DNA of 52,964 nucleotides, taken from the IMG/VR virus record IMGVR_UViG_3300037351_000019, positions 1-52,964 of that record, one strand, 5' to 3'. The notes under the pieces are model-generated. The model worked only from the letters and a program-made list of their open reading frames with translations. It had not been told where the DNA came from and did no database searches. This DNA is from a virus (lineage: Duplodnaviria > Caudoviricetes). Shown here one piece after another: positions 1 through 52,964 of this stretch. How positions within the stretch are numbered: the stretch's first letter is position 1; the number at the start of each line of letters is the position of its first letter. The position numbers and the translations under genes are program-made.

Positions 1-147
1 AGGTCTGTCGAGACGCGATTGTGTCCGCGCAAGTGTACTGCGACAATCCGACGAAGGAAACCGCCACCAACGCCGCCGCCACCAACGCCGCCACCAACGC
101 CGCCGCCTACGCCACCGCCGCCACCAACGCCGCCGCCAACGCCGCCA
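1..147. repeat. Terminal direct repeat (left copy) of 52713-52964
   Basis: Direct comparison; the right copy carries an extra 105 nt (52793-52897) within the GCC/AAC/TAC/ACC repeat. Confidence 0.9.
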
Positions 148-341
148 ACGCCGCCGCCAACGCCACCGCCTACGCCGCCGCCTACGCCGCCGCCGCCAAA
201 GACGACGCACTTCTGAGCCTTCTGAAGGAAGCACAAGATGAATGCGAGCGTCTGACAAATCACATCGCGCCAGCGTGTGATTTGGCGAGGATGGAACGAC
301 TCGGAGAACTCGTCGGAGTGGTGAATGCCCCGAATCTCTAA
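1..341 (+). CDS. C-terminal part of Ala-rich repeat protein that starts at 52367 and crosses the junction
   Basis: Frame of ORF 21..341 continues the 52367 ORF (VSAQVYCDNPTKETATNAAA...). Confidence 0.8.
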   Translation, partial: VCRDAIVSAQVYCDNPTKETATNAAATNAATNAAAYATAATNAAANAANAAANATAYAAAYAAAAKDDALLSLLKEAQDECERLTNHIAPACDLARMERLGELVGVVNAPNL

Positions 342-525
342 GGAACGCGACTACCAAGAACTCCGCGAAATAGCAAGTCTGACCGACAAGAAGAACGGCA
401 TCTACGCTCGGAGACGAAGGATCTGGAAACGTCGATTAGAAGCCGGCGACTCTCAGGCTGAACTCGCTCGGGCCTCGGGGGTGCTACGGGCGGACATCAT
501 CCGTGGCGTGAAGCACGGGGATTGA
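325..525 (+). CDS. Small HTH-like DNA-binding protein
   Basis: SQAELARASGVLRADI resembles an HTH motif. Confidence 0.55.
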   Translation: MPRISKERDYQELREIASLTDKKNGIYARRRRIWKRRLEAGDSQAELARASGVLRADIIRGVKHGD

Positions 526-546
526 CTTGCGATTGCGCTGAAACCG

Positions 547-579
547 TGTATGATTAGTCATACAAGAACCTGGAGGGAG
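547..579 (+). promoter_or_regulatory. Promoter/operator TGTATGA-N4-TCATACA plus RBS
   Basis: Perfect 7-4-7 inverted repeat overlapping TATGAT (-10), followed by TGGAGGGAG; recurs at 15206, 42901 and 49406. Confidence 0.75.
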
Positions 580-583
580 TGAA

Positions 584-754
584 GTGAGAAACAATCGCCA
601 AAGAGAAGTTTGGTTCACTCTCGAACGAGAGTCCAACGACAAGTCCACCCGCACCCCCGTCGCGACTTACAATCTCTGGACCGAAGCCTGGAAGGACGGC
701 CAGGAACTCGAAGGCGGGGGCTCTCACCCACGGATCACCCGACACAGCGTATGA
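584..754 (+). CDS. Hypothetical 56-aa protein (not in ORF track)
   Basis: GTG start after a strong RBS; ATGA overlap with the next gene. Confidence 0.55.
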   Translation: MRNNRQREVWFTLERESNDKSTRTPVATYNLWTEAWKDGQELEGGGSHPRITRHSV

Positions 755-921
755 ACCGCAAAGTCACCTTCAGCGCCGAGGAACGCAAGCGACTCGCGGA
801 GGTCTGCAAAATCCTCGGCATCAAGTTCGAAGAGTTCGCCCACGACTCAGTGATGCACTCAGTGGACGAGGTACTCGGGATCAATGATGAGCTATACCGA
901 CAAAGGAGCGATCATGATTGA
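751..921 (+). CDS. Ribbon-helix-helix-like protein
   Basis: MNRKVTFSAEERKRLAEVCKILGIKFEEF pattern; ATGA-coupled start. Confidence 0.5.
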   Translation: MNRKVTFSAEERKRLAEVCKILGIKFEEFAHDSVMHSVDEVLGINDELYRQRSDHD

Positions 922-1705
922 CGAAACATCTGCACCCTCTCTAGCCGAGCAAAAGGAGCCGGGCCACGTTTTGAAAGTTGAGTTGGGTGAGTTCACGCGC
1001 TATCACCTGACCTGCAATCTCAATTCAACGCACCCCTGCCGTCAAGTGTGCCGAACTCATCCAGAGGGAGGGTGTGGCGACCCTGACGTTGAAGGAACGT
1101 GCTACACCATCGCCTACGAGCACGGCTGCGTTATCGCTGAATGGGTAAATGACGGCGGAATCGAGTCGGTGGGTTTCGACCACACGCTGGAACTGCCTAT
1201 CGAATATCACTGGGAAGCGGCGCATGATTCTCCAATTCTTGAAGTTGCAGCTTCTCTAGCCGAGGGGGGCGAACAAAAGGGGATTCAAGAATTGTGGGCT
1301 TGGCTTGGCAAAGAAGTTCACAATCCGAATCTCGACCTCGCATTTCCGTACAACCGAGGATGGCAGGAAGCGTGTGAATCGGTTCTGACATTTCTTGAAT
1401 CTCTCGCCGCCCCTTCACGAGCCGAGCCGGAAACAGAAACGCCGAAAGAGATTTGCGTGGCGTGTGGTCTGCCGGTCGCGGTTGGTGATTTGCACAACGA
1501 GTGTTCCGACCCTGACGAGAAGAACTTTGAAGTTGGCGATCAAGTGACGTTCGTGCATCTGCCCGACGCGCTAAAGACCATCCATTTCACAGTGAGGGTC
1601 GTCAAAGGTCGCGCCGTTCAACTCGACGCGCTGTTTGACATGGACGAGTGGTACGACTTTGACGAAATTGAAATCGCTTCTGGACGAGCCGAGGGAACGC
1701 AATGA
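914..1705 (+). CDS. Mosaic multi-module hypothetical protein with Cys/His clusters
   Basis: RBS AAGGAG at 903-908; modules separated by repeated Ala-Glu linkers. Confidence 0.65.
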   Translation: MIDETSAPSLAEQKEPGHVLKVELGEFTRYHLTCNLNSTHPCRQVCRTHPEGGCGDPDVEGTCYTIAYEHGCVIAEWVNDGGIESVGFDHTLELPIEYHWEAAHDSPILEVAASLAEGGEQKGIQELWAWLGKEVHNPNLDLAFPYNRGWQEACESVLTFLESLAAPSRAEPETETPKEICVACGLPVAVGDLHNECSDPDEKNFEVGDQVTFVHLPDALKTIHFTVRVVKGRAVQLDALFDMDEWYDFDEIEIASGRAEGTQ

Positions 1706-2085
1706 ACTGCAAAGGCGGATGGCGCGGTGAAGGTGGCGTGGCTCATCGGTTGGGCATTGGGCGAAAGGACATCAGGTGCTACGCCAAGCGACGGCGGTTC
1801 GTGGCATTGGTCAGAGTTCTTTGGCTGACGCAGGTAGGCCGACACTACGGCGAGGCATGCGAAGTGTGTGGTCGCGACTACGTTCTGTGGGTCGCCACGA
1901 CGACACTCTATGAAGCGGTGATGGGAAAACGAAGCGGTCAGATTTGCCCGCGCTGTTTCACCATCCGATCAATGGACGTGCTTGGACGACCGCTGGCGTG
2001 GGAACCATTCGACTCACGAGACAACGAACGATTCGACGCGATATTTTCAACAGGTCTGGGAGCCGAGGGAACGGAGCAAAAGTGA
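1702..2085 (+). CDS. Hypothetical protein with two CxxC motifs
   Basis: CEVC...CPRC; ATGA overlap. Confidence 0.6.
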   Translation: MNCKGGWRGEGGVAHRLGIGRKDIRCYAKRRRFVALVRVLWLTQVGRHYGEACEVCGRDYVLWVATTTLYEAVMGKRSGQICPRCFTIRSMDVLGRPLAWEPFDSRDNERFDAIFSTGLGAEGTEQK

Positions 2086-2270
2086 AAAAAGGCGAGCGCG
2101 TGAAACTGTCCAACCTCACCAGGGACGCCAACAAGCGGCGCGGGACCGTCATAGGGACGCTGGACGGGCGAGTGTGGGTTCGCTGGGATCGTGGGCCCGG
2201 TCACGGTGAGGACGCGATGGCGTTCCGCCGCGATGAACTGATGCCCGCCGAGGAAACGGGAGAGAAATGA
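2082..2270 (+). CDS. Small SH3/KOW-like hypothetical protein
   Basis: GTGA overlap; KGERV...RGTVIG...VWVRWD. Confidence 0.55.
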   Translation: MKKGERVKLSNLTRDANKRRGTVIGTLDGRVWVRWDRGPGHGEDAMAFRRDELMPAEETGEK

Positions 2271-2710
2271 GCGACCAAAAAGACCTGGCTCATGCACGCG
2301 GTCTGATAAACGACATGCGCGACGAAATCAAGACACTCCGCGCCGAAATCTCCCGCCTCTCTGATTCTGGAGCCGAGGGACTGACAGCGGAGAAACTTGA
2401 CGAAATTGGCAAGAGGGAGCAGTTTGATGATGTAGCGAAGTGGTTACGCCAACAGGTGCGACTGCTTGAATCGCTCGGGTCTCTGCCCTCTGAGCAGGTC
2501 TGCTATGACGCCGGTTGCATTTATGAGCATCCTCATCCCAAGCACGACCCTCCCGTTGAACACCCAGCCGCCGCCGCACTAGCGCAAATCGCAACGTTGG
2601 TCCGCGACACACCGCTTTACATATTCGAGGACGACAGCGCGGCAGAGGACTTCCGAAACGAAATCGCCGCTATTTTGGCCCTCACTCAATCCCCTAGGGG
2701 CGAGGAATGA
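2267..2710 (+). CDS. Hypothetical protein
   Basis: RBS GGAGA and ATGA overlap. Confidence 0.6.
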   Translation: MSDQKDLAHARGLINDMRDEIKTLRAEISRLSDSGAEGLTAEKLDEIGKREQFDDVAKWLRQQVRLLESLGSLPSEQVCYDAGCIYEHPHPKHDPPVEHPAAAALAQIATLVRDTPLYIFEDDSAAEDFRNEIAAILALTQSPRGEE

Positions 2711-2755
2711 ATTTGTAACACAAACTGAAAGGAGGAAAACCCCGCCAGCGAAATC

Positions 2756-2784
2756 GCCCCTGAGTTCTTCGCTCGGGGGCTTTT
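2756..2784 (+). terminator. Intrinsic terminator
   Basis: GCCCCTGAGT-TCTTC-GCTCGGGGGC hairpin followed by TTTT. Confidence 0.7.
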
Positions 2785-2801
2785 CGCCGTAGAATCCGAG
2801 T

Positions 2802-3788
2802 ATGAACCCAACGCCCGCAGAACTCAAAGCAGCCAACCTCGTCGCCGAAGCTCCGCCTTTGGTGAACGGCGAACCAATCAGATCATGGGACTCAGTCCAT
2901 CAGAACTTCCCGCCGATCGAGACCGTGTACGTGACGCCGGCGGTGGTTCCGCCGCCGCCTACGCCGCCGCCTACCCCAGTGACGGCAAGTGGCATCCCGA
3001 TCCCTCCGGTGGCTGCAGGCATGACGCGATCACTGGTCGACGACTTCGAGACGACCACGCTCTCGTCAGTCTGGGATCCCGACTACAACGGGGAATCAGG
3101 CGGTGCGATCGAAAAGAACGGCGGGTGGGTCGCCTCGATCGGCTACTTCTGCTCTAGCCACACCGTCTTGAAGGGCGACAGTCTCTTGCGCCTCGAGGCA
3201 TATCCCGACCCAGTGAACATCGTGAAGTGCTACGAGTACACCGCGTCGCAGGCGGCAGCGGTGAACCAGTGGGCTGGCGCTGGCGTGCAGGTCAAGTCCG
3301 CCATCGGTCCCGGCAGCGTCGAGACCGTCTGCATGAAGTTCGACGTGTATCCCGGCATAGCGCCGATGGCGATTGACTTCGGTTCCGGTGAAATCGACTG
3401 GGCCGAGTTCGGCGGCATCACCGCCAAGGGGCCTATCACCAAGTTCGCCGCCGCCATCCATTGGGACAACCAGAGCCAGCAACAGCAAATCGAAATCGTT
3501 GCGCCGACCGGCGTGGACTTCTCCCAGTGGGGAGCGTTCCGGCGCGTCTGGACGGATACGGGAGTGACCATCAGTCACAGCGTGGACGGCGTGAACTTCG
3601 TTGAGTGCGGGTCGTTCACGTTCAGCGCCGCGCAAATCTCTGGCGGGCTCACGACCCCGCAGTATCTGTGCCTGCAAATCCAGACCGGCGACGGAGGATC
3701 CGTTCTCGCGCCCCCGGCTGACCCCTCAGTGACCGCGAGCACCCCAGTCACGATGTACGTGGACTGGGTGACGGTCGACGTCGCGTAG
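2802..3788 (+). CDS. GH16-like glycoside hydrolase / ConA-fold protein with Pro-rich linker; probably leaderless
   Basis: GEIDWAE matches the GH16 ExDxxE motif; DDF..W and MYVDWVTV elements present; TAGAAT lies 6 nt before the ATG. Confidence 0.6.
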   Translation: MNPTPAELKAANLVAEAPPLVNGEPIRSWDSVHQNFPPIETVYVTPAVVPPPPTPPPTPVTASGIPIPPVAAGMTRSLVDDFETTTLSSVWDPDYNGESGGAIEKNGGWVASIGYFCSSHTVLKGDSLLRLEAYPDPVNIVKCYEYTASQAAAVNQWAGAGVQVKSAIGPGSVETVCMKFDVYPGIAPMAIDFGSGEIDWAEFGGITAKGPITKFAAAIHWDNQSQQQQIEIVAPTGVDFSQWGAFRRVWTDTGVTISHSVDGVNFVECGSFTFSAAQISGGLTTPQYLCLQIQTGDGGSVLAPPADPSVTASTPVTMYVDWVTVDVA

Positions 3789-3949
3789 TAGATTCAAGGT
3801 CGAATCACTCCTAATTAAGCCGTTGAGCCCGTGTCACGCTGACGAGCTGTGAGGAGTCCCGTCAGAAATCAGCGGGATCCTCACGTCTCGGCGCGACCCC
3901 CATTTCTGGACCTCTCAGAGGCGAGCGAGCCGCACCAGACGAGAATCAT

Positions 3950-4050
3950 TTTGTCACACAAAGGCTGAAAGTGTGTGACAAAAGTTCTAGTGTGTGACAA
4001 ATGGTGACTCCAAAGAAAAAGGTCGACGGTCGTCGCAAGATTGTCACACA
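3950..4050. promoter_or_regulatory. Cluster of four TTTGTCACACA-type sites at the TerS start
   Basis: 3950-3960 (+), 3972-3982 (-), 3991-4001 (-), 4040-4050 (+, one mismatch). Confidence 0.65.
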
Positions 4051-4558
4051 CGCTGGCGGCAGGCCACCGTCATTGACCGATGAGGTCCAAGAGCAGATTT
4101 TCGTCAACCGCAGGCTAGGAATCTCGTGGGAGCGATCAGCCAGACTCGCCGGCGTCAACATAACGACCGTGAAAAACTGGAAGGCCCGCGGCGAAGCGGC
4201 CTTGGAAAAGACCCCTACTAAGCGAAACGCCTTCGACAACAAGTGCATCGCCTTTCTCGCAGCAAGCGCCGTAGTCGAAGATGAGTGGCTCCGCAGGTGC
4301 GAAACCGTCCTGGCCTTCGCGCTGGAATCAGGCTCAGGAAAAGAGCGATGGAACAACGCTTCTGACGCCGATCGAGCCCTTGCGACGTCTACGGCGAAGT
4401 TCAAGCTCACACATCAAGCGAGCGACGAGTACTCAACCAAGTCAGCGACGGAACTCACCGGCAAGGACGGAGGACCCGTCGACATCGCACTCTCCGGTGA
4501 GGACGTGTTCAAGGTTCTGTTGGAAGCCAAAGCCGTTGAGGAAGCGAGTGAGGAATGA
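4001..4558 (+). CDS. terS: Terminase small subunit
   Basis: GGRPPSLT plus N-terminal HTH, C-terminal ELTGKDGGPV, upstream of TerL. Confidence 0.75.
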   Translation: MVTPKKKVDGRRKIVTHAGGRPPSLTDEVQEQIFVNRRLGISWERSARLAGVNITTVKNWKARGEAALEKTPTKRNAFDNKCIAFLAASAVVEDEWLRRCETVLAFALESGSGKERWNNASDADRALATSTAKFKLTHQASDEYSTKSATELTGKDGGPVDIALSGEDVFKVLLEAKAVEEASEE

Positions 4559-4836
4559 ACGACGACCTCCGCGACCAATTGAACGACGTCTTCGCGCCGT
4601 TCCTCATCGAACTCTCCGGCCAGCGAATCGGTGAGCCAACTCAGATGTGGTGTTCGACCTGCAACCTGCCCTCAGCCGAAGTCTGTGACCTCGCGGTTCT
4701 CGTGAAACGCCCCGGCGTCGAATCCTACGAGTGCGATCCCGTGGTGAACCTCGTCACCCTGTGGGGCTGTCACGGATGCCAGACGGTTTTTGAACTCCCG
4801 GACTCACCGACGCTGAAGGACAATCGTGACACCTGA
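4555..4836 (+). CDS. Zn-ribbon-like hypothetical protein
   Basis: CSTC...CHGC; ATGA overlap. Confidence 0.55.
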   Translation: MNDDLRDQLNDVFAPFLIELSGQRIGEPTQMWCSTCNLPSAEVCDLAVLVKRPGVESYECDPVVNLVTLWGCHGCQTVFELPDSPTLKDNRDT

Positions 4837-5125
4837 CAATCATCCTCGAGATGATCGGCTCACCGGCTTTGAGCCAACTGGAGAAAGGCCGATGCGCGAC
4901 TGGCTTCCGAAGTTTGAAGACGTGAGCATGAGTTGGCCCGTGTCAAGTCAACAGGCCGAAGGATTAGCAAAACTAATAATCCCGAAGTATCGACCGATTC
5001 GTTGGTGGCACGTTCGCCGCCGCCTACGTGATCGCGGCCAAGAGAAGAAACTCTACAACGAACTGGTGACAGCCATGTTGGAGCCGATCGACCCTGACGG
5101 ACCGAACACGAGTTGCTTCCGCTGA
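4826..5125 (+). CDS. Hypothetical protein
   Basis: Fits operon packing; RBS AAGGA. Confidence 0.5.
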   Translation: MTPDNHPRDDRLTGFEPTGERPMRDWLPKFEDVSMSWPVSSQQAEGLAKLIIPKYRPIRWWHVRRRLRDRGQEKKLYNELVTAMLEPIDPDGPNTSCFR

Positions 5126-5367
5126 TGGCTAACACCGTCTCCGCTCGAATCTCCGACGACCTGCACGAGCGACTTCTCAAGCAGGTCTCAAAACTCCACT
5201 GCACGAAGACCGAGTTCGTCCTTGTTGCTATAGAGACAGCAATCGAGCGCGAAGAGAACGCCTCCAAGCACACACCCATCGCAGTCTTGAAGGCCATGCC
5301 AGTTCGAACTCCGTCAGGGATGGTCATGCCCGAGGGCGTGGTATTCGATCGGTGGCCGAATGCCTGA
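5125..5367 (+). CDS. CopG/RHH-like DNA-binding protein
   Basis: TVSARISDDLHERL...TKTEFVLVAIE. Confidence 0.6.
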   Translation: MANTVSARISDDLHERLLKQVSKLHCTKTEFVLVAIETAIEREENASKHTPIAVLKAMPVRTPSGMVMPEGVVFDRWPNA

Positions 5368-5503
5368 TCTCGTCGAAACCATCTGTCCTCACGGCGATGA
5401 ATCATGCCCGTGCCCTGATGGGCTGCTCTGTCATTACTCGCCACCCGAAGCGATGAGGTGTCCGATGACTGACCTCGTCAACTGCACGGAGTGCTTGACA
5501 TGA
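5360..5503 (+). CDS. Cys-rich 47-aa protein (not in ORF track)
   Basis: MPDLVETICPHGDESSCPCPDGLLCH...CTEC; overlaps both neighbours. Confidence 0.45.
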   Translation: MPDLVETICPHGDESCPCPDGLLCHYSPPEAMRCPMTDLVNCTECLT

Positions 5504-5652
5504 CTGAGCGCCAGAACCGCACCGAACTCCTGCACGTCAGAGTGAAACCCGAACTCAGGAACATGATCGAGAACGAAGCCCAGACTCTGAACATCAAACC
5601 CTCGGCGGTCGTGAGGCAAGTCCTGGTCGCGCACTACACGAAGAAGCCATGA
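5500..5652 (+). CDS. RHH-like DNA-binding protein, 50 aa (not in ORF track)
   Basis: LLHVRVKPELRNMIENEA...KPSAVVRQVL; ATGA overlaps at both ends. Confidence 0.6.
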   Translation: MTERQNRTELLHVRVKPELRNMIENEAQTLNIKPSAVVRQVLVAHYTKKP

Positions 5653-6170
5653 AACTCGAGAACGTCAGACTAGATTCACTCACCCCAGACCCGAAGAACG
5701 CCCGTAGCCACGAGCAGGGCATCCCTGAGTTAGTCGAGAGCTTGACGGCCTTTGGTCAGCAGAAGAACCTCGTCGTCTGGCACGACACCGTCATTGCTGG
5801 TAACGGCTTACTCGAAGCGGCGAGGCAGTTGGGCTGGACGAAGATCGCCATCTCACGCACCCCTGACGAGTGGAGTTACGAGCAGGCCCAGGCTTTTGCG
5901 TTAGCTGACAACAAGACCGCCGAACTCTCCGAGTGGGACACGTCGACGCTGACCGAGATCCGTTTCGACCTCGACTCCAAGGGATGGGACACGGACCAGT
6001 ACGGTTTTGAACCCTTGCAATTGATGGAACACATCGAATTTGATGCCTCACCGCAACTTGGTGATGTTGGCTATGCGATAATCGTGACCTGCGCCGGGGA
6101 GCAAGAACAGGCGGTCTTATTAGAGACATTTGCCGCTGAGGGCCTTAACGCTCGTCCATTGATGCTGTAG
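5649..6170 (+). CDS. ParB/Srx-like N-terminal domain protein
   Basis: LTPDPKNARSH, SLTAFGQ, VIAGNG, ALADNKTAELSEWD. Confidence 0.85.
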   Translation: MKLENVRLDSLTPDPKNARSHEQGIPELVESLTAFGQQKNLVVWHDTVIAGNGLLEAARQLGWTKIAISRTPDEWSYEQAQAFALADNKTAELSEWDTSTLTEIRFDLDSKGWDTDQYGFEPLQLMEHIEFDASPQLGDVGYAIIVTCAGEQEQAVLLETFAAEGLNARPLML

Positions 6171-6177
6171 GAGGAAT

Positions 6178-7320
6178 ATGCCAATCATTGATATCACAGT
6201 GGACAGCCAGATTTCTACATCAATTCGAGCCAAGCAGCTCAGTTCGATGTTCGATATACCGCCCGAGGAACGTCACAAACTCGAATGGAAGATCGATGCG
6301 CCCTGGGAGGATAAGCCTTGGAGCATCGGGCTGATAGTAGGGCCGTCGGGGTCAGGTAAGACGACCATAATGCGTCATGTATTTGGTGAACCAAAGACAC
6401 TTAACTGGGGTGAGCCGAGTGTGATAGATGATTTTGGAATCCAGCACAGCATTGATGAAATCTCGGGTGTCTGCTCGGCGGTCGGATTCAATACCGTGCC
6501 GGCATGGCTTCGCCCCTTTTATGTATTGAGTAATGGTGAACAGTTCCGTGTGATTCTAGCCAGATTGATGCTCGACGCCGCGCCCGATGAGATGATCGTG
6601 GTCGATGAATTCACGAGTGTCGTTGACCGACAGGTTGCGAAGATAGGCGCGAACGCCGTGCAAAAATGGGTGCGCAAGAACCATCAGCAATTCGTGGCCG
6701 TCAGTTGCCATTATGACATCAAGGACTGGCTGCAACCCGACTGGGTGATCGACGTCGCCAAACGCACGTTCTCTTGGAGGTCGGTTCAACCCCGCCCCAG
6801 GATCGAAGCGGAAATCCGACCAGCCGATTACGCCCTCTGGTCCCTTTTCGCTCCGTATCACTATATGAGCGCCAAACTCCATCGGTCGGCTCGGTGTTAC
6901 GCCATCTTCGTTAACGATGAACCGGTGGCATTCACGGGCATCATGCGTCGACCTCACCCCAAGGCCAAGGACATCATGGGCATTTCACGGATAGTGACGC
7001 TTCCTGATTGGCAGGGGCTGGGACTTGCCTTCATTCTCAGTGAGAATTTAGGTGCGTGTTACAAAGTCATTGGCGAACGGCTGAGGAATTATCCAGCTCA
7101 TCCGGCGTACATCCGAGCGATGGATCGAAGCCCGAATTGGAGCCTCAAACAAAAGCCTGGCTATGTAGGGTCCAAGGGCTTTGTGGGAACGTCACGGATG
7201 CATGAACACTGGCATCAATCTTCAAGGCCCAATGCCGTGTTTGAGTATTGCGGACCGGCCTGGTCCGAGCGACGCGAGGCTGAAGCATTGATTGAACGAA
7301 GGGCTTTGCTTGACCATTAG
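6178..7320 (+). CDS. ABC-type ATPase fused to GNAT acetyltransferase
   Basis: Walker A GPSGSGKT, signature LSNGEQFR, Walker B VVDEF, H-loop SCH, GNAT motif A RIVTLPDWQGLGLA. Confidence 0.85.
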   Translation: MPIIDITVDSQISTSIRAKQLSSMFDIPPEERHKLEWKIDAPWEDKPWSIGLIVGPSGSGKTTIMRHVFGEPKTLNWGEPSVIDDFGIQHSIDEISGVCSAVGFNTVPAWLRPFYVLSNGEQFRVILARLMLDAAPDEMIVVDEFTSVVDRQVAKIGANAVQKWVRKNHQQFVAVSCHYDIKDWLQPDWVIDVAKRTFSWRSVQPRPRIEAEIRPADYALWSLFAPYHYMSAKLHRSARCYAIFVNDEPVAFTGIMRRPHPKAKDIMGISRIVTLPDWQGLGLAFILSENLGACYKVIGERLRNYPAHPAYIRAMDRSPNWSLKQKPGYVGSKGFVGTSRMHEHWHQSSRPNAVFEYCGPAWSERREAEALIERRALLDH

Positions 7321-7401
7321 GAGGCAAGCCCTGGTCTCCTTGCAGGGCTTAGGGATAGAAGGCAACAGGAGATATACTCTCTGGTCAGGTATAATGAAGA
7401 T

Positions 7402-7767
7402 ATGGAACGCAAAGCTCTTCTTTCGATTCATCCAGAATTTGCAGACGCCATTCTCGATGGGATCAAAGGGATCGAATTTCGACGCAGGGCATTGGCACCC
7501 GACATCTCGAAAGTCTTGATCTATTCGACCTCTCCCATTAAAGCGATCATTGGTGAATTCGAAATAATGGAACAAGTGATCTATTGCCCCCAGTACATGT
7601 GGGCTAAGTACGGCGAGATCGGTGGGATTGATCGGAAGCGGTTCTTCGCCTATTTCGAGGGTACCAAGACCGCAGTTGGCTTCATCATTCAGAATGCTCG
7701 GCGATTCGACCGCCCGGAATCTCTTCCTCTCGGAGTGAAGGCTCCGATGAGTTTCCTCTATCTTTAG
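7402..7767 (+). CDS. ASCH domain protein; probably leaderless
   Basis: LLSIHPEFADAILDGIKGIEFRR (GxKxxExR); TATAAT at 7390-7395 lies 6 nt before the ATG. Confidence 0.85.
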   Translation: MERKALLSIHPEFADAILDGIKGIEFRRRALAPDISKVLIYSTSPIKAIIGEFEIMEQVIYCPQYMWAKYGEIGGIDRKRFFAYFEGTKTAVGFIIQNARRFDRPESLPLGVKAPMSFLYL

Positions 7768-7805
7768 AGAATGGCATTATTCGGTCAGACCGAACATTTG
7801 AAATT

Positions 7806-9569
7806 GTGAAACTACTCTCACCCTCTGCGAGAGAGTTCATCAAACTCCCCGAAGACGAACGTCGAGCCAAATGGAACGCGCTGAGCGAAGAGGCACGACT
7901 CGCGATTCGTGTTGAAACCGAGCGAATCAGGCGCGCGATGGAGTTCCCGACCCCAGGCGCGTTGGCAATGGCCCTTGACCCCACAACCGTTCAAACGCCC
8001 GCATTGCAATTGGTCGACTCGAAACTCGTCGAGGTCGGTAAAGCGATTGACGTGATGTACTCGAGACGCCGGAGACTGCAGGAACTGCTCGTGAGCGGAG
8101 TCGATGAGAACTACGCCGTCGAACAAGTCACCGATGAAGTCCCAAGTCAAGGGATAACGCGCCTGATCATGTCGCTCCCATTTCAGGAAGGGAAATCTAC
8201 GAGGGCAGGTCGCTACGGTCTCGAGTGGTTCATGCGCCAGTTCCCGAGCCTTCGAATCACCCTCACTTCATACGACGGGATCAACGCCACTCGAATTAGT
8301 TACCAGATACGTTCCGACATCGAACTCTTCGACGGAACGAATGACAACGTCGACCTTGGACTAAGGCTCATGCCCGACCAGAAGGCGATGGGCAGGTTCA
8401 TGCTCCGAACCGGTGGAGGAATCTACGCCATCGGCATTGGCGGCGGTTTAACCGGACACCCATCTGATCTGGGTTATATAGATGACCCCATCAAGGACAT
8501 CCAGGCCGCTGAGTCGATCCTTCGTTCCAATCAGCAAGAAGAGTGGTATCAGACGACGTTCCGACCTCGCCTCGCTCCGTGGGCGCCGGTGATGATCTTC
8601 ACTACTCGCTGGGCTGACAATGACCTGGTAGGTCGTCTTACGGCCAAGCGCGACGAGGACCGTTCATCGGGAGCTAAGAACTTCGATGACTGGGTGGTCG
8701 TGAACATCGCGGCCCAAGCCGACCACGATCCTTCGAAGGGCGAGACGGACATTCTCGGACGTAGTCCCGGCGAGTACATGATGTCGGCTCGAGGTCGCTC
8801 ACGCGAGGACTGGGAGACAACCAAGAACGCCACACCGAACCGCTATTGGCTGTGCATGTACCAGGGCAAACCCACTCCAGGGACTGGCACGATCTTCCTC
8901 ACCAAGTGGTGGCGGCGCTACGACACCGTCCTGTGGAAGCGAAATGAAGGCGGGACATTCGACGTCCCGGGTTATGAACTAAGCCAGTCATGGGATATGA
9001 CCTTCAAGGACACGAAGGGAACGGACTACGTCGTCGGAGGATTGATAGCCAAGAAGGGCGCGGACTCATTCCTCATCTACGTCATGCGGGCCCGGTTGGA
9101 TTTCACGTCTACTATCCAGGAGTTCGAACGCATGTGCCGACTCTTTCCAAAGTCTCGAGCGAAGTACATCGAAGAGAAGGCCAACGGTGCCGCGGTCATA
9201 AACGTCCTGAAGAAGAAGATTCCTGGACTGATTGCGATCAATCCAACGGAGTCAAAGACCTCTCGCGCCGAAGCCGGTTCGGTTTACGTCCGCTCAGGCA
9301 ACATCTGGCTCCCGACGAAAGAGATTGCCTCCGAGACACCAGAGTTAGCGTGGGACGTCGAGGGATTCATCAATGAACACACGGCCTTCGACAAAGGAAC
9401 CCACGACGACCAGGTCGACATGCTCTCTCAGTACATCAACGAGAAGTACATCATCGGCGGCACGGCAAGAGTCTCTTCACCGGTCGGCTCGGGTCCGAAA
9501 CCCCGCGCAGCAGAGAAATCCGAAGAGTCCGAAATCGCGCGACGAATCCGCGAGAAGCGCAGCGCGTAA
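7806..9569 (+). CDS. terL: Terminase large subunit
   Basis: PFQEGKST, YIDDPIKD, TRW, nuclease motifs SWDMTFK, IEEKANG and HDDQVD. Confidence 0.95.
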   Translation: MKLLSPSAREFIKLPEDERRAKWNALSEEARLAIRVETERIRRAMEFPTPGALAMALDPTTVQTPALQLVDSKLVEVGKAIDVMYSRRRRLQELLVSGVDENYAVEQVTDEVPSQGITRLIMSLPFQEGKSTRAGRYGLEWFMRQFPSLRITLTSYDGINATRISYQIRSDIELFDGTNDNVDLGLRLMPDQKAMGRFMLRTGGGIYAIGIGGGLTGHPSDLGYIDDPIKDIQAAESILRSNQQEEWYQTTFRPRLAPWAPVMIFTTRWADNDLVGRLTAKRDEDRSSGAKNFDDWVVVNIAAQADHDPSKGETDILGRSPGEYMMSARGRSREDWETTKNATPNRYWLCMYQGKPTPGTGTIFLTKWWRRYDTVLWKRNEGGTFDVPGYELSQSWDMTFKDTKGTDYVVGGLIAKKGADSFLIYVMRARLDFTSTIQEFERMCRLFPKSRAKYIEEKANGAAVINVLKKKIPGLIAINPTESKTSRAEAGSVYVRSGNIWLPTKEIASETPELAWDVEGFINEHTAFDKGTHDDQVDMLSQYINEKYIIGGTARVSSPVGSGPKPRAAEKSEESEIARRIREKRSA

Positions 9570-9635
9570 GACACATTCACGCTCCAAGCCTTCTCGCCCA
9601 CTACTATGACGACGAGTTCTAACAAGGAGAATTAA

Positions 9636-9980
9636 ATGTCCGGAGATCTAGACAACTGGCAATTGGTGTGGGAGTACTACCTCGCCAAGACCGCAGCGCC
9701 CACCTTCACGACGGCCACGTTGGTTTCGGGAACGGCCCAGGAAAACACTGCGGCCGTCTCGGCCAAGTACTTCATCGGGATAACCGGTGGAACCGCTGGC
9801 ACGGTCAAGGTCGACGTCGGGCCGACCTCAGCAGTCGCGGACAACCTCATCCCGGCTACGGCAGCCAATGCCGTTGCCTCACAGACGCTCGTGATTGACG
9901 TCCCGGCTGGTTGGTACATCAAGGTCACCGTCGCTGTTGCTACCATCGTCGCTTCTTCGGTCGTCGCCACTGGTCTGTAA
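9636..9980 (+). CDS. Putative virion structural protein
   Basis: RBS AAGGAG; Ala/Thr/Val-rich beta composition. Confidence 0.55.
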   Translation: MSGDLDNWQLVWEYYLAKTAAPTFTTATLVSGTAQENTAAVSAKYFIGITGGTAGTVKVDVGPTSAVADNLIPATAANAVASQTLVIDVPAGWYIKVTVAVATIVASSVVATGL

Positions 9981-9984
9981 CACA

Positions 9985-10314
9985 GTGGACGAGGTTCTGG
10001 TCCGCGACATCAAGGGCGCCGAGATACTGGCCTCCGATGGCACGCTCATGACGCAGGTCAGGGTCTTCATCACCTCGCACCGGATGATCGTGTGGCGAAC
10101 CGACGCGAACAAGGTCCCCGGTATCGTCTTGGAAGTCAAGTTGGCTGAACCCAATTCGGTCTGCGCTCAACAGGCCAAGCTCGGCTACAACGAACGGATC
10201 GAAGTCGCAACCTTGACGAAGGGGTACATCATCAATCAGGGCAAGTGTCTTTGCGGGTCGGTCTTGCTAGCCCTGCCGACCCCGGCCCCGTGGAAGCGCA
10301 CGGTCAGCGCGTGA
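9985..10314 (+). CDS. Hypothetical protein
   Basis: GTG directly after the previous stop; GTGA overlap with the next gene. Confidence 0.55.
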   Translation: MDEVLVRDIKGAEILASDGTLMTQVRVFITSHRMIVWRTDANKVPGIVLEVKLAEPNSVCAQQAKLGYNERIEVATLTKGYIINQGKCLCGSVLLALPTPAPWKRTVSA

Positions 10315-12116
10315 GCTTTACACCCGTAACCTTGCAGGCAACTCGGCGCAATGCGGACGGTTCGCCGGCGTCAGGGACGATTTCATTCACGTTAAATGCC
10401 GAAATGTTGAATGGGACCGAATCTATTCAACCAAACCCGATTAGCGGAGTCTTGAATCCTTCGGGTCAACTCGTCCAACAGAGCGGCCAGCCAATCATCC
10501 TCTTAGCCAACGATGACGTCGGAACGACCCCCGCGAGCCCATCGGCGGCCTACGTGGTGCAAGAGAACATCAACGGTTCCTCAGTCGTCGAGTACTCCAT
10601 CATCATCAGCGTTCAAGACGACCCGTTCCTCACTGACCTTGCAGCGGTATTCACTCACGGCTCGGCAGTAGTCCAGTTGACCAACGTCCTTGCCTCGGGA
10701 GCGTTCGTCAACCTCTCGTCGACCGAAGCCTCAGTGACGAGTGAGATCGTCGCCTTCGACCCCATAGCGAATACCGTGACGCTCAGCGCCGCCTACGAAG
10801 GCTCGACGATCACCGTGAATGACCTCAAGGTGTATTACGGCGTCGACCTATCAACCCTCGCGCAGTACGAGCCCGCACCGACGATCATGACCTACATCCC
10901 GTTCACGCTCGACCCTGTGCAGACTGACGGTCAAGTCGCGACGTGGAGCGCGAGCGAGAAGAAATGGATTCCAACAACACCGGGCGGTGGTTCTTCCTCC
11001 GTCCAATGGGTTGACCTTGGCCTCGTTGATTTAGTCTCCGCCGTGATGAACGGACCCCAGACGCTCTACGATATGCCCGAGGGGAGTTTCTTAGCCTCGA
11101 TACGGTTCACTGATGACCCCGACAGTGTCATGAGTGACTTCGCGAACTTGCCGCCATCATTCGTAGCTAGCCTCTATATGTGGCCCGCATTCGGTACCGT
11201 CAAGTCATTTGGCTGGGTGGCCTTCGCAGGTATTAAGCCGCCCGCGTTCGGCTCGGAATCGCCCGGTCTTTCCTACGACACGCTGTTCCTCGCCGCGCAG
11301 AACGGCGGGTACGGTCCTTTCGCTGCGCTTGACGCTGGTGCGACGGACTTCAATGCGTCGGTGCTGAGTGCAGCTACGGTCGGACCGATCGAGGCGGCCC
11401 TGTTGGTTTCGGAGGCAGGCGGCAACGTTACGGGAACTTCGTGGCGGGCGGCGCCGATTGTTGCATGGGAAGCTGATACATCGTATGACGGCTCTCAGGA
11501 CAACACGGTCGCCACGCCAGGTGCGCTAAAGAAAGCCATCATCCTTGCGAATGGAACGCTGTGGGTCAACGAGGAGAGCGGACCTGCTCTCAGTGGTTCA
11601 AGCGAACCGGACTTCGCAGGTAACGCCGGGGGCTCCGTAGGTGATGGTGCGCTCACCCCAGCGTTCCTCTACGGCGACGAGCCCCTTTCGCTGCCACTGA
11701 CAATCGTGAGTAGCGTGAACGACACCTTCGTCTACACGGGAACCGGAGGGGCCGGTTCGCCCGAAACCTTCACCGTCGCCCCCGGTGTCTATAGCACCAC
11801 CAGTGAAGCGATTGCCGCCTTCGCTGCCGCCATCGGCGCGGCTCACGGTGAGGCGTTCTCGACGCTCGCGACCGTCACGTTGTTCTCAGATGACTATCAA
11901 GCACTAACGCTGACAATGGTCGCGCCTGGGCCGTCTCAGAACGGCAACACGATCACCGAAGGAAACGGCGGTGCTGCTGCGTTCGGCCTTACTGGGAACC
12001 CCGACACTTTTGCGTACGGCGGACAAGCGATTGAGTGGCTTGACACGACCTCTCCCCCTCCCACAGTCGGGGCAGTCCATCTGGTGGCTGAGATAGTGAC
12101 GCCGGTGGCTTTGTGA
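10311..12116 (+). CDS. Putative minor tail / fibre-like structural protein
   Basis: N-terminal ADGSPASGTISF module typical of actinophage minor tail proteins; DGQVATWSASEKKW fibre motif. Confidence 0.6.
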   Translation: MSFTPVTLQATRRNADGSPASGTISFTLNAEMLNGTESIQPNPISGVLNPSGQLVQQSGQPIILLANDDVGTTPASPSAAYVVQENINGSSVVEYSIIISVQDDPFLTDLAAVFTHGSAVVQLTNVLASGAFVNLSSTEASVTSEIVAFDPIANTVTLSAAYEGSTITVNDLKVYYGVDLSTLAQYEPAPTIMTYIPFTLDPVQTDGQVATWSASEKKWIPTTPGGGSSSVQWVDLGLVDLVSAVMNGPQTLYDMPEGSFLASIRFTDDPDSVMSDFANLPPSFVASLYMWPAFGTVKSFGWVAFAGIKPPAFGSESPGLSYDTLFLAAQNGGYGPFAALDAGATDFNASVLSAATVGPIEAALLVSEAGGNVTGTSWRAAPIVAWEADTSYDGSQDNTVATPGALKKAIILANGTLWVNEESGPALSGSSEPDFAGNAGGSVGDGALTPAFLYGDEPLSLPLTIVSSVNDTFVYTGTGGAGSPETFTVAPGVYSTTSEAIAAFAAAIGAAHGEAFSTLATVTLFSDDYQALTLTMVAPGPSQNGNTITEGNGGAAAFGLTGNPDTFAYGGQAIEWLDTTSPPPTVGAVHLVAEIVTPVAL

Positions 12117-12475
12117 CACATTCCTTCTTGCTCTTCGTGATCTACAGCCTCTGCGTCTACAGGCTCACCAGGCTTTGCGTCGAGGACTCAATAACCGAAC
12201 CAATCCGAGACTGGCTGAAGTCAAAGTCATTCGGCGAACTCGTTGAGCGCGACAACGTCACCGGCAATGTAATCAGCCGAACACCCGCGCCGAAGCCGAA
12301 GTCATTGTGGTCATGGGCCTGGACTTTGGGAACCTGCCCCTGGTGCCTGAGCATGTGGATCGCCGCCATCATCGTGACAATCGCGTACTTCAACGGATCG
12401 TGGTTCCAGTACGTCTGTGTACCTTTCGCGTTCTCGGCAGTCGCTGGCGTCCTCAGTGAGCGCAATGGCAACTAA
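12113..12475 (+). CDS. DUF1360-like membrane protein
   Basis: YRLTRL..EDSITEPIR and CPWCLSMW; hydrophobic segments. Confidence 0.75.
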   Translation: MTHSFLLFVIYSLCVYRLTRLCVEDSITEPIRDWLKSKSFGELVERDNVTGNVISRTPAPKPKSLWSWAWTLGTCPWCLSMWIAAIIVTIAYFNGSWFQYVCVPFAFSAVAGVLSERNGN

Positions 12476-15152
12476 GACCACACGCTGGGAAGGCCGACAC
12501 GAACGCGCCAAGACCAAGCCGAAGAAGACGTTTCGTGCGCTTACGGCTGCTTCGTCGGAGATCGAGGTCGGGAACAAGGTCGAGGCGCAGAGACAGCGGA
12601 TGCTGCGTCAGAACTGGCAGTTAATTGCATGGACGATGTTCGACTCCATTCCTGAGCTTTCCTATGCCGAAGGGTTCCTGTCACACTGCGCGGCGAGGAT
12701 GCGAATATTCCCAGGCGCCTATCCGCTAACGGGTGAGACGGATAACCCAATCGCGATTGACGATCCGCTGCTCGATGCACCCGACCAAGTGATTGAAGCC
12801 TGCACGAACGCGATGGCTGACTTAGGAAATGGACGTCTGGCGATCGCGAACATCATGGAGCAACTGTCGCTGAACTTCTCCGTTACCGGTGAGGCGTTCC
12901 TTCTAGGACTGACGGACCCCGAAACGCTGCAAAACGTCTACTCGATTCGTTCAGTCTCAGAGATCGTCATTTACGACGATGACGTGAAACTCCGCGAAGG
13001 ACCGATGACGAATACCGGAGTTCTTGGATTCGTGGATCTGCCCGAGGACGCCCTAGTAGAGCGGATGTGGCAGCCTCATCCGCAGTTCAGGCTTCTCGCA
13101 CAATCACCGATGAGGGCACTCATAAACATCTGCGAAGACCTGACGATCATGCGCCGGCTCATCCGAGCAACGGGTCGTTCACGGTTGGCTGGCAGGGGGA
13201 TTCTGTTTCTCCCGTCCGAGATGGCCGTCCCGAACTTGAACGACGACAACGGCAACATCGACTCGGACGAATTCCTTTCTACCTTGACGACAGCGATGAT
13301 GACGCCTATCGCTCGTGAAGGCGACGCTTCTGGAGTAGTTCCGTTAGTCGTCCAAGCGCCAGGTGAACAGATTGACCACGTCAAGTGGATTGAGTTCGCT
13401 TCGACCTTTGACGAACAGGCCGGGAAGATTCGCGAGGAACTAACGAACATCATCGCGACAGGACTTGACTTGCCGCAAGAGATATTTTCTCTCTCCGATT
13501 TGAACCATTGGTCGGCCTTTCAGGTAGATTCAAACACCTTCCGCTACCACATCGAACCCCATGTCATAAAGCTCGTCGAAGCTCTGACAGGTGCTTTCTT
13601 ACGTCCGTACTTCGCGACCTGCGGACTCGACAAGAGCATCGTCGACGAGTGGATGACGAGGATCATCTTCTGGTACGACCCGACTGAGTTAGTAACCCCG
13701 CCGGACCTGTCAACCTCCGCCATCACTGCCTACAACGCGAAGGTCATCTCTGCCGCTGCGCTTCGCAAGTACCTCGGCTTCAAGGACTCCGACGCTCCGA
13801 GCGCCGAAGAGATCGAGATCCGACTCATCTCGGACACCAGGACCTGGCCGGTCAACGCACTCATTGCGCTACTGCACCAACTCGACCCCGAACTCACGTT
13901 CCCGGCCATCCCTGGACCTGGAATCATCCCCGGACTCAAGGGCGGTCCTGGCGGTGGCGTGGACGTGCCGTTGGAGACTCCTGCACTACCGGCTGGACCA
14001 ACGGACACCACAACGACGCAAGCGACAACGGTTGTCCCAGAACCAACTACGGCCACCGTCACCAATCCGCTCCCCGGCAACGAGAACGGGAGTCTCCTGT
14101 CATCGGGTTACATCGACGACGAACACCGACTGATGGTTATTCGAGTGGTGAAGATGGAACTCGCCCGCAGAGGAATTGATGTGTTCTCACAGCCGATGCT
14201 TCAGTTGACCGCTTCCGTTGTCGACAGGTCAGGCCCGAGCGACCGCGAACTTCAACTCTCACGGAAATTAACGCAGATCGACGCCGACCTTCGCGCACGC
14301 TTGCAAGTCGCGGCCAACGCCGAGATGCGAACGCAACTTAAGAAGGCCGCGCACCGGATTAGGCAATCAGTCTCGAAGGACAAGGACTTGAAGGCCAAGA
14401 TCGCCACCACGCGCAATGAGTTCGTCGCGCTGCGTCTCTCAGGCGACATCGACCCCATCGTTGCCGCGAGTTACGTCACCAACGACTGGGCGAGTCTCGA
14501 AGAACAGTTCAAGTCGTGGACCGGACTTGCACAACGTCAGGCGATAGCGGCCGCGCAACAGATCGCCGGCGATGATGAACTCGGTTCGTCGGCCAACGCG
14601 GTTATCGCCATGAGTGAAGGAGTCGATAAGGGTTGGGCTGTTCTTCGCGATGCGTTGGACGAGATAGCGCAACACCTGGCCTACAACCCCGACCCGAACA
14701 TGACGGATGATGCGGCGCTCGATGCGTTGAACCCCGACACCTTGGTTCCAACAGGAGTCATCCGCGCTGCCGTCGGCGTTGCTGGCGGTTCACCGCTCGA
14801 AGCGTTCAAGCAAGTCCTTCTCGATACGGGAGCGACGGTGCCTGCGGTTCCTCAGACGCAGTTCGTCGGTGGCATAGGAACAGGCGCGACGATCAGTAAC
14901 TTGCTGACGAGCGCAGGCGCTTCGACTGCATCATTCACCTGGGTCCACGGTCCATCTGAAAAGCCCTTCTCGTTAGTCAAGGGCGTCGTCGGCGGTCACC
15001 TAGCTCTCGACGGACAAGAGTTCGACTCGTTCACTGACCCACTGTTAGCGAACAATGGCGACTGGCCCGACAATCAGTTCTTCCTTCCTGGCGATCACGC
15101 CGGATGTATTTGCGATGCCCAGGCAAATTGGGCGATGCCGCAAAATCAGTGA
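12465..15152 (+). CDS. Portal protein with C-terminal MuF-like extension
   Basis: Position after TerL; RSRLAGRGILFLP, VVPLVV, LATGLDLP-like and NHWSA motifs; C-terminal PGDHAGCIC. Confidence 0.8.
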   Translation: MATKTTRWEGRHERAKTKPKKTFRALTAASSEIEVGNKVEAQRQRMLRQNWQLIAWTMFDSIPELSYAEGFLSHCAARMRIFPGAYPLTGETDNPIAIDDPLLDAPDQVIEACTNAMADLGNGRLAIANIMEQLSLNFSVTGEAFLLGLTDPETLQNVYSIRSVSEIVIYDDDVKLREGPMTNTGVLGFVDLPEDALVERMWQPHPQFRLLAQSPMRALINICEDLTIMRRLIRATGRSRLAGRGILFLPSEMAVPNLNDDNGNIDSDEFLSTLTTAMMTPIAREGDASGVVPLVVQAPGEQIDHVKWIEFASTFDEQAGKIREELTNIIATGLDLPQEIFSLSDLNHWSAFQVDSNTFRYHIEPHVIKLVEALTGAFLRPYFATCGLDKSIVDEWMTRIIFWYDPTELVTPPDLSTSAITAYNAKVISAAALRKYLGFKDSDAPSAEEIEIRLISDTRTWPVNALIALLHQLDPELTFPAIPGPGIIPGLKGGPGGGVDVPLETPALPAGPTDTTTTQATTVVPEPTTATVTNPLPGNENGSLLSSGYIDDEHRLMVIRVVKMELARRGIDVFSQPMLQLTASVVDRSGPSDRELQLSRKLTQIDADLRARLQVAANAEMRTQLKKAAHRIRQSVSKDKDLKAKIATTRNEFVALRLSGDIDPIVAASYVTNDWASLEEQFKSWTGLAQRQAIAAAQQIAGDDELGSSANAVIAMSEGVDKGWAVLRDALDEIAQHLAYNPDPNMTDDAALDALNPDTLVPTGVIRAAVGVAGGSPLEAFKQVLLDTGATVPAVPQTQFVGGIGTGATISNLLTSAGASTASFTWVHGPSEKPFSLVKGVVGGHLALDGQEFDSFTDPLLANNGDWPDNQFFLPGDHAGCICDAQANWAMPQNQ

Positions 15153-15176
15153 AAACCCGCGTAATCATTGACGTTT
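15153..15176. promoter_or_regulatory. 24-bp AAACCC-N12-(GGG)TTT-type site
   Basis: AAACCC GCGTAATCATTG ACGTTT; similar to 42846-42869 and to the reverse complement of 40737-40760. Confidence 0.55.
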
Positions 15177-15185
15177 CACCATGTC

Positions 15186-15234
15186 TTGCTTCGTCCGTCT
15201 AACTGTGTATGATTGCTCATACAAACTTGGAGGG
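15186..15234 (+). promoter_or_regulatory. Promoter/operator TGTATGA-TTGC-TCATACA plus RBS
   Basis: TTGCTT-16-TATGAT; palindrome at 15206-15223; GGAGGG RBS. Confidence 0.75.
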
Positions 15235-15237
15235 TAA

Positions 15238-15381
15238 ATGAAACGGAATCGGAAGTACGCAGTCATGATCGATGGAGCGGACATCTTCAACGCTTCCATG
15301 ACGCCAGCACTCGCGAAGAAACTCCGTGAGCGTTCACGGGTTCGCGTGTCGACGTGCTCTAAGCGTGAGGGCGTGCGGTGA
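15238..15381 (+). CDS. Basic 47-aa hypothetical protein (not in ORF track)
   Basis: Strong RBS; GTGA overlap with the next gene. Confidence 0.55.
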   Translation: MKRNRKYAVMIDGADIFNASMTPALAKKLRERSRVRVSTCSKREGVR

Positions 15382-15746
15382 AACTCCGTCGCACCCATCG
15401 CATGACACCCAAGCCGACCGACCCGAGGTATCCGCAGCACGGATTCACGCCACGAAAGCCCTACATCGTCAGCGATTACGTCTCGGACGAAGTGTGGGAG
15501 GAATGCGCAAAACTCGCCGATGACAACGGCTACGTCCTGTTCAAGATTTCCGACGCGGACGGTGAGATCGTGGTGCTGAAAGAGAAGATGTCAATTCAAG
15601 ACGTACGAAGCGCCGAGGTAGTTCCATCGTCTGAGTTGATCAGCGAGATTCGGCGCGGTTCATTCTTCGCACTCAAGCCTGGTGAAAGGGGCAAGCATGG
15701 CACCGTTGGAGAGGGGGTGGTGAGTGAAGACAACGCGCAGTCGTAG
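15378..15746 (+). CDS. Hypothetical protein
   Basis: Translationally coupled ORF. Confidence 0.55.
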   Translation: MKLRRTHRMTPKPTDPRYPQHGFTPRKPYIVSDYVSDEVWEECAKLADDNGYVLFKISDADGEIVVLKEKMSIQDVRSAEVVPSSELISEIRRGSFFALKPGERGKHGTVGEGVVSEDNAQS

Positions 15747-15775
15747 TTGCCTTATCCCCCGATCATCGGAGTCCA

Positions 15776-16168
15776 ATGAAGTCGCTTACCCGATTACTGT
15801 CAATCAGTCTCATATGTTTCTCCCTAGCGTTGGCTGGCAATGCTCAGACAGCGAGTGCCACCACGCATCACCGCTTTTGGGGTCCAGTGCTGTCACTGCC
15901 GGCGGCGCTGCGAGCGCACGTCCCTTGCATCATGAAGAGGGAGTCCAACTCGACCTACAAGAAGTTGAACCTCGGTGACAACAATCGTTTCGGTTCAAGT
16001 GGAATCTTCCAGATGGAGCAAGCCACCTTCGCCGCGCATCAACAGGCCGCTGGCGTTCCGCTCCGAATCCATGTCTGGCAAGCTTCGCCCTACCAGCAGG
16101 AACTCGTCTTCGTCGAGATTCTGCGAGTCGACGGAACGGGACCGTGGACTCGATATGACGGTTGTTAA
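15776..16168 (+). CDS. Secreted Rpf-like / lytic transglycosylase
   Basis: Signal peptide; CIMKRES (catalytic E), SGIFQM..TF, ASPYQQE and G.GPW motifs. Confidence 0.75.
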   Translation: MKSLTRLLSISLICFSLALAGNAQTASATTHHRFWGPVLSLPAALRAHVPCIMKRESNSTYKKLNLGDNNRFGSSGIFQMEQATFAAHQQAAGVPLRIHVWQASPYQQELVFVEILRVDGTGPWTRYDGC

Positions 16169-16579
16169 GTTCTCCCCGCAGCGGGCGATGCCCGACCTCA
16201 TTCCGCCAAGTATGAGAAAGCCACCGCTGCGGGGACCATCATGCAGATAATCCTCAACGGTCACGACTTCGTTGTAACGCCACCGATGATCGTGGTCGGG
16301 CTGTACATTGACTGCGTTACAGGACTCATCATCTACTACGCGCGGAGGAAACGGCATGCTCGTATTCGAAACCATTGATGATCTCGTTGCTTGGATGGAC
16401 GTTCTCTCGGCGCTCGGAAACTGCGGGCTGTACTAGATTCACAAATGCCGGCTGCGATCGATTGCCACTGAGTGGTCTAGAAGTTTGAGTTCAGACGGTT
16501 TCATTTTGTGTGACAAATTGATTCCGACACTTTGACTTGCTCAGAGAGTATTCTGGCGCCAAGTGCGTCAAGGAGAGCA

Positions 16580-18805
16580 ATGACTCGCAAACTGTCGGAA
16601 CCTAAATCTCGTGGCGAGATAATCTCGTCCTTCGCCTCAATGAAGTTCGCGGCGCCAGCGCCTACAACGACACCAGCCGACACCGCTCCGAAGCCGACCG
16701 CTGACGAACCGACCGATACCGCAGACACCGACGTCGATACCGCCATCTCTTCACTGCGCGACGATCTGAACGCCGCCATCAAAGCTCAGGCCGCGGACCC
16801 CGATGCGACGACGGACGACAACGACACGAAGGTCTCTGACGTGTTGGCTGAGATGGACAAGTTGCTCACGACTCTCGAGACCGACCAGAAGGCCGACGAC
16901 GCTGGGGATGCGGAACAGACCCCCGACCCTTCGAAAGCCCCGCCGACTGAACAGAACGAGACGCCCGCGAAACTCGCACTCGCGCCCGAGGACACGACGA
17001 CGCCAGTCATCAATCCCGTTGACGAATCGGGCAACGTCGATCCTGACGCCATCTGTGCGACGGACGGATGCGGCCACCTTGCAAGCGTGCACAACGACAC
17101 CGACACTGGCGAGAACTCAGGAGCGTGCACCGCACCAGAATGCCAGTGCCAGGAACTTACGTTCGGCTCGAACACCACCGATGGAGAACTAGCTCCCACG
17201 GGTGAAGGCGGTGGCCCGGACAATCAAGGCGGTGACGGGATGGCCTCGCGTGGGAAGTCATTCGCTGACGCCGTCAGCCCGGTGACGAGTGACGACTCTG
17301 CGCCGGTCGCTGGCGATCCCATTGGCGGGGATGATGAATTGAACCTCCCGCCCGAGATGTCCGGTGGGATGAACATGGGACCAGCGTTCACGATTCCTGT
17401 GGCGATAATCGAAGGCCAGCCCACAGGCGACGGACGAGACATCGCTCTCAATGCTCTGTCATGGGGTCCACCACCGTATGCGTTGATGGGCATGGCGACC
17501 AGCACGCACGATCCGATGGGCTTCGATCCCAATGATCCTGCGGTCCTCTGTGGAAGAATCGATTCCTTCGAACGCGCGTCAGGTCAGGGTGATACCCAAG
17601 TCATCATCGGCAAGGGATATTTCTTAGCGAATGAAGACGGGATGTACTTCGCGGACCTCTTGGACCAGATGGGCCGACTTCCGGTTTCGGGAGATGTGAC
17701 GGTGGATGAATCAGAAGTCATCGTCGGTGAAGTCGACGAGTACGGTTGGCCGATGGACATGAGTGAGACGTTGACCAAAGGCACGCTTGCTGCAGTAACA
17801 ATTCTCCCGTTCGGTCCAGCCTTCGAAGGCGCGTACATCGTTCTCGGAGACGGTGGGGAGACCCAAGCCATTCCTGTGACGTCCGATGACGTCCCGGCCA
17901 TGCCTCCCGCACTTGCCGCAGGTGGTCAGATCGTCCACTGGATCGCCGCCTCGGATTGCGTTCCCTGTGACCAAGGGCTTGAGGTAATGCTTGCCAGTGG
18001 TGGACCGTCCAAGCCTCCCAAGGCGTGGTTCGAAGATCCGAAGTTCTCCATTGATGACGGAAGGCTCATGTCGTTCATCGCCCAGGGCGACAAGGGCAAG
18101 ATGATCTCCGGTTACGCCTGCCCTCCTACGGTTACCGAAGAAGGCGAGGTCTACGGACACCTTGCTCCGTGGGGCGTGTGCCACATCGGCCAACGTGGGA
18201 AGTGCGTCACTGCTCCGCATTCAGGTGTTGACTACGCGCACTTCAAGCGCGGCCAACATGTGATTACTGCAGAAGGTGAAACGATCCGCGTCGGAGTCTT
18301 AACTGCGAACACGGGCCACGCTGACCTTCGTCTTGGAGCAAATGCGACAATGGCGCACTACGACAACACGGCCTTCCAAGCGGCTGACGTCGTGATGTTC
18401 GAAGATGAATTCGGCATTGCGTATCACGGAGCGTTACGTCCCGATGCCACCGAAGCCCAGGTCAGGATGCTCCGCGCCTCCGCGTTGTCAGGCGACTGGC
18501 GCGAGATTGGCGGTCAGTTGGAACTCGTTGCTGCTTTGGCAGTGAATCAACCCGGCTTCCCAATGGCGATAACGGCTCACGGTTCGGTTACCGCACTCAC
18601 GGCCGCGGGCTCGTGGCAGATGTTCGTCCTTGGTCATCCTGAGATTTCAGACCTGACCGAAGAGGACGGCGCGACGCTGGCGAAACTTGCACGAGGTCCG
18701 ATGATCCGACTCGTCCGCAGGGACGCCACTGAACGACTCGCGAAGAACCGAAGTGACGTCGCAAAGAACGCTCGCGAGCGAATCGCAAAGTTAGAAAGGG
18801 TCTGA
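16580..18805 (+). CDS. Capsid maturation protease with long acidic N-terminal region
   Basis: RBS AGGAGAG; EGQPTGDGR, GHLAPWGVCHIG, AHYDNT, LSGDWR..GG.LELVAALAVN.PGFP. Confidence 0.75.
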   Translation: MTRKLSEPKSRGEIISSFASMKFAAPAPTTTPADTAPKPTADEPTDTADTDVDTAISSLRDDLNAAIKAQAADPDATTDDNDTKVSDVLAEMDKLLTTLETDQKADDAGDAEQTPDPSKAPPTEQNETPAKLALAPEDTTTPVINPVDESGNVDPDAICATDGCGHLASVHNDTDTGENSGACTAPECQCQELTFGSNTTDGELAPTGEGGGPDNQGGDGMASRGKSFADAVSPVTSDDSAPVAGDPIGGDDELNLPPEMSGGMNMGPAFTIPVAIIEGQPTGDGRDIALNALSWGPPPYALMGMATSTHDPMGFDPNDPAVLCGRIDSFERASGQGDTQVIIGKGYFLANEDGMYFADLLDQMGRLPVSGDVTVDESEVIVGEVDEYGWPMDMSETLTKGTLAAVTILPFGPAFEGAYIVLGDGGETQAIPVTSDDVPAMPPALAAGGQIVHWIAASDCVPCDQGLEVMLASGGPSKPPKAWFEDPKFSIDDGRLMSFIAQGDKGKMISGYACPPTVTEEGEVYGHLAPWGVCHIGQRGKCVTAPHSGVDYAHFKRGQHVITAEGETIRVGVLTANTGHADLRLGANATMAHYDNTAFQAADVVMFEDEFGIAYHGALRPDATEAQVRMLRASALSGDWREIGGQLELVAALAVNQPGFPMAITAHGSVTALTAAGSWQMFVLGHPEISDLTEEDGATLAKLARGPMIRLVRRDATERLAKNRSDVAKNARERIAKLERV

Positions 18806-18929
18806 CGTGTTGTGGACCGTCGCGGCGTTCGTGGTTGGCTTCGTGATCCTCCCCTGCGCTGTATGGAAACTAATGGATGCCTTGGATGATCAGGGCTATC
18901 TGACAAATCGAAATCGAAAGTAGGACATC

Positions 18930-19319
18930 ATGGCCGTAGGAGCATCCGCAACGATCGTCAACGCACTGTTGGCGTCAATACTGAACGGGACCGCATTCAC
19001 GACGTACTCGAACCCCTACGTTCAGTTGCACACCGGTAACCCCGGCGCGGCAGGGACATCCAACATCGCCGGCGAGTCAACTCGAGAACAGATGACCGGA
19101 ACATTCGTCGTCTCTGCCGGTGCTTCGACGAATCCGGCTGCGGTTAACTGGACCTCCGTTTCTACTGCCGAGACCTACACTGACGTCTCGTTATGGTCGT
19201 TGGCGACCGGTGGGACGTTCCTCGGCTCGGGAACCATCACTGCGAATGCTGTTTCGGTCGGTGACAATTTCCAAATTCCCATTGGTGATCTCTCGATCTC
19301 CATGCCGACCGCCAGTTAA
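18930..19319 (+). CDS. Small virion structural protein (tail-fibre associated family)
   Basis: YVQLHTGNPG, LWSLATGGTFLG and GDNFQIPIGDL motifs. Confidence 0.7.
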   Translation: MAVGASATIVNALLASILNGTAFTTYSNPYVQLHTGNPGAAGTSNIAGESTREQMTGTFVVSAGASTNPAAVNWTSVSTAETYTDVSLWSLATGGTFLGSGTITANAVSVGDNFQIPIGDLSISMPTAS

Positions 19320-19322
19320 GCC

Positions 19323-21767
19323 ATGACGAAGTGGCTAGTAGCCACAGGCGTAGGTTCAGACTCCAACGGCGGAACGTCTATATCGGTTCTTGCCACGGGA
19401 ACTGACGGGATCGCGAACTCTGCAGCGGGGTTAACCAAGTTCACGTCGATCTCTGCAACGTGGACCTCGGCCCTGATAGGTCAAGCAATCCGGGCGTCCT
19501 CAGGAACTTTGACGCGCCTGATTTCGGCGGTTCAGGCATCTCAGAGCATCGCGACGGCCGTCACGGCCAGTGGCCTCACGACATTCACTTCAGCGGGTCT
19601 GTTTAACGCGACCATGTTGGGTTGCGCGGTCTCTGGTCCGGGGATAGCGGCAGGTACTTACATCTCGGCCTATACCAACTCATCGTCGATGACGCTCTCG
19701 GCTGCTGCTGGCGCGGGGTTCGGTTCAGGTGCAGCGACCATCGGGCCGTTACTCACAACCACCGGAACGACGAACTTCACCGCTGCAACAGGTCAGACGT
19801 GGACAGTCGGCGGCATGAAGGCCACGCTCAACCAGTGCCTCGTCACCGCATCAGGTCTGAAAAACGTCCTCGCAGCAGGCGACCTCATCTACGAAGGCGC
19901 GGGGACGTACCGCGAGACCGCCGCCAACGCAGTCTCCGGTTCGCAACTCTCCACCACCTACAACGGGACGAACGGGTCGTCGCTCACGACGCTCGGTTCC
20001 GTCATCACTTTGACCTCGACTACAGGACTCGTCGCGCCTCCTTCGGGTTACTACAACCAAGGCTCCGTCGTCACTTCGACGGTCATATTGAACACGTTGC
20101 TGGCGACTGCGGGCACCTATACCATCACCATCGCGGGCTACACGGCGTACACAGCGGCGTGGAACGTCACTGCCGCTGCACTCCAAACCGCTCTGAGCAA
20201 TGGAACGAACGGCCCGGCTGGTACGACTGTGACGTTCGGGTCATTGCCAACCTCGACGGCGGGGCCTGGCGTGTACCAAATCCTCGTTCCAGGTCAACTC
20301 GCTGTCACTGCGAGTTTCACTGGGCTGACGGGCGGGTCACCGACCATCGTTGGCAGTGCAGTCGTCGGATTCACGTGGACCGGCATCTCTGGTTCGACCT
20401 TGACGGGAGTTACGTTCCTCACCAACAACACAGTGACTTCAGCAGCAACGGTTGCGAGTTCGGCAACGCTTCTGGTCTCTACGCCTATCTGGGTTATTGG
20501 AGATGTGGACGGGGCACAGACGGGACAGGCAGGGCAAGTCACTCACTCCGCATTTACCACGAACGACACAACGGCACCGAGTGCGACCGTGCTTCTGGCT
20601 CTTGCCGCGACAACGAACCTTTCGTTTGCGCTCGTGACGTTCGTCAACGGAACTGGCGGGGGGACCGTAACGAACACCGCTGCGGCTGCCATCAACTGGT
20701 ACACCTTCATTGATTGCCAGTTCAACTCCATAATGCAATTCAGTAACCCTCAGATATTCCTTAAGTCCTCGACTACTGGCTTGGCGATGTGCGTCATCGT
20801 TGATCGGTGCTCAGGGGGACTTATTTCGTCGGGCGGCTTTGTGGAAATAAATCCGGCGACAACCGCTTCGGGCTCTGCTGACTTCGACTTGCTCTGCGTC
20901 GTCAGGAACTGCTTGGCGTTCCCAGCCTTCGGATTCGGCGTCTCCTGCTCGGCTACGGGAACCGCAGCCTTCAACCCTGGTGGGGTTCGTTCGTTCAACA
21001 ACGACTTCTACGCCTCAACCGGCGTCCAAACGACCCCTGCGTCGCGTGTGTCAACCACCATTCCTTGCGAGGCTCACGACAACCTACTCATCACCAACGG
21101 GGCGGCTGTCTCTGCTGGCACGTCCGGCCAACTTGTGGAGGACCACAACATCCTCATCTCTGGAACGCCGCGAACCAACGTCACCGCAGGCACAGGTTCA
21201 CAGACAACCGCCTACGCCCCTCTTTTGGAACTCGGTCAGTCCTTCAAGTGGGCTGGGGTCTTTCGTCAGTTCATGGCCCCCGATGGTCCAAGTTCACCAC
21301 TGTTGGGATTCGGGAACTCAGCGGGAGCGCCAAGCGTGGACTGGGCGAACCGAAACCGGCCGAGCGGGGGGAAGTCAGCATTGAACGCGGTGGGGTATGC
21401 GGAGTTGCACGATTTCGCGATTCAGGATACGAGTGTGTTCCCTTCGGGGGGCAGTTCGAGCGGCAAACTCATCGGCCCTGGCGATCAGTTCTTGTTCATC
21501 CCCGTTGACGCGACGTCGACGGTCATCACGATTCAGCTCTACATGAGCAGTGGTTACGGAGGATCGAACTATGCCGCTGCGACCCTTCATGCTTCGGGTG
21601 AACTTGGCACCGCCGCGCAAACCCAAACGTGCAGTTCGACCCTCTCGACATGGCAGACGCTGACGTTCAGCGCCATCACCCCGAGCAAGCAGGGCTACGT
21701 GATTCTTCAAATTGACAGTTACGACACGAGCGGAACGGCAACGGTCAACTTTGGCGCGATAACTTGA
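19323..21767 (+). CDS. Large Thr/Gly/Ser-rich structural protein, possible beta-helix
   Basis: AGDLIYEGAGTYRE motif as in pectin-lyase-like folds; composition. Confidence 0.6.
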   Translation: MTKWLVATGVGSDSNGGTSISVLATGTDGIANSAAGLTKFTSISATWTSALIGQAIRASSGTLTRLISAVQASQSIATAVTASGLTTFTSAGLFNATMLGCAVSGPGIAAGTYISAYTNSSSMTLSAAAGAGFGSGAATIGPLLTTTGTTNFTAATGQTWTVGGMKATLNQCLVTASGLKNVLAAGDLIYEGAGTYRETAANAVSGSQLSTTYNGTNGSSLTTLGSVITLTSTTGLVAPPSGYYNQGSVVTSTVILNTLLATAGTYTITIAGYTAYTAAWNVTAAALQTALSNGTNGPAGTTVTFGSLPTSTAGPGVYQILVPGQLAVTASFTGLTGGSPTIVGSAVVGFTWTGISGSTLTGVTFLTNNTVTSAATVASSATLLVSTPIWVIGDVDGAQTGQAGQVTHSAFTTNDTTAPSATVLLALAATTNLSFALVTFVNGTGGGTVTNTAAAAINWYTFIDCQFNSIMQFSNPQIFLKSSTTGLAMCVIVDRCSGGLISSGGFVEINPATTASGSADFDLLCVVRNCLAFPAFGFGVSCSATGTAAFNPGGVRSFNNDFYASTGVQTTPASRVSTTIPCEAHDNLLITNGAAVSAGTSGQLVEDHNILISGTPRTNVTAGTGSQTTAYAPLLELGQSFKWAGVFRQFMAPDGPSSPLLGFGNSAGAPSVDWANRNRPSGGKSALNAVGYAELHDFAIQDTSVFPSGGSSSGKLIGPGDQFLFIPVDATSTVITIQLYMSSGYGGSNYAAATLHASGELGTAAQTQTCSSTLSTWQTLTFSAITPSKQGYVILQIDSYDTSGTATVNFGAIT

Positions 21768-21768
21768 G

Positions 21769-23409
21769 ATGACCGCGAACTCGAATAACGTCAATTACTT
21801 CCTGCGTGACGGCACGGTCATATTCCGTTGGGCGCTCGGATCAATCTCTGAAGGAACTGGCGCGGTTGATTACTTCTCGCGTAGTGGAACGGTTCTCTTC
21901 CAAGGCGTCATTCAACCTGCACTCACCACCGTCACGGGAACCGCAAGTGTCACCTTCGGCAACCTCGCGATTACTTCGACCTCGCAGAAGACCGTCTTCG
22001 GGCACTCGTCAGTAGCGCTAGGCAACTTGTCAATAACCGCAACGAGCAAACGCACCACGTTCGCCACTTCGTCTGTGACCTTCGCAAACCTCAGCATCAC
22101 CGCAATCTCGCGCGACACGGTCGTTGGGAACGCGACTGTTTCATTTGGCAATCTCTCCATCTCAGCGACATCGAAAAGAACAGTCCTTGGCGTATCTTCC
22201 ATCACCGCTGGCAATCTTTCGATCGGCGCCACCTCGAAGAGAACCGTTTTCGGCTCGTCATCCGTTTCCGCTGGAAATCTCAATGTCACAGCCACGAGCA
22301 AACGAACCGTCTTCTCTACTTCATCAGTGCCCTTTGGTGCATTGGGAATTAGTGCAACGAGCACGCGGACAACGTTTGCCACATCAACGTTACATTTCGG
22401 GAATCTCTCAATCGCCGCAACGTCAGAGGAAATAGTTACTGGAAACGCGACGATTACGTTTGGTTCGCTCGCCCTTACGGCGACGTCGAAGAAGACGGTC
22501 ATTGGAAGTGCGAGCGTCGCATTGGGATCACTGGCAATCTCCGCGGCCTCCAAGAGGACGACCTTCGCGATGTCTGCCGTGACCTTTGGCAACCTGAGCA
22601 TTTCCGCGACCTCGAAGGCGACGGTCATCGGTACTTCCTCAGTCACCTTCGGAAATCTGTCTATCTTGGCCACGTCACAAAAGACGGTGCTTGGAACGTC
22701 GGGCATTTCATTCGCGAATCTCGCGATTTCAGCGACGAGCCAGAAAACAGTCTTCGGAAATTCAACTGTCGCTCTGGGGAACCTCTCGATATCGGCTACT
22801 TCGAAACGCACCACGCACGCGACAGCAAGCGTGACGTTCGGGAACCTCTCGATCGAAGCCACGTCCACGGAGTACGTCATCGGTCACGCCACGATCACCT
22901 TTGGAGCGTTGAGCATCGAAGCGACTTCACAGGTGACTGCCTTCGGAACCTCGTCGGTGAATCTCGGGAACCTGAGTATCACTTCGACAAGCCAACGAAC
23001 GACCTTTGCGACCTCCAGTGTTTCGTTTGACGCTCTCGCCATCAATTCACTGAGTCAACGAACGGCCTTCGGAACTTCGTCAGTCTCATTCGACTCACTC
23101 TCCATCATCGTTACGGGATTTGGCTACATCCCAGGCTCGGCGAGTGTGAGCTTTGGAAACTTGGATATTGAAGCGGTCTCGTCGTTCACCGTGACGGGGA
23201 CTGCATCATTGGAGTTTTCATCCTTGAATCTCTCGGCGTCGGGCATGGGGTTCGTCGTGGGAATCTGCGTGATCAATTTCTGTCCCGAGTGTGAACCGTC
23301 TAACGGAACTGGCGTCCTACCAGGGACGTTGTATCAGACTGTGCCTAAGAGATCGACGGGGCACACTCGCAGGAGCAACGGACGATCCGCACCTTCACGG
23401 AGACGTTAG
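21769..23409 (+). CDS. Fibre-like protein with 21 tandem 21-aa repeats
   Basis: Consensus TVFGTSSVTFGNLSISATSKR over about 21928-23250. Confidence 0.75.
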   Translation: MTANSNNVNYFLRDGTVIFRWALGSISEGTGAVDYFSRSGTVLFQGVIQPALTTVTGTASVTFGNLAITSTSQKTVFGHSSVALGNLSITATSKRTTFATSSVTFANLSITAISRDTVVGNATVSFGNLSISATSKRTVLGVSSITAGNLSIGATSKRTVFGSSSVSAGNLNVTATSKRTVFSTSSVPFGALGISATSTRTTFATSTLHFGNLSIAATSEEIVTGNATITFGSLALTATSKKTVIGSASVALGSLAISAASKRTTFAMSAVTFGNLSISATSKATVIGTSSVTFGNLSILATSQKTVLGTSGISFANLAISATSQKTVFGNSTVALGNLSISATSKRTTHATASVTFGNLSIEATSTEYVIGHATITFGALSIEATSQVTAFGTSSVNLGNLSITSTSQRTTFATSSVSFDALAINSLSQRTAFGTSSVSFDSLSIIVTGFGYIPGSASVSFGNLDIEAVSSFTVTGTASLEFSSLNLSASGMGFVVGICVINFCPECEPSNGTGVLPGTLYQTVPKRSTGHTRRSNGRSAPSRRR

Positions 23410-23430
23410 AAGTTCCTGTCTTACGGATGC

Positions 23431-23459
23431 TTGACATTGCGATAATCGCGTCTTAACAT
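23431..23459 (+). promoter_or_regulatory. Sigma-A-type promoter for the capsid operon
   Basis: TTGACA-17 nt-TAACAT in intergenic DNA. Confidence 0.65.
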
Positions 23460-23567
23460 TCCGAGCAGTAAAGGCGAAGTCTCGATCAATTCGAGATGGA
23501 ACTCTGCCGATGAATTCGGTTTCCTAAGACGCAACAATGCGTCGAACATTTACAGGAGCCGAATTCC

Positions 23568-25295
23568 ATGTCACTTCTTTCGACCATCAGGGCTGAAAAT
23601 GATGAGGCCGCACGAGCGACACTCATCAACGAACTCTCGTCCGACGAACTCGCGAAACTCCAAGCCGAGATTCTTGAAGTCGATTCATCCATCGACGACA
23701 ACGACGATTCCGTTGCCACGCTTGAAACAATCGTCGAGTTGGCGGACATCGCCGACTCCGTGACGGCGCGTAAGACCTCTCTCGAGACCGAGAAGGCCGC
23801 AGCCGCCGAAGCCCGAAACGCCGCGCGCGCCCGCATCAAGGCCGCGACCGGTGGAACCGAGGACGAAGAGCCTGAAGGTGAGAAGCCCGAGGAAGAGGTC
23901 ACCGCCGAAGTCGAAGAGCCAGCCGAAGGCGAGAAGGTCGCGGTCACCGCGTCCGCTCTGCGCTCAAGCCCTGCCAAGATGGCGAAGGTCTCGACTCGCT
24001 CTATTTCACCTGAGTTGACGCCGACCACGAGCAAGCGGACTTCACTGGTTGCAGTGGGTCAGTTGGAGCGCCACTCCAACGGCGATGAGTTCGCCACCGG
24101 CAACGAGGGACGTTACGACCTCGCTGAGGAAATGTCCTTCACCCTCGAAGGACTCGACCCCACCGCCGCCAACGGCAAGGTCAAGATCGCCCGCGCTCGT
24201 TGGGCCGATCAGTACGAGGCTTCTCGCCGGCTCTCCGGGCAATCGACCCCGGAGGACTTCAAGAAGCTCGACGCCGTCACAACCCCCCAAGCGATTGCGG
24301 CTTCCGGTGGTGTGTGTCTGCCGACCAACGTGGACTACTCACTCGATGTCTGGGCGAGCCAGGACCGACCAGTTCGTGACGGACTCGCGGCCTTCCAGGT
24401 GAATCGTGGTGGTTTGGTTTACCGCCAGCCGAACACCATCGGTGCGCTGTCGGGTTCATTCACCGAATGGACCGAGGCGACCGACGCCGACCCTGGTGAC
24501 AACGTCAAGAACGTTCTCGCCATCACCTGTGAATCACCTGTCCAGGTCTACGTCAACGCAATGGTCACCCGTCTGGGCTTCGGTAACCTCATGGGTCAGT
24601 TCGACCCCGAGACGATCGCAAGCAACACGGACCTCGCGATGGCCTACGCCGCGCGCGCCGCTGACGCTGCGTTGTGGACGCAGATTCAGACCTTCACCAC
24701 CAACACGATCACGTCGGCGTCGCAGTTGGGTGCCTCTCGCGACCTGTTCACGACCATCATCCAGACCGCGGCGAACTACCGCGTGACGAACCGACTCAAC
24801 CGGGACCAGACGCTGACCTGCATCTTCCCCATCTGGGGCCTTGACATCATCCGCCAGGACCGCGTGATGGAACTTGCACACTCAGCAGACGGCCCGTACG
24901 ACGTCTTCTCGATCACGGATGACGACATCAACAACTGGTTCGACAACTACAACGTGAAGGTCATCTGGTCCCTGGACCCACTTACGGCCAATGCCGGCGC
25001 CGGAACGTACGTCAACCAGAACTTCGGCGCCTTCACTGCGTCTTCGGCTGTTCCGTCCTACCCGACCGAGGTCATGTGGAACCTTTTCATCGAGGGTTCG
25101 ATTCAGTTCCTCGATGGTGGTCGTTTGGACTTGGGCGTTGTTCGAGACGCCACATTGGACTCGACCAACGATTACGAGACCTTCGTGGAAACCTTCGAGA
25201 ACGTCGCCAACCGTGGATTCTCCGGCGGTGTCCTTCAGATCGTCTCGACCACGCACCCTCGCGGTGGATCGTCCGCTACGGTCGCGATCTCCTAA
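23568..25295 (+). CDS. Major capsid (hexamer-type) protein with N-terminal scaffold-like region
   Basis: ASGGVCLP..VDY, RGGL.Y, LDLGVVRD..L.STNDY..F.E motifs as in cluster-B-like actinophages. Confidence 0.85.
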   Translation: MSLLSTIRAENDEAARATLINELSSDELAKLQAEILEVDSSIDDNDDSVATLETIVELADIADSVTARKTSLETEKAAAAEARNAARARIKAATGGTEDEEPEGEKPEEEVTAEVEEPAEGEKVAVTASALRSSPAKMAKVSTRSISPELTPTTSKRTSLVAVGQLERHSNGDEFATGNEGRYDLAEEMSFTLEGLDPTAANGKVKIARARWADQYEASRRLSGQSTPEDFKKLDAVTTPQAIAASGGVCLPTNVDYSLDVWASQDRPVRDGLAAFQVNRGGLVYRQPNTIGALSGSFTEWTEATDADPGDNVKNVLAITCESPVQVYVNAMVTRLGFGNLMGQFDPETIASNTDLAMAYAARAADAALWTQIQTFTTNTITSASQLGASRDLFTTIIQTAANYRVTNRLNRDQTLTCIFPIWGLDIIRQDRVMELAHSADGPYDVFSITDDDINNWFDNYNVKVIWSLDPLTANAGAGTYVNQNFGAFTASSAVPSYPTEVMWNLFIEGSIQFLDGGRLDLGVVRDATLDSTNDYETFVETFENVANRGFSGGVLQIVSTTHPRGGSSATVAIS

Positions 25296-25301
25296 GCCGT
25301 C

Positions 25302-26402
25302 ATGGCCCCGAACGAACCAGGGCTGTACTACCCAGTACCGCCGATACCGCCGAAACCACCGCAGGTCACCCTGCTCGGTTCGTCGATATCTCCGCCGAGC
25401 AACGACGTCATCGACAACGACCAAGGTGTCCTTGACGCCAAGTTGACGTTGAAGAACGCCAGCGATCAGTTCGCGAAGGCTGACTCTCTCGAAGAGAAGC
25501 AGTCCGCGACTGATTCGGTGGATGCCGCCTACGAGGGTGTGTTGAACGCTGTTGCAATGGCGCAGGCAAACCTCGCGAAGCAACTTGGACTTCTTCCGGT
25601 GGAACTGCGGGCCGAACTCGATCTTGACAATGACGAGAAGTGGGTCCGGGGCTTTGCGTATCTGCCGGAAAATGGCAGTGCCGCAATTAACCGCGCGCCG
25701 GGGGATGTCACGACCGTCGATGACCCAACGGAACCGCCGAACCTTGCGAAGGTCGAAGTGCAGCCGTGGGACGTCGGAGTGAAGATGTCCGCATCTTCGT
25801 TGAACGGCGAAGAGCAGATCGACTACCTCGGACGTGTCCAACGTCAAAGTGACGCGGCTGCGCCCTACGGCATTGAGTACGAATTCTGGACCGGAGAATT
25901 GGCGCAAGCCAACTCGTGGCCGAACAACTACCTCGCAAGTTCGAACTCCGAAGACATCACGCCCACCCCCGGAACTCCGGTGACGATGGCCGAAGGTCTG
26001 GGTCTGATTCAGTCGTATCTCTCGAACACGGGCTTTGGTGGACAGGGAATGATTCACTTGGTTCCCGAGGCCGCGCCGAATCTTCTTAATTCACGAAGGG
26101 TAGGAAAGTTCCTACTCGACCAGTTCGACAACATCATCGTTCCCGGAGTTGGGTATCAGGGCACCGGTCCAACCGGCGACGCACCCCCAACGGGCCAGAC
26201 GTGGATCTACGGAACGGACCTCGTTGCCGTCCGCTTGCAGAAGAACCCTGTCGTGTTTCCGAAGTTGCTGAGTCAGGCGCTCGATCGAAGTGAAGGCGGG
26301 AATCCCAACCTGATCACCTTCAGAGCTACGAGATTCGCAGCGGCCTACTGGGACAACCTAAGAGCCGCGGGAGTCCTTGTGTACTTGCCCGGTTACTCGT
26401 AA
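25302..26402 (+). CDS. Second capsid protein (pentamer-type)
   Basis: Directly follows the MCP; EYEFWTG, GMIH, IVPGVGY.GTGP and WIYGT motifs. Confidence 0.65.
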   Translation: MAPNEPGLYYPVPPIPPKPPQVTLLGSSISPPSNDVIDNDQGVLDAKLTLKNASDQFAKADSLEEKQSATDSVDAAYEGVLNAVAMAQANLAKQLGLLPVELRAELDLDNDEKWVRGFAYLPENGSAAINRAPGDVTTVDDPTEPPNLAKVEVQPWDVGVKMSASSLNGEEQIDYLGRVQRQSDAAAPYGIEYEFWTGELAQANSWPNNYLASSNSEDITPTPGTPVTMAEGLGLIQSYLSNTGFGGQGMIHLVPEAAPNLLNSRRVGKFLLDQFDNIIVPGVGYQGTGPTGDAPPTGQTWIYGTDLVAVRLQKNPVVFPKLLSQALDRSEGGNPNLITFRATRFAAAYWDNLRAAGVLVYLPGYS

Positions 26403-26419
26403 ATCGATAAAGGAGAATC

Positions 26420-27643
26420 ATGACTGAAGCAACACTCCCACCTGGTGGAATCGTTTTCGCGAAGTGCACGCGCATCGCGCAACTCGACGCCTCGGGATTC
26501 ATCATCCCCGGCGCTGACGTCTTCGTGACCGACCAGGCCATGAAAGTCACCATCACACCCGTCAACGAGGCCGGCGACACTGGAGCGATCAAGAACGCTG
26601 CCGGAAACCTTGGCGTGTGGTATCTACGTGGCGACATCCCCAAGTGGTACACGATCGACCTCGAAATGGTCTACCCCGATCCTCAGATCGAAGCGTTGCT
26701 CACGGGTGGGACGTTGTTCTCGGACAACGCCACAGCCCTCGGTGCGCCGAGTGGTGCGCCGACGACGGTACTCGAGGCCGCTGGTGGCACGTTGCCTGCG
26801 GGAACTTACGACTACGCCTACGCGCTCTACAGCGTCTTTGGGCGCACGCCTATCGGACCGGATGAGCACCTCGTCGTCTCTTCGGGTAGTGCGAACCAGA
26901 TCGTCATCTCGGGATTTTCGTTCTCGACCTCCCTCGGAGCCGTTGTCTACGGTCGCTACATCGGCACCTTGCAGGCCCTCGGGACCGTGCCGAACATCGG
27001 CACCCAGGACACGTCTGCTGCTTCAGGAACCGGGGTTGTGACTTCCTTGGCTGTGACGGCGCTCACGGAGCCGCTGCCGGCCGGAATGACCTTCCAGATC
27101 ACCGGCGACACCAACACGGCCAAAATCGTCTTCACCGTCACCGAAACCGCCGCTGTCGGTGCGGTGACGGTTGCGGTCTCTGCCCCTTCGATCACGACCA
27201 CGATCGCTGCCGCTGCACTGATCCCGGTCTTCGTCGACACCGGCGCTGCCAAGCCCTCGGGTGTACCGAACGTCACTGACCAATCGGCTGGTCCCGGCAT
27301 TGGTGTTGGTCAGCAAGCTCCCGCACCTGGAGTTGTAGCCAATCCCAATGGCGTTTCCTTGGAGTTCTTCATGGAGCGCTTCACGGACGGCCACCAAGAC
27401 CCGAACGTCCCCTACACCTGGTTCGCGCTGCCGCTGTGCACGTACTTCGTCGTTGGAGCGAGAGATGTCACTGACGCTGAGTTGCAGGCGGTCTACACCG
27501 GAACGGCGTTCCCGAATCCCAACTGGGGTGCAGGTCCAAGCGGTCAGTGGCCCTTCGACTCTTCGGAGATCCTCCAGTGGACGGCCTGTGGCGCGGACGT
27601 CGTACCGACGCCGTCCTACGTGGCTCAAGCCGCTGGCGCCTAA
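26420..27643 (+). CDS. Major tail (tube) protein with inserted domain(s)
   Basis: RIAQLDASG, KNAAG, DPQI..LLTG and NPNWG.GP motifs; RBS AAGGAG. Confidence 0.8.
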   Translation: MTEATLPPGGIVFAKCTRIAQLDASGFIIPGADVFVTDQAMKVTITPVNEAGDTGAIKNAAGNLGVWYLRGDIPKWYTIDLEMVYPDPQIEALLTGGTLFSDNATALGAPSGAPTTVLEAAGGTLPAGTYDYAYALYSVFGRTPIGPDEHLVVSSGSANQIVISGFSFSTSLGAVVYGRYIGTLQALGTVPNIGTQDTSAASGTGVVTSLAVTALTEPLPAGMTFQITGDTNTAKIVFTVTETAAVGAVTVAVSAPSITTTIAAAALIPVFVDTGAAKPSGVPNVTDQSAGPGIGVGQQAPAPGVVANPNGVSLEFFMERFTDGHQDPNVPYTWFALPLCTYFVVGARDVTDAELQAVYTGTAFPNPNWGAGPSGQWPFDSSEILQWTACGADVVPTPSYVAQAAGA

Positions 27644-28569
27644 GCAAAGGGGCTGGGCCCATTCCGCGTACGTCGAGTTGTCAGCCATGGATCACGGGCG
27701 ATGACGTCATCAACTCGATCGCGATTCAATCTGCCATTGCTTCAATAAACGCGACCAACGCTCAGTCAATCCCGGTCGTCGATCCAATAAGTGATGAGGT
27801 AGTTTCCGTCATCTGTGCCGAGGCTGCGCAAGCCGCGACCGAAATCCTCTACGAACGAACCGCCCATAGATTCACCGGGACCTGCGGTCCTGTGACGATC
27901 CGCCCAGTCTCGAGGCCGGTCAATGCTGATATGCGCGCATGGGTTTCAGCGGGGTGGGGATCATGGGGTTATGGCTGGGGGGCTTCGATGGTGAACAACC
28001 TCGGTCAGCCTCCGGTCATGTCCCTCTACGCCGAGGACACGGCACCGTACATCGAGCTGTACGACTACCCCGTGACTTCAATCGTTGAGATCAAAATAAA
28101 CGGCGAGATCATCCCCCCGGATGAATACGAACTTCGCGAGTACAAGTGGCTCCTGAGAAAACTCCCAACCGCCCAGTCCCAACCCACTGAAGTGTGGGGC
28201 TGGCCCGTGAGTCAAATCCAGTGGCTCCCTGACACGGAACAATCGACGTTCTCCGTCACCTACGAGTTCGGCCAGGACTGCGGTTCCGGTGGACGAATGG
28301 CCTGCAAAGCCTTGGCCGAGAATCTCGCTCTGCCGGCCTTCGGTGATCCCAACGCCTACCCCGAACGCGTTACAACCATCAATCGCCAAGGCGTCACGGC
28401 TGAAATCGCTTCACAGATCGACGTCATGTCCAAAGGCGGTCCTACAGGTCTTCGAACGGTCGATATGTGGCTTCGAGCGGTCAATCCGTCGCTCTTGATG
28501 AAAAAGCCTCTAGTCTTTTCACCAGATACCGCGAGAAATCAGCGCCAACAGTTTCCAAGTCCAACCTAA
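27577..28569 (+). CDS. Head-to-tail adaptor (start uncertain)
   Basis: CQPW, A..IL...T..RF.G.C..TIRP, WP..Q and RVTTINRQGV motifs. Confidence 0.7.
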   Translation: MDGLWRGRRTDAVLRGSSRWRLSKGAGPIPRTSSCQPWITGDDVINSIAIQSAIASINATNAQSIPVVDPISDEVVSVICAEAAQAATEILYERTAHRFTGTCGPVTIRPVSRPVNADMRAWVSAGWGSWGYGWGASMVNNLGQPPVMSLYAEDTAPYIELYDYPVTSIVEIKINGEIIPPDEYELREYKWLLRKLPTAQSQPTEVWGWPVSQIQWLPDTEQSTFSVTYEFGQDCGSGGRMACKALAENLALPAFGDPNAYPERVTTINRQGVTAEIASQIDVMSKGGPTGLRTVDMWLRAVNPSLLMKKPLVFSPDTARNQRQQFPSPT

Positions 28570-28577
28570 GGAGCATC

Positions 28578-28820
28578 ATGAGCGAAGAAAACCCCGAGGT
28601 CATTGCGGCCTCGGACAGTCACGAGTCCAACGACGACCCGAAGTTGATCCAGGAACAGCCCGAGCGCGATCCTGTCATCGTGGAGAAGGAAGTCGACGGC
28701 GAGAAGGTTCAAGTCTCCGCCGCCCCCGGCCATTCCGATGACGAGACGTCAGACGTCGACGTCATCGAAGTCGAAGACGGCCCCGGAACGTACGAGTATG
28801 AGAAGGAGCCCAATGAGTGA
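28578..28820 (+). CDS. Acidic hypothetical protein
   Basis: RBS AAGGAG. Confidence 0.55.
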   Translation: MSEENPEVIAASDSHESNDDPKLIQEQPERDPVIVEKEVDGEKVQVSAAPGHSDDETSDVDVIEVEDGPGTYEYEKEPNE

Positions 28821-28952
28821 CACGGATCCCTTTGCCGACCCGAATCAAAGTGCGCCTGCCAAGAAAGAGGCGGTGGCCGATCCTGAGAAGGAAACGCAAG
28901 TGGTAAAGCCGCCACCGTTCTTGACGAACGTCGACCACTCGATCGGTGGTAA

Positions 28953-29279
28953 GTGATGGCTGAAGTGTTTCCCGTGAAACGTTTCACGCGCATCACCACG
29001 AAGGAAGAGCGCGATCAGTTGATTCGTGAGTTCGAACGCAGCGATCTTGGAGTGCAGCAGTCCATCGTCGAGCACTTCAAGAGCCAATCTGTCTCAGGAC
29101 TCAGGGACTACGTGCAGAACCTTCGTGACATGGGCCATTTCTCGGATTCCCCTGAGAAGGCCCCAGAAGGCGATTTTGAGGATGTTAAAACTACAGGCGT
29201 GAATGAGTCGGCGTCAGCCGCAAAGTCGCACACGCCTGGCACAGCGGACGACGACGAGCCAACTGACAACACTGAGTAG
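28953..29279 (+). CDS. Hypothetical protein
   Basis: Translationally coupled ORF in the tail region. Confidence 0.55.
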   Translation: MMAEVFPVKRFTRITTKEERDQLIREFERSDLGVQQSIVEHFKSQSVSGLRDYVQNLRDMGHFSDSPEKAPEGDFEDVKTTGVNESASAAKSHTPGTADDDEPTDNTE

Positions 29280-29281
29280 CC

Positions 29282-29791
29282 GTGCGCGCGAGCGATCTCG
29301 GCCAGTCGGCAAATGACCTCCTTGAGGCGTTCAAGGAGCAACTAGCCCTCGTCCCTAATTTCACCCTGCCAGGTAACCAATACGTCGGCGCTGGGGAGAT
29401 TCCGTGGGACAAGCCAGGGCTCTACGTCTATCTAGGGGACGCCTCGACTGGTCAACCCGGCAAGCCCGAAACTCAGAACATCGGATCCTCAAGGGGCATC
29501 TTCTACCGCGTGAGTTTCTACGTGATGATCCTTCGAGTCGTCGCGACCTTTGGCTACTTCAATGACGGGGGAGTCTCAACCGCCCCTGACGCGGTCTTGA
29601 ACGCGAATGGAACCCAGGCCGTCCGTGACGCCGGCGCACTCTTGCAGGCCGCCGCCGCCATCAAAGCCTCGGACACGATCGTCTCAAGTCAAAACGCGGG
29701 CTTCGTCGTCGGTCAACTAACTCCTTTAGGTCCGCAAGGCGGCATGGCCGCGATGCGACTGTTGCTCGACTTCTCCATCGAGGCGTACTGA
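29282..29791 (+). CDS. Putative tail terminator / head-tail completion protein
   Basis: GEIPWD and PLGPQGG motifs; synteny. Confidence 0.6.
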   Translation: MRASDLGQSANDLLEAFKEQLALVPNFTLPGNQYVGAGEIPWDKPGLYVYLGDASTGQPGKPETQNIGSSRGIFYRVSFYVMILRVVATFGYFNDGGVSTAPDAVLNANGTQAVRDAGALLQAAAAIKASDTIVSSQNAGFVVGQLTPLGPQGGMAAMRLLLDFSIEAY

Positions 29792-29792
29792 G

Positions 29793-30188
29793 ATGGCGTA
29801 CAAGCTCATCATCGACGGCTTGGCCGTAGAGAACATGTTGCACTCGCCTGACGGACTCATCGGTCGCTACATGATCGGCAAATCCCAGGTCGTGCAAAAC
29901 GCCGCCGTACGAGACTGCCCCAAGCGAACGGGGAGGCTCTCAGAATCCATCGTGAAGCGTTTCTACGACTCAGACGATGGATTCACCGTCGTCATTGCAG
30001 CCCTACAGCCCTACGCACTGTACGTACATGAGGGGACGAAAGCTCACACGGTCTATCCGAAGAAAGCCAAGGCGCTTCGTTGGTACGTCGATGGCAAGCC
30101 AGTCTTTGCGATGAAGGCCAACATCCCTGCGCGCGCTGGCCGACCGTTCCTCTCTCAAAATCTTTACTTGTTTTTTCAACCGCTGTAA
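29793..30188 (+). CDS. HK97 gp10-like tail completion protein
   Basis: CPKRTGRLSESI, YALYVHEGT..H, KALRW and RPFL motifs. Confidence 0.8.
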   Translation: MAYKLIIDGLAVENMLHSPDGLIGRYMIGKSQVVQNAAVRDCPKRTGRLSESIVKRFYDSDDGFTVVIAALQPYALYVHEGTKAHTVYPKKAKALRWYVDGKPVFAMKANIPARAGRPFLSQNLYLFFQPL

Positions 30189-30206
30189 GCCCACGAAAGG
30201 AAAGCA

Positions 30207-30641
30207 ATGCCCACATTAAAACCAGTCGAGATCGAAAGTACGGTCGACGTCGAACCGGTGACGATCCCGTTCATCGGCAACACGGACAAGGGAAAGGTGA
30301 CCACGGAGATTCGTTTTGCTGGCAGACTCCCTGCCGGTGTTGCCCTGGACATGATCAAAGTAACCGACATAAACGGCAACGTCGATTTCAACGCGGCGAT
30401 CAAGTACGTCGATTCGTGCGTGATTGAAGAGGACCGAGCCAAGTGGGAAGAGTTAGTCCATTCCACTGAGATCATCGTCGAGCAGTCGCACTTACTCGCT
30501 GCCTACGCCACCCTTGGGGAGTTCTACACCAAACGCCCTACCAAGCGGCGGTCCGACTCGCGCACTGGTCCGTCTTCTACGAAGTCGACCTCTCGGTCCG
30601 CTGCACGCTCGCCAAAGTCGACCAAAACGAACTCTCGCTAA
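30207..30641 (+). CDS. Tail assembly chaperone (G)
   Basis: Upstream of the tape measure; ends YTKRPT plus a Ser/Arg-rich tail. Confidence 0.75.
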   Translation: MPTLKPVEIESTVDVEPVTIPFIGNTDKGKVTTEIRFAGRLPAGVALDMIKVTDINGNVDFNAAIKYVDSCVIEEDRAKWEELVHSTEIIVEQSHLLAAYATLGEFYTKRPTKRRSDSRTGPSSTKSTSRSAARSPKSTKTNSR

Positions 30642-30865
30642 AGGAATGGTTGGACCTCGTGTACGTCTTTCTTCTCGATGAACTAAGCGGAGGATTCAAT
30701 CCGCGTTTCGAGACACGTCGACACCTGGACGATCAACTTCTAGAACCCTTCATCGCGGATGAAGAACGCCCCGGTTCACAGACTGAAGACGAGGCTCGAA
30801 AGGCCAAAGAAGCCGCACTACTCGCCCAAGGTCGTGACGAAGAGATACAGAGTAAGTGGCGATGA
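30536..30865 (+). CDS. Tail assembly chaperone frameshift extension (GT, -1 frame)
   Basis: The -1 frame is open from 30470 to 30865 and reads PYQAAVRLAHW...KVDQNELSLKEWLDLVY. Confidence 0.65.
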   Translation, partial: PYQAAVRLAHWSVFYEVDLSVRCTLAKVDQNELSLKEWLDLVYVFLLDELSGGFNPRFETRRHLDDQLLEPFIADEERPGSQTEDEARKAKEAALLAQGRDEEIQSKWR

Positions 30866-33555
30866 TCACCACTGTCGGCGAAGCCCAGATCATTGTTAGA
30901 GCAAATACCGCCCAGGTCAAAGAGGACTTGGCTGCAACTGACGTCGCCTCCGATGGTTCTCTAGCAACGAAGGCCGGTGATGCCGGCGAGGATGCGGGCG
31001 CTGCGCTGTCGAGTGGTTTCGGCCAAGGTGCGAAAGACATTGGAAAAGACGCCGAGAAGGACGCCGAAGAGAGCACCAGTCGAATCAAGGCACTGTATGA
31101 GGACGTCGGTTCCAAAGCCTCAAATACGTTGTCGAACTTCGGCGTTCCTTCGGCGCTACTAAAAGGAAACGCCGTCGCCGCACTAAGTATCGGTGCTGTC
31201 GCTGCGGTCGCAGTGAAGTTCGGCTCCGACATGCAAAAAGCCGATGCCTCAATCGCTACTTCTGCGGGGATAACAGTGAAGGCCGCGACCGATATCGGCA
31301 ATGCCTTCCTAGATACTGGCGGAAAGGTCGAGTTCTCGGGGATCAAGCAAGCACAGTCATTCGCAACCGTCGCTGGTGAACTCAAAGCCGTACAAGGCGG
31401 GGCGTTATCGACCGCCGACGCGAACAAGTTCATGGCCTCGTCGATGGACTTGGCCTCAGCGAGCGGTGACGACTTAACGGATACGTCTCAAACGCTTGCT
31501 GGTGTCCTCCAAGCATTCCAGATGCCGATCAAAGATACCGCATCAGCAGCGAATATTCTTTTCAACGCGACGAGTCAGACCGGAGAAAGTCTCGATACGC
31601 TCGCGACTGCTCTTGAGACGACGAAATCGAAACTCGGCGCGACTTCCCCGCCCTTGTCATCGTTGACCGCCCTTGTCGTTGACATGACGCACGCAGGAAT
31701 CACCGGGCGATCGGCGCTGACGGGAGTCAACACCGCACTAACAGGACTCTTAGGTGCGGCCACTGGAACGACGAAGGCCAATCTCTTAGCCAACTCGACT
31801 CTGAAGCAGTACGGAGTCAATGCGTTGCAGGCCAACGGTCAGTTGACCCCGCTCTCAACTATCATCGAAAAGCTCGCTCCGAAATATGCGACGATGACCC
31901 AGGCGCAGCAACTCGCAACGTCGACGATAATCTTCGGTTCGGGCGCAGCCAAGCAGATGACCGCCGTCATCAACGCCGGGACGACTGCGTTCGTGAATTC
32001 GACCAACGCAGTGACGAAGAACAACGCAGTAACAAATGCTGCCGCACTTCAGCAGGACACACTGTCTGGAAAGTTTGCCACTCTGAAATCAGCCGTTAGT
32101 GACGACGTAACAGAACTCGGTCAAGGTCTCGTCCCAGTCTTGACTGAAGTCGTTGGTGCTGCGCTTCCCGTCATCAAGGCCCTCGTTGATGTCGTTGGAT
32201 GGTTCGAGAAAGGTTCGACTGAAGCGAAGATCGTCGCTGGTGTGATTCTCGCGACATTGGCGCCGGCACTGCTCAAGATGGCCTCTGACGCAGTGACGTC
32301 GGCGGCACGCTCAGTCGTCGCGTTCGTCACGATGGACAAGGCAGCGACGACGACGGCAACGACCGTGGCGACGGAGGCAGGCGCAACGGGAGCCTCAATT
32401 GAAACCATTGGCGCGGCCGCCACGGAGACTGCGGGCGTCGTTGAAGGCGAGACCGTCGCGATGAGCGCAGCATTTACCGCCATGCTTGGTCCTATCGCTG
32501 CGGTAGGCGCAGCGATTCTCGGTCTCAAAGAACTCGGTGATCACGTCACCTTGGGTAACGAGGTGAACAGTTCGTCAGGGTTGCAGGCCAAATACGACCA
32601 AGCGGCCAAGGGTGCGAAGTCGACGAAGCAACTGGACGATACGAATAAGGCGTTCGAAGAACTCGCGAAGGTCGCCGGATTCACCTTGCAACTCAAAACC
32701 TCACTTGACGCGAACACGAAAGCACTTGAAGGCCCGGAGAACCGTCAGTTCGCGCCATCGAACTTCACCGACACGAAGCGCGCCATCGACGCCTACATCA
32801 ATCCTCCGAACACGGCTGCGCAAAAAGCGGCAGCCGCCGCGAAGAAGAAGGCCGAAGAAGCAGCGAAGAAATCCGCGACGGCCGCAGCGGAGGCCGCGAA
32901 GAAAACCGGCGATGCAATCGTCAAAGCCCAAACCGATTTGACTACCGAAGTCGTCGCGGCGATCAAAGAACCTCTCTCGAAGGGCGTTGAACAACTCAAA
33001 GCTTTAGGAGTACCAGCGAACAAGGCCACGCAGGTCTTGAAGGACGCCGTCAAGCCCTTCACTGACGCAGTGACGGCCTTGGAGAAGGCGGGTTTCACTG
33101 CCGTAGAAGCAGTGAAGATCGCCGACGCTGGTCAGGCTGAACTCACGAAGGAGGCCAAGACCGCAGCAGCAGCGGCCAAGGCTGCGGCAAAGAAGGCTGT
33201 GGATGACACGACGTCAAGTCTGACCGCACTCACGGTGAACGGAATCGCAGTCTCAGGTTCCATCTACCGCGCGGCCATTGGTGCGGCCTACAAGATTCAA
33301 ACTGGCGCGAACCTGAATGCCACTGGCAACGTTTCACCGGTAACGCCTCCGATCGTCTCGGCGCCAATCGCTCCCGCGCCAACGCAGTCGCTCAGTCGCG
33401 GTGTCGTCTTTGAGTCCGGTGCGATTCAGATTCACCCAGCACCAGGGAATGACGCGGCCTCACTTGCGGCGACGAAGAGTTACATTGACCAGATGCTGCG
33501 ACAACTCACGAGCGAACTCCGAGGGGGAGTATCAATGACGAGTGTGATCCGATGA
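30856..33555 (+). CDS. Tape measure protein
   Basis: VGEAQIIVRA N-terminus; Ala-rich helical composition; TP901-like core (MDLASASG, IFGSGA). Confidence 0.9.
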   Translation: MAMITTVGEAQIIVRANTAQVKEDLAATDVASDGSLATKAGDAGEDAGAALSSGFGQGAKDIGKDAEKDAEESTSRIKALYEDVGSKASNTLSNFGVPSALLKGNAVAALSIGAVAAVAVKFGSDMQKADASIATSAGITVKAATDIGNAFLDTGGKVEFSGIKQAQSFATVAGELKAVQGGALSTADANKFMASSMDLASASGDDLTDTSQTLAGVLQAFQMPIKDTASAANILFNATSQTGESLDTLATALETTKSKLGATSPPLSSLTALVVDMTHAGITGRSALTGVNTALTGLLGAATGTTKANLLANSTLKQYGVNALQANGQLTPLSTIIEKLAPKYATMTQAQQLATSTIIFGSGAAKQMTAVINAGTTAFVNSTNAVTKNNAVTNAAALQQDTLSGKFATLKSAVSDDVTELGQGLVPVLTEVVGAALPVIKALVDVVGWFEKGSTEAKIVAGVILATLAPALLKMASDAVTSAARSVVAFVTMDKAATTTATTVATEAGATGASIETIGAAATETAGVVEGETVAMSAAFTAMLGPIAAVGAAILGLKELGDHVTLGNEVNSSSGLQAKYDQAAKGAKSTKQLDDTNKAFEELAKVAGFTLQLKTSLDANTKALEGPENRQFAPSNFTDTKRAIDAYINPPNTAAQKAAAAAKKKAEEAAKKSATAAAEAAKKTGDAIVKAQTDLTTEVVAAIKEPLSKGVEQLKALGVPANKATQVLKDAVKPFTDAVTALEKAGFTAVEAVKIADAGQAELTKEAKTAAAAAKAAAKKAVDDTTSSLTALTVNGIAVSGSIYRAAIGAAYKIQTGANLNATGNVSPVTPPIVSAPIAPAPTQSLSRGVVFESGAIQIHPAPGNDAASLAATKSYIDQMLRQLTSELRGGVSMTSVIR

Positions 33556-33944
33556 GCGACGCAACTATCACTGACGGGACGACGACGATCACCTTCATTG
33601 GAAATCCCGATTTCAAACCGCTCATCCACAACAACGGCGCAGCGTACTACCCACTGGACTACCCCTACACCGTGTTGACAGTTGACGTAGCTCGAAGAGG
33701 TGGGACGTGGACGATGGTCGCTATTGACCCTGATACCGGGACATCATCCCAGGCCGCTGATGATGCATTGTGGGCCATGCTGATGGAGAACGTTCCGTTG
33801 ACGATCACTTTCCCCGACGGCTCGACGATGGTCGTTGGACTAGACCCCGCGACTGATCCAGTCGGAACCGCGCAGTATTCCATTTGGCTGAATAACTACG
33901 TCAACACCTGGACGGTGAAGTTCTTCGAAGTCGACGAGGCGTAA
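33552..33944 (+). CDS. Putative distal tail protein
   Basis: Immediately after the TMP. Confidence 0.55.
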   Translation: MSDATITDGTTTITFIGNPDFKPLIHNNGAAYYPLDYPYTVLTVDVARRGGTWTMVAIDPDTGTSSQAADDALWAMLMENVPLTITFPDGSTMVVGLDPATDPVGTAQYSIWLNNYVNTWTVKFFEVDEA

Positions 33945-35662
33945 TGGCGGGGCAGTTATACGGAACCGACATTGATGGCGTCTCAATCGCTGATTGGCTC
34001 GCGGCGTACACCGTCCCGATTCTCAATCCAATCGGCTACGTCGAAATCTGGACAAGCATCAACGCTGGCTACACGTCACAGACGCTTCTCGGGACGTTCA
34101 GCTATGTCTCGGGAACGGTGAAGATTGACCGCTCAAACATCATCCGTCGCACTGCAACTGACATCGTCATCCTCAATGACCTCGACAACGACCCCGGCGG
34201 GAATCTCTTGCCAATCGCGGGCACTGACGATGGATGGTTCTCGCCGTACGGGAATGAGATGCGGATCTATAAAGGCACCAATGTCCCAACGAGTGGGACC
34301 GCAGCATCATGGTTAGGTTCTGGTCCGCCTGCCGTCCCATTCACTGTGGTAACCGGTGGGAGCGATAACGGAGTTTTCATCGTCCCTGACCTTCGGCCTG
34401 ATTATGTGTTCACCGTCGCGCCGGGAACGTACACGACCATTGCGGACTTGATGACGGCATTGAATGCAGCGATAGGGAACATCACGGGTAATCCTTTCTC
34501 GGACTACGGAGTGTTCACTTATGGATTCACGAGTGGATGCGAGTGGAACACGCCCGGCGTAGAGGGTAATCAATTCATCGAAGATACCTCTAGCAACTCG
34601 GGAATCATCCAAGCGTGGATCGGTGAAGGACTTCTTGGACCGTACTCATTCACGCTCACTGGCGGCACCGACTCAGTCGTTGCGACGTATGCGCAACTCG
34701 GAGTGTTCTTGATTGATGAGGTCGACATCAACCGAGACGCGAACGGGATGATCTTCAGCGGAACGATGAGCGACCGCATGGAATGGTTATCAAGATTATC
34801 GTTCCAACAAGCGTTCACCGGAGGCATTGTCCCTGGTGAGACGGTCACAGACGCCATCGTCGAGATAATCACGAATGCGGGTACCAGTTGGGGCTACACG
34901 ATGGAACCGTTCCCCGGCCTCGGTGCGATCTCTGATGCGGAACTCATCGACTCGCCCTCTCCACCGGCTCAATACGCGATAGGCGATGACCCCTCGAAAC
35001 TCGCGACCGACCTTGCGGCGGCGTACGGGTGTGTTCTCTACTTCGATTGTACCGGAACGATTCAGTTGGACCTCGTACCGGATCCGTCGAGCATCGTCCC
35101 GTGCGTTGAATACTTGTCGAACACTTCCACGTCTCCCTACACGATTTCTCGAGCGATAAGCAACCAACAAGTCCCGAATGTCATCTGTGTCGAATCAAGT
35201 GGGACCAAAGCCAACCCTCCAGTCACAGTGTGGTGGTGGGATTCGTACCCTGGATCTCCTACGTTCTACGCCGATGCGCCCGCGCACTGGGAAGACCCTC
35301 AATACACGTTGCCTGCGAACGCCGGGACCTATTCAGTGCTCTTGCAGAAGTTCACTACGAACATCCAACAAGGCGCCCCCGATGCGGCGCAAGCGATGGC
35401 ACTCGCAATTGGCCTTACCTCGATCGGCTCACTTGAGAAATCCACGTTCACATTGAGAGACCAACCAGCACACGATATTGATGATGTGATAACCGTCTAC
35501 AACCCGATTGCGGGTATCCCGGCCGACACGGGGATGAGTCAGGGACCCAACTCATCGGCCGACGGGTTCAACTACATCCTTGACCAGGTGACTATTGATC
35601 TGACGGCTGGCGGCCAGGGGACCCAAGCAGTCGGTCGATTGGTCTGGGCGCCTCCCTCATGA
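33944..35662 (+). CDS. Minor tail / hub protein with internal insertion
   Basis: GTVKIDRSNIIRR, PYGNEMRIYKG, LGVF.I, YFD..G and PNVI.V motifs. Confidence 0.7.
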   Translation: MAGQLYGTDIDGVSIADWLAAYTVPILNPIGYVEIWTSINAGYTSQTLLGTFSYVSGTVKIDRSNIIRRTATDIVILNDLDNDPGGNLLPIAGTDDGWFSPYGNEMRIYKGTNVPTSGTAASWLGSGPPAVPFTVVTGGSDNGVFIVPDLRPDYVFTVAPGTYTTIADLMTALNAAIGNITGNPFSDYGVFTYGFTSGCEWNTPGVEGNQFIEDTSSNSGIIQAWIGEGLLGPYSFTLTGGTDSVVATYAQLGVFLIDEVDINRDANGMIFSGTMSDRMEWLSRLSFQQAFTGGIVPGETVTDAIVEIITNAGTSWGYTMEPFPGLGAISDAELIDSPSPPAQYAIGDDPSKLATDLAAAYGCVLYFDCTGTIQLDLVPDPSSIVPCVEYLSNTSTSPYTISRAISNQQVPNVICVESSGTKANPPVTVWWWDSYPGSPTFYADAPAHWEDPQYTLPANAGTYSVLLQKFTTNIQQGAPDAAQAMALAIGLTSIGSLEKSTFTLRDQPAHDIDDVITVYNPIAGIPADTGMSQGPNSSADGFNYILDQVTIDLTAGGQGTQAVGRLVWAPPS

Positions 35663-36270
35663 GCGATACTCCCTCGTCGCAACTGCACGCGAGACTTCGT
35701 GACGTCGCGGACGCGGTGAGATCACAGGCAAACGTCGCGGTCCCAAAACAGACGATCACTCGTCTCGTGTGGGCTGTGGTCGTCACGGTGAATGCGTACA
35801 CGGTCGACGTCGCTCCGGGCGGCGCGACGGACGGCTCGCAGTGGTCCGACGTTAGTTTTCAGGGTTGGTATCAGCCAACGGAGGGCGACAACGTTCTTGT
35901 CATGGTCGACGGGTCCGACCGAATAATTCTTGGGACGATGGCCGGCGCCGGTGGTGGGATTCAGTCGTCTTTGGCTTACGCGATACTTGGACCGATTCCC
36001 AATCAAACATTTCCCGGCGTATTCGTGCCGAGCGGCAATGCGTATGTCGTCGGTGCGAAGGGAAAGACGAGCGCGGGATCACTCACGATGAAAGTGCAAG
36101 TCAATGGTTCTGACGTCACGGGGCTGACTGGACTGAGCGTGACCACCTCCGCAACCGCGTGGACATGCACGCCATATCGGATCCCCAATCTGACGGAGGT
36201 TCGCGGGGTTTCGACGAGTTCAACCGGAACGGGTGATATGTCCTTCAGCATCCTGACCGCGACGGTCTAG
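35659..36270 (+). CDS. Minor tail protein
   Basis: YQPTEGDNVLV OB-fold-like N-terminus. Confidence 0.65.
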   Translation: MSDTPSSQLHARLRDVADAVRSQANVAVPKQTITRLVWAVVVTVNAYTVDVAPGGATDGSQWSDVSFQGWYQPTEGDNVLVMVDGSDRIILGTMAGAGGGIQSSLAYAILGPIPNQTFPGVFVPSGNAYVVGAKGKTSAGSLTMKVQVNGSDVTGLTGLSVTTSATAWTCTPYRIPNLTEVRGVSTSSTGTGDMSFSILTATV

Positions 36271-37199
36271 TGTCGACTCCGACCGAGACCTTACTTTCGA
36301 CGCCGTTCTCAGTCTCGCCCTATCAGCCCTACGCAATCTGTTCTGGCAGTGACGGGCGGCTCTGGTTCACCACGAGCGACGTCTACGTGGGTGCGATGAC
36401 GACCGCTGGCGTCGTGAGTACCTACTCGACCCCCGCACTCAGTGGTCAAGGACCGATCGTCGCGGGGCCTGACGGGAATCTCTGGATTCTCTATGGATAT
36501 GTCGGGGTCTACACCGATATCGCACAGGTCGACACCAGCGGGACGGTATTGAACACGTGGAACCTCACGACCGGTCTGGGAAGCCTCTGCGTCGGAGCGG
36601 ACGGGAACCTCTACGGAACGTCACCGACGACGAACGTCTTAGTACGAATAACCATGAGCGGCGTTCAGACCGCACTCACTGTCACCGGAGCGGTCGCGTT
36701 CGGTCAAGCGATCTGTTCGGCGGCCGACGGGAACTTAATGATCCCTCGCTACGTTCTTTCCTCGGTCTACGAGGTTGACCTCACTGGGACTTTGGTCGCC
36801 ACTTACACGGCCAGTGGTTTTGATGCTGCTGGGATTGCGTTGGGCGGCGACGGGAACTACTGGATCTCTGACGACAACAACGTGTGGCAGATGACGCCGA
36901 GCGGATCGTTCACGGACTTTCCTTCTTCTGGCACGCACGCCTACTACAACGTGGTCCCAACCGGTGATTCGATCTGGTTCACTACGTCAACGTCAGGGGA
37001 TAACTATGCGGCCCTGGTCAGTGACTACTCAGGGGATTTGACACAGGTCGAAATCACCGACGGCACACTCATCTACCCCGGCGGCTACGGCTCCTGTGTC
37101 GGACCGGATGGGAACCTCTACTTCACCGACTCGACCAATGACGTGATTTGGAAGGTCGGGATTTCCACGGGCGGCGCTCAGATAATCATGATGTTGTAG
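36270..37199 (+). CDS. Vgb-lyase-like beta-propeller, probable receptor-binding or tail protein
   Basis: About seven G(P/A/S)DGNLW/Y repeats. Confidence 0.7.
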   Translation: MSTPTETLLSTPFSVSPYQPYAICSGSDGRLWFTTSDVYVGAMTTAGVVSTYSTPALSGQGPIVAGPDGNLWILYGYVGVYTDIAQVDTSGTVLNTWNLTTGLGSLCVGADGNLYGTSPTTNVLVRITMSGVQTALTVTGAVAFGQAICSAADGNLMIPRYVLSSVYEVDLTGTLVATYTASGFDAAGIALGGDGNYWISDDNNVWQMTPSGSFTDFPSSGTHAYYNVVPTGDSIWFTTSTSGDNYAALVSDYSGDLTQVEITDGTLIYPGGYGSCVGPDGNLYFTDSTNDVIWKVGISTGGAQIIMML

Positions 37200-37239
37200 G
37201 TGTCCGTGAAACTCTCGACATCGAAAGTAATCTGAACCC

Positions 37240-37845
37240 ATGAGCTACAACCGCGATAACGCCGGCGCTGCTGCGCTTGAGTTCGCTCGACAACTGGACG
37301 GCAAGCCCTACGTCTACGGGGGGACGTGGCCGCAATCAGGTGGAACCGACTGTGACGGACTCGTGACGTGGGCCTACGCGCAAGTCGGTGTTCACTTGAT
37401 TCGACCGACCGAGACGACCTACAAGGAATACCCGATCGGCAACAGTGTGCCGTATGAGGTCGGTGACCTGATATTCATTCCCGGCGCGCCGATCGATCCC
37501 AACCCGGGTCACGTCATGATGTACGTCGGGCCCGGACTCGTTTTCCAAGCCGAAGAGACCGGAACACTCATCGGGCAGTTCCCCTACGACACCGACAACT
37601 TTGAGTTCCGCACTCGCCCAGCTTTAGCACTACCTCTGCCGCCTAAGCCAACGACTAATCCCACAGCGGCGCAACTGACGAAGGCTGGCCTCGTGTTACT
37701 CACGACGAAGGCGCAGGTCAACCTTGCAGTTGCGAACAAGTGGACCGTGTTCTACTGGGGAGGGTTGATGTTTCGACCAGACGTGAATCTCAATATCGCC
37801 GCCAATCGGTTGTACGCGAACAAGAACTATCGGAAACACCGATAA
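37240..37845 (+). CDS. NlpC/P60 peptidase (endolysin candidate); probably leaderless
   Basis: GKPYVYGG, DCDGL, GDLIF and GHVMMYVG motifs; TAATCT lies 6 nt before the ATG. Confidence 0.85.
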   Translation: MSYNRDNAGAAALEFARQLDGKPYVYGGTWPQSGGTDCDGLVTWAYAQVGVHLIRPTETTYKEYPIGNSVPYEVGDLIFIPGAPIDPNPGHVMMYVGPGLVFQAEETGTLIGQFPYDTDNFEFRTRPALALPLPPKPTTNPTAAQLTKAGLVLLTTKAQVNLAVANKWTVFYWGGLMFRPDVNLNIAANRLYANKNYRKHR

Positions 37846-37848
37846 CTT

Positions 37849-38508
37849 GTGCTCGGCGTCATCGTCCAACAGACCGCGCCACACGTGTCGTCATTCACAG
37901 AGATCGCTGACGGACTCATCATCGCGATGCTCACGGGGCTCGGCGTCTACGTCGCGAAGCAGTTCAAGTTCGTCCACGAACTACGAGAGTTCATCGTCGG
38001 GCGCCCTAAGAGCGACCTTGAACCGGAGCCACCGCCCGGATTCATGGAACAGATCAAAGACGCCAACGCGAACGCCGCTACCGCTATCGCGGCGACGAGA
38101 GCCGCTACCGCTGAGACGAAGGAAAACTCCGAAGCCGTACTCGCGATGTCAACTCGTTTCGGGCAACAGAACGGCACGGTACTGAAGATTCAAGACGACG
38201 TCGTGAGCCTGCACAACTCCGTCGCAAACATCGAGACAACGCTGTCTGAGATTGCCGGTAAGCCCCCCGCCTCAGTCGCCGAGGTCAAAGAGGCCCTCGC
38301 CTCGGAGCATGAAGCGAGCGAAGCGCGTCAGGCGGACATCCTGGGTGCTATTCAGCACGACACCGCCGCGCTCGTGAAGGACTCAAAGCCTGATGCTGGA
38401 AGTAGTTCGCGTGACGTGCTGGACGAACAGACCCGCGTATTGGGCGAGATTGTCGACGAACAGAGTCGAGTGAAAGAAGAACGGCGAAAAGACGACGAGG
38501 GAGCCTAG
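37849..38508 (+). CDS. Membrane-anchored coiled-coil protein (lysis region)
   Basis: One N-terminal TM segment plus coiled coil. Confidence 0.55.
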   Translation: MLGVIVQQTAPHVSSFTEIADGLIIAMLTGLGVYVAKQFKFVHELREFIVGRPKSDLEPEPPPGFMEQIKDANANAATAIAATRAATAETKENSEAVLAMSTRFGQQNGTVLKIQDDVVSLHNSVANIETTLSEIAGKPPASVAEVKEALASEHEASEARQADILGAIQHDTAALVKDSKPDAGSSSRDVLDEQTRVLGEIVDEQSRVKEERRKDDEGA

Positions 38509-38517
38509 GCTTCGGAT

Positions 38518-38586
38518 ATGCGCGGTTGGCTCATCCCGGTTCTCATCATCGTCGTGATTCTGATCCTTCTTGGCGCGTTTCACTAA
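38518..38586 (+). CDS. 22-aa hydrophobic peptide (not in ORF track)
   Basis: MRGWLIPVLIIVVILILLGAFH fills the gap in the operon. Confidence 0.45.
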   Translation: MRGWLIPVLIIVVILILLGAFH

Positions 38587-38598
38587 CGAAAGGTCATC

Positions 38599-38784
38599 AT
38601 GACTAACCCTTCACCGACTCGCAGGCGTTACCGCCTTCCAATCTGGCTCATCCTCGCCATCGTGATGTTCGCTCTCATGATCATCGTGGCCTCAGGAGCG
38701 GCCTTCATCACCAGTTGGGCCGTGTGGCTCGGCGCTGGTCTGATTGCGGTCTGTCTGCACCTGTGGTTCGCCACGGAGCTCTGA
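38599..38784 (+). CDS. Holin-like 2-TM protein
   Basis: Basic N-terminus and two TM helices; lysis region. Confidence 0.55.
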   Translation: MTNPSPTRRRYRLPIWLILAIVMFALMIIVASGAAFITSWAVWLGAGLIAVCLHLWFATEL

Positions 38785-38797
38785 TTAATCTCGCCCC

Positions 38798-39298
38798 GTG
38801 AGTTGGCTTTCGCACCAATGGTTCACGTGGTGGTGGAGTTCGGACAAGGGCAATGGCCCCGAGAATATTCAGTGGACGATCCTTGCACTTATCGCCGCAT
38901 CATTCCTTATCCCCGCCGTGCGAAACTTCTTCAAACGGCTGGAGTCGAAGGTCGACCACGTAATCACCAACCACCCTGACATACCCGAATACGATGAGGC
39001 GAAGGCAGAATTCGAGAAGTGGGAACATTGGCTCGTGACGCTCGTCAAGAGCCTTTCGAAAAGGAGAAGCATGACCAAGAAGAATGACCGCAGGTTCGAA
39101 GCACTTCACGACAAGGTTGATGCAAATCACGCGGAGGTCTTGAAGCGACTGGAAGCGAACCAGACGAAGACGCAGAGTCTTCTCTTCGATCACCACGTCG
39201 ACACCATCGAGGCATTGAAGCCGAAGCCGCGCGTGAGAAAGCCTGTGAAGAAGGTCGCCAAAAAAGCGGCTCCTGCAAAGAAGGCGGCGAAGGGATGA
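38798..39298 (+). CDS. Membrane protein with Lys/Ala-rich tail
   Basis: One TM segment; KKVAKKAAPAKKAAK. Confidence 0.5.
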   Translation: MSWLSHQWFTWWWSSDKGNGPENIQWTILALIAASFLIPAVRNFFKRLESKVDHVITNHPDIPEYDEAKAEFEKWEHWLVTLVKSLSKRRSMTKKNDRRFEALHDKVDANHAEVLKRLEANQTKTQSLLFDHHVDTIEALKPKPRVRKPVKKVAKKAAPAKKAAKG

Positions 39299-40257
39299 GC
39301 GACGAGATCGTAGCGGGCCGCGTTGGCCCCCACAAGGAGAGCCACGAACCCCGACTCAAGGCTCGAGACTTCCTCGTCGGTGTAACCCCGGTCCAGGGGT
39401 TCCTTGAGTGGGATGGGACGAAGGGAATCGGTGAGCGTTGGGGGATGCTCGGCAATGACGTGTTCGGCGATTGTGGGCCCGCGGCGACGTCGCACAACAA
39501 CATGGCGAAAGCCGGTAATCCGAGCATTGGCGGTGATCTAGGACGACCGAAGTTCAATGGCGTCGAAGGAACGTACTTCGCCTACGGCATCGCCCAAGGT
39601 GAACCGGGACCGGAGCCTGACGAGGGCGTGGACAACGCGACGTGGTTGGGTTTCCTCTACAAAGAGGGAATCATCTACGGCTACGGGGAAGTGGACGATG
39701 AAGAGTTCGACTGGTTCGCTCAGTTGTTCGACGGTGCGATCGTCGGTCAAGGTCTTGACGGTCAGATTGCCTCAAATGACTTCAACGCCTCCCCGAGAAT
39801 CCCGTGGGACACGATGGACCAACCGGACGGCCATGACACCTTGACGATCATCACGCACGCTGACGGCTCGGGCGCTCTCGTTACCTGGGGAGCAGTACAG
39901 CCCTACACGGCGGCATACCGAAGGACGAACTGGCAGGACCGTTGGGTCATCTTCGACGCCGACGACCCGAACATCGACCATGCCAAACTACAAGCCGCAC
40001 TCGCTGACGTTCACGGAACCGTCACGCCTACCGCGTCTACTCCCGCCAAGGAATCATTCCTCGAAGAGGTTCTTGACAAGGTGCGCGCTGAGTTCAAGGG
40101 TTTCGAGGAATCCAAGACCTTCGAGGCCGCTGAGAAGCGCGTGAAGGAACTCGAACAGGGTCTGCACAAGGCGATGGGCTTGGCGCTCTCTCGCGAGTCG
40201 GAGACGGTCATCCTTGACGTGCTGAAGCAAATAGTCGCTGACTACATCCGAGTGTGA
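39295..40257 (+). CDS. Papain-fold cysteine peptidase-like protein
   Basis: MLGND.FGDC, GHD and VTWG motifs. Confidence 0.7.
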   Translation: MSDEIVAGRVGPHKESHEPRLKARDFLVGVTPVQGFLEWDGTKGIGERWGMLGNDVFGDCGPAATSHNNMAKAGNPSIGGDLGRPKFNGVEGTYFAYGIAQGEPGPEPDEGVDNATWLGFLYKEGIIYGYGEVDDEEFDWFAQLFDGAIVGQGLDGQIASNDFNASPRIPWDTMDQPDGHDTLTIITHADGSGALVTWGAVQPYTAAYRRTNWQDRWVIFDADDPNIDHAKLQAALADVHGTVTPTASTPAKESFLEEVLDKVRAEFKGFEESKTFEAAEKRVKELEQGLHKAMGLALSRESETVILDVLKQIVADYIRV

Positions 40258-40748
40258 TCGCCGGCGACATTGGGTTTGCTCGCACGACGGGTGTGATGGG
40301 TCGACTGATACGTTTCGGAGAACTACTCAAAGGCAAACCCGGTAGCGAGTGGAATCATCAGTTCATCGTCGACCGACAGATTGACGGAGAGTGGTACATC
40401 ATCCAAGCAACCATGAGGGGCGTCACGGATACGGCGAAACTCGCTGACGTAGCTCCGGGTGGAAAGTACGTCACGATGTCACCGCCGACCGAATGCGACC
40501 GCGCGAAGATTCTGGAGTTCAATCGCGCACAGGTTGGGGATAAATATTCATTCCTGACGATCCTCTCGATCGCCTTCGACATCCTGACGTGGAACTTCGT
40601 CCCAGCGTTCATGAACTCCTATCGTCAGTCGTGGGTCTGCTCGGGCTTGGTGAATGAATCCATGCGTTACGCAGGCTGGTTACATGAATACATAAACGTA
40701 TACTTAGTCACCCCCCAACAGGGCTTCAACGCTCTGAAACCCCAATGA
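40254..40748 (+). CDS. Permuted papain-like (YiiX/YebB-like) amidase
   Basis: AGDIGF, WNH before WVCSGLV, C-terminal VTP. Confidence 0.7.
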   Translation: MIAGDIGFARTTGVMGRLIRFGELLKGKPGSEWNHQFIVDRQIDGEWYIIQATMRGVTDTAKLADVAPGGKYVTMSPPTECDRAKILEFNRAQVGDKYSFLTILSIAFDILTWNFVPAFMNSYRQSWVCSGLVNESMRYAGWLHEYINVYLVTPQQGFNALKPQ

Positions 40749-40760
40749 TTTAGCGGGTTT
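40737..40760. repeat. Left 24-bp site; 40742-40760 is a perfect inverted repeat of 42846-42864
   Basis: CCAATGATTTAGCGGGTTT versus AAACCCGCTAAATCATTGG. Confidence 0.8.
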
Positions 40761-40792
40761 GGAGATTTGTCACACAAACCGTAAACGGATGA

Positions 40793-40800
40793 TGTATGAT
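40793..40800 (+). promoter_or_regulatory. -10 element for the Y RNA/Ro60 transcript
   Basis: TGTATGAT half-site ends a few nt before Y RNA unit 1. Confidence 0.55.
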
Positions 40801-40803
40801 TCA

Positions 40804-40887
40804 TCTCAGTTGTAAACGGGCCGGACGCTTAAGGGTTATCTTGATAATATCTCCCTCGGCGAACAACTCGTCTGTTTAGTTCTGAGA
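40804..40887 (+). ncRNA. Y RNA-like unit 1 (short)
   Basis: TAAACGGGC-C-GG pairs with TCGTCTGTTTA (bulged C); TCTCAG/CTGAGA outer stem; shares GGTTATC and AACA.CTC with units 2 and 3. Confidence 0.7.
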
Positions 40888-40968
40888 AGTGAAGATGGGT
40901 CGGCTGCTTGACGGTTATCAACTGCTAATTGAAAAAATACCGTTGGCAAACACTCATCCATCTGAACT
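40888..40968 (+). ncRNA. Y RNA-like unit 2 (short, anticodon-like hairpin)
   Basis: AGATGGGT-C-GG pairs with TCATCCATCT; TGCTTGACGGT/ACCGTTGGCA stem; TCAA-CTGCTAA-TTGA hairpin. Confidence 0.75.
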
Positions 40969-40973
40969 CTCAA

Positions 40974-41119
40974 GATGTGAAATGCGGGTCGGCTTCAAAG
41001 GGTTATCCATCTTAAGGAAGAGGTCGCTGGTTCGAGTCCAGTCAGCCGCGCAAGTGGTTGTAGCTCAGTTGGTTAGAGCGCTTAATCCCCTTTGGAAACA
41101 CTCATCTGCACTGCACATC
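40974..41119 (+). ncRNA. yrlA: YrlA-like Y RNA with circularly permuted tRNA module
   Basis: Bulged-C Ro stem; T arm GCTGG-TTCGAGT-CCAGT (41026-42); acceptor-like stem CAGCCGC-GCAA-GTGGTTG; D arm GCTC-AGTTGGTTA-GAGC; adjacent to Ro60. Confidence 0.88.
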
Positions 41120-41168
41120 GTTCTGATCAGTCGGGGCTCGTCAAACCCACGACATGAAAGGAACACCG

Positions 41169-42761
41169 ATGACGAATTACCTGAAGCACATCACCGAGAC
41201 ACCGCAGACCGAAGCAATCCCCGGCCGAGAAGACGCGATGAAGTTGAACCACGCTGGCGGCTACTCATTCCAAGTCGACGACTGGGCGCGTCTCAATCGC
41301 TTCCTGATCCTCGGAACTGAAGGCGGCACGTACTACGTCGGTGAAGGAAAACTGACGCGCGAGAATGCCGGCGTCGTCTTGCGTTGCATAAAGCAGGACG
41401 GTATTCGCGTCGTGAATCGAATCGTCGAAGTCTCGGACCAGGGACTTGCGCCGAAGAATGACCCCGCAATCTTCGCTCTTGCGTTGTGTGCGAAGAACGG
41501 CGACGACGCAACTCGTTCACTGGCCTACAGATCAGTTCCGAAGGTCTGTCGAATCGGGACGCACTTGTTCCAGTTTGCGGAGTGCATCAACGAACTCGGC
41601 GGATGGGGTCGCGGCGCGCGTAAGGCTGTCGCTTCGTGGTACACGGAGAGGGAGCCCGAGAAGTTGGCCTACCAGTTGGTGAAGTACCGCCAGCGCAACG
41701 GGTGGTCACATCGGGACTTGCTTCGACTCTCGCATCCGAAGGCCACCGACGACGATCACGCGCTGTTGCTTCGCTACGCTGCCGGCAAGATCGAAGGTGC
41801 CACAGGTGGAGAGTTACCCAACATCATCACCGCCTACGAGTTTGCCAAGACCGCAACCATTGCTCAGACGGTGAGCCTCATAGAGGACTTCGACATGCCT
41901 CGCGAGTGCGTGAACACGGAATACCTGAACGACCCGAAGGTTCTCGAGGCGTTGCTTCAGAACATGCCGACGACCGCGCTCATCCGCAATCTCGGCAACC
42001 TCACGAAGGCCGGTGTCTTGACACCGTTCTCAGATGGAACGAAGCGAGCTATTGAACTACTCACCAACGCCGAGTCAATCCAAAAGTCTCGCGTTCACCC
42101 AATGGCGATCTATCTCGCGATGATTACCTACGGCTCGGGCCACGGTGATCGAGGACGGGGAGAATGGACGCCGGTGCAAGAGGTCATGGGGGCGCTTGAC
42201 AACGCCTTCTACGCTTCCATGCCGAACGTCGTCCCGAGCGGTAAGCGAGTGCTGTTCGCTCTTGATACCTCGGGTTCGATGGGCGGTGGGTACGGAACTG
42301 GCCGAGGGTACGACGCTCCCATCGCCAAGGCCGCAGCGATGGCGCTCATTGCAGCCAAGACCGAACCTCGCAGCATGATCATCGGCGTTGACACCGGAGT
42401 CCAGCAGGTCGGGATTCATCCGAACATGCGACTCGATGACGCCATCAAAGAGGCCGGTCGTCACGGTGGCGGCGGGACGTATCTCTCGTTGCCGTATCGC
42501 GCACTCATGGCTCAGAAGTACGACGTTGATGGGGTAGTTGTCTACACCGACTGCGAGACGTGGGCCGGTCGTGGTCATCCCTCACAGGCGTTGAATGAGT
42601 ACCGACGTTCCGTTGGTCACGAAGTCAGAAACGTCATCGCGTCAATGACGGCGACGAGCCATTCGGTCGGTGACGTGGAAGACCCGTTGACGTTGCAGTG
42701 TGTGGGCTTAGACGCGAGTCTCCCGCAGACGATAAGCCAGTTCATCGGCGGTCAATTCTGA
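41169..42761 (+). CDS. rsr: Ro60 / TROVE-vWA RNA-binding protein
   Basis: NHAGGYSF, RLNRFLILGTEGGTYY, KYRQRNGWSHRDLLRLSHP, MPTTALIRNLG, MIDAS DTSGS and TDCET; RBS GAAAGGA. Confidence 0.96.
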   Translation: MTNYLKHITETPQTEAIPGREDAMKLNHAGGYSFQVDDWARLNRFLILGTEGGTYYVGEGKLTRENAGVVLRCIKQDGIRVVNRIVEVSDQGLAPKNDPAIFALALCAKNGDDATRSLAYRSVPKVCRIGTHLFQFAECINELGGWGRGARKAVASWYTEREPEKLAYQLVKYRQRNGWSHRDLLRLSHPKATDDDHALLLRYAAGKIEGATGGELPNIITAYEFAKTATIAQTVSLIEDFDMPRECVNTEYLNDPKVLEALLQNMPTTALIRNLGNLTKAGVLTPFSDGTKRAIELLTNAESIQKSRVHPMAIYLAMITYGSGHGDRGRGEWTPVQEVMGALDNAFYASMPNVVPSGKRVLFALDTSGSMGGGYGTGRGYDAPIAKAAAMALIAAKTEPRSMIIGVDTGVQQVGIHPNMRLDDAIKEAGRHGGGGTYLSLPYRALMAQKYDVDGVVVYTDCETWAGRGHPSQALNEYRRSVGHEVRNVIASMTATSHSVGDVEDPLTLQCVGLDASLPQTISQFIGGQF

Positions 42762-42806
42762 TAGGGTAGTCGCATCGCCTTCGGGTGGTAACTTCCCCTC
42801 CAGGAA

Positions 42807-42843
42807 GTGATGAAGCGGGGTCTTCGGGGCCCCGTTTCGTCGC
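42807..42843 (+). terminator. Long stable hairpin with a C(UUCG)G loop after rsr
   Basis: GTGATGAAGCGGGGTC-TTCG-GGGCCCCGTTTCGTCGC. Confidence 0.65.
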
Positions 42844-42845
42844 GT

Positions 42846-42869
42846 AAACCCGCTAAATCATTGGACTTT
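42846..42869. repeat. Right 24-bp site (inverted partner of 40737-40760)
   Basis: AAACCC GCTAAATCATTG GACTTT. Confidence 0.8.
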
Positions 42870-42900
42870 CGGGCCGTGTCACAGTTCAAGACTAGATTAT

Positions 42901-42948
42901 TGTATGATTAAACATACGTTCAAACTGAGCGTACCTGGAGAGGAAAAG
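42901..42948 (+). promoter_or_regulatory. Promoter/operator TGTATGA-TTAA-ACATACG plus RBS CTGGAGAGG
   Basis: Degenerate copy of the 547/15206 palindrome. Confidence 0.7.
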
Positions 42949-42949
42949 T

Positions 42950-43111
42950 ATGACTGAACATGGACTGAACGGCTGTGAGCGCGAGATCTACGAACTCAGG
43001 CGCGAACTGCGTAACGAGCGTCAGGTCTCCGCTGAATCATCGGCGCGACTGAACGCCATCATCGAGCAGTGTGAGGCGACCATCGCTGAGTTGCGGGCGG
43101 TGAAGGTATGA
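42950..43111 (+). CDS. 53-aa coiled-coil protein (not in ORF track)
   Basis: Strong RBS; ATGA overlap with the exonuclease gene. Confidence 0.6.
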   Translation: MTEHGLNGCEREIYELRRELRNERQVSAESSARLNAIIEQCEATIAELRAVKV

Positions 43112-43962
43112 CGAACCCGTCGATATTTCTCGGTGAGGTCGACGCCAAACCGCAAGACGAGGATCTTCGTTTCTACTCGGTGACGACGCTGATCGGTCTT
43201 GACAAGCCGGCCCTGCTGTACTGGGCCGCTGAACAGACCGCCGAACTCGCGGTGCACGTTGCGTCATCACTTCCCCGACGAATCAAAGAGGAAGGACGCG
43301 ACGCCGTTGTCAAGTGGTTGCGTGACGCACGCTTCCGACCACAGAAAGGAATGGTGTCGGCGGCTGAACTCGGCACTCAGGTCCACGAGGCCGTTGAACA
43401 GTACGCACTCACTGGAATCCGTCCAGACGTCGAGAACCCCGAGGTACTTCCATTCCTTGACCGCTTCGATGAGTGGGCGCAGATTTGGCAGCCCGAGTAC
43501 ATTGCGGCCGAGGCAGCGGTCTACAACAAGACCTACGGCTACGCCGGGACTCTGGACAACCTCATGAAGGTCCAGGGAATGACGGTGATCTCAGACACGA
43601 AGACATCGCGCAAAGCCGTTGGGTCTGACGGCAAGCCAACGGGACCGTACCCCGAGGCGGCGTTGCAACTGTCGGCCTATCGCTACGCCGAACTCATTGC
43701 AACATGGCGAGCGCGTCGGTTCGAGAAGTACCGACGTCGCTACTACCTTTTGAACACCGACGAGGAAGAACTCGGCGTGAAGATGCCACAGGTCGACGGG
43801 GCGGTCGTGTTGCACCTGACACCTGAGCACGCGACACTACACCCAGTCAAGGCCGACGAAGAGGTATTCGAGAAGTTTCTTCATTGCATAGAAATCTTCG
43901 ACTGGGCAAATGGCCTAGCGAAACAGGTCATCGGCGAACCCATGATCAGAAGGGCGGTATGA
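43108..43962 (+). CDS. PD-(D/E)XK (Cas4/RecB-like) exonuclease
   Basis: SVTTLI, GTQVH, E...YAGTLD, DTKTS and QLSAY motifs. Confidence 0.85.
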   Translation: MTNPSIFLGEVDAKPQDEDLRFYSVTTLIGLDKPALLYWAAEQTAELAVHVASSLPRRIKEEGRDAVVKWLRDARFRPQKGMVSAAELGTQVHEAVEQYALTGIRPDVENPEVLPFLDRFDEWAQIWQPEYIAAEAAVYNKTYGYAGTLDNLMKVQGMTVISDTKTSRKAVGSDGKPTGPYPEAALQLSAYRYAELIATWRARRFEKYRRRYYLLNTDEEELGVKMPQVDGAVVLHLTPEHATLHPVKADEEVFEKFLHCIEIFDWANGLAKQVIGEPMIRRAV

Positions 43963-43963
43963 A

Positions 43964-45250
43964 ATGCCAATCATTGACATCCAGCGAAGGCTCGCGCAGA
44001 CGGGCCGTATTCGAATCGGCGAAGTCGTCCACGCAACGAACGCTCAGGGGAAGGCGTACACGCGACCGAAGAAGTCTGAGACGTTCCGGCTCACTTCATC
44101 TAGTGAATCGGCGATCATCTCCGTCGCCAAGAAGTACGGAGGCAACCCGCAGATTTGGGAGGACGCGCCGGCCGGTCGGCAGTGGGAAGTGATGACCGAA
44201 TCGATGGTCCTCGACATCCTGATTCCGCCTGAGTCCATGAGCTTCAGTCAGTACTACGAACTCTGGTCGGGCGGTGGTTGTCAGCGTCGGTGCAACGGAG
44301 CCTTCCAAGTTCCGAGCGAAGAGGACTGCGTCTGTGATCCCAACAACCGAGAGTGCAAGCCTCACACTCGCCTCAGTGTCATGTTGGCTGACCTACCTGG
44401 TGCGGGACTGTGGCGACTCGATACGCAAGGGTGGAACGCCGCCAATGAGATAAGCGGAGCGTTCGAACTCGCGACCTTGATCTCCAAGGCGCGAGGAATC
44501 TCAATCCTCCCCGGCGTCCTTCGGTTGGACCAGCGCGAGACGAAGCGACCTGACGCGACTGGAAAACCCGTCACGAGGAAGTTCGCGGTTCCGGTCATCG
44601 ACTTTGACCTTGACCTTGCGGCACTTGCTAGGGGCACACAGGTAGCCATCTCGAGCCCCATCACGCCGATTTCGGACGACGGTGAGCCTCTGAGTGTTGC
44701 CGAGCAACTTGAACGTGTGAATACCCCCGTGGAGAAGCCCAAGCGCTCAAACGCCGCCGAGCCGATCAAGCCGACCGGAATCGCACCCCGAGCGCGTGGC
44801 GTGGTCCATGAGGACGATGAGCCCGTCAGTTCCGCCAAGTCACCATTCGACGCGGCGTTCGGGATGCTGGTCGACGAGGAACAAGTCGAAGCTCGCTCCA
44901 AGTTCATCGCGGCGAAACTCTCCTTACCGACGTCATCATGGAACGCCGAACAGACGGAGAGAGGACTGGCGATCGTTCACGAAATCCTCAACGCGACGAC
45001 GACAGACTCTAACCCTCAAGTACAGGTTGAGACTGTTAAACCCGACGCAATCATCCCGCCAAAGGCATCCAAGAACAAGATCACCCAACTCAATATCCGC
45101 TTCCAAGAGGCAGGGTTCAAGGACCGCCAAGTCATCCACGACTACGCGGCCAAGTCCATCTTCGAGGCCGAGGTTTTGAGCCTGAACGACCTCACGACGG
45201 CCCAGGCGAACCAGGTCATCGCGCAACTTGCAAGTGACTTTCCGGAGTAG
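43964..45250 (+). CDS. Gp3-like recombination directionality factor / putative annealing protein
   Basis: IIDIQRR....GRIRIG, RP.K.ETFRLTS, YELWSGGGCQRRC, CKPHTRLSVML and G.WRLDT.GWNAA motifs; paired with the exonuclease. Confidence 0.75.
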   Translation: MPIIDIQRRLAQTGRIRIGEVVHATNAQGKAYTRPKKSETFRLTSSSESAIISVAKKYGGNPQIWEDAPAGRQWEVMTESMVLDILIPPESMSFSQYYELWSGGGCQRRCNGAFQVPSEEDCVCDPNNRECKPHTRLSVMLADLPGAGLWRLDTQGWNAANEISGAFELATLISKARGISILPGVLRLDQRETKRPDATGKPVTRKFAVPVIDFDLDLAALARGTQVAISSPITPISDDGEPLSVAEQLERVNTPVEKPKRSNAAEPIKPTGIAPRARGVVHEDDEPVSSAKSPFDAAFGMLVDEEQVEARSKFIAAKLSLPTSSWNAEQTERGLAIVHEILNATTTDSNPQVQVETVKPDAIIPPKASKNKITQLNIRFQEAGFKDRQVIHDYAAKSIFEAEVLSLNDLTTAQANQVIAQLASDFPE

Positions 45251-45380
45251 TACGTTCAAGTTCCAACTAAAAACGAATCGCCCCCGGGAGATTGATTCCG
45301 GAGGCGATTCGTTGAAGACCCAGCCACTACGAAAGGTCAACCGTGAGCATAAGCGATGTGTGTTACAAAGTCAACGCGCC

Positions 45381-46181
45381 ATGATAATCCGCACGCCGGA
45401 ACGTGAACGATACCTTGTCATGTCCAAGGTCGGCCTCGAGGACGTACGCCTGTCGTGGAAGGCTAAAGGACTGCTGGCCTATCTTCTTTCGAAGCCCGAC
45501 AACTGGAACGTGATCGTCGCTCATCTAGTGACCCAATCACCCGAAGGAAAGGCGTCGGTCATGGGCGGCCTGAGTGAACTCGAAAAGCTCGGCTACATCC
45601 GCAGGACCAAGAAGCGCCGCGACGGTGAGAGGTTCGACGGAATCGACTCCGAAGTGTTCGAAGAGCCTATTTTCCCTGATAAAACCGCAAGCCGATTTTC
45701 CGCTCACGGAAATTCGGTAAACGGAAAATCGGACACTAATGAAGAATTACCTTTAATGAATAATGAAGAGAATGAATCCTGTTCAGATTCAATAATTGAG
45801 TCCGCCTTCGAAGAGACCTGGAAGCACTATCCGAAGAAGAAGGGCCGCGGCGAGGCGCTCAAATCTTTCACGGCCACGGTCAGGGCAAAACGCGGAACCC
45901 TTGAGCAACTCATGGACGCCACGATCAACTACGCGTTCTCGAGAGTTGGTCAGGATGATCAGTACACGGTCTACGGCAAGAGATTCTTCGGTCCTGGAAA
46001 TTATTGGCGCGACTTCGCACTCGCACCGATCGGCGCAACCCTCAACGACCGCGCCGACATATCCCGACAGATCCAAGACGACACCGACTGGCAAGCCGAA
46101 CTCGAGCGCCGCCACGCCGAAAGCACCCCGGCCCCCAAAGGTTTCGCCAATTCAATTCGATCAATGAAGAGAGAGACATGA
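45381..46181 (+). CDS. Replication initiator-like protein (N-terminal wHTH)
   Basis: LSWKAKGLLAYLLSKPDNW, ELEKLGYI and FEETWKHYPKKKG motifs. Confidence 0.75.
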   Translation: MIIRTPERERYLVMSKVGLEDVRLSWKAKGLLAYLLSKPDNWNVIVAHLVTQSPEGKASVMGGLSELEKLGYIRRTKKRRDGERFDGIDSEVFEEPIFPDKTASRFSAHGNSVNGKSDTNEELPLMNNEENESCSDSIIESAFEETWKHYPKKKGRGEALKSFTATVRAKRGTLEQLMDATINYAFSRVGQDDQYTVYGKRFFGPGNYWRDFALAPIGATLNDRADISRQIQDDTDWQAELERRHAESTPAPKGFANSIRSMKRET

Positions 46182-46243
46182 GCCTCACAGCCGTTTCGCT
46201 TTTCGCCGGCGCGAAGAATCAAAACCAATGCCCGAACACATGA
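46178..46243 (+). pseudogene. Remnant N-terminus of a C5-cytosine methyltransferase
   Basis: MSLTAVSLFAGA (motif I start), ATGA-coupled, stops after 21 aa. Confidence 0.6.
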
Positions 46244-46274
46244 AGGATCTACGAAAGAAACTGAGGGGGAACTT

Positions 46275-47648
46275 GTGAGCGATGCCTACGAATCGTTTCT
46301 GTCTCGAAGAGCTCAACTTCGAGACGAGGGTGGATTTACCCCGACCGTAATCCCCGATCACTTATTTGACTTCCAGCGCGACCTATTGGAGTTCGCGGTT
46401 CGAAAAGGACGCGCGGCATTGTTCGCGGACTGCGGTCTAGGAAAGACCCCTATCGAACTTGCCTACGCGCAGAACGTTCACGAGCAAACAGGCAAGCCCG
46501 TGTTGATTCTCACCCCGTTGGCCGTCGGATATCAGATGATCGGCGAGGCTAAGAAATTCGGTTACGAGGCTCATCTATCTCGCGACGGTTCAATTCAGAG
46601 TCCCATCGTCATAACGAACTACGAACAACTGGAAAAGTTCAACTGGTTCGACTTCGGCGGCGTAGTGTGTGACGAAAGTTCCGCGATCAAATCATTCGAA
46701 GGAGCGACCAGAGCAAGAGTGACGGAGTTTCTTCGCTTGCACCAATACCGACTACTGGCGACGGCGACGGCCGCGCCGAATGATTACATCGAACTTGGAA
46801 CATCAGCCGAGGCACTTGGCGAAATGGGCCACGTTGACATGCTCGGTCGATTCTTCATTAACAGCGATCGCTCCGTGTCATCTCGAGGCCGCACCAGTGG
46901 CGGGGGTTCGGTTGAATGGCGACTCAAGGGACATGCTGAAACTCCATTCTGGCGGTGGGTTGTCAGTTGGGCTCGGGCGGTTCGCAAGCCGAGCGATCTT
47001 GGCTACGAGGACGGAGATTTTATTCTTCCGCCCCTCGTTGAAAAAACGCACTGTGTAGAGCCAACTCGCGTGAAAGATGGTTCACTATTTGACTTGCCGG
47101 CGATAGGTCTGCAAGAGGAACGTGAAGAGACACGGCGCACACTCACCGAACGATGCGAAATGGCCGCTTCGATTCTTTCTGATGCTGAAACAGGCGTCGC
47201 CTGGTGTCACTTGAATGACGAGGGACGCGCTCTCACTCAAATGATTAATGGCGCAGTTGAGGTTTCTGGGTCGGATTCTGACGGGTCGAAAGAGGAGAAA
47301 CTTACCGCGTTCGGCCGGGGCGAGATTCGAGTTCTGGTAACCAAGCCCAAGATTGGCGCCTGGGGCCTGAACTGGCAACACTCGCATACGATGACGTATT
47401 TTCCGAGTCACAGCTATGAACAGATGTACCAGGCCATTAGGCGAATGTGGCGATTCGGTCAACAGAATACGGTCGAGGTAAATCTCATAACGACACCAGG
47501 TGGCGAAAAGGTTCTCGCGAACTTGAAGCGCAAGAGCGACCAGGCCGATCAAATGTTTCGACTACTCGTAGCAGAAATGAATAACGCTCTGTCAATTCGA
47601 CGGACCGAATTTGAAAACGAAATGGAGATTCCGTCATGGCTCAAGTAG
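46275..47648 (+). CDS. SNF2/SF2-like helicase
   Basis: ADCGLGKT, CDESS, TATAAPND, GLNWQ and YQAIRRMWRFGQ motifs. Confidence 0.9.
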   Translation: MSDAYESFLSRRAQLRDEGGFTPTVIPDHLFDFQRDLLEFAVRKGRAALFADCGLGKTPIELAYAQNVHEQTGKPVLILTPLAVGYQMIGEAKKFGYEAHLSRDGSIQSPIVITNYEQLEKFNWFDFGGVVCDESSAIKSFEGATRARVTEFLRLHQYRLLATATAAPNDYIELGTSAEALGEMGHVDMLGRFFINSDRSVSSRGRTSGGGSVEWRLKGHAETPFWRWVVSWARAVRKPSDLGYEDGDFILPPLVEKTHCVEPTRVKDGSLFDLPAIGLQEEREETRRTLTERCEMAASILSDAETGVAWCHLNDEGRALTQMINGAVEVSGSDSDGSKEEKLTAFGRGEIRVLVTKPKIGAWGLNWQHSHTMTYFPSHSYEQMYQAIRRMWRFGQQNTVEVNLITTPGGEKVLANLKRKSDQADQMFRLLVAEMNNALSIRRTEFENEMEIPSWLK

Positions 47649-48616
47649 GTGACCAAGTAGTTAATGATCGATTCGCGATTTATCACGCAGATTGCATGGA
47701 CGTTCTTCGGTCGTTGCCAAACGATTGTCTAGGCGCGACGATTTACAGCCCGCCGTTCGGGGGTCTATATCACTATTCATCGGATGACCGCGACCTGTCG
47801 AACACTCGTGACTACGACGAGTTTTTCGAGATGTACCGATTCGTCATTGACGAGATTTTCAGGGTAACTATTCCGGGGAGATGTTCGGGTGTTCATGCCT
47901 CATTAGTTCCATCCGTGGCGTCGGCCTCGTTCGGTTCGTACATCGACTTTCCTGGTGATGTGATTCGAGCTCATCAGTCGGCCGGGTTCGATTTCGTCGC
48001 TCGGCACATTATCTGGAAAGAACCTCTCGCGGTTCGACGAAGGACCATGCAAGGAAACCTTGCGCACAAAACGATTGTTATCGACGGAACAAAAGGCGGT
48101 ATGGCGTCACCGGATGAACTGTTAGTTTTCCGAAAGCCAGGTGAAGAACCCGTCCCTCATCCGATTGGTTTAACGGGAGAGTACGCCGGCGATGAACAAC
48201 CGCCGAAAGAGTTGGAACGTTGGCGCGGGCATCAGGGCGATCAGAAACTAAACCGGTGGTCACATTGGATTTGGCGACGTTATGCCTCGTCGGTATGGGA
48301 CGACGTTCGCGGAGGTCGTGTTTTGCCATTTCAAGATTCCAAAGACGAGGATGACGAGAAGCACGTCCACCCCTTACAGCTCGACGTGATTGAAAGATTC
48401 TTGGATCTTCGAACGGAGCCGGGCGATAAGGTGCTGACCCCGTTCATGGGTGTCGGATCGGAGGTTTACGCGGCGGTACGAATGGGACGCATTGGCATCG
48501 GCGCGGAGTTGAAGAAGTCATATTTCATTCAGGCGAAGCGGAACATGGAAACCGTTGACCGACCTCTCGAAGAAACTGCCGAACCTCTGTTCTCGGAGGT
48601 CGACGATGACGAATGA
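47636..48616 (+). CDS. N4-C/N6-A DNA methyltransferase (beta class)
   Basis: Catalytic SPPF precedes the SAM motif TPFMGVGS; HVHPLQ and GIGAELK. Confidence 0.9.
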   Translation: MAQVGDQVVNDRFAIYHADCMDVLRSLPNDCLGATIYSPPFGGLYHYSSDDRDLSNTRDYDEFFEMYRFVIDEIFRVTIPGRCSGVHASLVPSVASASFGSYIDFPGDVIRAHQSAGFDFVARHIIWKEPLAVRRRTMQGNLAHKTIVIDGTKGGMASPDELLVFRKPGEEPVPHPIGLTGEYAGDEQPPKELERWRGHQGDQKLNRWSHWIWRRYASSVWDDVRGGRVLPFQDSKDEDDEKHVHPLQLDVIERFLDLRTEPGDKVLTPFMGVGSEVYAAVRMGRIGIGAELKKSYFIQAKRNMETVDRPLEETAEPLFSEVDDDE

Positions 48617-49028
48617 ACAGCTCCGCACCGCCTGGACCACCGCCGTCGCCGACGCCAACCAACTCGCCGACATGCTCCAACAGGCGCAAGAGTCAGACGA
48701 CTACGACCTCGCCCAAGAACTAGAACGAGACTTAGAGACCGCCCAGAACCTCGTCGACACCGCGTACCAGACGTACCTGAAGGCCAGTGCCAATTGGGTA
48801 ACAGAGGCTCCGTGGAGATTCGACGCCATCGTCGTGTCATCCTCCGTCCACAACCCCGAGACTGAGACCGTGGCGCCTTCGATCACCTTCGCCTTCCGAG
48901 CCAGGGATGTCGAACCGATAACTGTAACTTTGGTGATGACCGAGATGAACCTACGGAAGTTCCAGAAGGACTTGGATAAACAGATCGGCAAGTCCATCAA
49001 GGCGTGTCGGGAGATAGCTCGTGGCTAG
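48606..49028 (+). CDS. Hypothetical protein
   Basis: RBS GGAGG; overlaps the MTase end. Confidence 0.55.
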   Translation: MTNEQLRTAWTTAVADANQLADMLQQAQESDDYDLAQELERDLETAQNLVDTAYQTYLKASANWVTEAPWRFDAIVVSSSVHNPETETVAPSITFAFRARDVEPITVTLVMTEMNLRKFQKDLDKQIGKSIKACREIARG

Positions 49029-49401
49029 CGACGGCGCTCAGGCCCCCGGCTACCTGCGCTCCCAGAACGGCGAGATTGTCCACAAGACGGGTTGCCCAAA
49101 GACGGGCCGGGCGATGCTTTGGACGTGGGCAAATGACAGGTTTTGCACAGACGTGGACCTGGTTGCCAACTTGCCGTATTGGATACGACCCTGTAAATAC
49201 TGTTTCCAATCGGTCAAGCCCCCCGAGCCGGTCAACGTCGCGCAATTGAGACGTCGAGCAAGAGATTCCAGGGCTTATTTCACGAGGACCGCCGTTCACC
49301 AGACTGGACTGATCGTGAGTCAAGAGGACGCTCGGCTCATCGGGGAAGAGCGGATTCAATATAACCGCGTGAAAACTGAATTCCCTGAATTCTGGCCGTG
49401 A
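49021..49401 (+). CDS. Hypothetical Zn-binding protein
   Basis: VHKTGC...PCKYC. Confidence 0.55.
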   Translation: MASDGAQAPGYLRSQNGEIVHKTGCPKTGRAMLWTWANDRFCTDVDLVANLPYWIRPCKYCFQSVKPPEPVNVAQLRRRARDSRAYFTRTAVHQTGLIVSQEDARLIGEERIQYNRVKTEFPEFWP

Positions 49402-49405
49402 ATAC

Positions 49406-49441
49406 TGTATGATTGAACATACAAGCAACTGGAGAGGAAAG
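49406..49441 (+). promoter_or_regulatory. Promoter/operator TGTATGA-TTGA-ACATACA plus RBS CTGGAGAGG
   Basis: Fourth copy of the palindrome. Confidence 0.72.
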
Positions 49442-49443
49442 AA

Positions 49444-49548
49444 ATGGTACACATCATCATCAAGGTGATCGAGGTCACGTTCTTCGTCGTCGCGATTCCG
49501 GCGACCGTGGGCGTGCTGACGATCGCTGTGAGGGAGTCACGGTCATGA
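49444..49548 (+). CDS. 34-aa membrane peptide (not in ORF track)
   Basis: Strong RBS; hydrophobic; ATGA overlap. Confidence 0.5.
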   Translation: MVHIIIKVIEVTFFVVAIPATVGVLTIAVRESRS

Positions 49549-49850
49549 ATTGGAACGGTGAAGATTTGAGCACCATTGGGAAACTGAGCGACGCGATTCT
49601 TGCGATAGCGCGTTCGGACGACCAAGACAGCGCCGACCGATTCATGGCGCAGTACCGAGCCGAGAACACGGCAGCGGATTCAAACGTCGGTTATCTATCG
49701 GGTTACTACGCGCCAGAAACGATGGCGAAGGTTCAGCGCATGTTCAAGGTTGCTCATCCGATTTTCGGGTCCAGTGTTCCCAGTCACGAAGAAGCATTTG
49801 ACGCTGGCTACGAAAGAGGACTCGCGTCAATCCCGAGGAACGACTCATGA
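49545..49850 (+). CDS. Hypothetical protein
   Basis: Translationally coupled ORF. Confidence 0.6.
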   Translation: MNWNGEDLSTIGKLSDAILAIARSDDQDSADRFMAQYRAENTAADSNVGYLSGYYAPETMAKVQRMFKVAHPIFGSSVPSHEEAFDAGYERGLASIPRNDS

Positions 49851-50119
49851 CCCCCTCCCAACTCGAAGCCCGACGCATCCAGAGCGAACTCAACCGACTC
49901 TCACGAGGCGAGGTCCGCGAAGTGAAACTCGGACGCCGGACACTCACGCGAGGAACGGTCGTCACCATAACCGGCGAGCGAGGGAGGTTCGTCTTTCATT
50001 CGGCGATTGTGAAAGAGGGCGAGTGTCAGTCCATCTGCGTCTTCGGCGGACCACCGAACAGGGAACACTGGCGGCACTTTCGACCCGAGCGTCTTGGCGT
50101 GGTGAAGCGACATGCCTGA
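49847..50119 (+). CDS. Hypothetical SH3-like protein
   Basis: GTVVTITGERGRFVF...VFGG...RHFRPE. Confidence 0.6.
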   Translation: MTPSQLEARRIQSELNRLSRGEVREVKLGRRTLTRGTVVTITGERGRFVFHSAIVKEGECQSICVFGGPPNREHWRHFRPERLGVVKRHA

Positions 50120-50478
50120 GACGACTGAGGTTCCTGGGTACGTCAAGTACGACGCGAATGGAATAACTGCGTTGTTGTGTCGGCGGTGTGTGACAGAGCG
50201 CGAGAAGCAAACCATCGGCGCGTCACCTGATGGGCTAGAGCCGATACCGCTGACTCAGGTAATAATTTGCAGTCGCTGTGGCGAGACGCCATGATCCGCG
50301 TCCGCAAAAACCCCGACGCCTACTTCATCACCATCGACCGGCACACCCTCACCCAAGTCGGAAAGTCAGGCGTGATGAAAGACGAGGCCGTAGCTCTACG
50401 ACTCGGAGCACTCATCGAACTCTCGAACGCCAAGAGTCGGGTGAAGGTCTGGCGGGCGTACACGTTGACGGGGGCGTG

Positions 50479-50835
50479 ATGAGAGTTTCGGACGAAGAAC
50501 GTGACCGACGAATTGCAGCGGCTTCATTTCGTGACCTGATGGCATCGTCGCTCGACGAGGGCGACATGTCGGTCTGGTATCTGTCGTTCGTTGACACCGA
50601 GATATCTAAGTCGATTCCTTTGGAAGAACAGCGACCGGGAGGTCCGTCATGGCTAGGCGCCTGCATCGTTCCCGCGATGGACGCGACAAGCGCAGTCGCG
50701 GCGGCTCATCGACTCGGGTGCAATCCTGGCGGTCAGGTCGCGATGTACGGACCGTTCGCGCGTGAAGAGTTCAAACCCGAATGCATCGGCGTTCTGTTGA
50801 AGTCGCAACAAGAGTGCGACGAGGCGCACGTATGA
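50479..50835 (+). CDS. Hypothetical protein
   Basis: WYLSFVD...LGACIV...LGCNPGG. Confidence 0.55.
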   Translation: MRVSDEERDRRIAAASFRDLMASSLDEGDMSVWYLSFVDTEISKSIPLEEQRPGGPSWLGACIVPAMDATSAVAAAHRLGCNPGGQVAMYGPFAREEFKPECIGVLLKSQQECDEAHV

Positions 50836-50989
50836 AGCGCCGCTTCTACGTCACGGTCTACGGCGTCACTGCAGTACGAGGAACCGATAACCGAACGATG
50901 ATGACGTTCTTCGAAGCCTGGTCAATGAGGGGTTTCATCTTGAGCAAGGATCCGAAGGCCGACGTGAGGATTATGAGGGGAGTGAAGTC

Positions 50990-51337
50990 GTGAAGAAGTC
51001 CAAGCGACTTAAAGAGTACGACGCCGAGTTCAATCGAATGAAGCCGATCATCATGGAACGCGCCAGGGGAATGTGCGAGGCGCCGAAGTTCACCTTTCAC
51101 TTTGCTCGCAAAGAGCGCGGCCTGCTGTGGAACGCATGCGACGGGTCAAAGCCTCACCCAGCCGTTCACGTCCACCACCGCAAGTACCGATCGCGCGGCG
51201 GGACGAACGCTGAGTCGAATCTCATAGCTCTTTGTAACGACGCGCACTCTTGGACACACGCACACGGAGGCTTCGGACAACCGGCCAACCTACTCGGGCT
51301 GGCGCTCAGTGCCGGCGAGAGTGAGGACTTGAAATGA
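50990..51337 (+). CDS. HNH endonuclease
   Basis: RARGMCE, HVHHRKYRSRGG...NLIALC..AH..TH. Confidence 0.85.
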   Translation: MKKSKRLKEYDAEFNRMKPIIMERARGMCEAPKFTFHFARKERGLLWNACDGSKPHPAVHVHHRKYRSRGGTNAESNLIALCNDAHSWTHAHGGFGQPANLLGLALSAGESEDLK

Positions 51338-51561
51338 ATATAATTGATCACGAGGCAAAAGCAATGGTGGTGCTGGAAGATCTAGCCAAGCGACCGGTCG
51401 GTGATGACGATGTCATTTATTTCGCTCAGGCGCAGGTCCATGCACTATTAGCGATAATGCAAGAACTACGAAGTATTGCGACCGAACTCAATACGCTCAA
51501 CTGCGGTGGTTATGACTCATCGACCGGGTTGCCTCGCGAGGGTCTGGATACGTTGTTCTGA
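51334..51561 (+). CDS. Hypothetical protein
   Basis: AQAQVHALLA; translationally coupled. Confidence 0.55.
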   Translation: MNIIDHEAKAMVVLEDLAKRPVGDDDVIYFAQAQVHALLAIMQELRSIATELNTLNCGGYDSSTGLPREGLDTLF

Positions 51562-51905
51562 TGGACACCCTCTTCGACGTCACCCCCATGAACGAGGTCG
51601 ACCTACCGCACACGGCGACGATCGAGGAACGAGCCAGGGCGTTCCATGAGGCCAATCCTCGTGTCTATGACGAGTTGCGTCGTCTGGCGTTCATCTTGGT
51701 CAATCGCGGCCATAAGCGGTTCGGATGCAAAATGCTGGCGGAACAACTTAGGTGGTCCTGGTACGAGAGAACAATCGACGTGAGCGGTTACAAGCTCTCG
51801 AATACTTACGTGGCCTTCTACGCTCGGCTCCTGATGAAGAACGAACCTGAATTGCAGGGAGTTTTCGAGACTCGTTCAAGCCCGCACTCGTCGCCTGATG
51901 TATGA
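51561..51905 (+). CDS. Conserved-looking phage hypothetical protein
   Basis: FHEANPRVY...EQLRW...YKLSN...FYARL...FETR. Confidence 0.65.
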   Translation: MDTLFDVTPMNEVDLPHTATIEERARAFHEANPRVYDELRRLAFILVNRGHKRFGCKMLAEQLRWSWYERTIDVSGYKLSNTYVAFYARLLMKNEPELQGVFETRSSPHSSPDV

Positions 51906-51944
51906 TGTAACCTACGATTCATCCATCCACGAACGAAGGAATCC

Positions 51945-52370
51945 ATGAAAGACTCATCTGAAATTCTCGGCGACTACAAAGGGTTGCCAATCACAGGAAC
52001 GTCAGTCGTCGTCAACAAGCTCGGCGACGGACTCTCAAAGGCAGTTGACGTCGAACCGCTTGTACCCGATGTCGGCGAGGACGTCTACATCGCCTGTCGC
52101 GTTCGAAAGACCAAGGATCGCTACGACGTCGTGCGCGACGACAGCGGCAACGCAGTCTCGTACACGCTCGTGCAGATTTTCGACTCGACCGGCGCGATGT
52201 TCACCGACGCGAAGTTAGCCCGTGCCGGAATCCAAAAGATGCAAGAGCGCATCAAGAAACTCGAAGCCGAGCGCAAGGGACAACTGGAACTACTGATCGA
52301 GGACAACGTCACACCGCTGCACAAGGACATCGCGAGCAAGGTCGACGAAGCATTTAAGGATGCGAAATGA
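51945..52370 (+). CDS. Hypothetical protein
   Basis: RBS AAGGA; GDGLSKAV motif. Confidence 0.6.
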   Translation: MKDSSEILGDYKGLPITGTSVVVNKLGDGLSKAVDVEPLVPDVGEDVYIACRVRKTKDRYDVVRDDSGNAVSYTLVQIFDSTGAMFTDAKLARAGIQKMQERIKKLEAERKGQLELLIEDNVTPLHKDIASKVDEAFKDAK

Positions 52371-52964
52371 AAGAGGAAACCATTATCCCCAACCAACTGC
52401 CGCGACTCTCGTCAGGAAAGCAGAACCCTGGCTCAGGAAACGTCTGTGCTGAACAGGCTATTTCGTGGCTCGTCTCAGGACGGCTCGATCTAGGAGACGA
52501 AACAGATACCCCCGACTGCGTAAATCCTGTGTTGAACAAATTGGCGATCACCGTGAACGACTCAATCTCAAATGAACGACGTCACGAGATGTGGCCGATT
52601 CTCTTGCGCCAACCTGGAACTGCGCACCCTGACATGGAGCCGATCCTGTCGATTCGACTCGCGTGTTTCTTGGCTGAGAAGGTTCTGTATCTCGTGCCCG
52701 AAGCGGACTGGGAGGTCTGTCGAGACGCGATTGTGTCCGCGCAAGTGTACTGCGACAATCCGACGAAGGAAACCGCCACCAACGCCGCCGCCTACGCCTA
52801 CGCCGCCACCAACGCCGCCGCCTACGCCAACGCCGCCGCCTACGCCGCCGCCCGCACCAACGCCGCCGCCAACGCCGCCGCCTACGCCGCCGCCGCCACC
52901 AACGCCGCCACCAACGCCGCCGCCTACGCCACCGCCGCCACCAACGCCGCCGCCAACGCCGCCA
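52367..52964 (+). CDS. Ala-rich repeat protein, N-terminal part (continues at 1..341)
   Basis: ATGA-coupled; MKEETIIPNQLPRLSSGKQ...CAEQAISWL...PDCVNPVL...VND, open to the window end. Confidence 0.75.
   Translation, partial: MKEETIIPNQLPRLSSGKQNPGSGNVCAEQAISWLVSGRLDLGDETDTPDCVNPVLNKLAITVNDSISNERRHEMWPILLRQPGTAHPDMEPILSIRLACFLAEKVLYLVPEADWEVCRDAIVSAQVYCDNPTKETATNAAAYAYAATNAAAYANAAAYAAARTNAAANAAAYAAAATNAATNAAAYATAATNAAANAA

Follow-up and report, generated by a model that had tools for sequence, protein, structure and literature searches.

Is a single phage Ro60 protein served by several Y RNAs that share one handle and carry different modules beyond it? The locus that raises this question lies in a 53-kb phage from peat metagenomes, whose complete record of 52,964 bp was analyzed and is referred to here as the window. 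Within about 2 kb, a promoter-like box is followed by three Y RNA units (40804-41119), a Ro60 gene and a hairpin. The arrangement of three tandem Y RNA units upstream of an intact phage Ro60 gene is real, and we consider it probable (at about 80%) that the cassette is a phage-borne Ro60 ribonucleoprotein module, in which three Y RNAs with a common handle and Ro60 form one transcription unit; we infer the processing of the RNAs and their binding by the protein. A first-pass annotation had proposed such a cassette, and those of its parts that could be tested all held: the protein, the architecture of unit 3, the common handle, model recovery and handle covariation.

The Ro60 gene and the borders of the cassette

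The Ro60/Rsr gene occupies 41154-42761 on the plus strand, and a comparison of homologue N-termini makes ATG 41169, preceded by GAAAGGAA, the likelier start. Its product combines a TROVE ring with a vWA domain, as indicated by Pfam matches to TROVE (E = 9.8e-44; 150.7 bits, cut-off 23) and vWA_Ro60 (E = 1.1e-34; 120.2 bits, cut-off 27.7) and by PDB matches to Xenopus Ro60 (E = 1.5e-101) and D. radiodurans Rsr (E = 9.9e-101; residues 4-534 aligned). With both Pfam domains present and full-length matches to solved Ro60/Rsr structures, the earlier description of an intact TROVE/vWA gene is borne out, and its sequence marks the product as an orthologue of Ro60/Rsr over the full length. The translation contains DTSGS, which aligns with DVSAS of Xenopus Ro60 and which we take to be the vWA domain's metal-binding motif, DxSxS. 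Among the variant sites listed for the Ro60 ORF in other metagenomes, 17 of 23 fall at third codon positions. As had been stated on first reading, RtcB and RtcA are missing: neither matched anywhere in the complete 52,964-bp record.

Ahead of the array, a promoter-like region (40768-40801, plus strand) combines a TGTCACA box (40768-40774) with a -10-like box, TGTATGATT (40793-40801). The latter occurs in five exact copies genome-wide, all on the plus strand, four of which precede a ribosome-binding site and start codon, and the pair TGTCACA-N16-22-TGTATGATT is found twice in the genome (0.00 expected). The -10 element proposed before the units is therefore present as a box, but a simple consensus sigma-70 scan flagged no plus-strand promoter before the array. 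At the other end, the strong hairpin noted 3' of the Ro60 gene (42807-42843, plus strand) is a G+C-rich stem of 17 bp (-29.4 kcal/mol; z = -6.81; none of 200 shuffles as stable). No U tract follows it, and our terminator scan, for which a T run is required, did not call it; it is likely the terminator of the cassette.

Both borders carry a 25-nt element (GAAAnnnCAATGATTWMGCGGGTTT). The upstream copy (40736-40760, plus strand) overlaps the stop codon of the upstream ORF (40746-40748), and the downstream copy (42846-42870, minus strand), 36 nt upstream of a TGTATGATT box at 42901-42909, forms the right arm of an inverted repeat that is perfect over 19 bp (40742-40760 and 42846-42864) and extends to 32 nt at 84%. 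With a third copy at 15153-15177, the genome holds three matches at up to three mismatches (0.00 expected). An origin of the arms as remnants of paralogous gene ends was considered and dropped; their translations have just K-x-Q-stop in common.

The repeat invites the reading that the cassette is a mobile insertion, its terminal inverted repeats stemming from transposition or recombination and not from regulation. The arms bracket exactly the promoter, RNAs, gene and terminator, one copy of the TGTCACA-N-TGTATGATT pair lies close within the left arm and the other close beyond the right one, and Ro60 genes occur patchily across phages. However, the third copy is remote from the cassette, and since a TGTATGATT box follows this copy and the right arm alike at 34-36 nt, a promoter-associated site explains the placement better. 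Moreover, no transposase or integrase lies within the cassette, and no empty-site relative was found either by megablast of 40600-42950 against phage records, which gave no match, or by a single-protein scan of viral contigs, which gave no relative (alignment-based searches later did find relatives). We regard a mobile insertion as unlikely; it would bear on the origin of the cassette and does not conflict with the explanation as a Ro60 ribonucleoprotein module.

Three tandem units with a common handle

Units 1 (40804-40887) and 2 (40888-40968) are short and unit 3 (40974-41119) is of the YrlA type, all on the plus strand. Their core handles span 40813-40878, 40892-40964 and 40981-41112, with the bulged C at 40822, 40901 and 40990 and UUAUC at 40836-40840, 40915-40919 and 41003-41007, respectively; unit 1 has in addition a predicted outer stem of 6 bp (40804-40809 with 40882-40887). 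The common motifs described earlier, GGGYCGG followed after 8-14 nt by GGTTATC and then by AACA(A)CTCRTC, are present in all three units, and in a regular-expression search of the whole window on both strands, which tolerated one mismatch in each motif, exact copies were confined to 40818, 40897 and 40986. The pattern CGGGYCGG-N8-14-GGTTATC gave two matches (0.00 expected from 100 shuffles), missing unit 2 because a T precedes its GGG.

Unconstrained RNAfold predictions agree with the proposed terminal helix with a single bulged C, placing one in each unit (C40822, C40901, C40990): a terminal helix of 7-9 bp and one bulge are followed by one or two more pairs and, beyond an internal loop, by an inner helix. 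Over the full unit spans, the energies of units 1, 2 and 3 were -25.8, -21.6 and -49.7 kcal/mol (z = -2.30, -2.60 and -2.55), with 6, 3 and 1 of 200 shuffles as stable. When the outer stems were trimmed, units 1 (z = -0.71) and 3 (z = -1.02) were no better than shuffles, and unit 2 had z = -2.52. For the 353-nt array, the minimum-energy structure and the centroid both show three separate domains. As first suggested, the stems differ while pairing is retained, with terminal-helix pairs that read CG/UA/UA, CG/UA/CG, AU/AU/GC and AU/GC/UA in units 1/2/3; the inner helices likewise vary in sequence.

Beyond the handle the units diverge. Unit 3 shows the predicted order of a V-like stem-loop (41007-41023), a T arm (41026-41042; loop UUCGAGU), an acceptor-like stem of 7 bp (41043-41060) and a D arm (41063-41079; loop AGUUGGUUA), all on the plus strand. 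This T arm, acceptor-like stem, D arm order is that of YrlA, and UUAU (41003-41006) opens the V loop; according to Chen 2014 (PMC4201824), YUAY is conserved at the start of the V loop and the permuted tRNA-like domain defines YrlA. Against the Rfam YrlA model (RF02553), the comparison proposed in the first-pass annotation, unit 3 had a significant E-value (5.3e-7) but reached only 39.0 bits, below the 69-bit gathering cut-off, which the YrlA-like units of named phages likewise miss, at 26-47 bits. The YrlA site GNCGAAN0-1G corresponds to GUCGGCUUC in unit 3 and to GCCGGACG in unit 1, so that G, C, G and the bulged C are kept and AA is replaced; the GNCGAA site is thus imperfect in the window's units (GCCGGA, GUCGGC, GUCGGC), and the consensus in 150 related units (the best 150 of 196 matches) is GYCGAA. 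Between the end of unit 3 and the start of Ro60, which share a strand, there are 35-50 nt, well inside the 4 kb on the same strand that serve to assign YrlA. By its sequence and predicted fold, unit 3 is a YrlA-type tRNA-like Y RNA.

Units 1 and 2, in comparison, are about 70 nt long and have the Ro60-type handle without a tRNA-like module. They are long hairpins with the motif and with A/U-rich loops of 17-25 nt, which we compared with the YrlB/Yrn2 class of Chen 2014; no Rfam model of YrlB exists for scoring. Unit 1 matched the Rfam nematode sbRNA model (RF01656) at 22.8 bits (E = 0.036), below the 38-bit gathering cut-off. ARAGORN, and Rfam at gathering thresholds, reported nothing for the units, none of which reaches a gathering score.

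At the RNA level, one 159-nt contig of a peat metatranscriptome (X20), whose library may contain DNA, covers 40953-41111 at a low depth (5.6) and differs from the window at two sites, one of them listed (G>A at 41080); it hints that unit 3 is present as RNA. Elsewhere along the 2.4-kb stretch X20 gives no coverage, to which we attach no weight, and two more RNA runs (X21 and X22) had almost no words in common with the stretch. In unit 1, the natural variants seen in two runs (40845 and 40864) both fall at unpaired positions. Separately, one variant contig in run X2 has an altered unit 1 together with a joint whose two sides are 40882 and 41055, which we do not take as evidence of a two-unit variant.

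A wider family of units beside Ro60 genes

We built a covariance model from units 1 and 2 only (R1) and a second-round model with units 1 and 2 among its seeds (R2). R1 recovered unit 3 (E = 3.5e-5) and nothing further in the 52,964-bp window, and also matched 5 units in 3 named phages, so that a scan of the kind suggested at first reading finds both unit 3 and units beside the Ro60 genes of other phages. The closest outside relative of unit 2 is unit 3 of mycobacteriophage I3 (R1, E = 6.9e-8). R2, which scores its seeds at 64.6 bits (unit 1; E = 3.4e-10) and 71.6 bits (unit 2), matched 459 times in 250 sources, with 456 matches on the same strand as Ro60; by set of Ro60 loci the matches number 196 (E up to 1), 87 and 176 (both E up to 0.1).

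Covariation was assessed in model-based alignments, and MAFFT alignments of the short units, in which the 3' strand was out of register, were left out. In these alignments, which are fitted to the model's structure and hence biased in its favor, 92.2% of cells are paired, against 71.2% after shuffling and 35-46% with the partners slid, and in 16 of the 19 pairs both partners vary; in the viral set 90.9% are paired versus 64.6% shuffled. Among the best 150 of the 196 matches, the bulged C is invariant (149/149 letters), as is the UU of UUAYC (150/150).

Tandem arrays of 2-7 units are widespread beside Ro60 genes (array sizes in the third set, of 176 matches, were read from the match table). At least three units occur in 14 of 80 viral contigs, and the short-short-long-Ro60 layout recurs in two viral contigs. 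Phage I3 has 3 units and Cashline, Phabba and Stanimal have 2 each; prophiGD43A-5, a Mycobacterium abscessus prophage, has five units, read by eye, whose handle has a bulged A. R2 matched none of these five and none in Limpid, so that unit counts are lower bounds. The novelty claimed for multi-unit arrays finds no support, as the same form is present in the deposited I3, Cashline, Phabba, Stanimal and prophiGD43A-5 and in many viral and bacterial contigs. The arrangement is commonplace beside Ro60 genes of phages and bacteria, and the window adds a divergent environmental phage case. Deposited phage genomes label such units as hypothetical proteins or a tRNA.

These matches bear on whether only unit 3 is a stable Ro60-bound RNA, with units 1 and 2 as decayed handle duplicates or as structured leader or processing elements. 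The short units do resemble a YrlA stripped of its T arm, acceptor-like stem and D arm, unit 2 has a loop like the V region of YrlA units, RNA-level support is limited to unit 3, and the trimmed core of unit 1 has the weak z-score given above. Yet units 1 and 2 retain all family-invariant positions (the bulged C, the next G and UUAUC); among the best 150 of 196 R2 matches, 73 are short units (60-95 nt), a class that is conserved with covariation; and in many loci of these 150 matches a short unit ends about 150 nt or less from the start of the Ro60 match. Furthermore, Chen 2014 (PMC4201824) describes the YrlB RNAs of M. smegmatis and Salmonella as short yet Rsr-bound. On balance we doubt that unit 3 alone is the functional RNA. 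That the units are chance resemblances or degenerate tRNA-gene debris, as the silence of ARAGORN and of Rfam at gathering thresholds might suggest, is very improbable, being contradicted by the absence of the motif pair from all 100 shuffles and by the hundreds of strand-specific matches beside Ro60 genes that a unit-built model retrieves.

Known Ro60 systems and a proposed mechanism

The closest bacterial parallel is the rsr locus of M. smegmatis, where Chen 2014 (PMC4201824) describes YrlA and YrlB as encoded upstream of rsr, processed from a single precursor and bound by Rsr. Both loci have Y RNAs upstream on the same strand, one of them tRNA-like with a 7-bp acceptor-like stem, and no RtcB or RtcA. 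In contrast, the window locus has three units in the order short-short-long and is phage-borne, and its units 1 and 2 lack a T arm, a possible one being reported for M. smegmatis YrlB (Chen 2014, PMC4201824). Published work gives each Ro60 locus two or more Y RNAs, cut from one precursor, and YrlA is reported in 22 phages (Chen 2014). Our literature searches found no account of arrays beyond two to four RNAs; Tables S1 and S2 of Chen 2014 may list several per locus.

Actinophage Ro loci (cluster C mycobacteriophages such as I3, Gordonia phage Cashline, Streptomyces phages) have a Ro60 gene of the same architecture, which is found in 355 phage records, and tandem units with the same handle and GGUUAYC. 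The window phage Ro60 is, however, just 40-43% identical to these actinophage proteins (its nearest relatives, encoded on other contigs, reach 60-77%), and after the bulge its handle has GG/UC where actinophages mostly have GA/UU. Salmonella Typhimurium rsr-yrlBA-rtcBA and D. radiodurans Rsr/Yrn1/PNPase (RYPER) likewise combine Ro60 with at least two Y RNAs within 2 kb, but the Salmonella RNAs lie 3' of rsr in an RtcR-controlled operon with RtcB and RtcA, both absent from the window genome, and RYPER includes PNPase, for the window phage a candidate partner only. Metazoan Y RNAs and nematode sbRNAs (RF01656) share the bulged-C helix, 5' GGYC[C]G, 3' CAAC-UY-GYCY and UUAUC after the stem, and the RF01656 model gives a Cashline unit 31.8 bits (cut-off 38). 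Their polymerase III context is absent for the phage units, and the likeness may come from a shared Ro60 binding site and not from common descent.

As a Ro60 ribonucleoprotein module, the cassette would be transcribed as one unit that starts at the promoter-like box (near 40795), passes through three Y RNAs and then Ro60, and stops at the hairpin (42807-42843). The putative precursor would be cut by host RNases into RNAs of about 70, 75 and 135 nt. The predicted handle of each (terminal helix, one bulged C, then G-C and G-U pairs, an unpaired 3'-strand CAAC, an inner helix and a UUAUC junction) would dock on the outer face of the Ro60 ring; by the bacterial model set out in Chen 2014 (PMC4201824), one Ro60 could be loaded with all three RNAs. 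Chen 2014 (PMC4201824) and Kowalski and Krude 2015 (PMC4726728) describe a Y RNA as tether and gate for Ro60. The modules beyond the handle, predicted as short A/U-rich loops in units 1 and 2 and as a YrlA-type domain with T arm before D arm in unit 3, might thus tether Ro60 to, or gate it for, differing partners in infection, such as host PNPase or tRNA-binding enzymes.

More tentatively, and somewhat short of an even chance, units 1 and 2 could represent a large class of handle-only Y RNAs, each loading Ro60 as a distinct ribonucleoprotein with which the phage redirects host RNA decay or repair. Such RNAs may be defined by a length of about 60-95 nt, a C-bulged helix and an invariant UUAYC, without a tRNA-like module and outside RNA family libraries, and may accompany YrlA in 2-7-unit arrays in phages and bacteria of several phyla. 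Since UUAYC is kept in units without a tRNA-like domain, the motif would then serve Ro60 or a partner and not tRNA mimicry.

Taken by itself, the window changes little, being a divergent environmental phage example of the known pairing of Ro60 with Y RNAs, and its 2-kb cassette, which brings a promoter-like box and a likely terminator of its own, makes a handy pull-down construct. The practical value of the survey is that hundreds of unannotated units beside Ro60 genes can be found with a small model made from just two short units.

The Ro60 gene and its three upstream units

About 400 nt without convincing coding potential separate the stop codon (40746-40748) of a 164-aa ORF from a 535-aa ORF (41154-42761). 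The product of the latter is a full-length Ro60/Rsr protein: it carries TROVE (Pfam, E 9.8e-44) and vWA_Ro60 (E 1.1e-34) domains and aligns over nearly its whole length with Xenopus Ro60 (E 1.5e-101) and D. radiodurans Rsr (E 9.9e-101). Judging from homologues, translation probably begins at ATG 41169, which GAAAGGAA precedes. A 17-bp hairpin (42807-42843; -29.4 kcal/mol, z = -6.8) lies 3' of the gene, in agreement with the first-pass annotation, which had placed an intact TROVE/vWA gene and a strong hairpin after the units. The closest cellular proteins are from Acidimicrobiales MAGs (55% identity), and environmental Ro60 proteins reach 77%; of the variant sites listed inside the ORF from other metagenomes, 17/23 fall on third codon positions, which fits a protein under purifying selection. 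Genes for an exonuclease, a replication initiator, a helicase and a methyltransferase follow the cassette, and neither tRNA (ARAGORN) nor RtcB or RtcA, the latter two already reported absent, was found in the complete 52,964-bp genome. For the upstream 164-aa ORF (40254-40748) the PHROG match (E 6e-12) carries the label enoyl-CoA hydratase/carnithine racemase-like; Pfam returns no match.

Units 1 (40804-40887), 2 (40888-40968) and 3 (40974-41119), all on the + strand, share GGGYCGG, GGTTATC and AACA(A)CTCRTC in identical order, as had been claimed, and the 5' motif pair has no further exact copy in the window (0.00 expected). Unconstrained folding gave all three the same plan, including the proposed single bulged C: a terminal helix of 7-9 bp with one bulged C (C40822, C40901, C40990), then a G-C and a G-U pair, an asymmetric internal loop whose 3' side contains CAAC, and an inner helix leading to GG and then UUAUC. 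The stem changes with kept pairing noted earlier are seen in the terminal and inner helices of all three units, and the 353-nt array as a whole forms three independent fold domains. Fold z-scores were -2.3 to -2.6 for the units as first delimited; after trimming of the outer stems they were -0.7 (unit 1) and -1.0 (unit 3), with trimmed unit 2 still at -2.5. The 5' strand of unit 2 (40892-40903) has an alternative partner in GGUUAUCCAUCUUA of unit 3 (41001-41014), because ATCCATCT occurs in both units; our pairing script scores it 11/12, one above the native partner.

In unit 3 these features are joined by a T arm with loop UUCGAGU, a 7-bp stem capped by GCAA, and a D arm whose loop reads AGUUGGUUA; together they form, by modelled structure, the permuted tRNA-like module defining YrlA. 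The Rfam YrlA search proposed in the first-pass annotation did match unit 3 (E 5.3e-7), but its 39 bits do not reach the 69-bit cut-off. Unit 1 weakly matches the Rfam model of nematode stem-bulge RNAs (22.8 bits, E 0.036), which are relatives of Y RNAs.

Conservation of the units

Covariance model R1, whose only seeds were units 1 and 2 in the handle structure, was run against nine phage loci as well as the window. It recovered unit 3, which was not in the model, at E 3.5e-5, and nothing else in the window. Mycobacteriophages I3 and Phabba and Streptomyces phage Stanimal also gave matches, adjoining their Ro60 genes. A second model (R2), made from the eight matches of that round, gave 196 matches in the window, the nine phage loci and 80 metagenome Ro60 loci (E limit 1), all 196 on the Ro60 strand; 87 matches in 80 IMG/VR viral Ro60 loci (E limit 0.1), all 87 on that strand; and 176 in 80 bacterial genome loci (E limit 0.1), 173 on that strand and the remaining 3 all in locus L246. 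The bias towards one strand acts as a control for matches arising by chance. Among the best 150 of the 196 matches, 92.2% of cells were paired (71.2% when shuffled; 35-46% when partners were slid) and 16/19 pairs vary on both sides; the viral set was 90.9% paired vs 64.6% in its control, indicating that pairing is conserved at homologous loci. Alignments fitted to R2 favour its structure; the slid controls and shuffles speak against the pairing being an artefact of this fitting. In the same 150 matches the bulged C (149/149 letters) and the G after the bulge and UU of UUAYC (150/150) are invariant, counts that are not independent since the model itself selects for these positions.

Peat and permafrost metagenomes from several studies contain the stretch. 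In two of these, contigs extend over the whole array or a portion of it (X2, 40798-41147; X4, 40780-40953) with two differences each; those at 40845 and 40864 are at unpaired positions. A variant X2 contig has unit 1 (40798-40882) altered by five substitutions, one insertion and single-base deletions at 40828 and 40857, and in it 40882 is joined to 41055. As we read it, the inner helix stays paired with both deletions and 40831 A>C in place, and the contig may represent a relative with a different array. In a peat metatranscriptome (X20), a 159-nt contig (depth 5.6) lies wholly on 40953-41111, spanning unit 3 as far as the penultimate base of its handle; since DNA may be present in the library, it gives no more than a hint of unit 3 accumulating as RNA.

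A recurrent promoter-like box and flanking repeats

The genome has five exact copies of TGTATGATT, all on the + strand, one of them at 40793-40801. After each of the other four come NNNCATACA, an RBS and a start codon, which marks the box as a recurrent phage promoter or leader element. These four take the form TGTATGATT-NNN-CATACA (547-564, 15206-15223, 42901-42918, 49406-49423; +), followed by YTGGAGRG and the start codon; the motif, a palindrome overlapping a -10-like box, recurs in this phage as a promoter or 5' leader. A consensus scan called no promoter before the array at 40793-40801. Transcription starting near 40807 would place the unit 1 core within the transcript.

A perfect 19-bp inverted repeat flanks the cassette on both sides, and could be taken for transposon ends recording its insertion. 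The repeat is made up of two copies of a 25-nt element, GAAAnnnCAATGATTWMGCGGGTTT (40736-40760, +; 42846-42870, -), with a third at 15153-15177 (-), and each copy, whichever way it points, precedes a TGTATGATT box by 32-36 nt. We favour a promoter-associated site over transposon ends as the nature of the element, which may be bound by a regulator; arrival of the cassette by insertion is the less probable history.

Multi-unit arrays at other Ro60 loci

Comparison does not support high novelty for the tandem array: arrays of two or more units occur in phage, viral-contig and bacterial Ro60 loci, and the three-unit array is not unusual but an ordinary example of a widespread arrangement. Among the best 150 of the 196 R2 matches, 74/90 sources have at least one unit, 44 at least two and 21 at least three; for the 80 viral contigs the numbers are 40, 28 and 14, with the short-short-long-Ro60 order of the window in two (L097 and L152), and bacterial loci have up to seven units (L245). 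Upstream of their Ro60 or Ro-like genes, Cashline has two tRNA-like units, mycobacteriophage I3 (L004 1107-1454) three in short-long-short order (75, 146, 72 nt), and M. abscessus prophage prophiGD43A-5 (L006, ~725-1440) five tandem Y RNA-like units by eye; Phabba and Stanimal have two units each. The I3 units overlap annotated hypothetical protein genes 241 and 242, ORF calls that may be spurious. R2 recovered 0/5 units of prophiGD43A-5, whose handle variant is GAAC-A-GGAC, with a bulged A in place of C, and whose first unit is annotated as tRNA-Thr(tgt). In Gordonia phage Sixama (L005 3337-4614), the Ro-like gene is followed downstream by Y RNA-like units that are interleaved with tRNA genes and an unannotated tmRNA (3522-3943; Rfam, 88 bits).

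Chen et al. (2014; PMC4201824) report relatives of YrlA in 254 bacteria and in 22 phages, and no fewer than two Y RNAs in every one of three studied species. They describe YrlA and YrlB cut from one precursor upstream of rsr in M. smegmatis, and four small RNAs encoded upstream of rsr in D. radiodurans; a GNCGAA motif is conserved and YUAY starts the V loop. They also propose that with additional Y RNAs Ro60 can associate with more kinds of partner. One Ro60 loaded with several Y RNAs, as the first-pass annotation had it, is essentially the published model. The observation of a phage Ro60 cassette with three Y RNAs is correct, and a Y RNA array with its Ro60 is the best available interpretation; the boldest defensible reading would have the short units 1 and 2 stand for a large class of Y RNAs that are handle-only and have yet to be curated.

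Follow-up and report, generated by a model that had tools for sequence, protein, structure and literature searches.

The 52,964-nucleotide stretch analyzed here (the window) is a complete virus record in which three Y RNA units stand in tandem upstream of a Ro60 gene, and the locus raises the question of whether the loops of these RNAs imitate the anticodon loops of tRNAs and, if so, to what end. An earlier, sequence-only reading had placed Y RNA units beside a Ro60 gene; this is borne out by the downstream gene, with its TROVE and vWA_Ro60 domains, and by the Y RNA matches (Table 1), and every position and letter given in that reading is exact. The array (40815–41112) lies on the same strand as the Ro60 gene and within ~2 kb of it. 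Relatives of Ro60 are present in 355 phage records, and related genome loci number more than 570; a locus search with the single Ro60 protein returned none, and an alignment (A1) was needed. ARAGORN reports no tRNA gene in the window, no Rfam family matches the window at its gathering level, and no RNA-repair family occurs in the five open reading frames scanned around Ro60.

Table 1. Features of the Y RNA array and the adjoining Ro60 gene, with positions in the window.
Feature	Positions	Strand	Evidence
Y RNA unit 1, short type: Ro60-binding-like stem, GGTTATC (40834–40840), open apical loop	40815–40878	+	R1, 20.4 bits, E 5.4e-5
Unit 1 heptamer TTGATAA, loop letters without flanking stem	40841–40847	+	Pair probabilities of the fold
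Y RNA unit 2, short type	40894–40964	+	R1, 28.8 bits, E 4.5e-7; MFE fold
Unit 2 anticodon-arm-like hairpin	40917–40933	+	4-bp stem TCAA/TTGA, 7-nt loop CTGCTAA
Y RNA unit 3, YrlA type: Ro60-binding-like stem and circularly permuted tRNA-like domain	40983–41112	+	R1, 130.1 bits; Rfam; MFE fold
Unit 3 anticodon-arm-like hairpin (published "V" position)	41004–41020	+	Placement in alignment A6; covariation over 84 units
Variable-loop equivalent AGGTC, 5 nt	41021–41025	+	Commonest pentamer before the T stem (13/34 arm-bearing units)
T arm mimic (GCTGG, TTCGAGT, CCAGT)	41026–41042	+	Rfam match and fold; T-stem pairs 99.8% paired in A6
Acceptor-stem mimic, 7 bp, closed by a GCAA tetraloop	41043–41060	+	MFE fold; acceptor-stem survey
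D arm mimic (GCTC, AGTTGGTTA, GAGC)	41063–41079	+	Rfam match and MFE fold
Ro60/Rsr orthologue, TROVE and Ro60 vWA domains	41154–42761	+	PF05731, 9.8e-44; PF25045, 1.1e-34

All three stretches are Y-RNA-like by our own model, R1, with filters off for the match to unit 1; unit 3 was among the seeds of R1, so its score is not independent. The units share the heptamer GGTTATC (in units 2 and 3 at 40913–40919 and 41001–41007; repeat family D1), and their 5′ motifs are GCCGGACG, GTCGGCTG, and GTCGGCTT, which, set against GNCGAAN0-1G, have G instead of A in the fifth place; GCCGAAG is the 5′ motif in many homologues. Units 1 and 2 have no T or D arm and correspond to the shorter, "YrlB"-like kind. 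Unit 1 is also the only unit to match the nematode sbRNA family RF01656, at a sub-threshold 22.8 bits (gathering score of 38; E 0.036). Metazoan Y RNAs and nematode sbRNAs resemble the units in having a bulged terminal stem and a GGGUUAUC-type motif 5′ of the loop, but no tRNA-like module is described for metazoan Y RNAs in the text of Chen et al. 2014 (PMC4201824). Adjacency to the gene, along with the conserved bulged terminal stem, suggests that the units may be bound and stabilized by Ro60.

Only in unit 3 does the terminal stem enclose, in this order, a T arm, a closed acceptor-like stem-loop, and a D arm, and all three form hairpins in the MFE fold. The match of unit 3 to the Rfam YrlA family (RF02553) covers 40998–41111 at 39 bits (E 5.3e-7), below the gathering score of 69, and the window departs from that family further in its 5′ motif (GNCGG, not GNCGAA) and in its three tandem units. 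The remaining layout is that of the YrlA and YrlB RNAs of bacteria and mycobacteriophages (PMC4201824, RF02553): there is a same-strand Ro60 neighbor, the long terminal stem bears a 5′ motif of the Ro type, the T, closed acceptor-like, and D elements come in permuted order, the precursor also contains another, shorter Y RNA, and a fourth stem-loop upstream of the T arm starts at a conserved YUAY (UUAU in the window). The pairing in the Rfam alignment (CUUAAGG/CCUUUGG) conflicts with the MFE stem (CAAAGGG/CCCUUUG), which fits the layout of units 1 and 2. The window was compared with contigs of two DNA runs (X2 and X3) and two RNA runs (X8 and X10), in which uncovered stretches carry no information. 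Contig pieces that match 41013–41043 and 41060–41083 joined in tRNA order come from ordinary tRNAs of other organisms. Two metatranscriptome contigs, spanning 40953–41111 and 40961–41111, offer a weak hint that the unit 3 region is expressed.

The fourth stem-loop is where a likeness to anticodon arms would reside. In unit 3 it reads TCC (41006–41008), ATCTTAA (41009–41015), and GGA (41016–41018), with three Watson-Crick pairs and an outer U-G across an A-A mismatch. Its first bases fall inside the conserved GGUUAYC, and exactly 5 nt separate its last base from the T stem; it thus has the size, and would occupy the site, of a tRNA anticodon arm. Energetically, this hairpin is marginal (−1.5 kcal/mol alone, with pair probabilities of 0.17 to 0.19); it is absent from the MFE fold of the unit, and forcing it costs 1.1 kcal/mol (−40.6 versus −41.7). 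A competing pairing of TTAAG (41012–41016) with the CTTAA after the D arm was dropped because the local hairpin covaries while the partner strand is nearly invariant; it also makes a worse fit in FuzzBuster. The equivalent hairpin of unit 2 (TCAA, 40918–40921; CTGCTAA, 40922–40928; TTGA, 40929–40932) is present in the MFE fold, with pair probabilities of 0.55 to 0.67, and its loop recurs in four other loci (L016:1218, L041:1101, L138:991, and L093:1356) and in Sixama (L177, ~4225–4240). Unit 1 folds with an open loop of 17 nt: the would-be pairs flanking its heptamer are C-U, U-C, and U-U, all of probability 0, and the two inner pairs reach only ~0.3. The claim of the sequence-only reading that each unit presents an anticodon-like loop therefore stands for units 2 and 3, where the loops cap hairpins, and fails for unit 1, which has the letters with no stem and in which the hairpin stem would have been lost.

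As the three units of the window are paralogues and not independent, the argument that these hairpins exceed chance rests on homologues. R1 matched 84 times in 84 viral or phage sources and 141 times in 80 genome-assembly loci, from which we derived a set of 181 unique units in 164 Ro60 loci. (An exact pattern scan of viral contigs returned only nine stretches.) Of the 181 unique units, 135 have a 7-nt loop on a stem of 3 bp or more, versus 94.1 ± 6.2 in shuffled sequences; in 46/181, such a stem carries a loop of the form N-U-N-N-N-A-A, versus 1.2 ± 1.1 (6 in the highest of 200 shuffles), although these controls overstate significance since related sequences are not independent. The stricter pattern N-U-N-N-U-A-A is found in 29/181 units (0.2 ± 0.4 shuffled). 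Loops of 3 to 6 nt show no enrichment, and loops of 8 to 10 nt exceed the shuffles by 2 to 4 standard deviations, as against about 6 for loops of 7 nt; 46 of the 181 units have no 7-nt-loop hairpin at all. Short units contribute to the N-U-N-N-N-A-A signal (10/47, versus 0.2 shuffled), as do tRNA-like units (34/112, versus 0.7). Direct stem and loop counts replaced a census of the first hairpin after GGUUA in MFE folds (7-nt loops in 13.3% versus 5.9% shuffled; 34% without a hairpin), which was too blunt for stems of 3 bp.

Anchoring the count on the T arm, without pairing as a selection criterion, led to a similar picture. Among 128 such units, 41% form all three inner pairs of a 5+7+5 arm whose end lies 5 nt ahead of the T stem, versus 3 to 15% at the 10 other offsets. 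This set held some true adjacent tRNA genes (L113:2916, L127:3249, and L137:2393); a filter requiring the Ro-type motif and GGTTA dropped 44 of the 128, real units in L004 and L070 included, after which the arm is present in 34 of 84 units (40%) and at most 15% have it at any other offset. The 34 arms have Y32 in 30, U33 in 29, R37 in 32, and A38 in 33 cases, together with 21 distinct middle triplets. Cultivable actinobacteriophages with arm-bearing units include mycobacteriophages of the I3/Bxz1 type, which grow in M. smegmatis, the Microbacterium phage FuzzBuster, and the Gordonia phage Cashline. The sequence-only reading had proposed that homologues be aligned and asked whether the triplet varies against a fixed loop frame, and this is what the 34 arms display: the 7-nt geometry, U33, R37, and A38 are kept, the triplet varies, and the stem covaries. 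Its further rule of an NNU triplet did not hold, U36 being enriched but not fixed (17/34).

Covariation was scored in an ungapped alignment of the 84 units (A6) that was not fitted to structure; a MAFFT alignment (A5) could not serve for counting pairs, since its gaps split the loop from the 5′ strand. In A6, pairing at the three inner pairs amounts to 60.3%, compared with 41.3 ± 2.6% after shuffling (a value reached by 0/500 shuffles) and 30.6 to 46.4% when the arm is slid along the alignment. Their covariation score is 0.470 (0.200 shuffled, 0.117 to 0.254 slid), and double-sided changes number 71, versus 34.8. The outer pairs, 27–43 and 28–42, are not above the slid controls, so the stem is effectively 3 to 4 bp long and shorter than a real anticodon stem. 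Independent software points the same way: on untouched loci, ARAGORN takes the hairpin for an anticodon arm in Y units at five loci (L165, L016, L061, L138, and L153). Running the program on un-permuted units gave no discrimination, its offset control being flat (47 units at offset 0 versus 39 to 58 elsewhere). An encoded CCA was sought after the acceptor-like stem in the 63/84 units with at least 6 of 7 bp formed: CA follows the first loop base in 12/63, and most have ordinary tetraloops.

Given this anatomy, recurrence, covariation, and loop signature, we regard it as probable that the loops of units 2 and 3 are anticodon-arm mimics that offer a generic U-turn surface held on Ro60. The arm shares with a tRNA anticodon stem-loop Y32, U33, R37, A38, and a free 34–36 triplet, followed by a 4- to 5-nt variable loop and a T arm. 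It departs from tRNA in its stem (3 to 4 bp and not 5: 4 bp in unit 2, and three Watson-Crick pairs plus the outer U-G in unit 3) and in the circularly permuted order of anticodon-like arm, T arm, closed acceptor, and D arm; neither decoding nor charging is implied. Under this explanation, the Y RNA family would derive from tRNA, and unit 3 would be a whole cloverleaf with its ends relocated: its acceptor stem is shut by the tetraloop, and the RNA enters and leaves where the D arm adjoins the anticodon-arm-like hairpin, via the long terminal stem, which by homology would bind Ro60. Short units, such as unit 2, retain just the Ro60 stem and this hairpin. Selection would act on the shape of the loop (pyrimidine-U at the start, purine-A at the end, 7 nt in all) and not on the three middle bases, which would be mostly free to drift. 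Because the loop shape is kept while the triplet is free, we infer a generic anticodon-loop surface, presumably folded as a U-turn, for a partner that handles tRNA anticodon loops, for which a modification enzyme, an anticodon nuclease, PNPase, or the ribosome would be candidates. Against this explanation count the ~60% of units without the arm, the absence of the unit 3 hairpin from the MFE fold, the 3- to 4-bp stems, and the weak MFE census.

The published drawing treats the same element differently. Chen et al. 2014 (PMC4201824) name it a less conserved "V" stem-loop starting at YUAY and assign it to the variable arm, and the YrlA of S. Typhimurium, whose crystal structure is solved (Wang et al. 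2018 preprint, 10.1101/312249), is described in that preprint as an L-shaped tRNA mimic that "lacks the anticodon loop" and has the long stem (nt 15–27/83–93) in the anticodon-stem position. Were that drawing also correct in space, the long Ro60 stem, continued by the conserved GGUUA/CUAAAC strands, would take the place of the anticodon stem, stacked below the D arm; the hairpin would protrude as the long variable arm does in class II tRNAs; and the loop signature would have a role other than anticodon mimicry, such as making a tertiary contact or forming a PNPase KH/S1 site. In GGUUAYC, the invariant UUA could indeed pair with a UAA in the conserved strand that follows the D arm, but covariation is uninformative here, both strands being invariant. 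Only 4 to 5 nt separate the hairpin from the T stem, as in tRNAs with short variable loops, and the hairpin is present in short units that have neither a T nor a D arm. The arm itself spans 17 nt, with a 7-nt loop and the Y-U...R-A signature; variable arms have loops of 3 to 5 nt and are not known to carry such a signature. We therefore consider this reading possible but rather unlikely overall, while allowing that in space the hairpin may project as a variable arm, given the solved YrlA. That RNA shares with unit 3 the T, D, and acceptor equivalents and the lack of a free CCA end, but it has few nucleotides before the T arm, where ~40% of the units studied here carry the 17-nt hairpin. A still simpler view, that the hairpin is a functionless relic of an ancestral tRNA and that the three loops of the window are alike by shared descent, would suit the many units that lack the arm, the lost stem of unit 1, the drifting triplets, and the label of lesser conservation. 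We think it very unlikely: viral contigs and several bacterial phyla alike maintain the loop signature and the covariation of the stem, the hairpin survives in short units whose T and D arms are gone, and in a relative ~98% identical there are 2 differences in the 350-nt array versus 21 in the next 400 nt, within the Ro60 gene.

The sequence-only reading had gone further than a mimic, proposing Ro60-protected anticodon decoys whose triplets are chosen to titrate anticodon nucleases or t6A-type modifying enzymes as a phage counter-defense. Geometry and signature do match anticodon loops, and its emphasis on U36-A37-A38 was well placed, this context being over-represented (29 of the 46 N-U-N-N-N-A-A loops). 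Loops of the CUGUUAA type contain the U-G-U required by tRNA-guanine transglycosylase. Hughes 2020 (PMC7790460) speculates that the YrlA of S. Typhimurium could be a competitive inhibitor of an anticodon nuclease, and phage tRNAs have been proposed to counter tRNA-targeting defenses (PMC10264068, PMC11555353); like the units, these are phage-borne RNAs with anticodon loops, found in actinobacteriophages and possibly linked to anticodon nucleases, but they are described as working tRNAs that replace cleaved host tRNAs, whereas the units would be Ro60-linked mimics with a closed acceptor end. Close relatives do differ at triplet bases: window positions 40844 and 40845, within the unit 1 triplet, differ in the DNA contigs of a close relative, and the I3 and Shifa units have 4 differences in 144 nt, one of them at the third triplet base. 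Triplets likewise differ in every array seen, with identity in 0/22 within-locus pairs, but 0.6 identical pairs are expected by chance, and free drift would look the same. Against chosen triplets, positions 34–36 are near-uniform in distribution and A-starting triplets (ATT, ATC, and AAG) are included. An A at position 34 is rare in bacterial tRNAs. The stems of just 3 to 4 bp, the stemless unit 1, and the lack of a tRNA gene in the phage and of RNA-repair families in the five open reading frames around Ro60 also speak against decoys. Finally, the arm is as common in the 80 Ro60 loci from assemblies labeled bacterial (in which chromosomal and prophage copies are undistinguished) as in viral contigs, and it stands beside rsr in assemblies labeled Chloroflexota, Myxococcota, Armatimonadota, and others; it is thus not a phage-only counter-defense device. 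Triplet-chosen decoys are, on balance, an unlikely account, and anticodon-arm mimics with a generic loop surface fit these observations better.

The RNA family itself is already known, as is the competitive-inhibitor idea for YrlA, which is put forward as speculation (Hughes 2020, PMC7790460). New here is that many phage and bacterial Y RNAs keep an anticodon-arm look-alike with a conserved loop frame around a free triplet. Reading the fourth stem-loop as an anticodon-arm mimic with a Y-U-NNN-R-A loop sets it apart from the published YrlA and YrlB, and no such reading was found in the text of papers on YrlA that mention the anticodon; the figures and supplements of Chen et al. 2014 may show V stem-loops of phage and mycobacterial YrlA, which could bear on how new the reading is. 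For annotation, the likeness has practical consequences: gene finders and GenBank call some units tRNAs or overlay protein genes on them, and one arm-type Y unit has a GenBank "tRNA-Thr (tgt)" over half of its length.

Y RNAs mimic the upper half of a tRNA, and the function of this mimicry is posed as a question by Chen et al. 2014 (PMC4201824). One speculative answer, which we hold to be improbable as it stands, is that Y RNA arrays next to Ro60 are libraries of anticodon stem-loop mimics displayed on a protein ring, in which the constant parts of the loop (Y32, U33, R37, and A38) would make each hairpin a ligand for enzymes that cleave or modify anticodon loops of tRNAs and the varied triplets would widen the range. 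In phages, such libraries might soak up or sense defense nucleases directed at tRNAs; in bacteria, they might serve as a buffer against tRNA damage or as a reporter of it, which would agree with the rsr-yrlBA-rtcBA repair operon. More immediately, an anticodon-arm look-alike with a conserved frame would narrow the search for a Y RNA partner to proteins that handle anticodon loops.

Within the 400 nt upstream of its Ro60 reading frame, the window (a complete virus of 52,964 bp) carries a 30-nt block ending in GGTTATC as three direct repeats, each of which opens one stem-closed unit upon folding; no tRNA genes and no Rfam matches at gathering level were found in the 52,964-bp window. Unit 3 has a permuted arm order (T arm, then an acceptor-like stem of 7 bp with a tetraloop cap, then D arm), and units 1 and 2 are short, with no T, acceptor-like, or D arms. 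Contigs in two peat metatranscriptome assemblies (40953-41111 and 40961-41111) comprise unit 3 and little besides, and both stop at its predicted 3′ end, whereas a DNA contig continues past it, a weak hint that unit 3 is expressed. Below threshold, unit 1 matches RF01656, a family of nematode stem-bulge RNAs, by the common GGGUUAUC and the terminal stem, a hint that this motif may be older than the bacterial/phage family.

Coordinates of Y RNA units and neighboring features in the window and in two other phage loci (R1, covariance model of Y RNA units)
Locus	Feature	Coordinates	Strand	Remarks
Window	Pair of ORFs (320 and 164 aa) immediately preceding the array	39295-40748		No Pfam match
Window	Unit 1	40815-40878		R1, 20.4 bits
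Window	Unit 1 region matching RF01656	40812-40878		E 0.036
Window	Unit 2	40894-40964		R1, 28.8 bits
Window	Unit 3	40983-41112		Rfam YrlA, 39 bits, E 5.3e-7; below gathering score (69)
Window	Ro60 orthologue ORF	41154-42761	+	TROVE 9.8e-44; Ro60-vWA 1.1e-34
Window	ORF	43108-43962		PD-(D/E)XK nuclease, weak
Window	ORF	43964-45250		Gp3-like PF18897, 2e-37
L165	Weaker sixth R1 match	718-834		
L165	Annotated tRNA-Thr (tgt)	862-940		Over 5′ half of Y unit
L165	Y unit	871-999		
L165	Five tandem R1 matches	871-1584		Upstream of Ro60
L177	Alternating array	4050-4641		Downstream of Ro60
L177	tRNA-Arg	4123-4196		
L177	Y unit	4199-4326		
L177	tRNA-Gln	4332-4403		
L177	Y unit	4407-4535		
L177	tRNA-Ile	4541-4614		
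L177	Further Y unit	Start near 4620		

The sequence-only reading gave each of the three units an anticodon-like loop after the shared repeat, and its positions and letters are correct for all three. The claim stands for units 2 and 3 but not for unit 1, whose heptamer lacks complementary flanks. The unit 2 hairpin (TCAA/CTGCTAA/TTGA) is part of the minimum-free-energy fold, with pair probabilities of 0.55-0.67; that of unit 3 (TCC/ATCTTAA/GGA) is absent from it, with a pair probability of ~0.18 and a cost of 1.1 kcal/mol when forced. The window alone thus offers the hairpin of unit 2 and a marginal one in unit 3, and its three heptamers are paralogous and hence not mutually independent.

Ro60 relatives are present in 355 phage records. 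By four-protein alignment, we gathered 80 Ro60 loci from viral contigs and 80 from assemblies labeled bacterial (a label that covers loci that may be chromosomal or prophage), and the Cashline, FuzzBuster, and I3 loci were also fetched. R1, built on four tRNA-like units with the studied hairpin region kept unpaired, returned 84 matches in the viral-contig set and 141 in the bacterial-labeled set, comprising full tRNA-like units and short units of 60 to 70 nt, many in tandem (up to 7 per locus). A GGTTAYC-type motif lies near the 5′ end of 185 of these 225 matches, yielding 181 unique units. Arrays of five to seven matches adjoin rsr, the bacterial gene for the Ro60 orthologue, upstream as well as downstream, at four bacterial-labeled loci (L103, L086, L142, and L117), on Chloroflexota-type and other MAG contigs; Chen et al. 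2014 (PMC4201824) characterized three species and report two or more Y RNAs for every one of them. R1 also matches neighboring true tRNA genes (L137, 2393-2522; L113, 2916-3072; L127, 3249-3367) by joining the T arm of one gene to the D arm of the next, a pitfall whenever permuted tRNA mimics are sought.

Counted after the motif in the 181 units and compared with composition-keeping shuffles, a stem of at least 3 bp with a 7-nt loop occurs in 135 (shuffles, 94.1 ± 6.2), with the loop N-U-N-N-N-A-A in 46 (1.2 ± 1.1; maximum of 6 among 200), and with the stricter N-U-N-N-U-A-A in 29 (0.2). Loops of 3 to 6 nt stay at shuffle level, those of 8 to 10 nt exceed it by 2 to 4 standard deviations, and the 7-nt loop exceeds it by ~6. 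Short units (10/47 versus 0.2 shuffled) and tRNA-like units (34/112 versus 0.7) are each enriched on their own. When a 5+7+5 arm was slid relative to the T stem, without selection for pairing, its three inner pairs all formed at exactly 5 nt before the stem in 41% of 128 units, compared to 3 to 15% at ten other offsets. This set held a few true neighboring tRNA genes; a strict filter kept 84 of the 128 units, and the inner pairs all form in 40% of these (≤15% at other offsets). In an ungapped, structure-blind alignment of the 84 units, the three inner pairs are 60.3% paired (shuffles, 41.3 ± 2.6, with 0/500 reaching this value; slid, 30.6 to 46.4), with a covariation score of 0.470 (shuffles, 0.200; slid, 0.117 to 0.254). 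The two outer pairs gain no added support in these units, so that the stem is effectively 3 to 4 bp.

The 34 arms left after filtering have a pyrimidine at position 32 in 30 cases, U33 in 29, a purine at position 37 in 32, and A38 in 33, while the middle triplet is spread across all bases (21 distinct triplets). The structural half of the earlier interpretation, a kept loop frame around a varying triplet, is therefore borne out in homologues, and the observation itself generalizes strongly beyond the window; the proposed NNU triplet (U36) occurs in 17 of the 34 arms and is absent from the rest. AGGTC forms the five bases after the arm in 13/34, and the layout is that of a tRNA, with an anticodon-loop frame leading into a short variable loop and the T arm. 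ARAGORN, run on untouched loci, assigned the anticodon arm of several Y units to the studied hairpin, and a GenBank tRNA-Thr (tgt) feature, with this hairpin as its anticodon arm, covers half of one arm-bearing unit in an M. abscessus prophage (prophiGD43A-5; L165).

Y units recur in other phage settings. That of I3 (L004, 2207-2350) has at least 99% identity in 179 of 200 cluster-C-type mycobacteriophage records, several of which annotate hypothetical-protein CDSs across it. In Gordonia phage Sixama (L177), every annotated tRNA gene of the array is followed by a single Y unit, suggesting that a Y RNA precursor may be processed with the tRNAs as punctuation.

Y RNA units are a known RNA family, read here in a new way. 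The hairpin itself was already described by Chen et al. (PMC4201824); new are its anticodon-arm size, position, and loop frame, its being all that short Y RNAs retain on the Ro60 stem, and the selection that appears to act on the loop frame and leave the triplet free. The searched literature mentioning YrlA together with anticodon, a scope outside which lie the Chen 2014 figures and supplements and the 2020 review, holds no statement of the anticodon-arm reading. The solved S. Typhimurium YrlA structure (10.1101/312249) is without this hairpin and is described as lacking an anticodon loop. The hairpin could stack on the D stem, or it could project, with the Ro60 stem occupying the place of the anticodon stem as in the Salmonella structure; because the deciding strands (GGUUA and CUAAAC) are invariant, sequence does not separate the two placements.

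The analysis shows the anatomy of the hairpin, its recurrence, its covariation, and its loop signature. Most likely, the hairpin would display a generic anticodon-loop surface while the RNA sits on Ro60, and its partner would be something that handles tRNA anticodon loops. Given a free triplet, that partner would read the loop frame rather than the anticodon, or several partners would exist. The decoy proposed from the sequence, a possible phage counter-defense repertoire, would be one form of this reading; it has a precedent in a speculation on Salmonella YrlA in Hughes et al. (PMC7790460). As a specific phage counter-defense repertoire, the decoy is weakened by the equal presence of the arm at rsr loci of bacterial-labeled assemblies, by near-uniform triplets, some starting with A, and by a comparison of triplet distinctness within arrays that was uninformative.

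Unconstrained or diversifying triplets would fit two small comparisons: a close relative differs at 40844/40845, inside the unit 1 heptamer, in an array otherwise nearly unchanged (2 differences, against 21 in the neighboring stretch of Ro60), and the Shifa and I3 Y units differ at 4 of 144 nt, one being the third triplet base. A permafrost metagenome DNA contig (run X3, record 12) spanning 40798-41800, the array and part of Ro60, has 23 differences, 2 in the 350-nt array versus 21, mostly 3-nt spaced, in the adjoining Ro60 reading frame. With the anticodon-arm likeness, a long-standing question, the purpose of the tRNA-like domain in bacterial Y RNAs, becomes directly testable.
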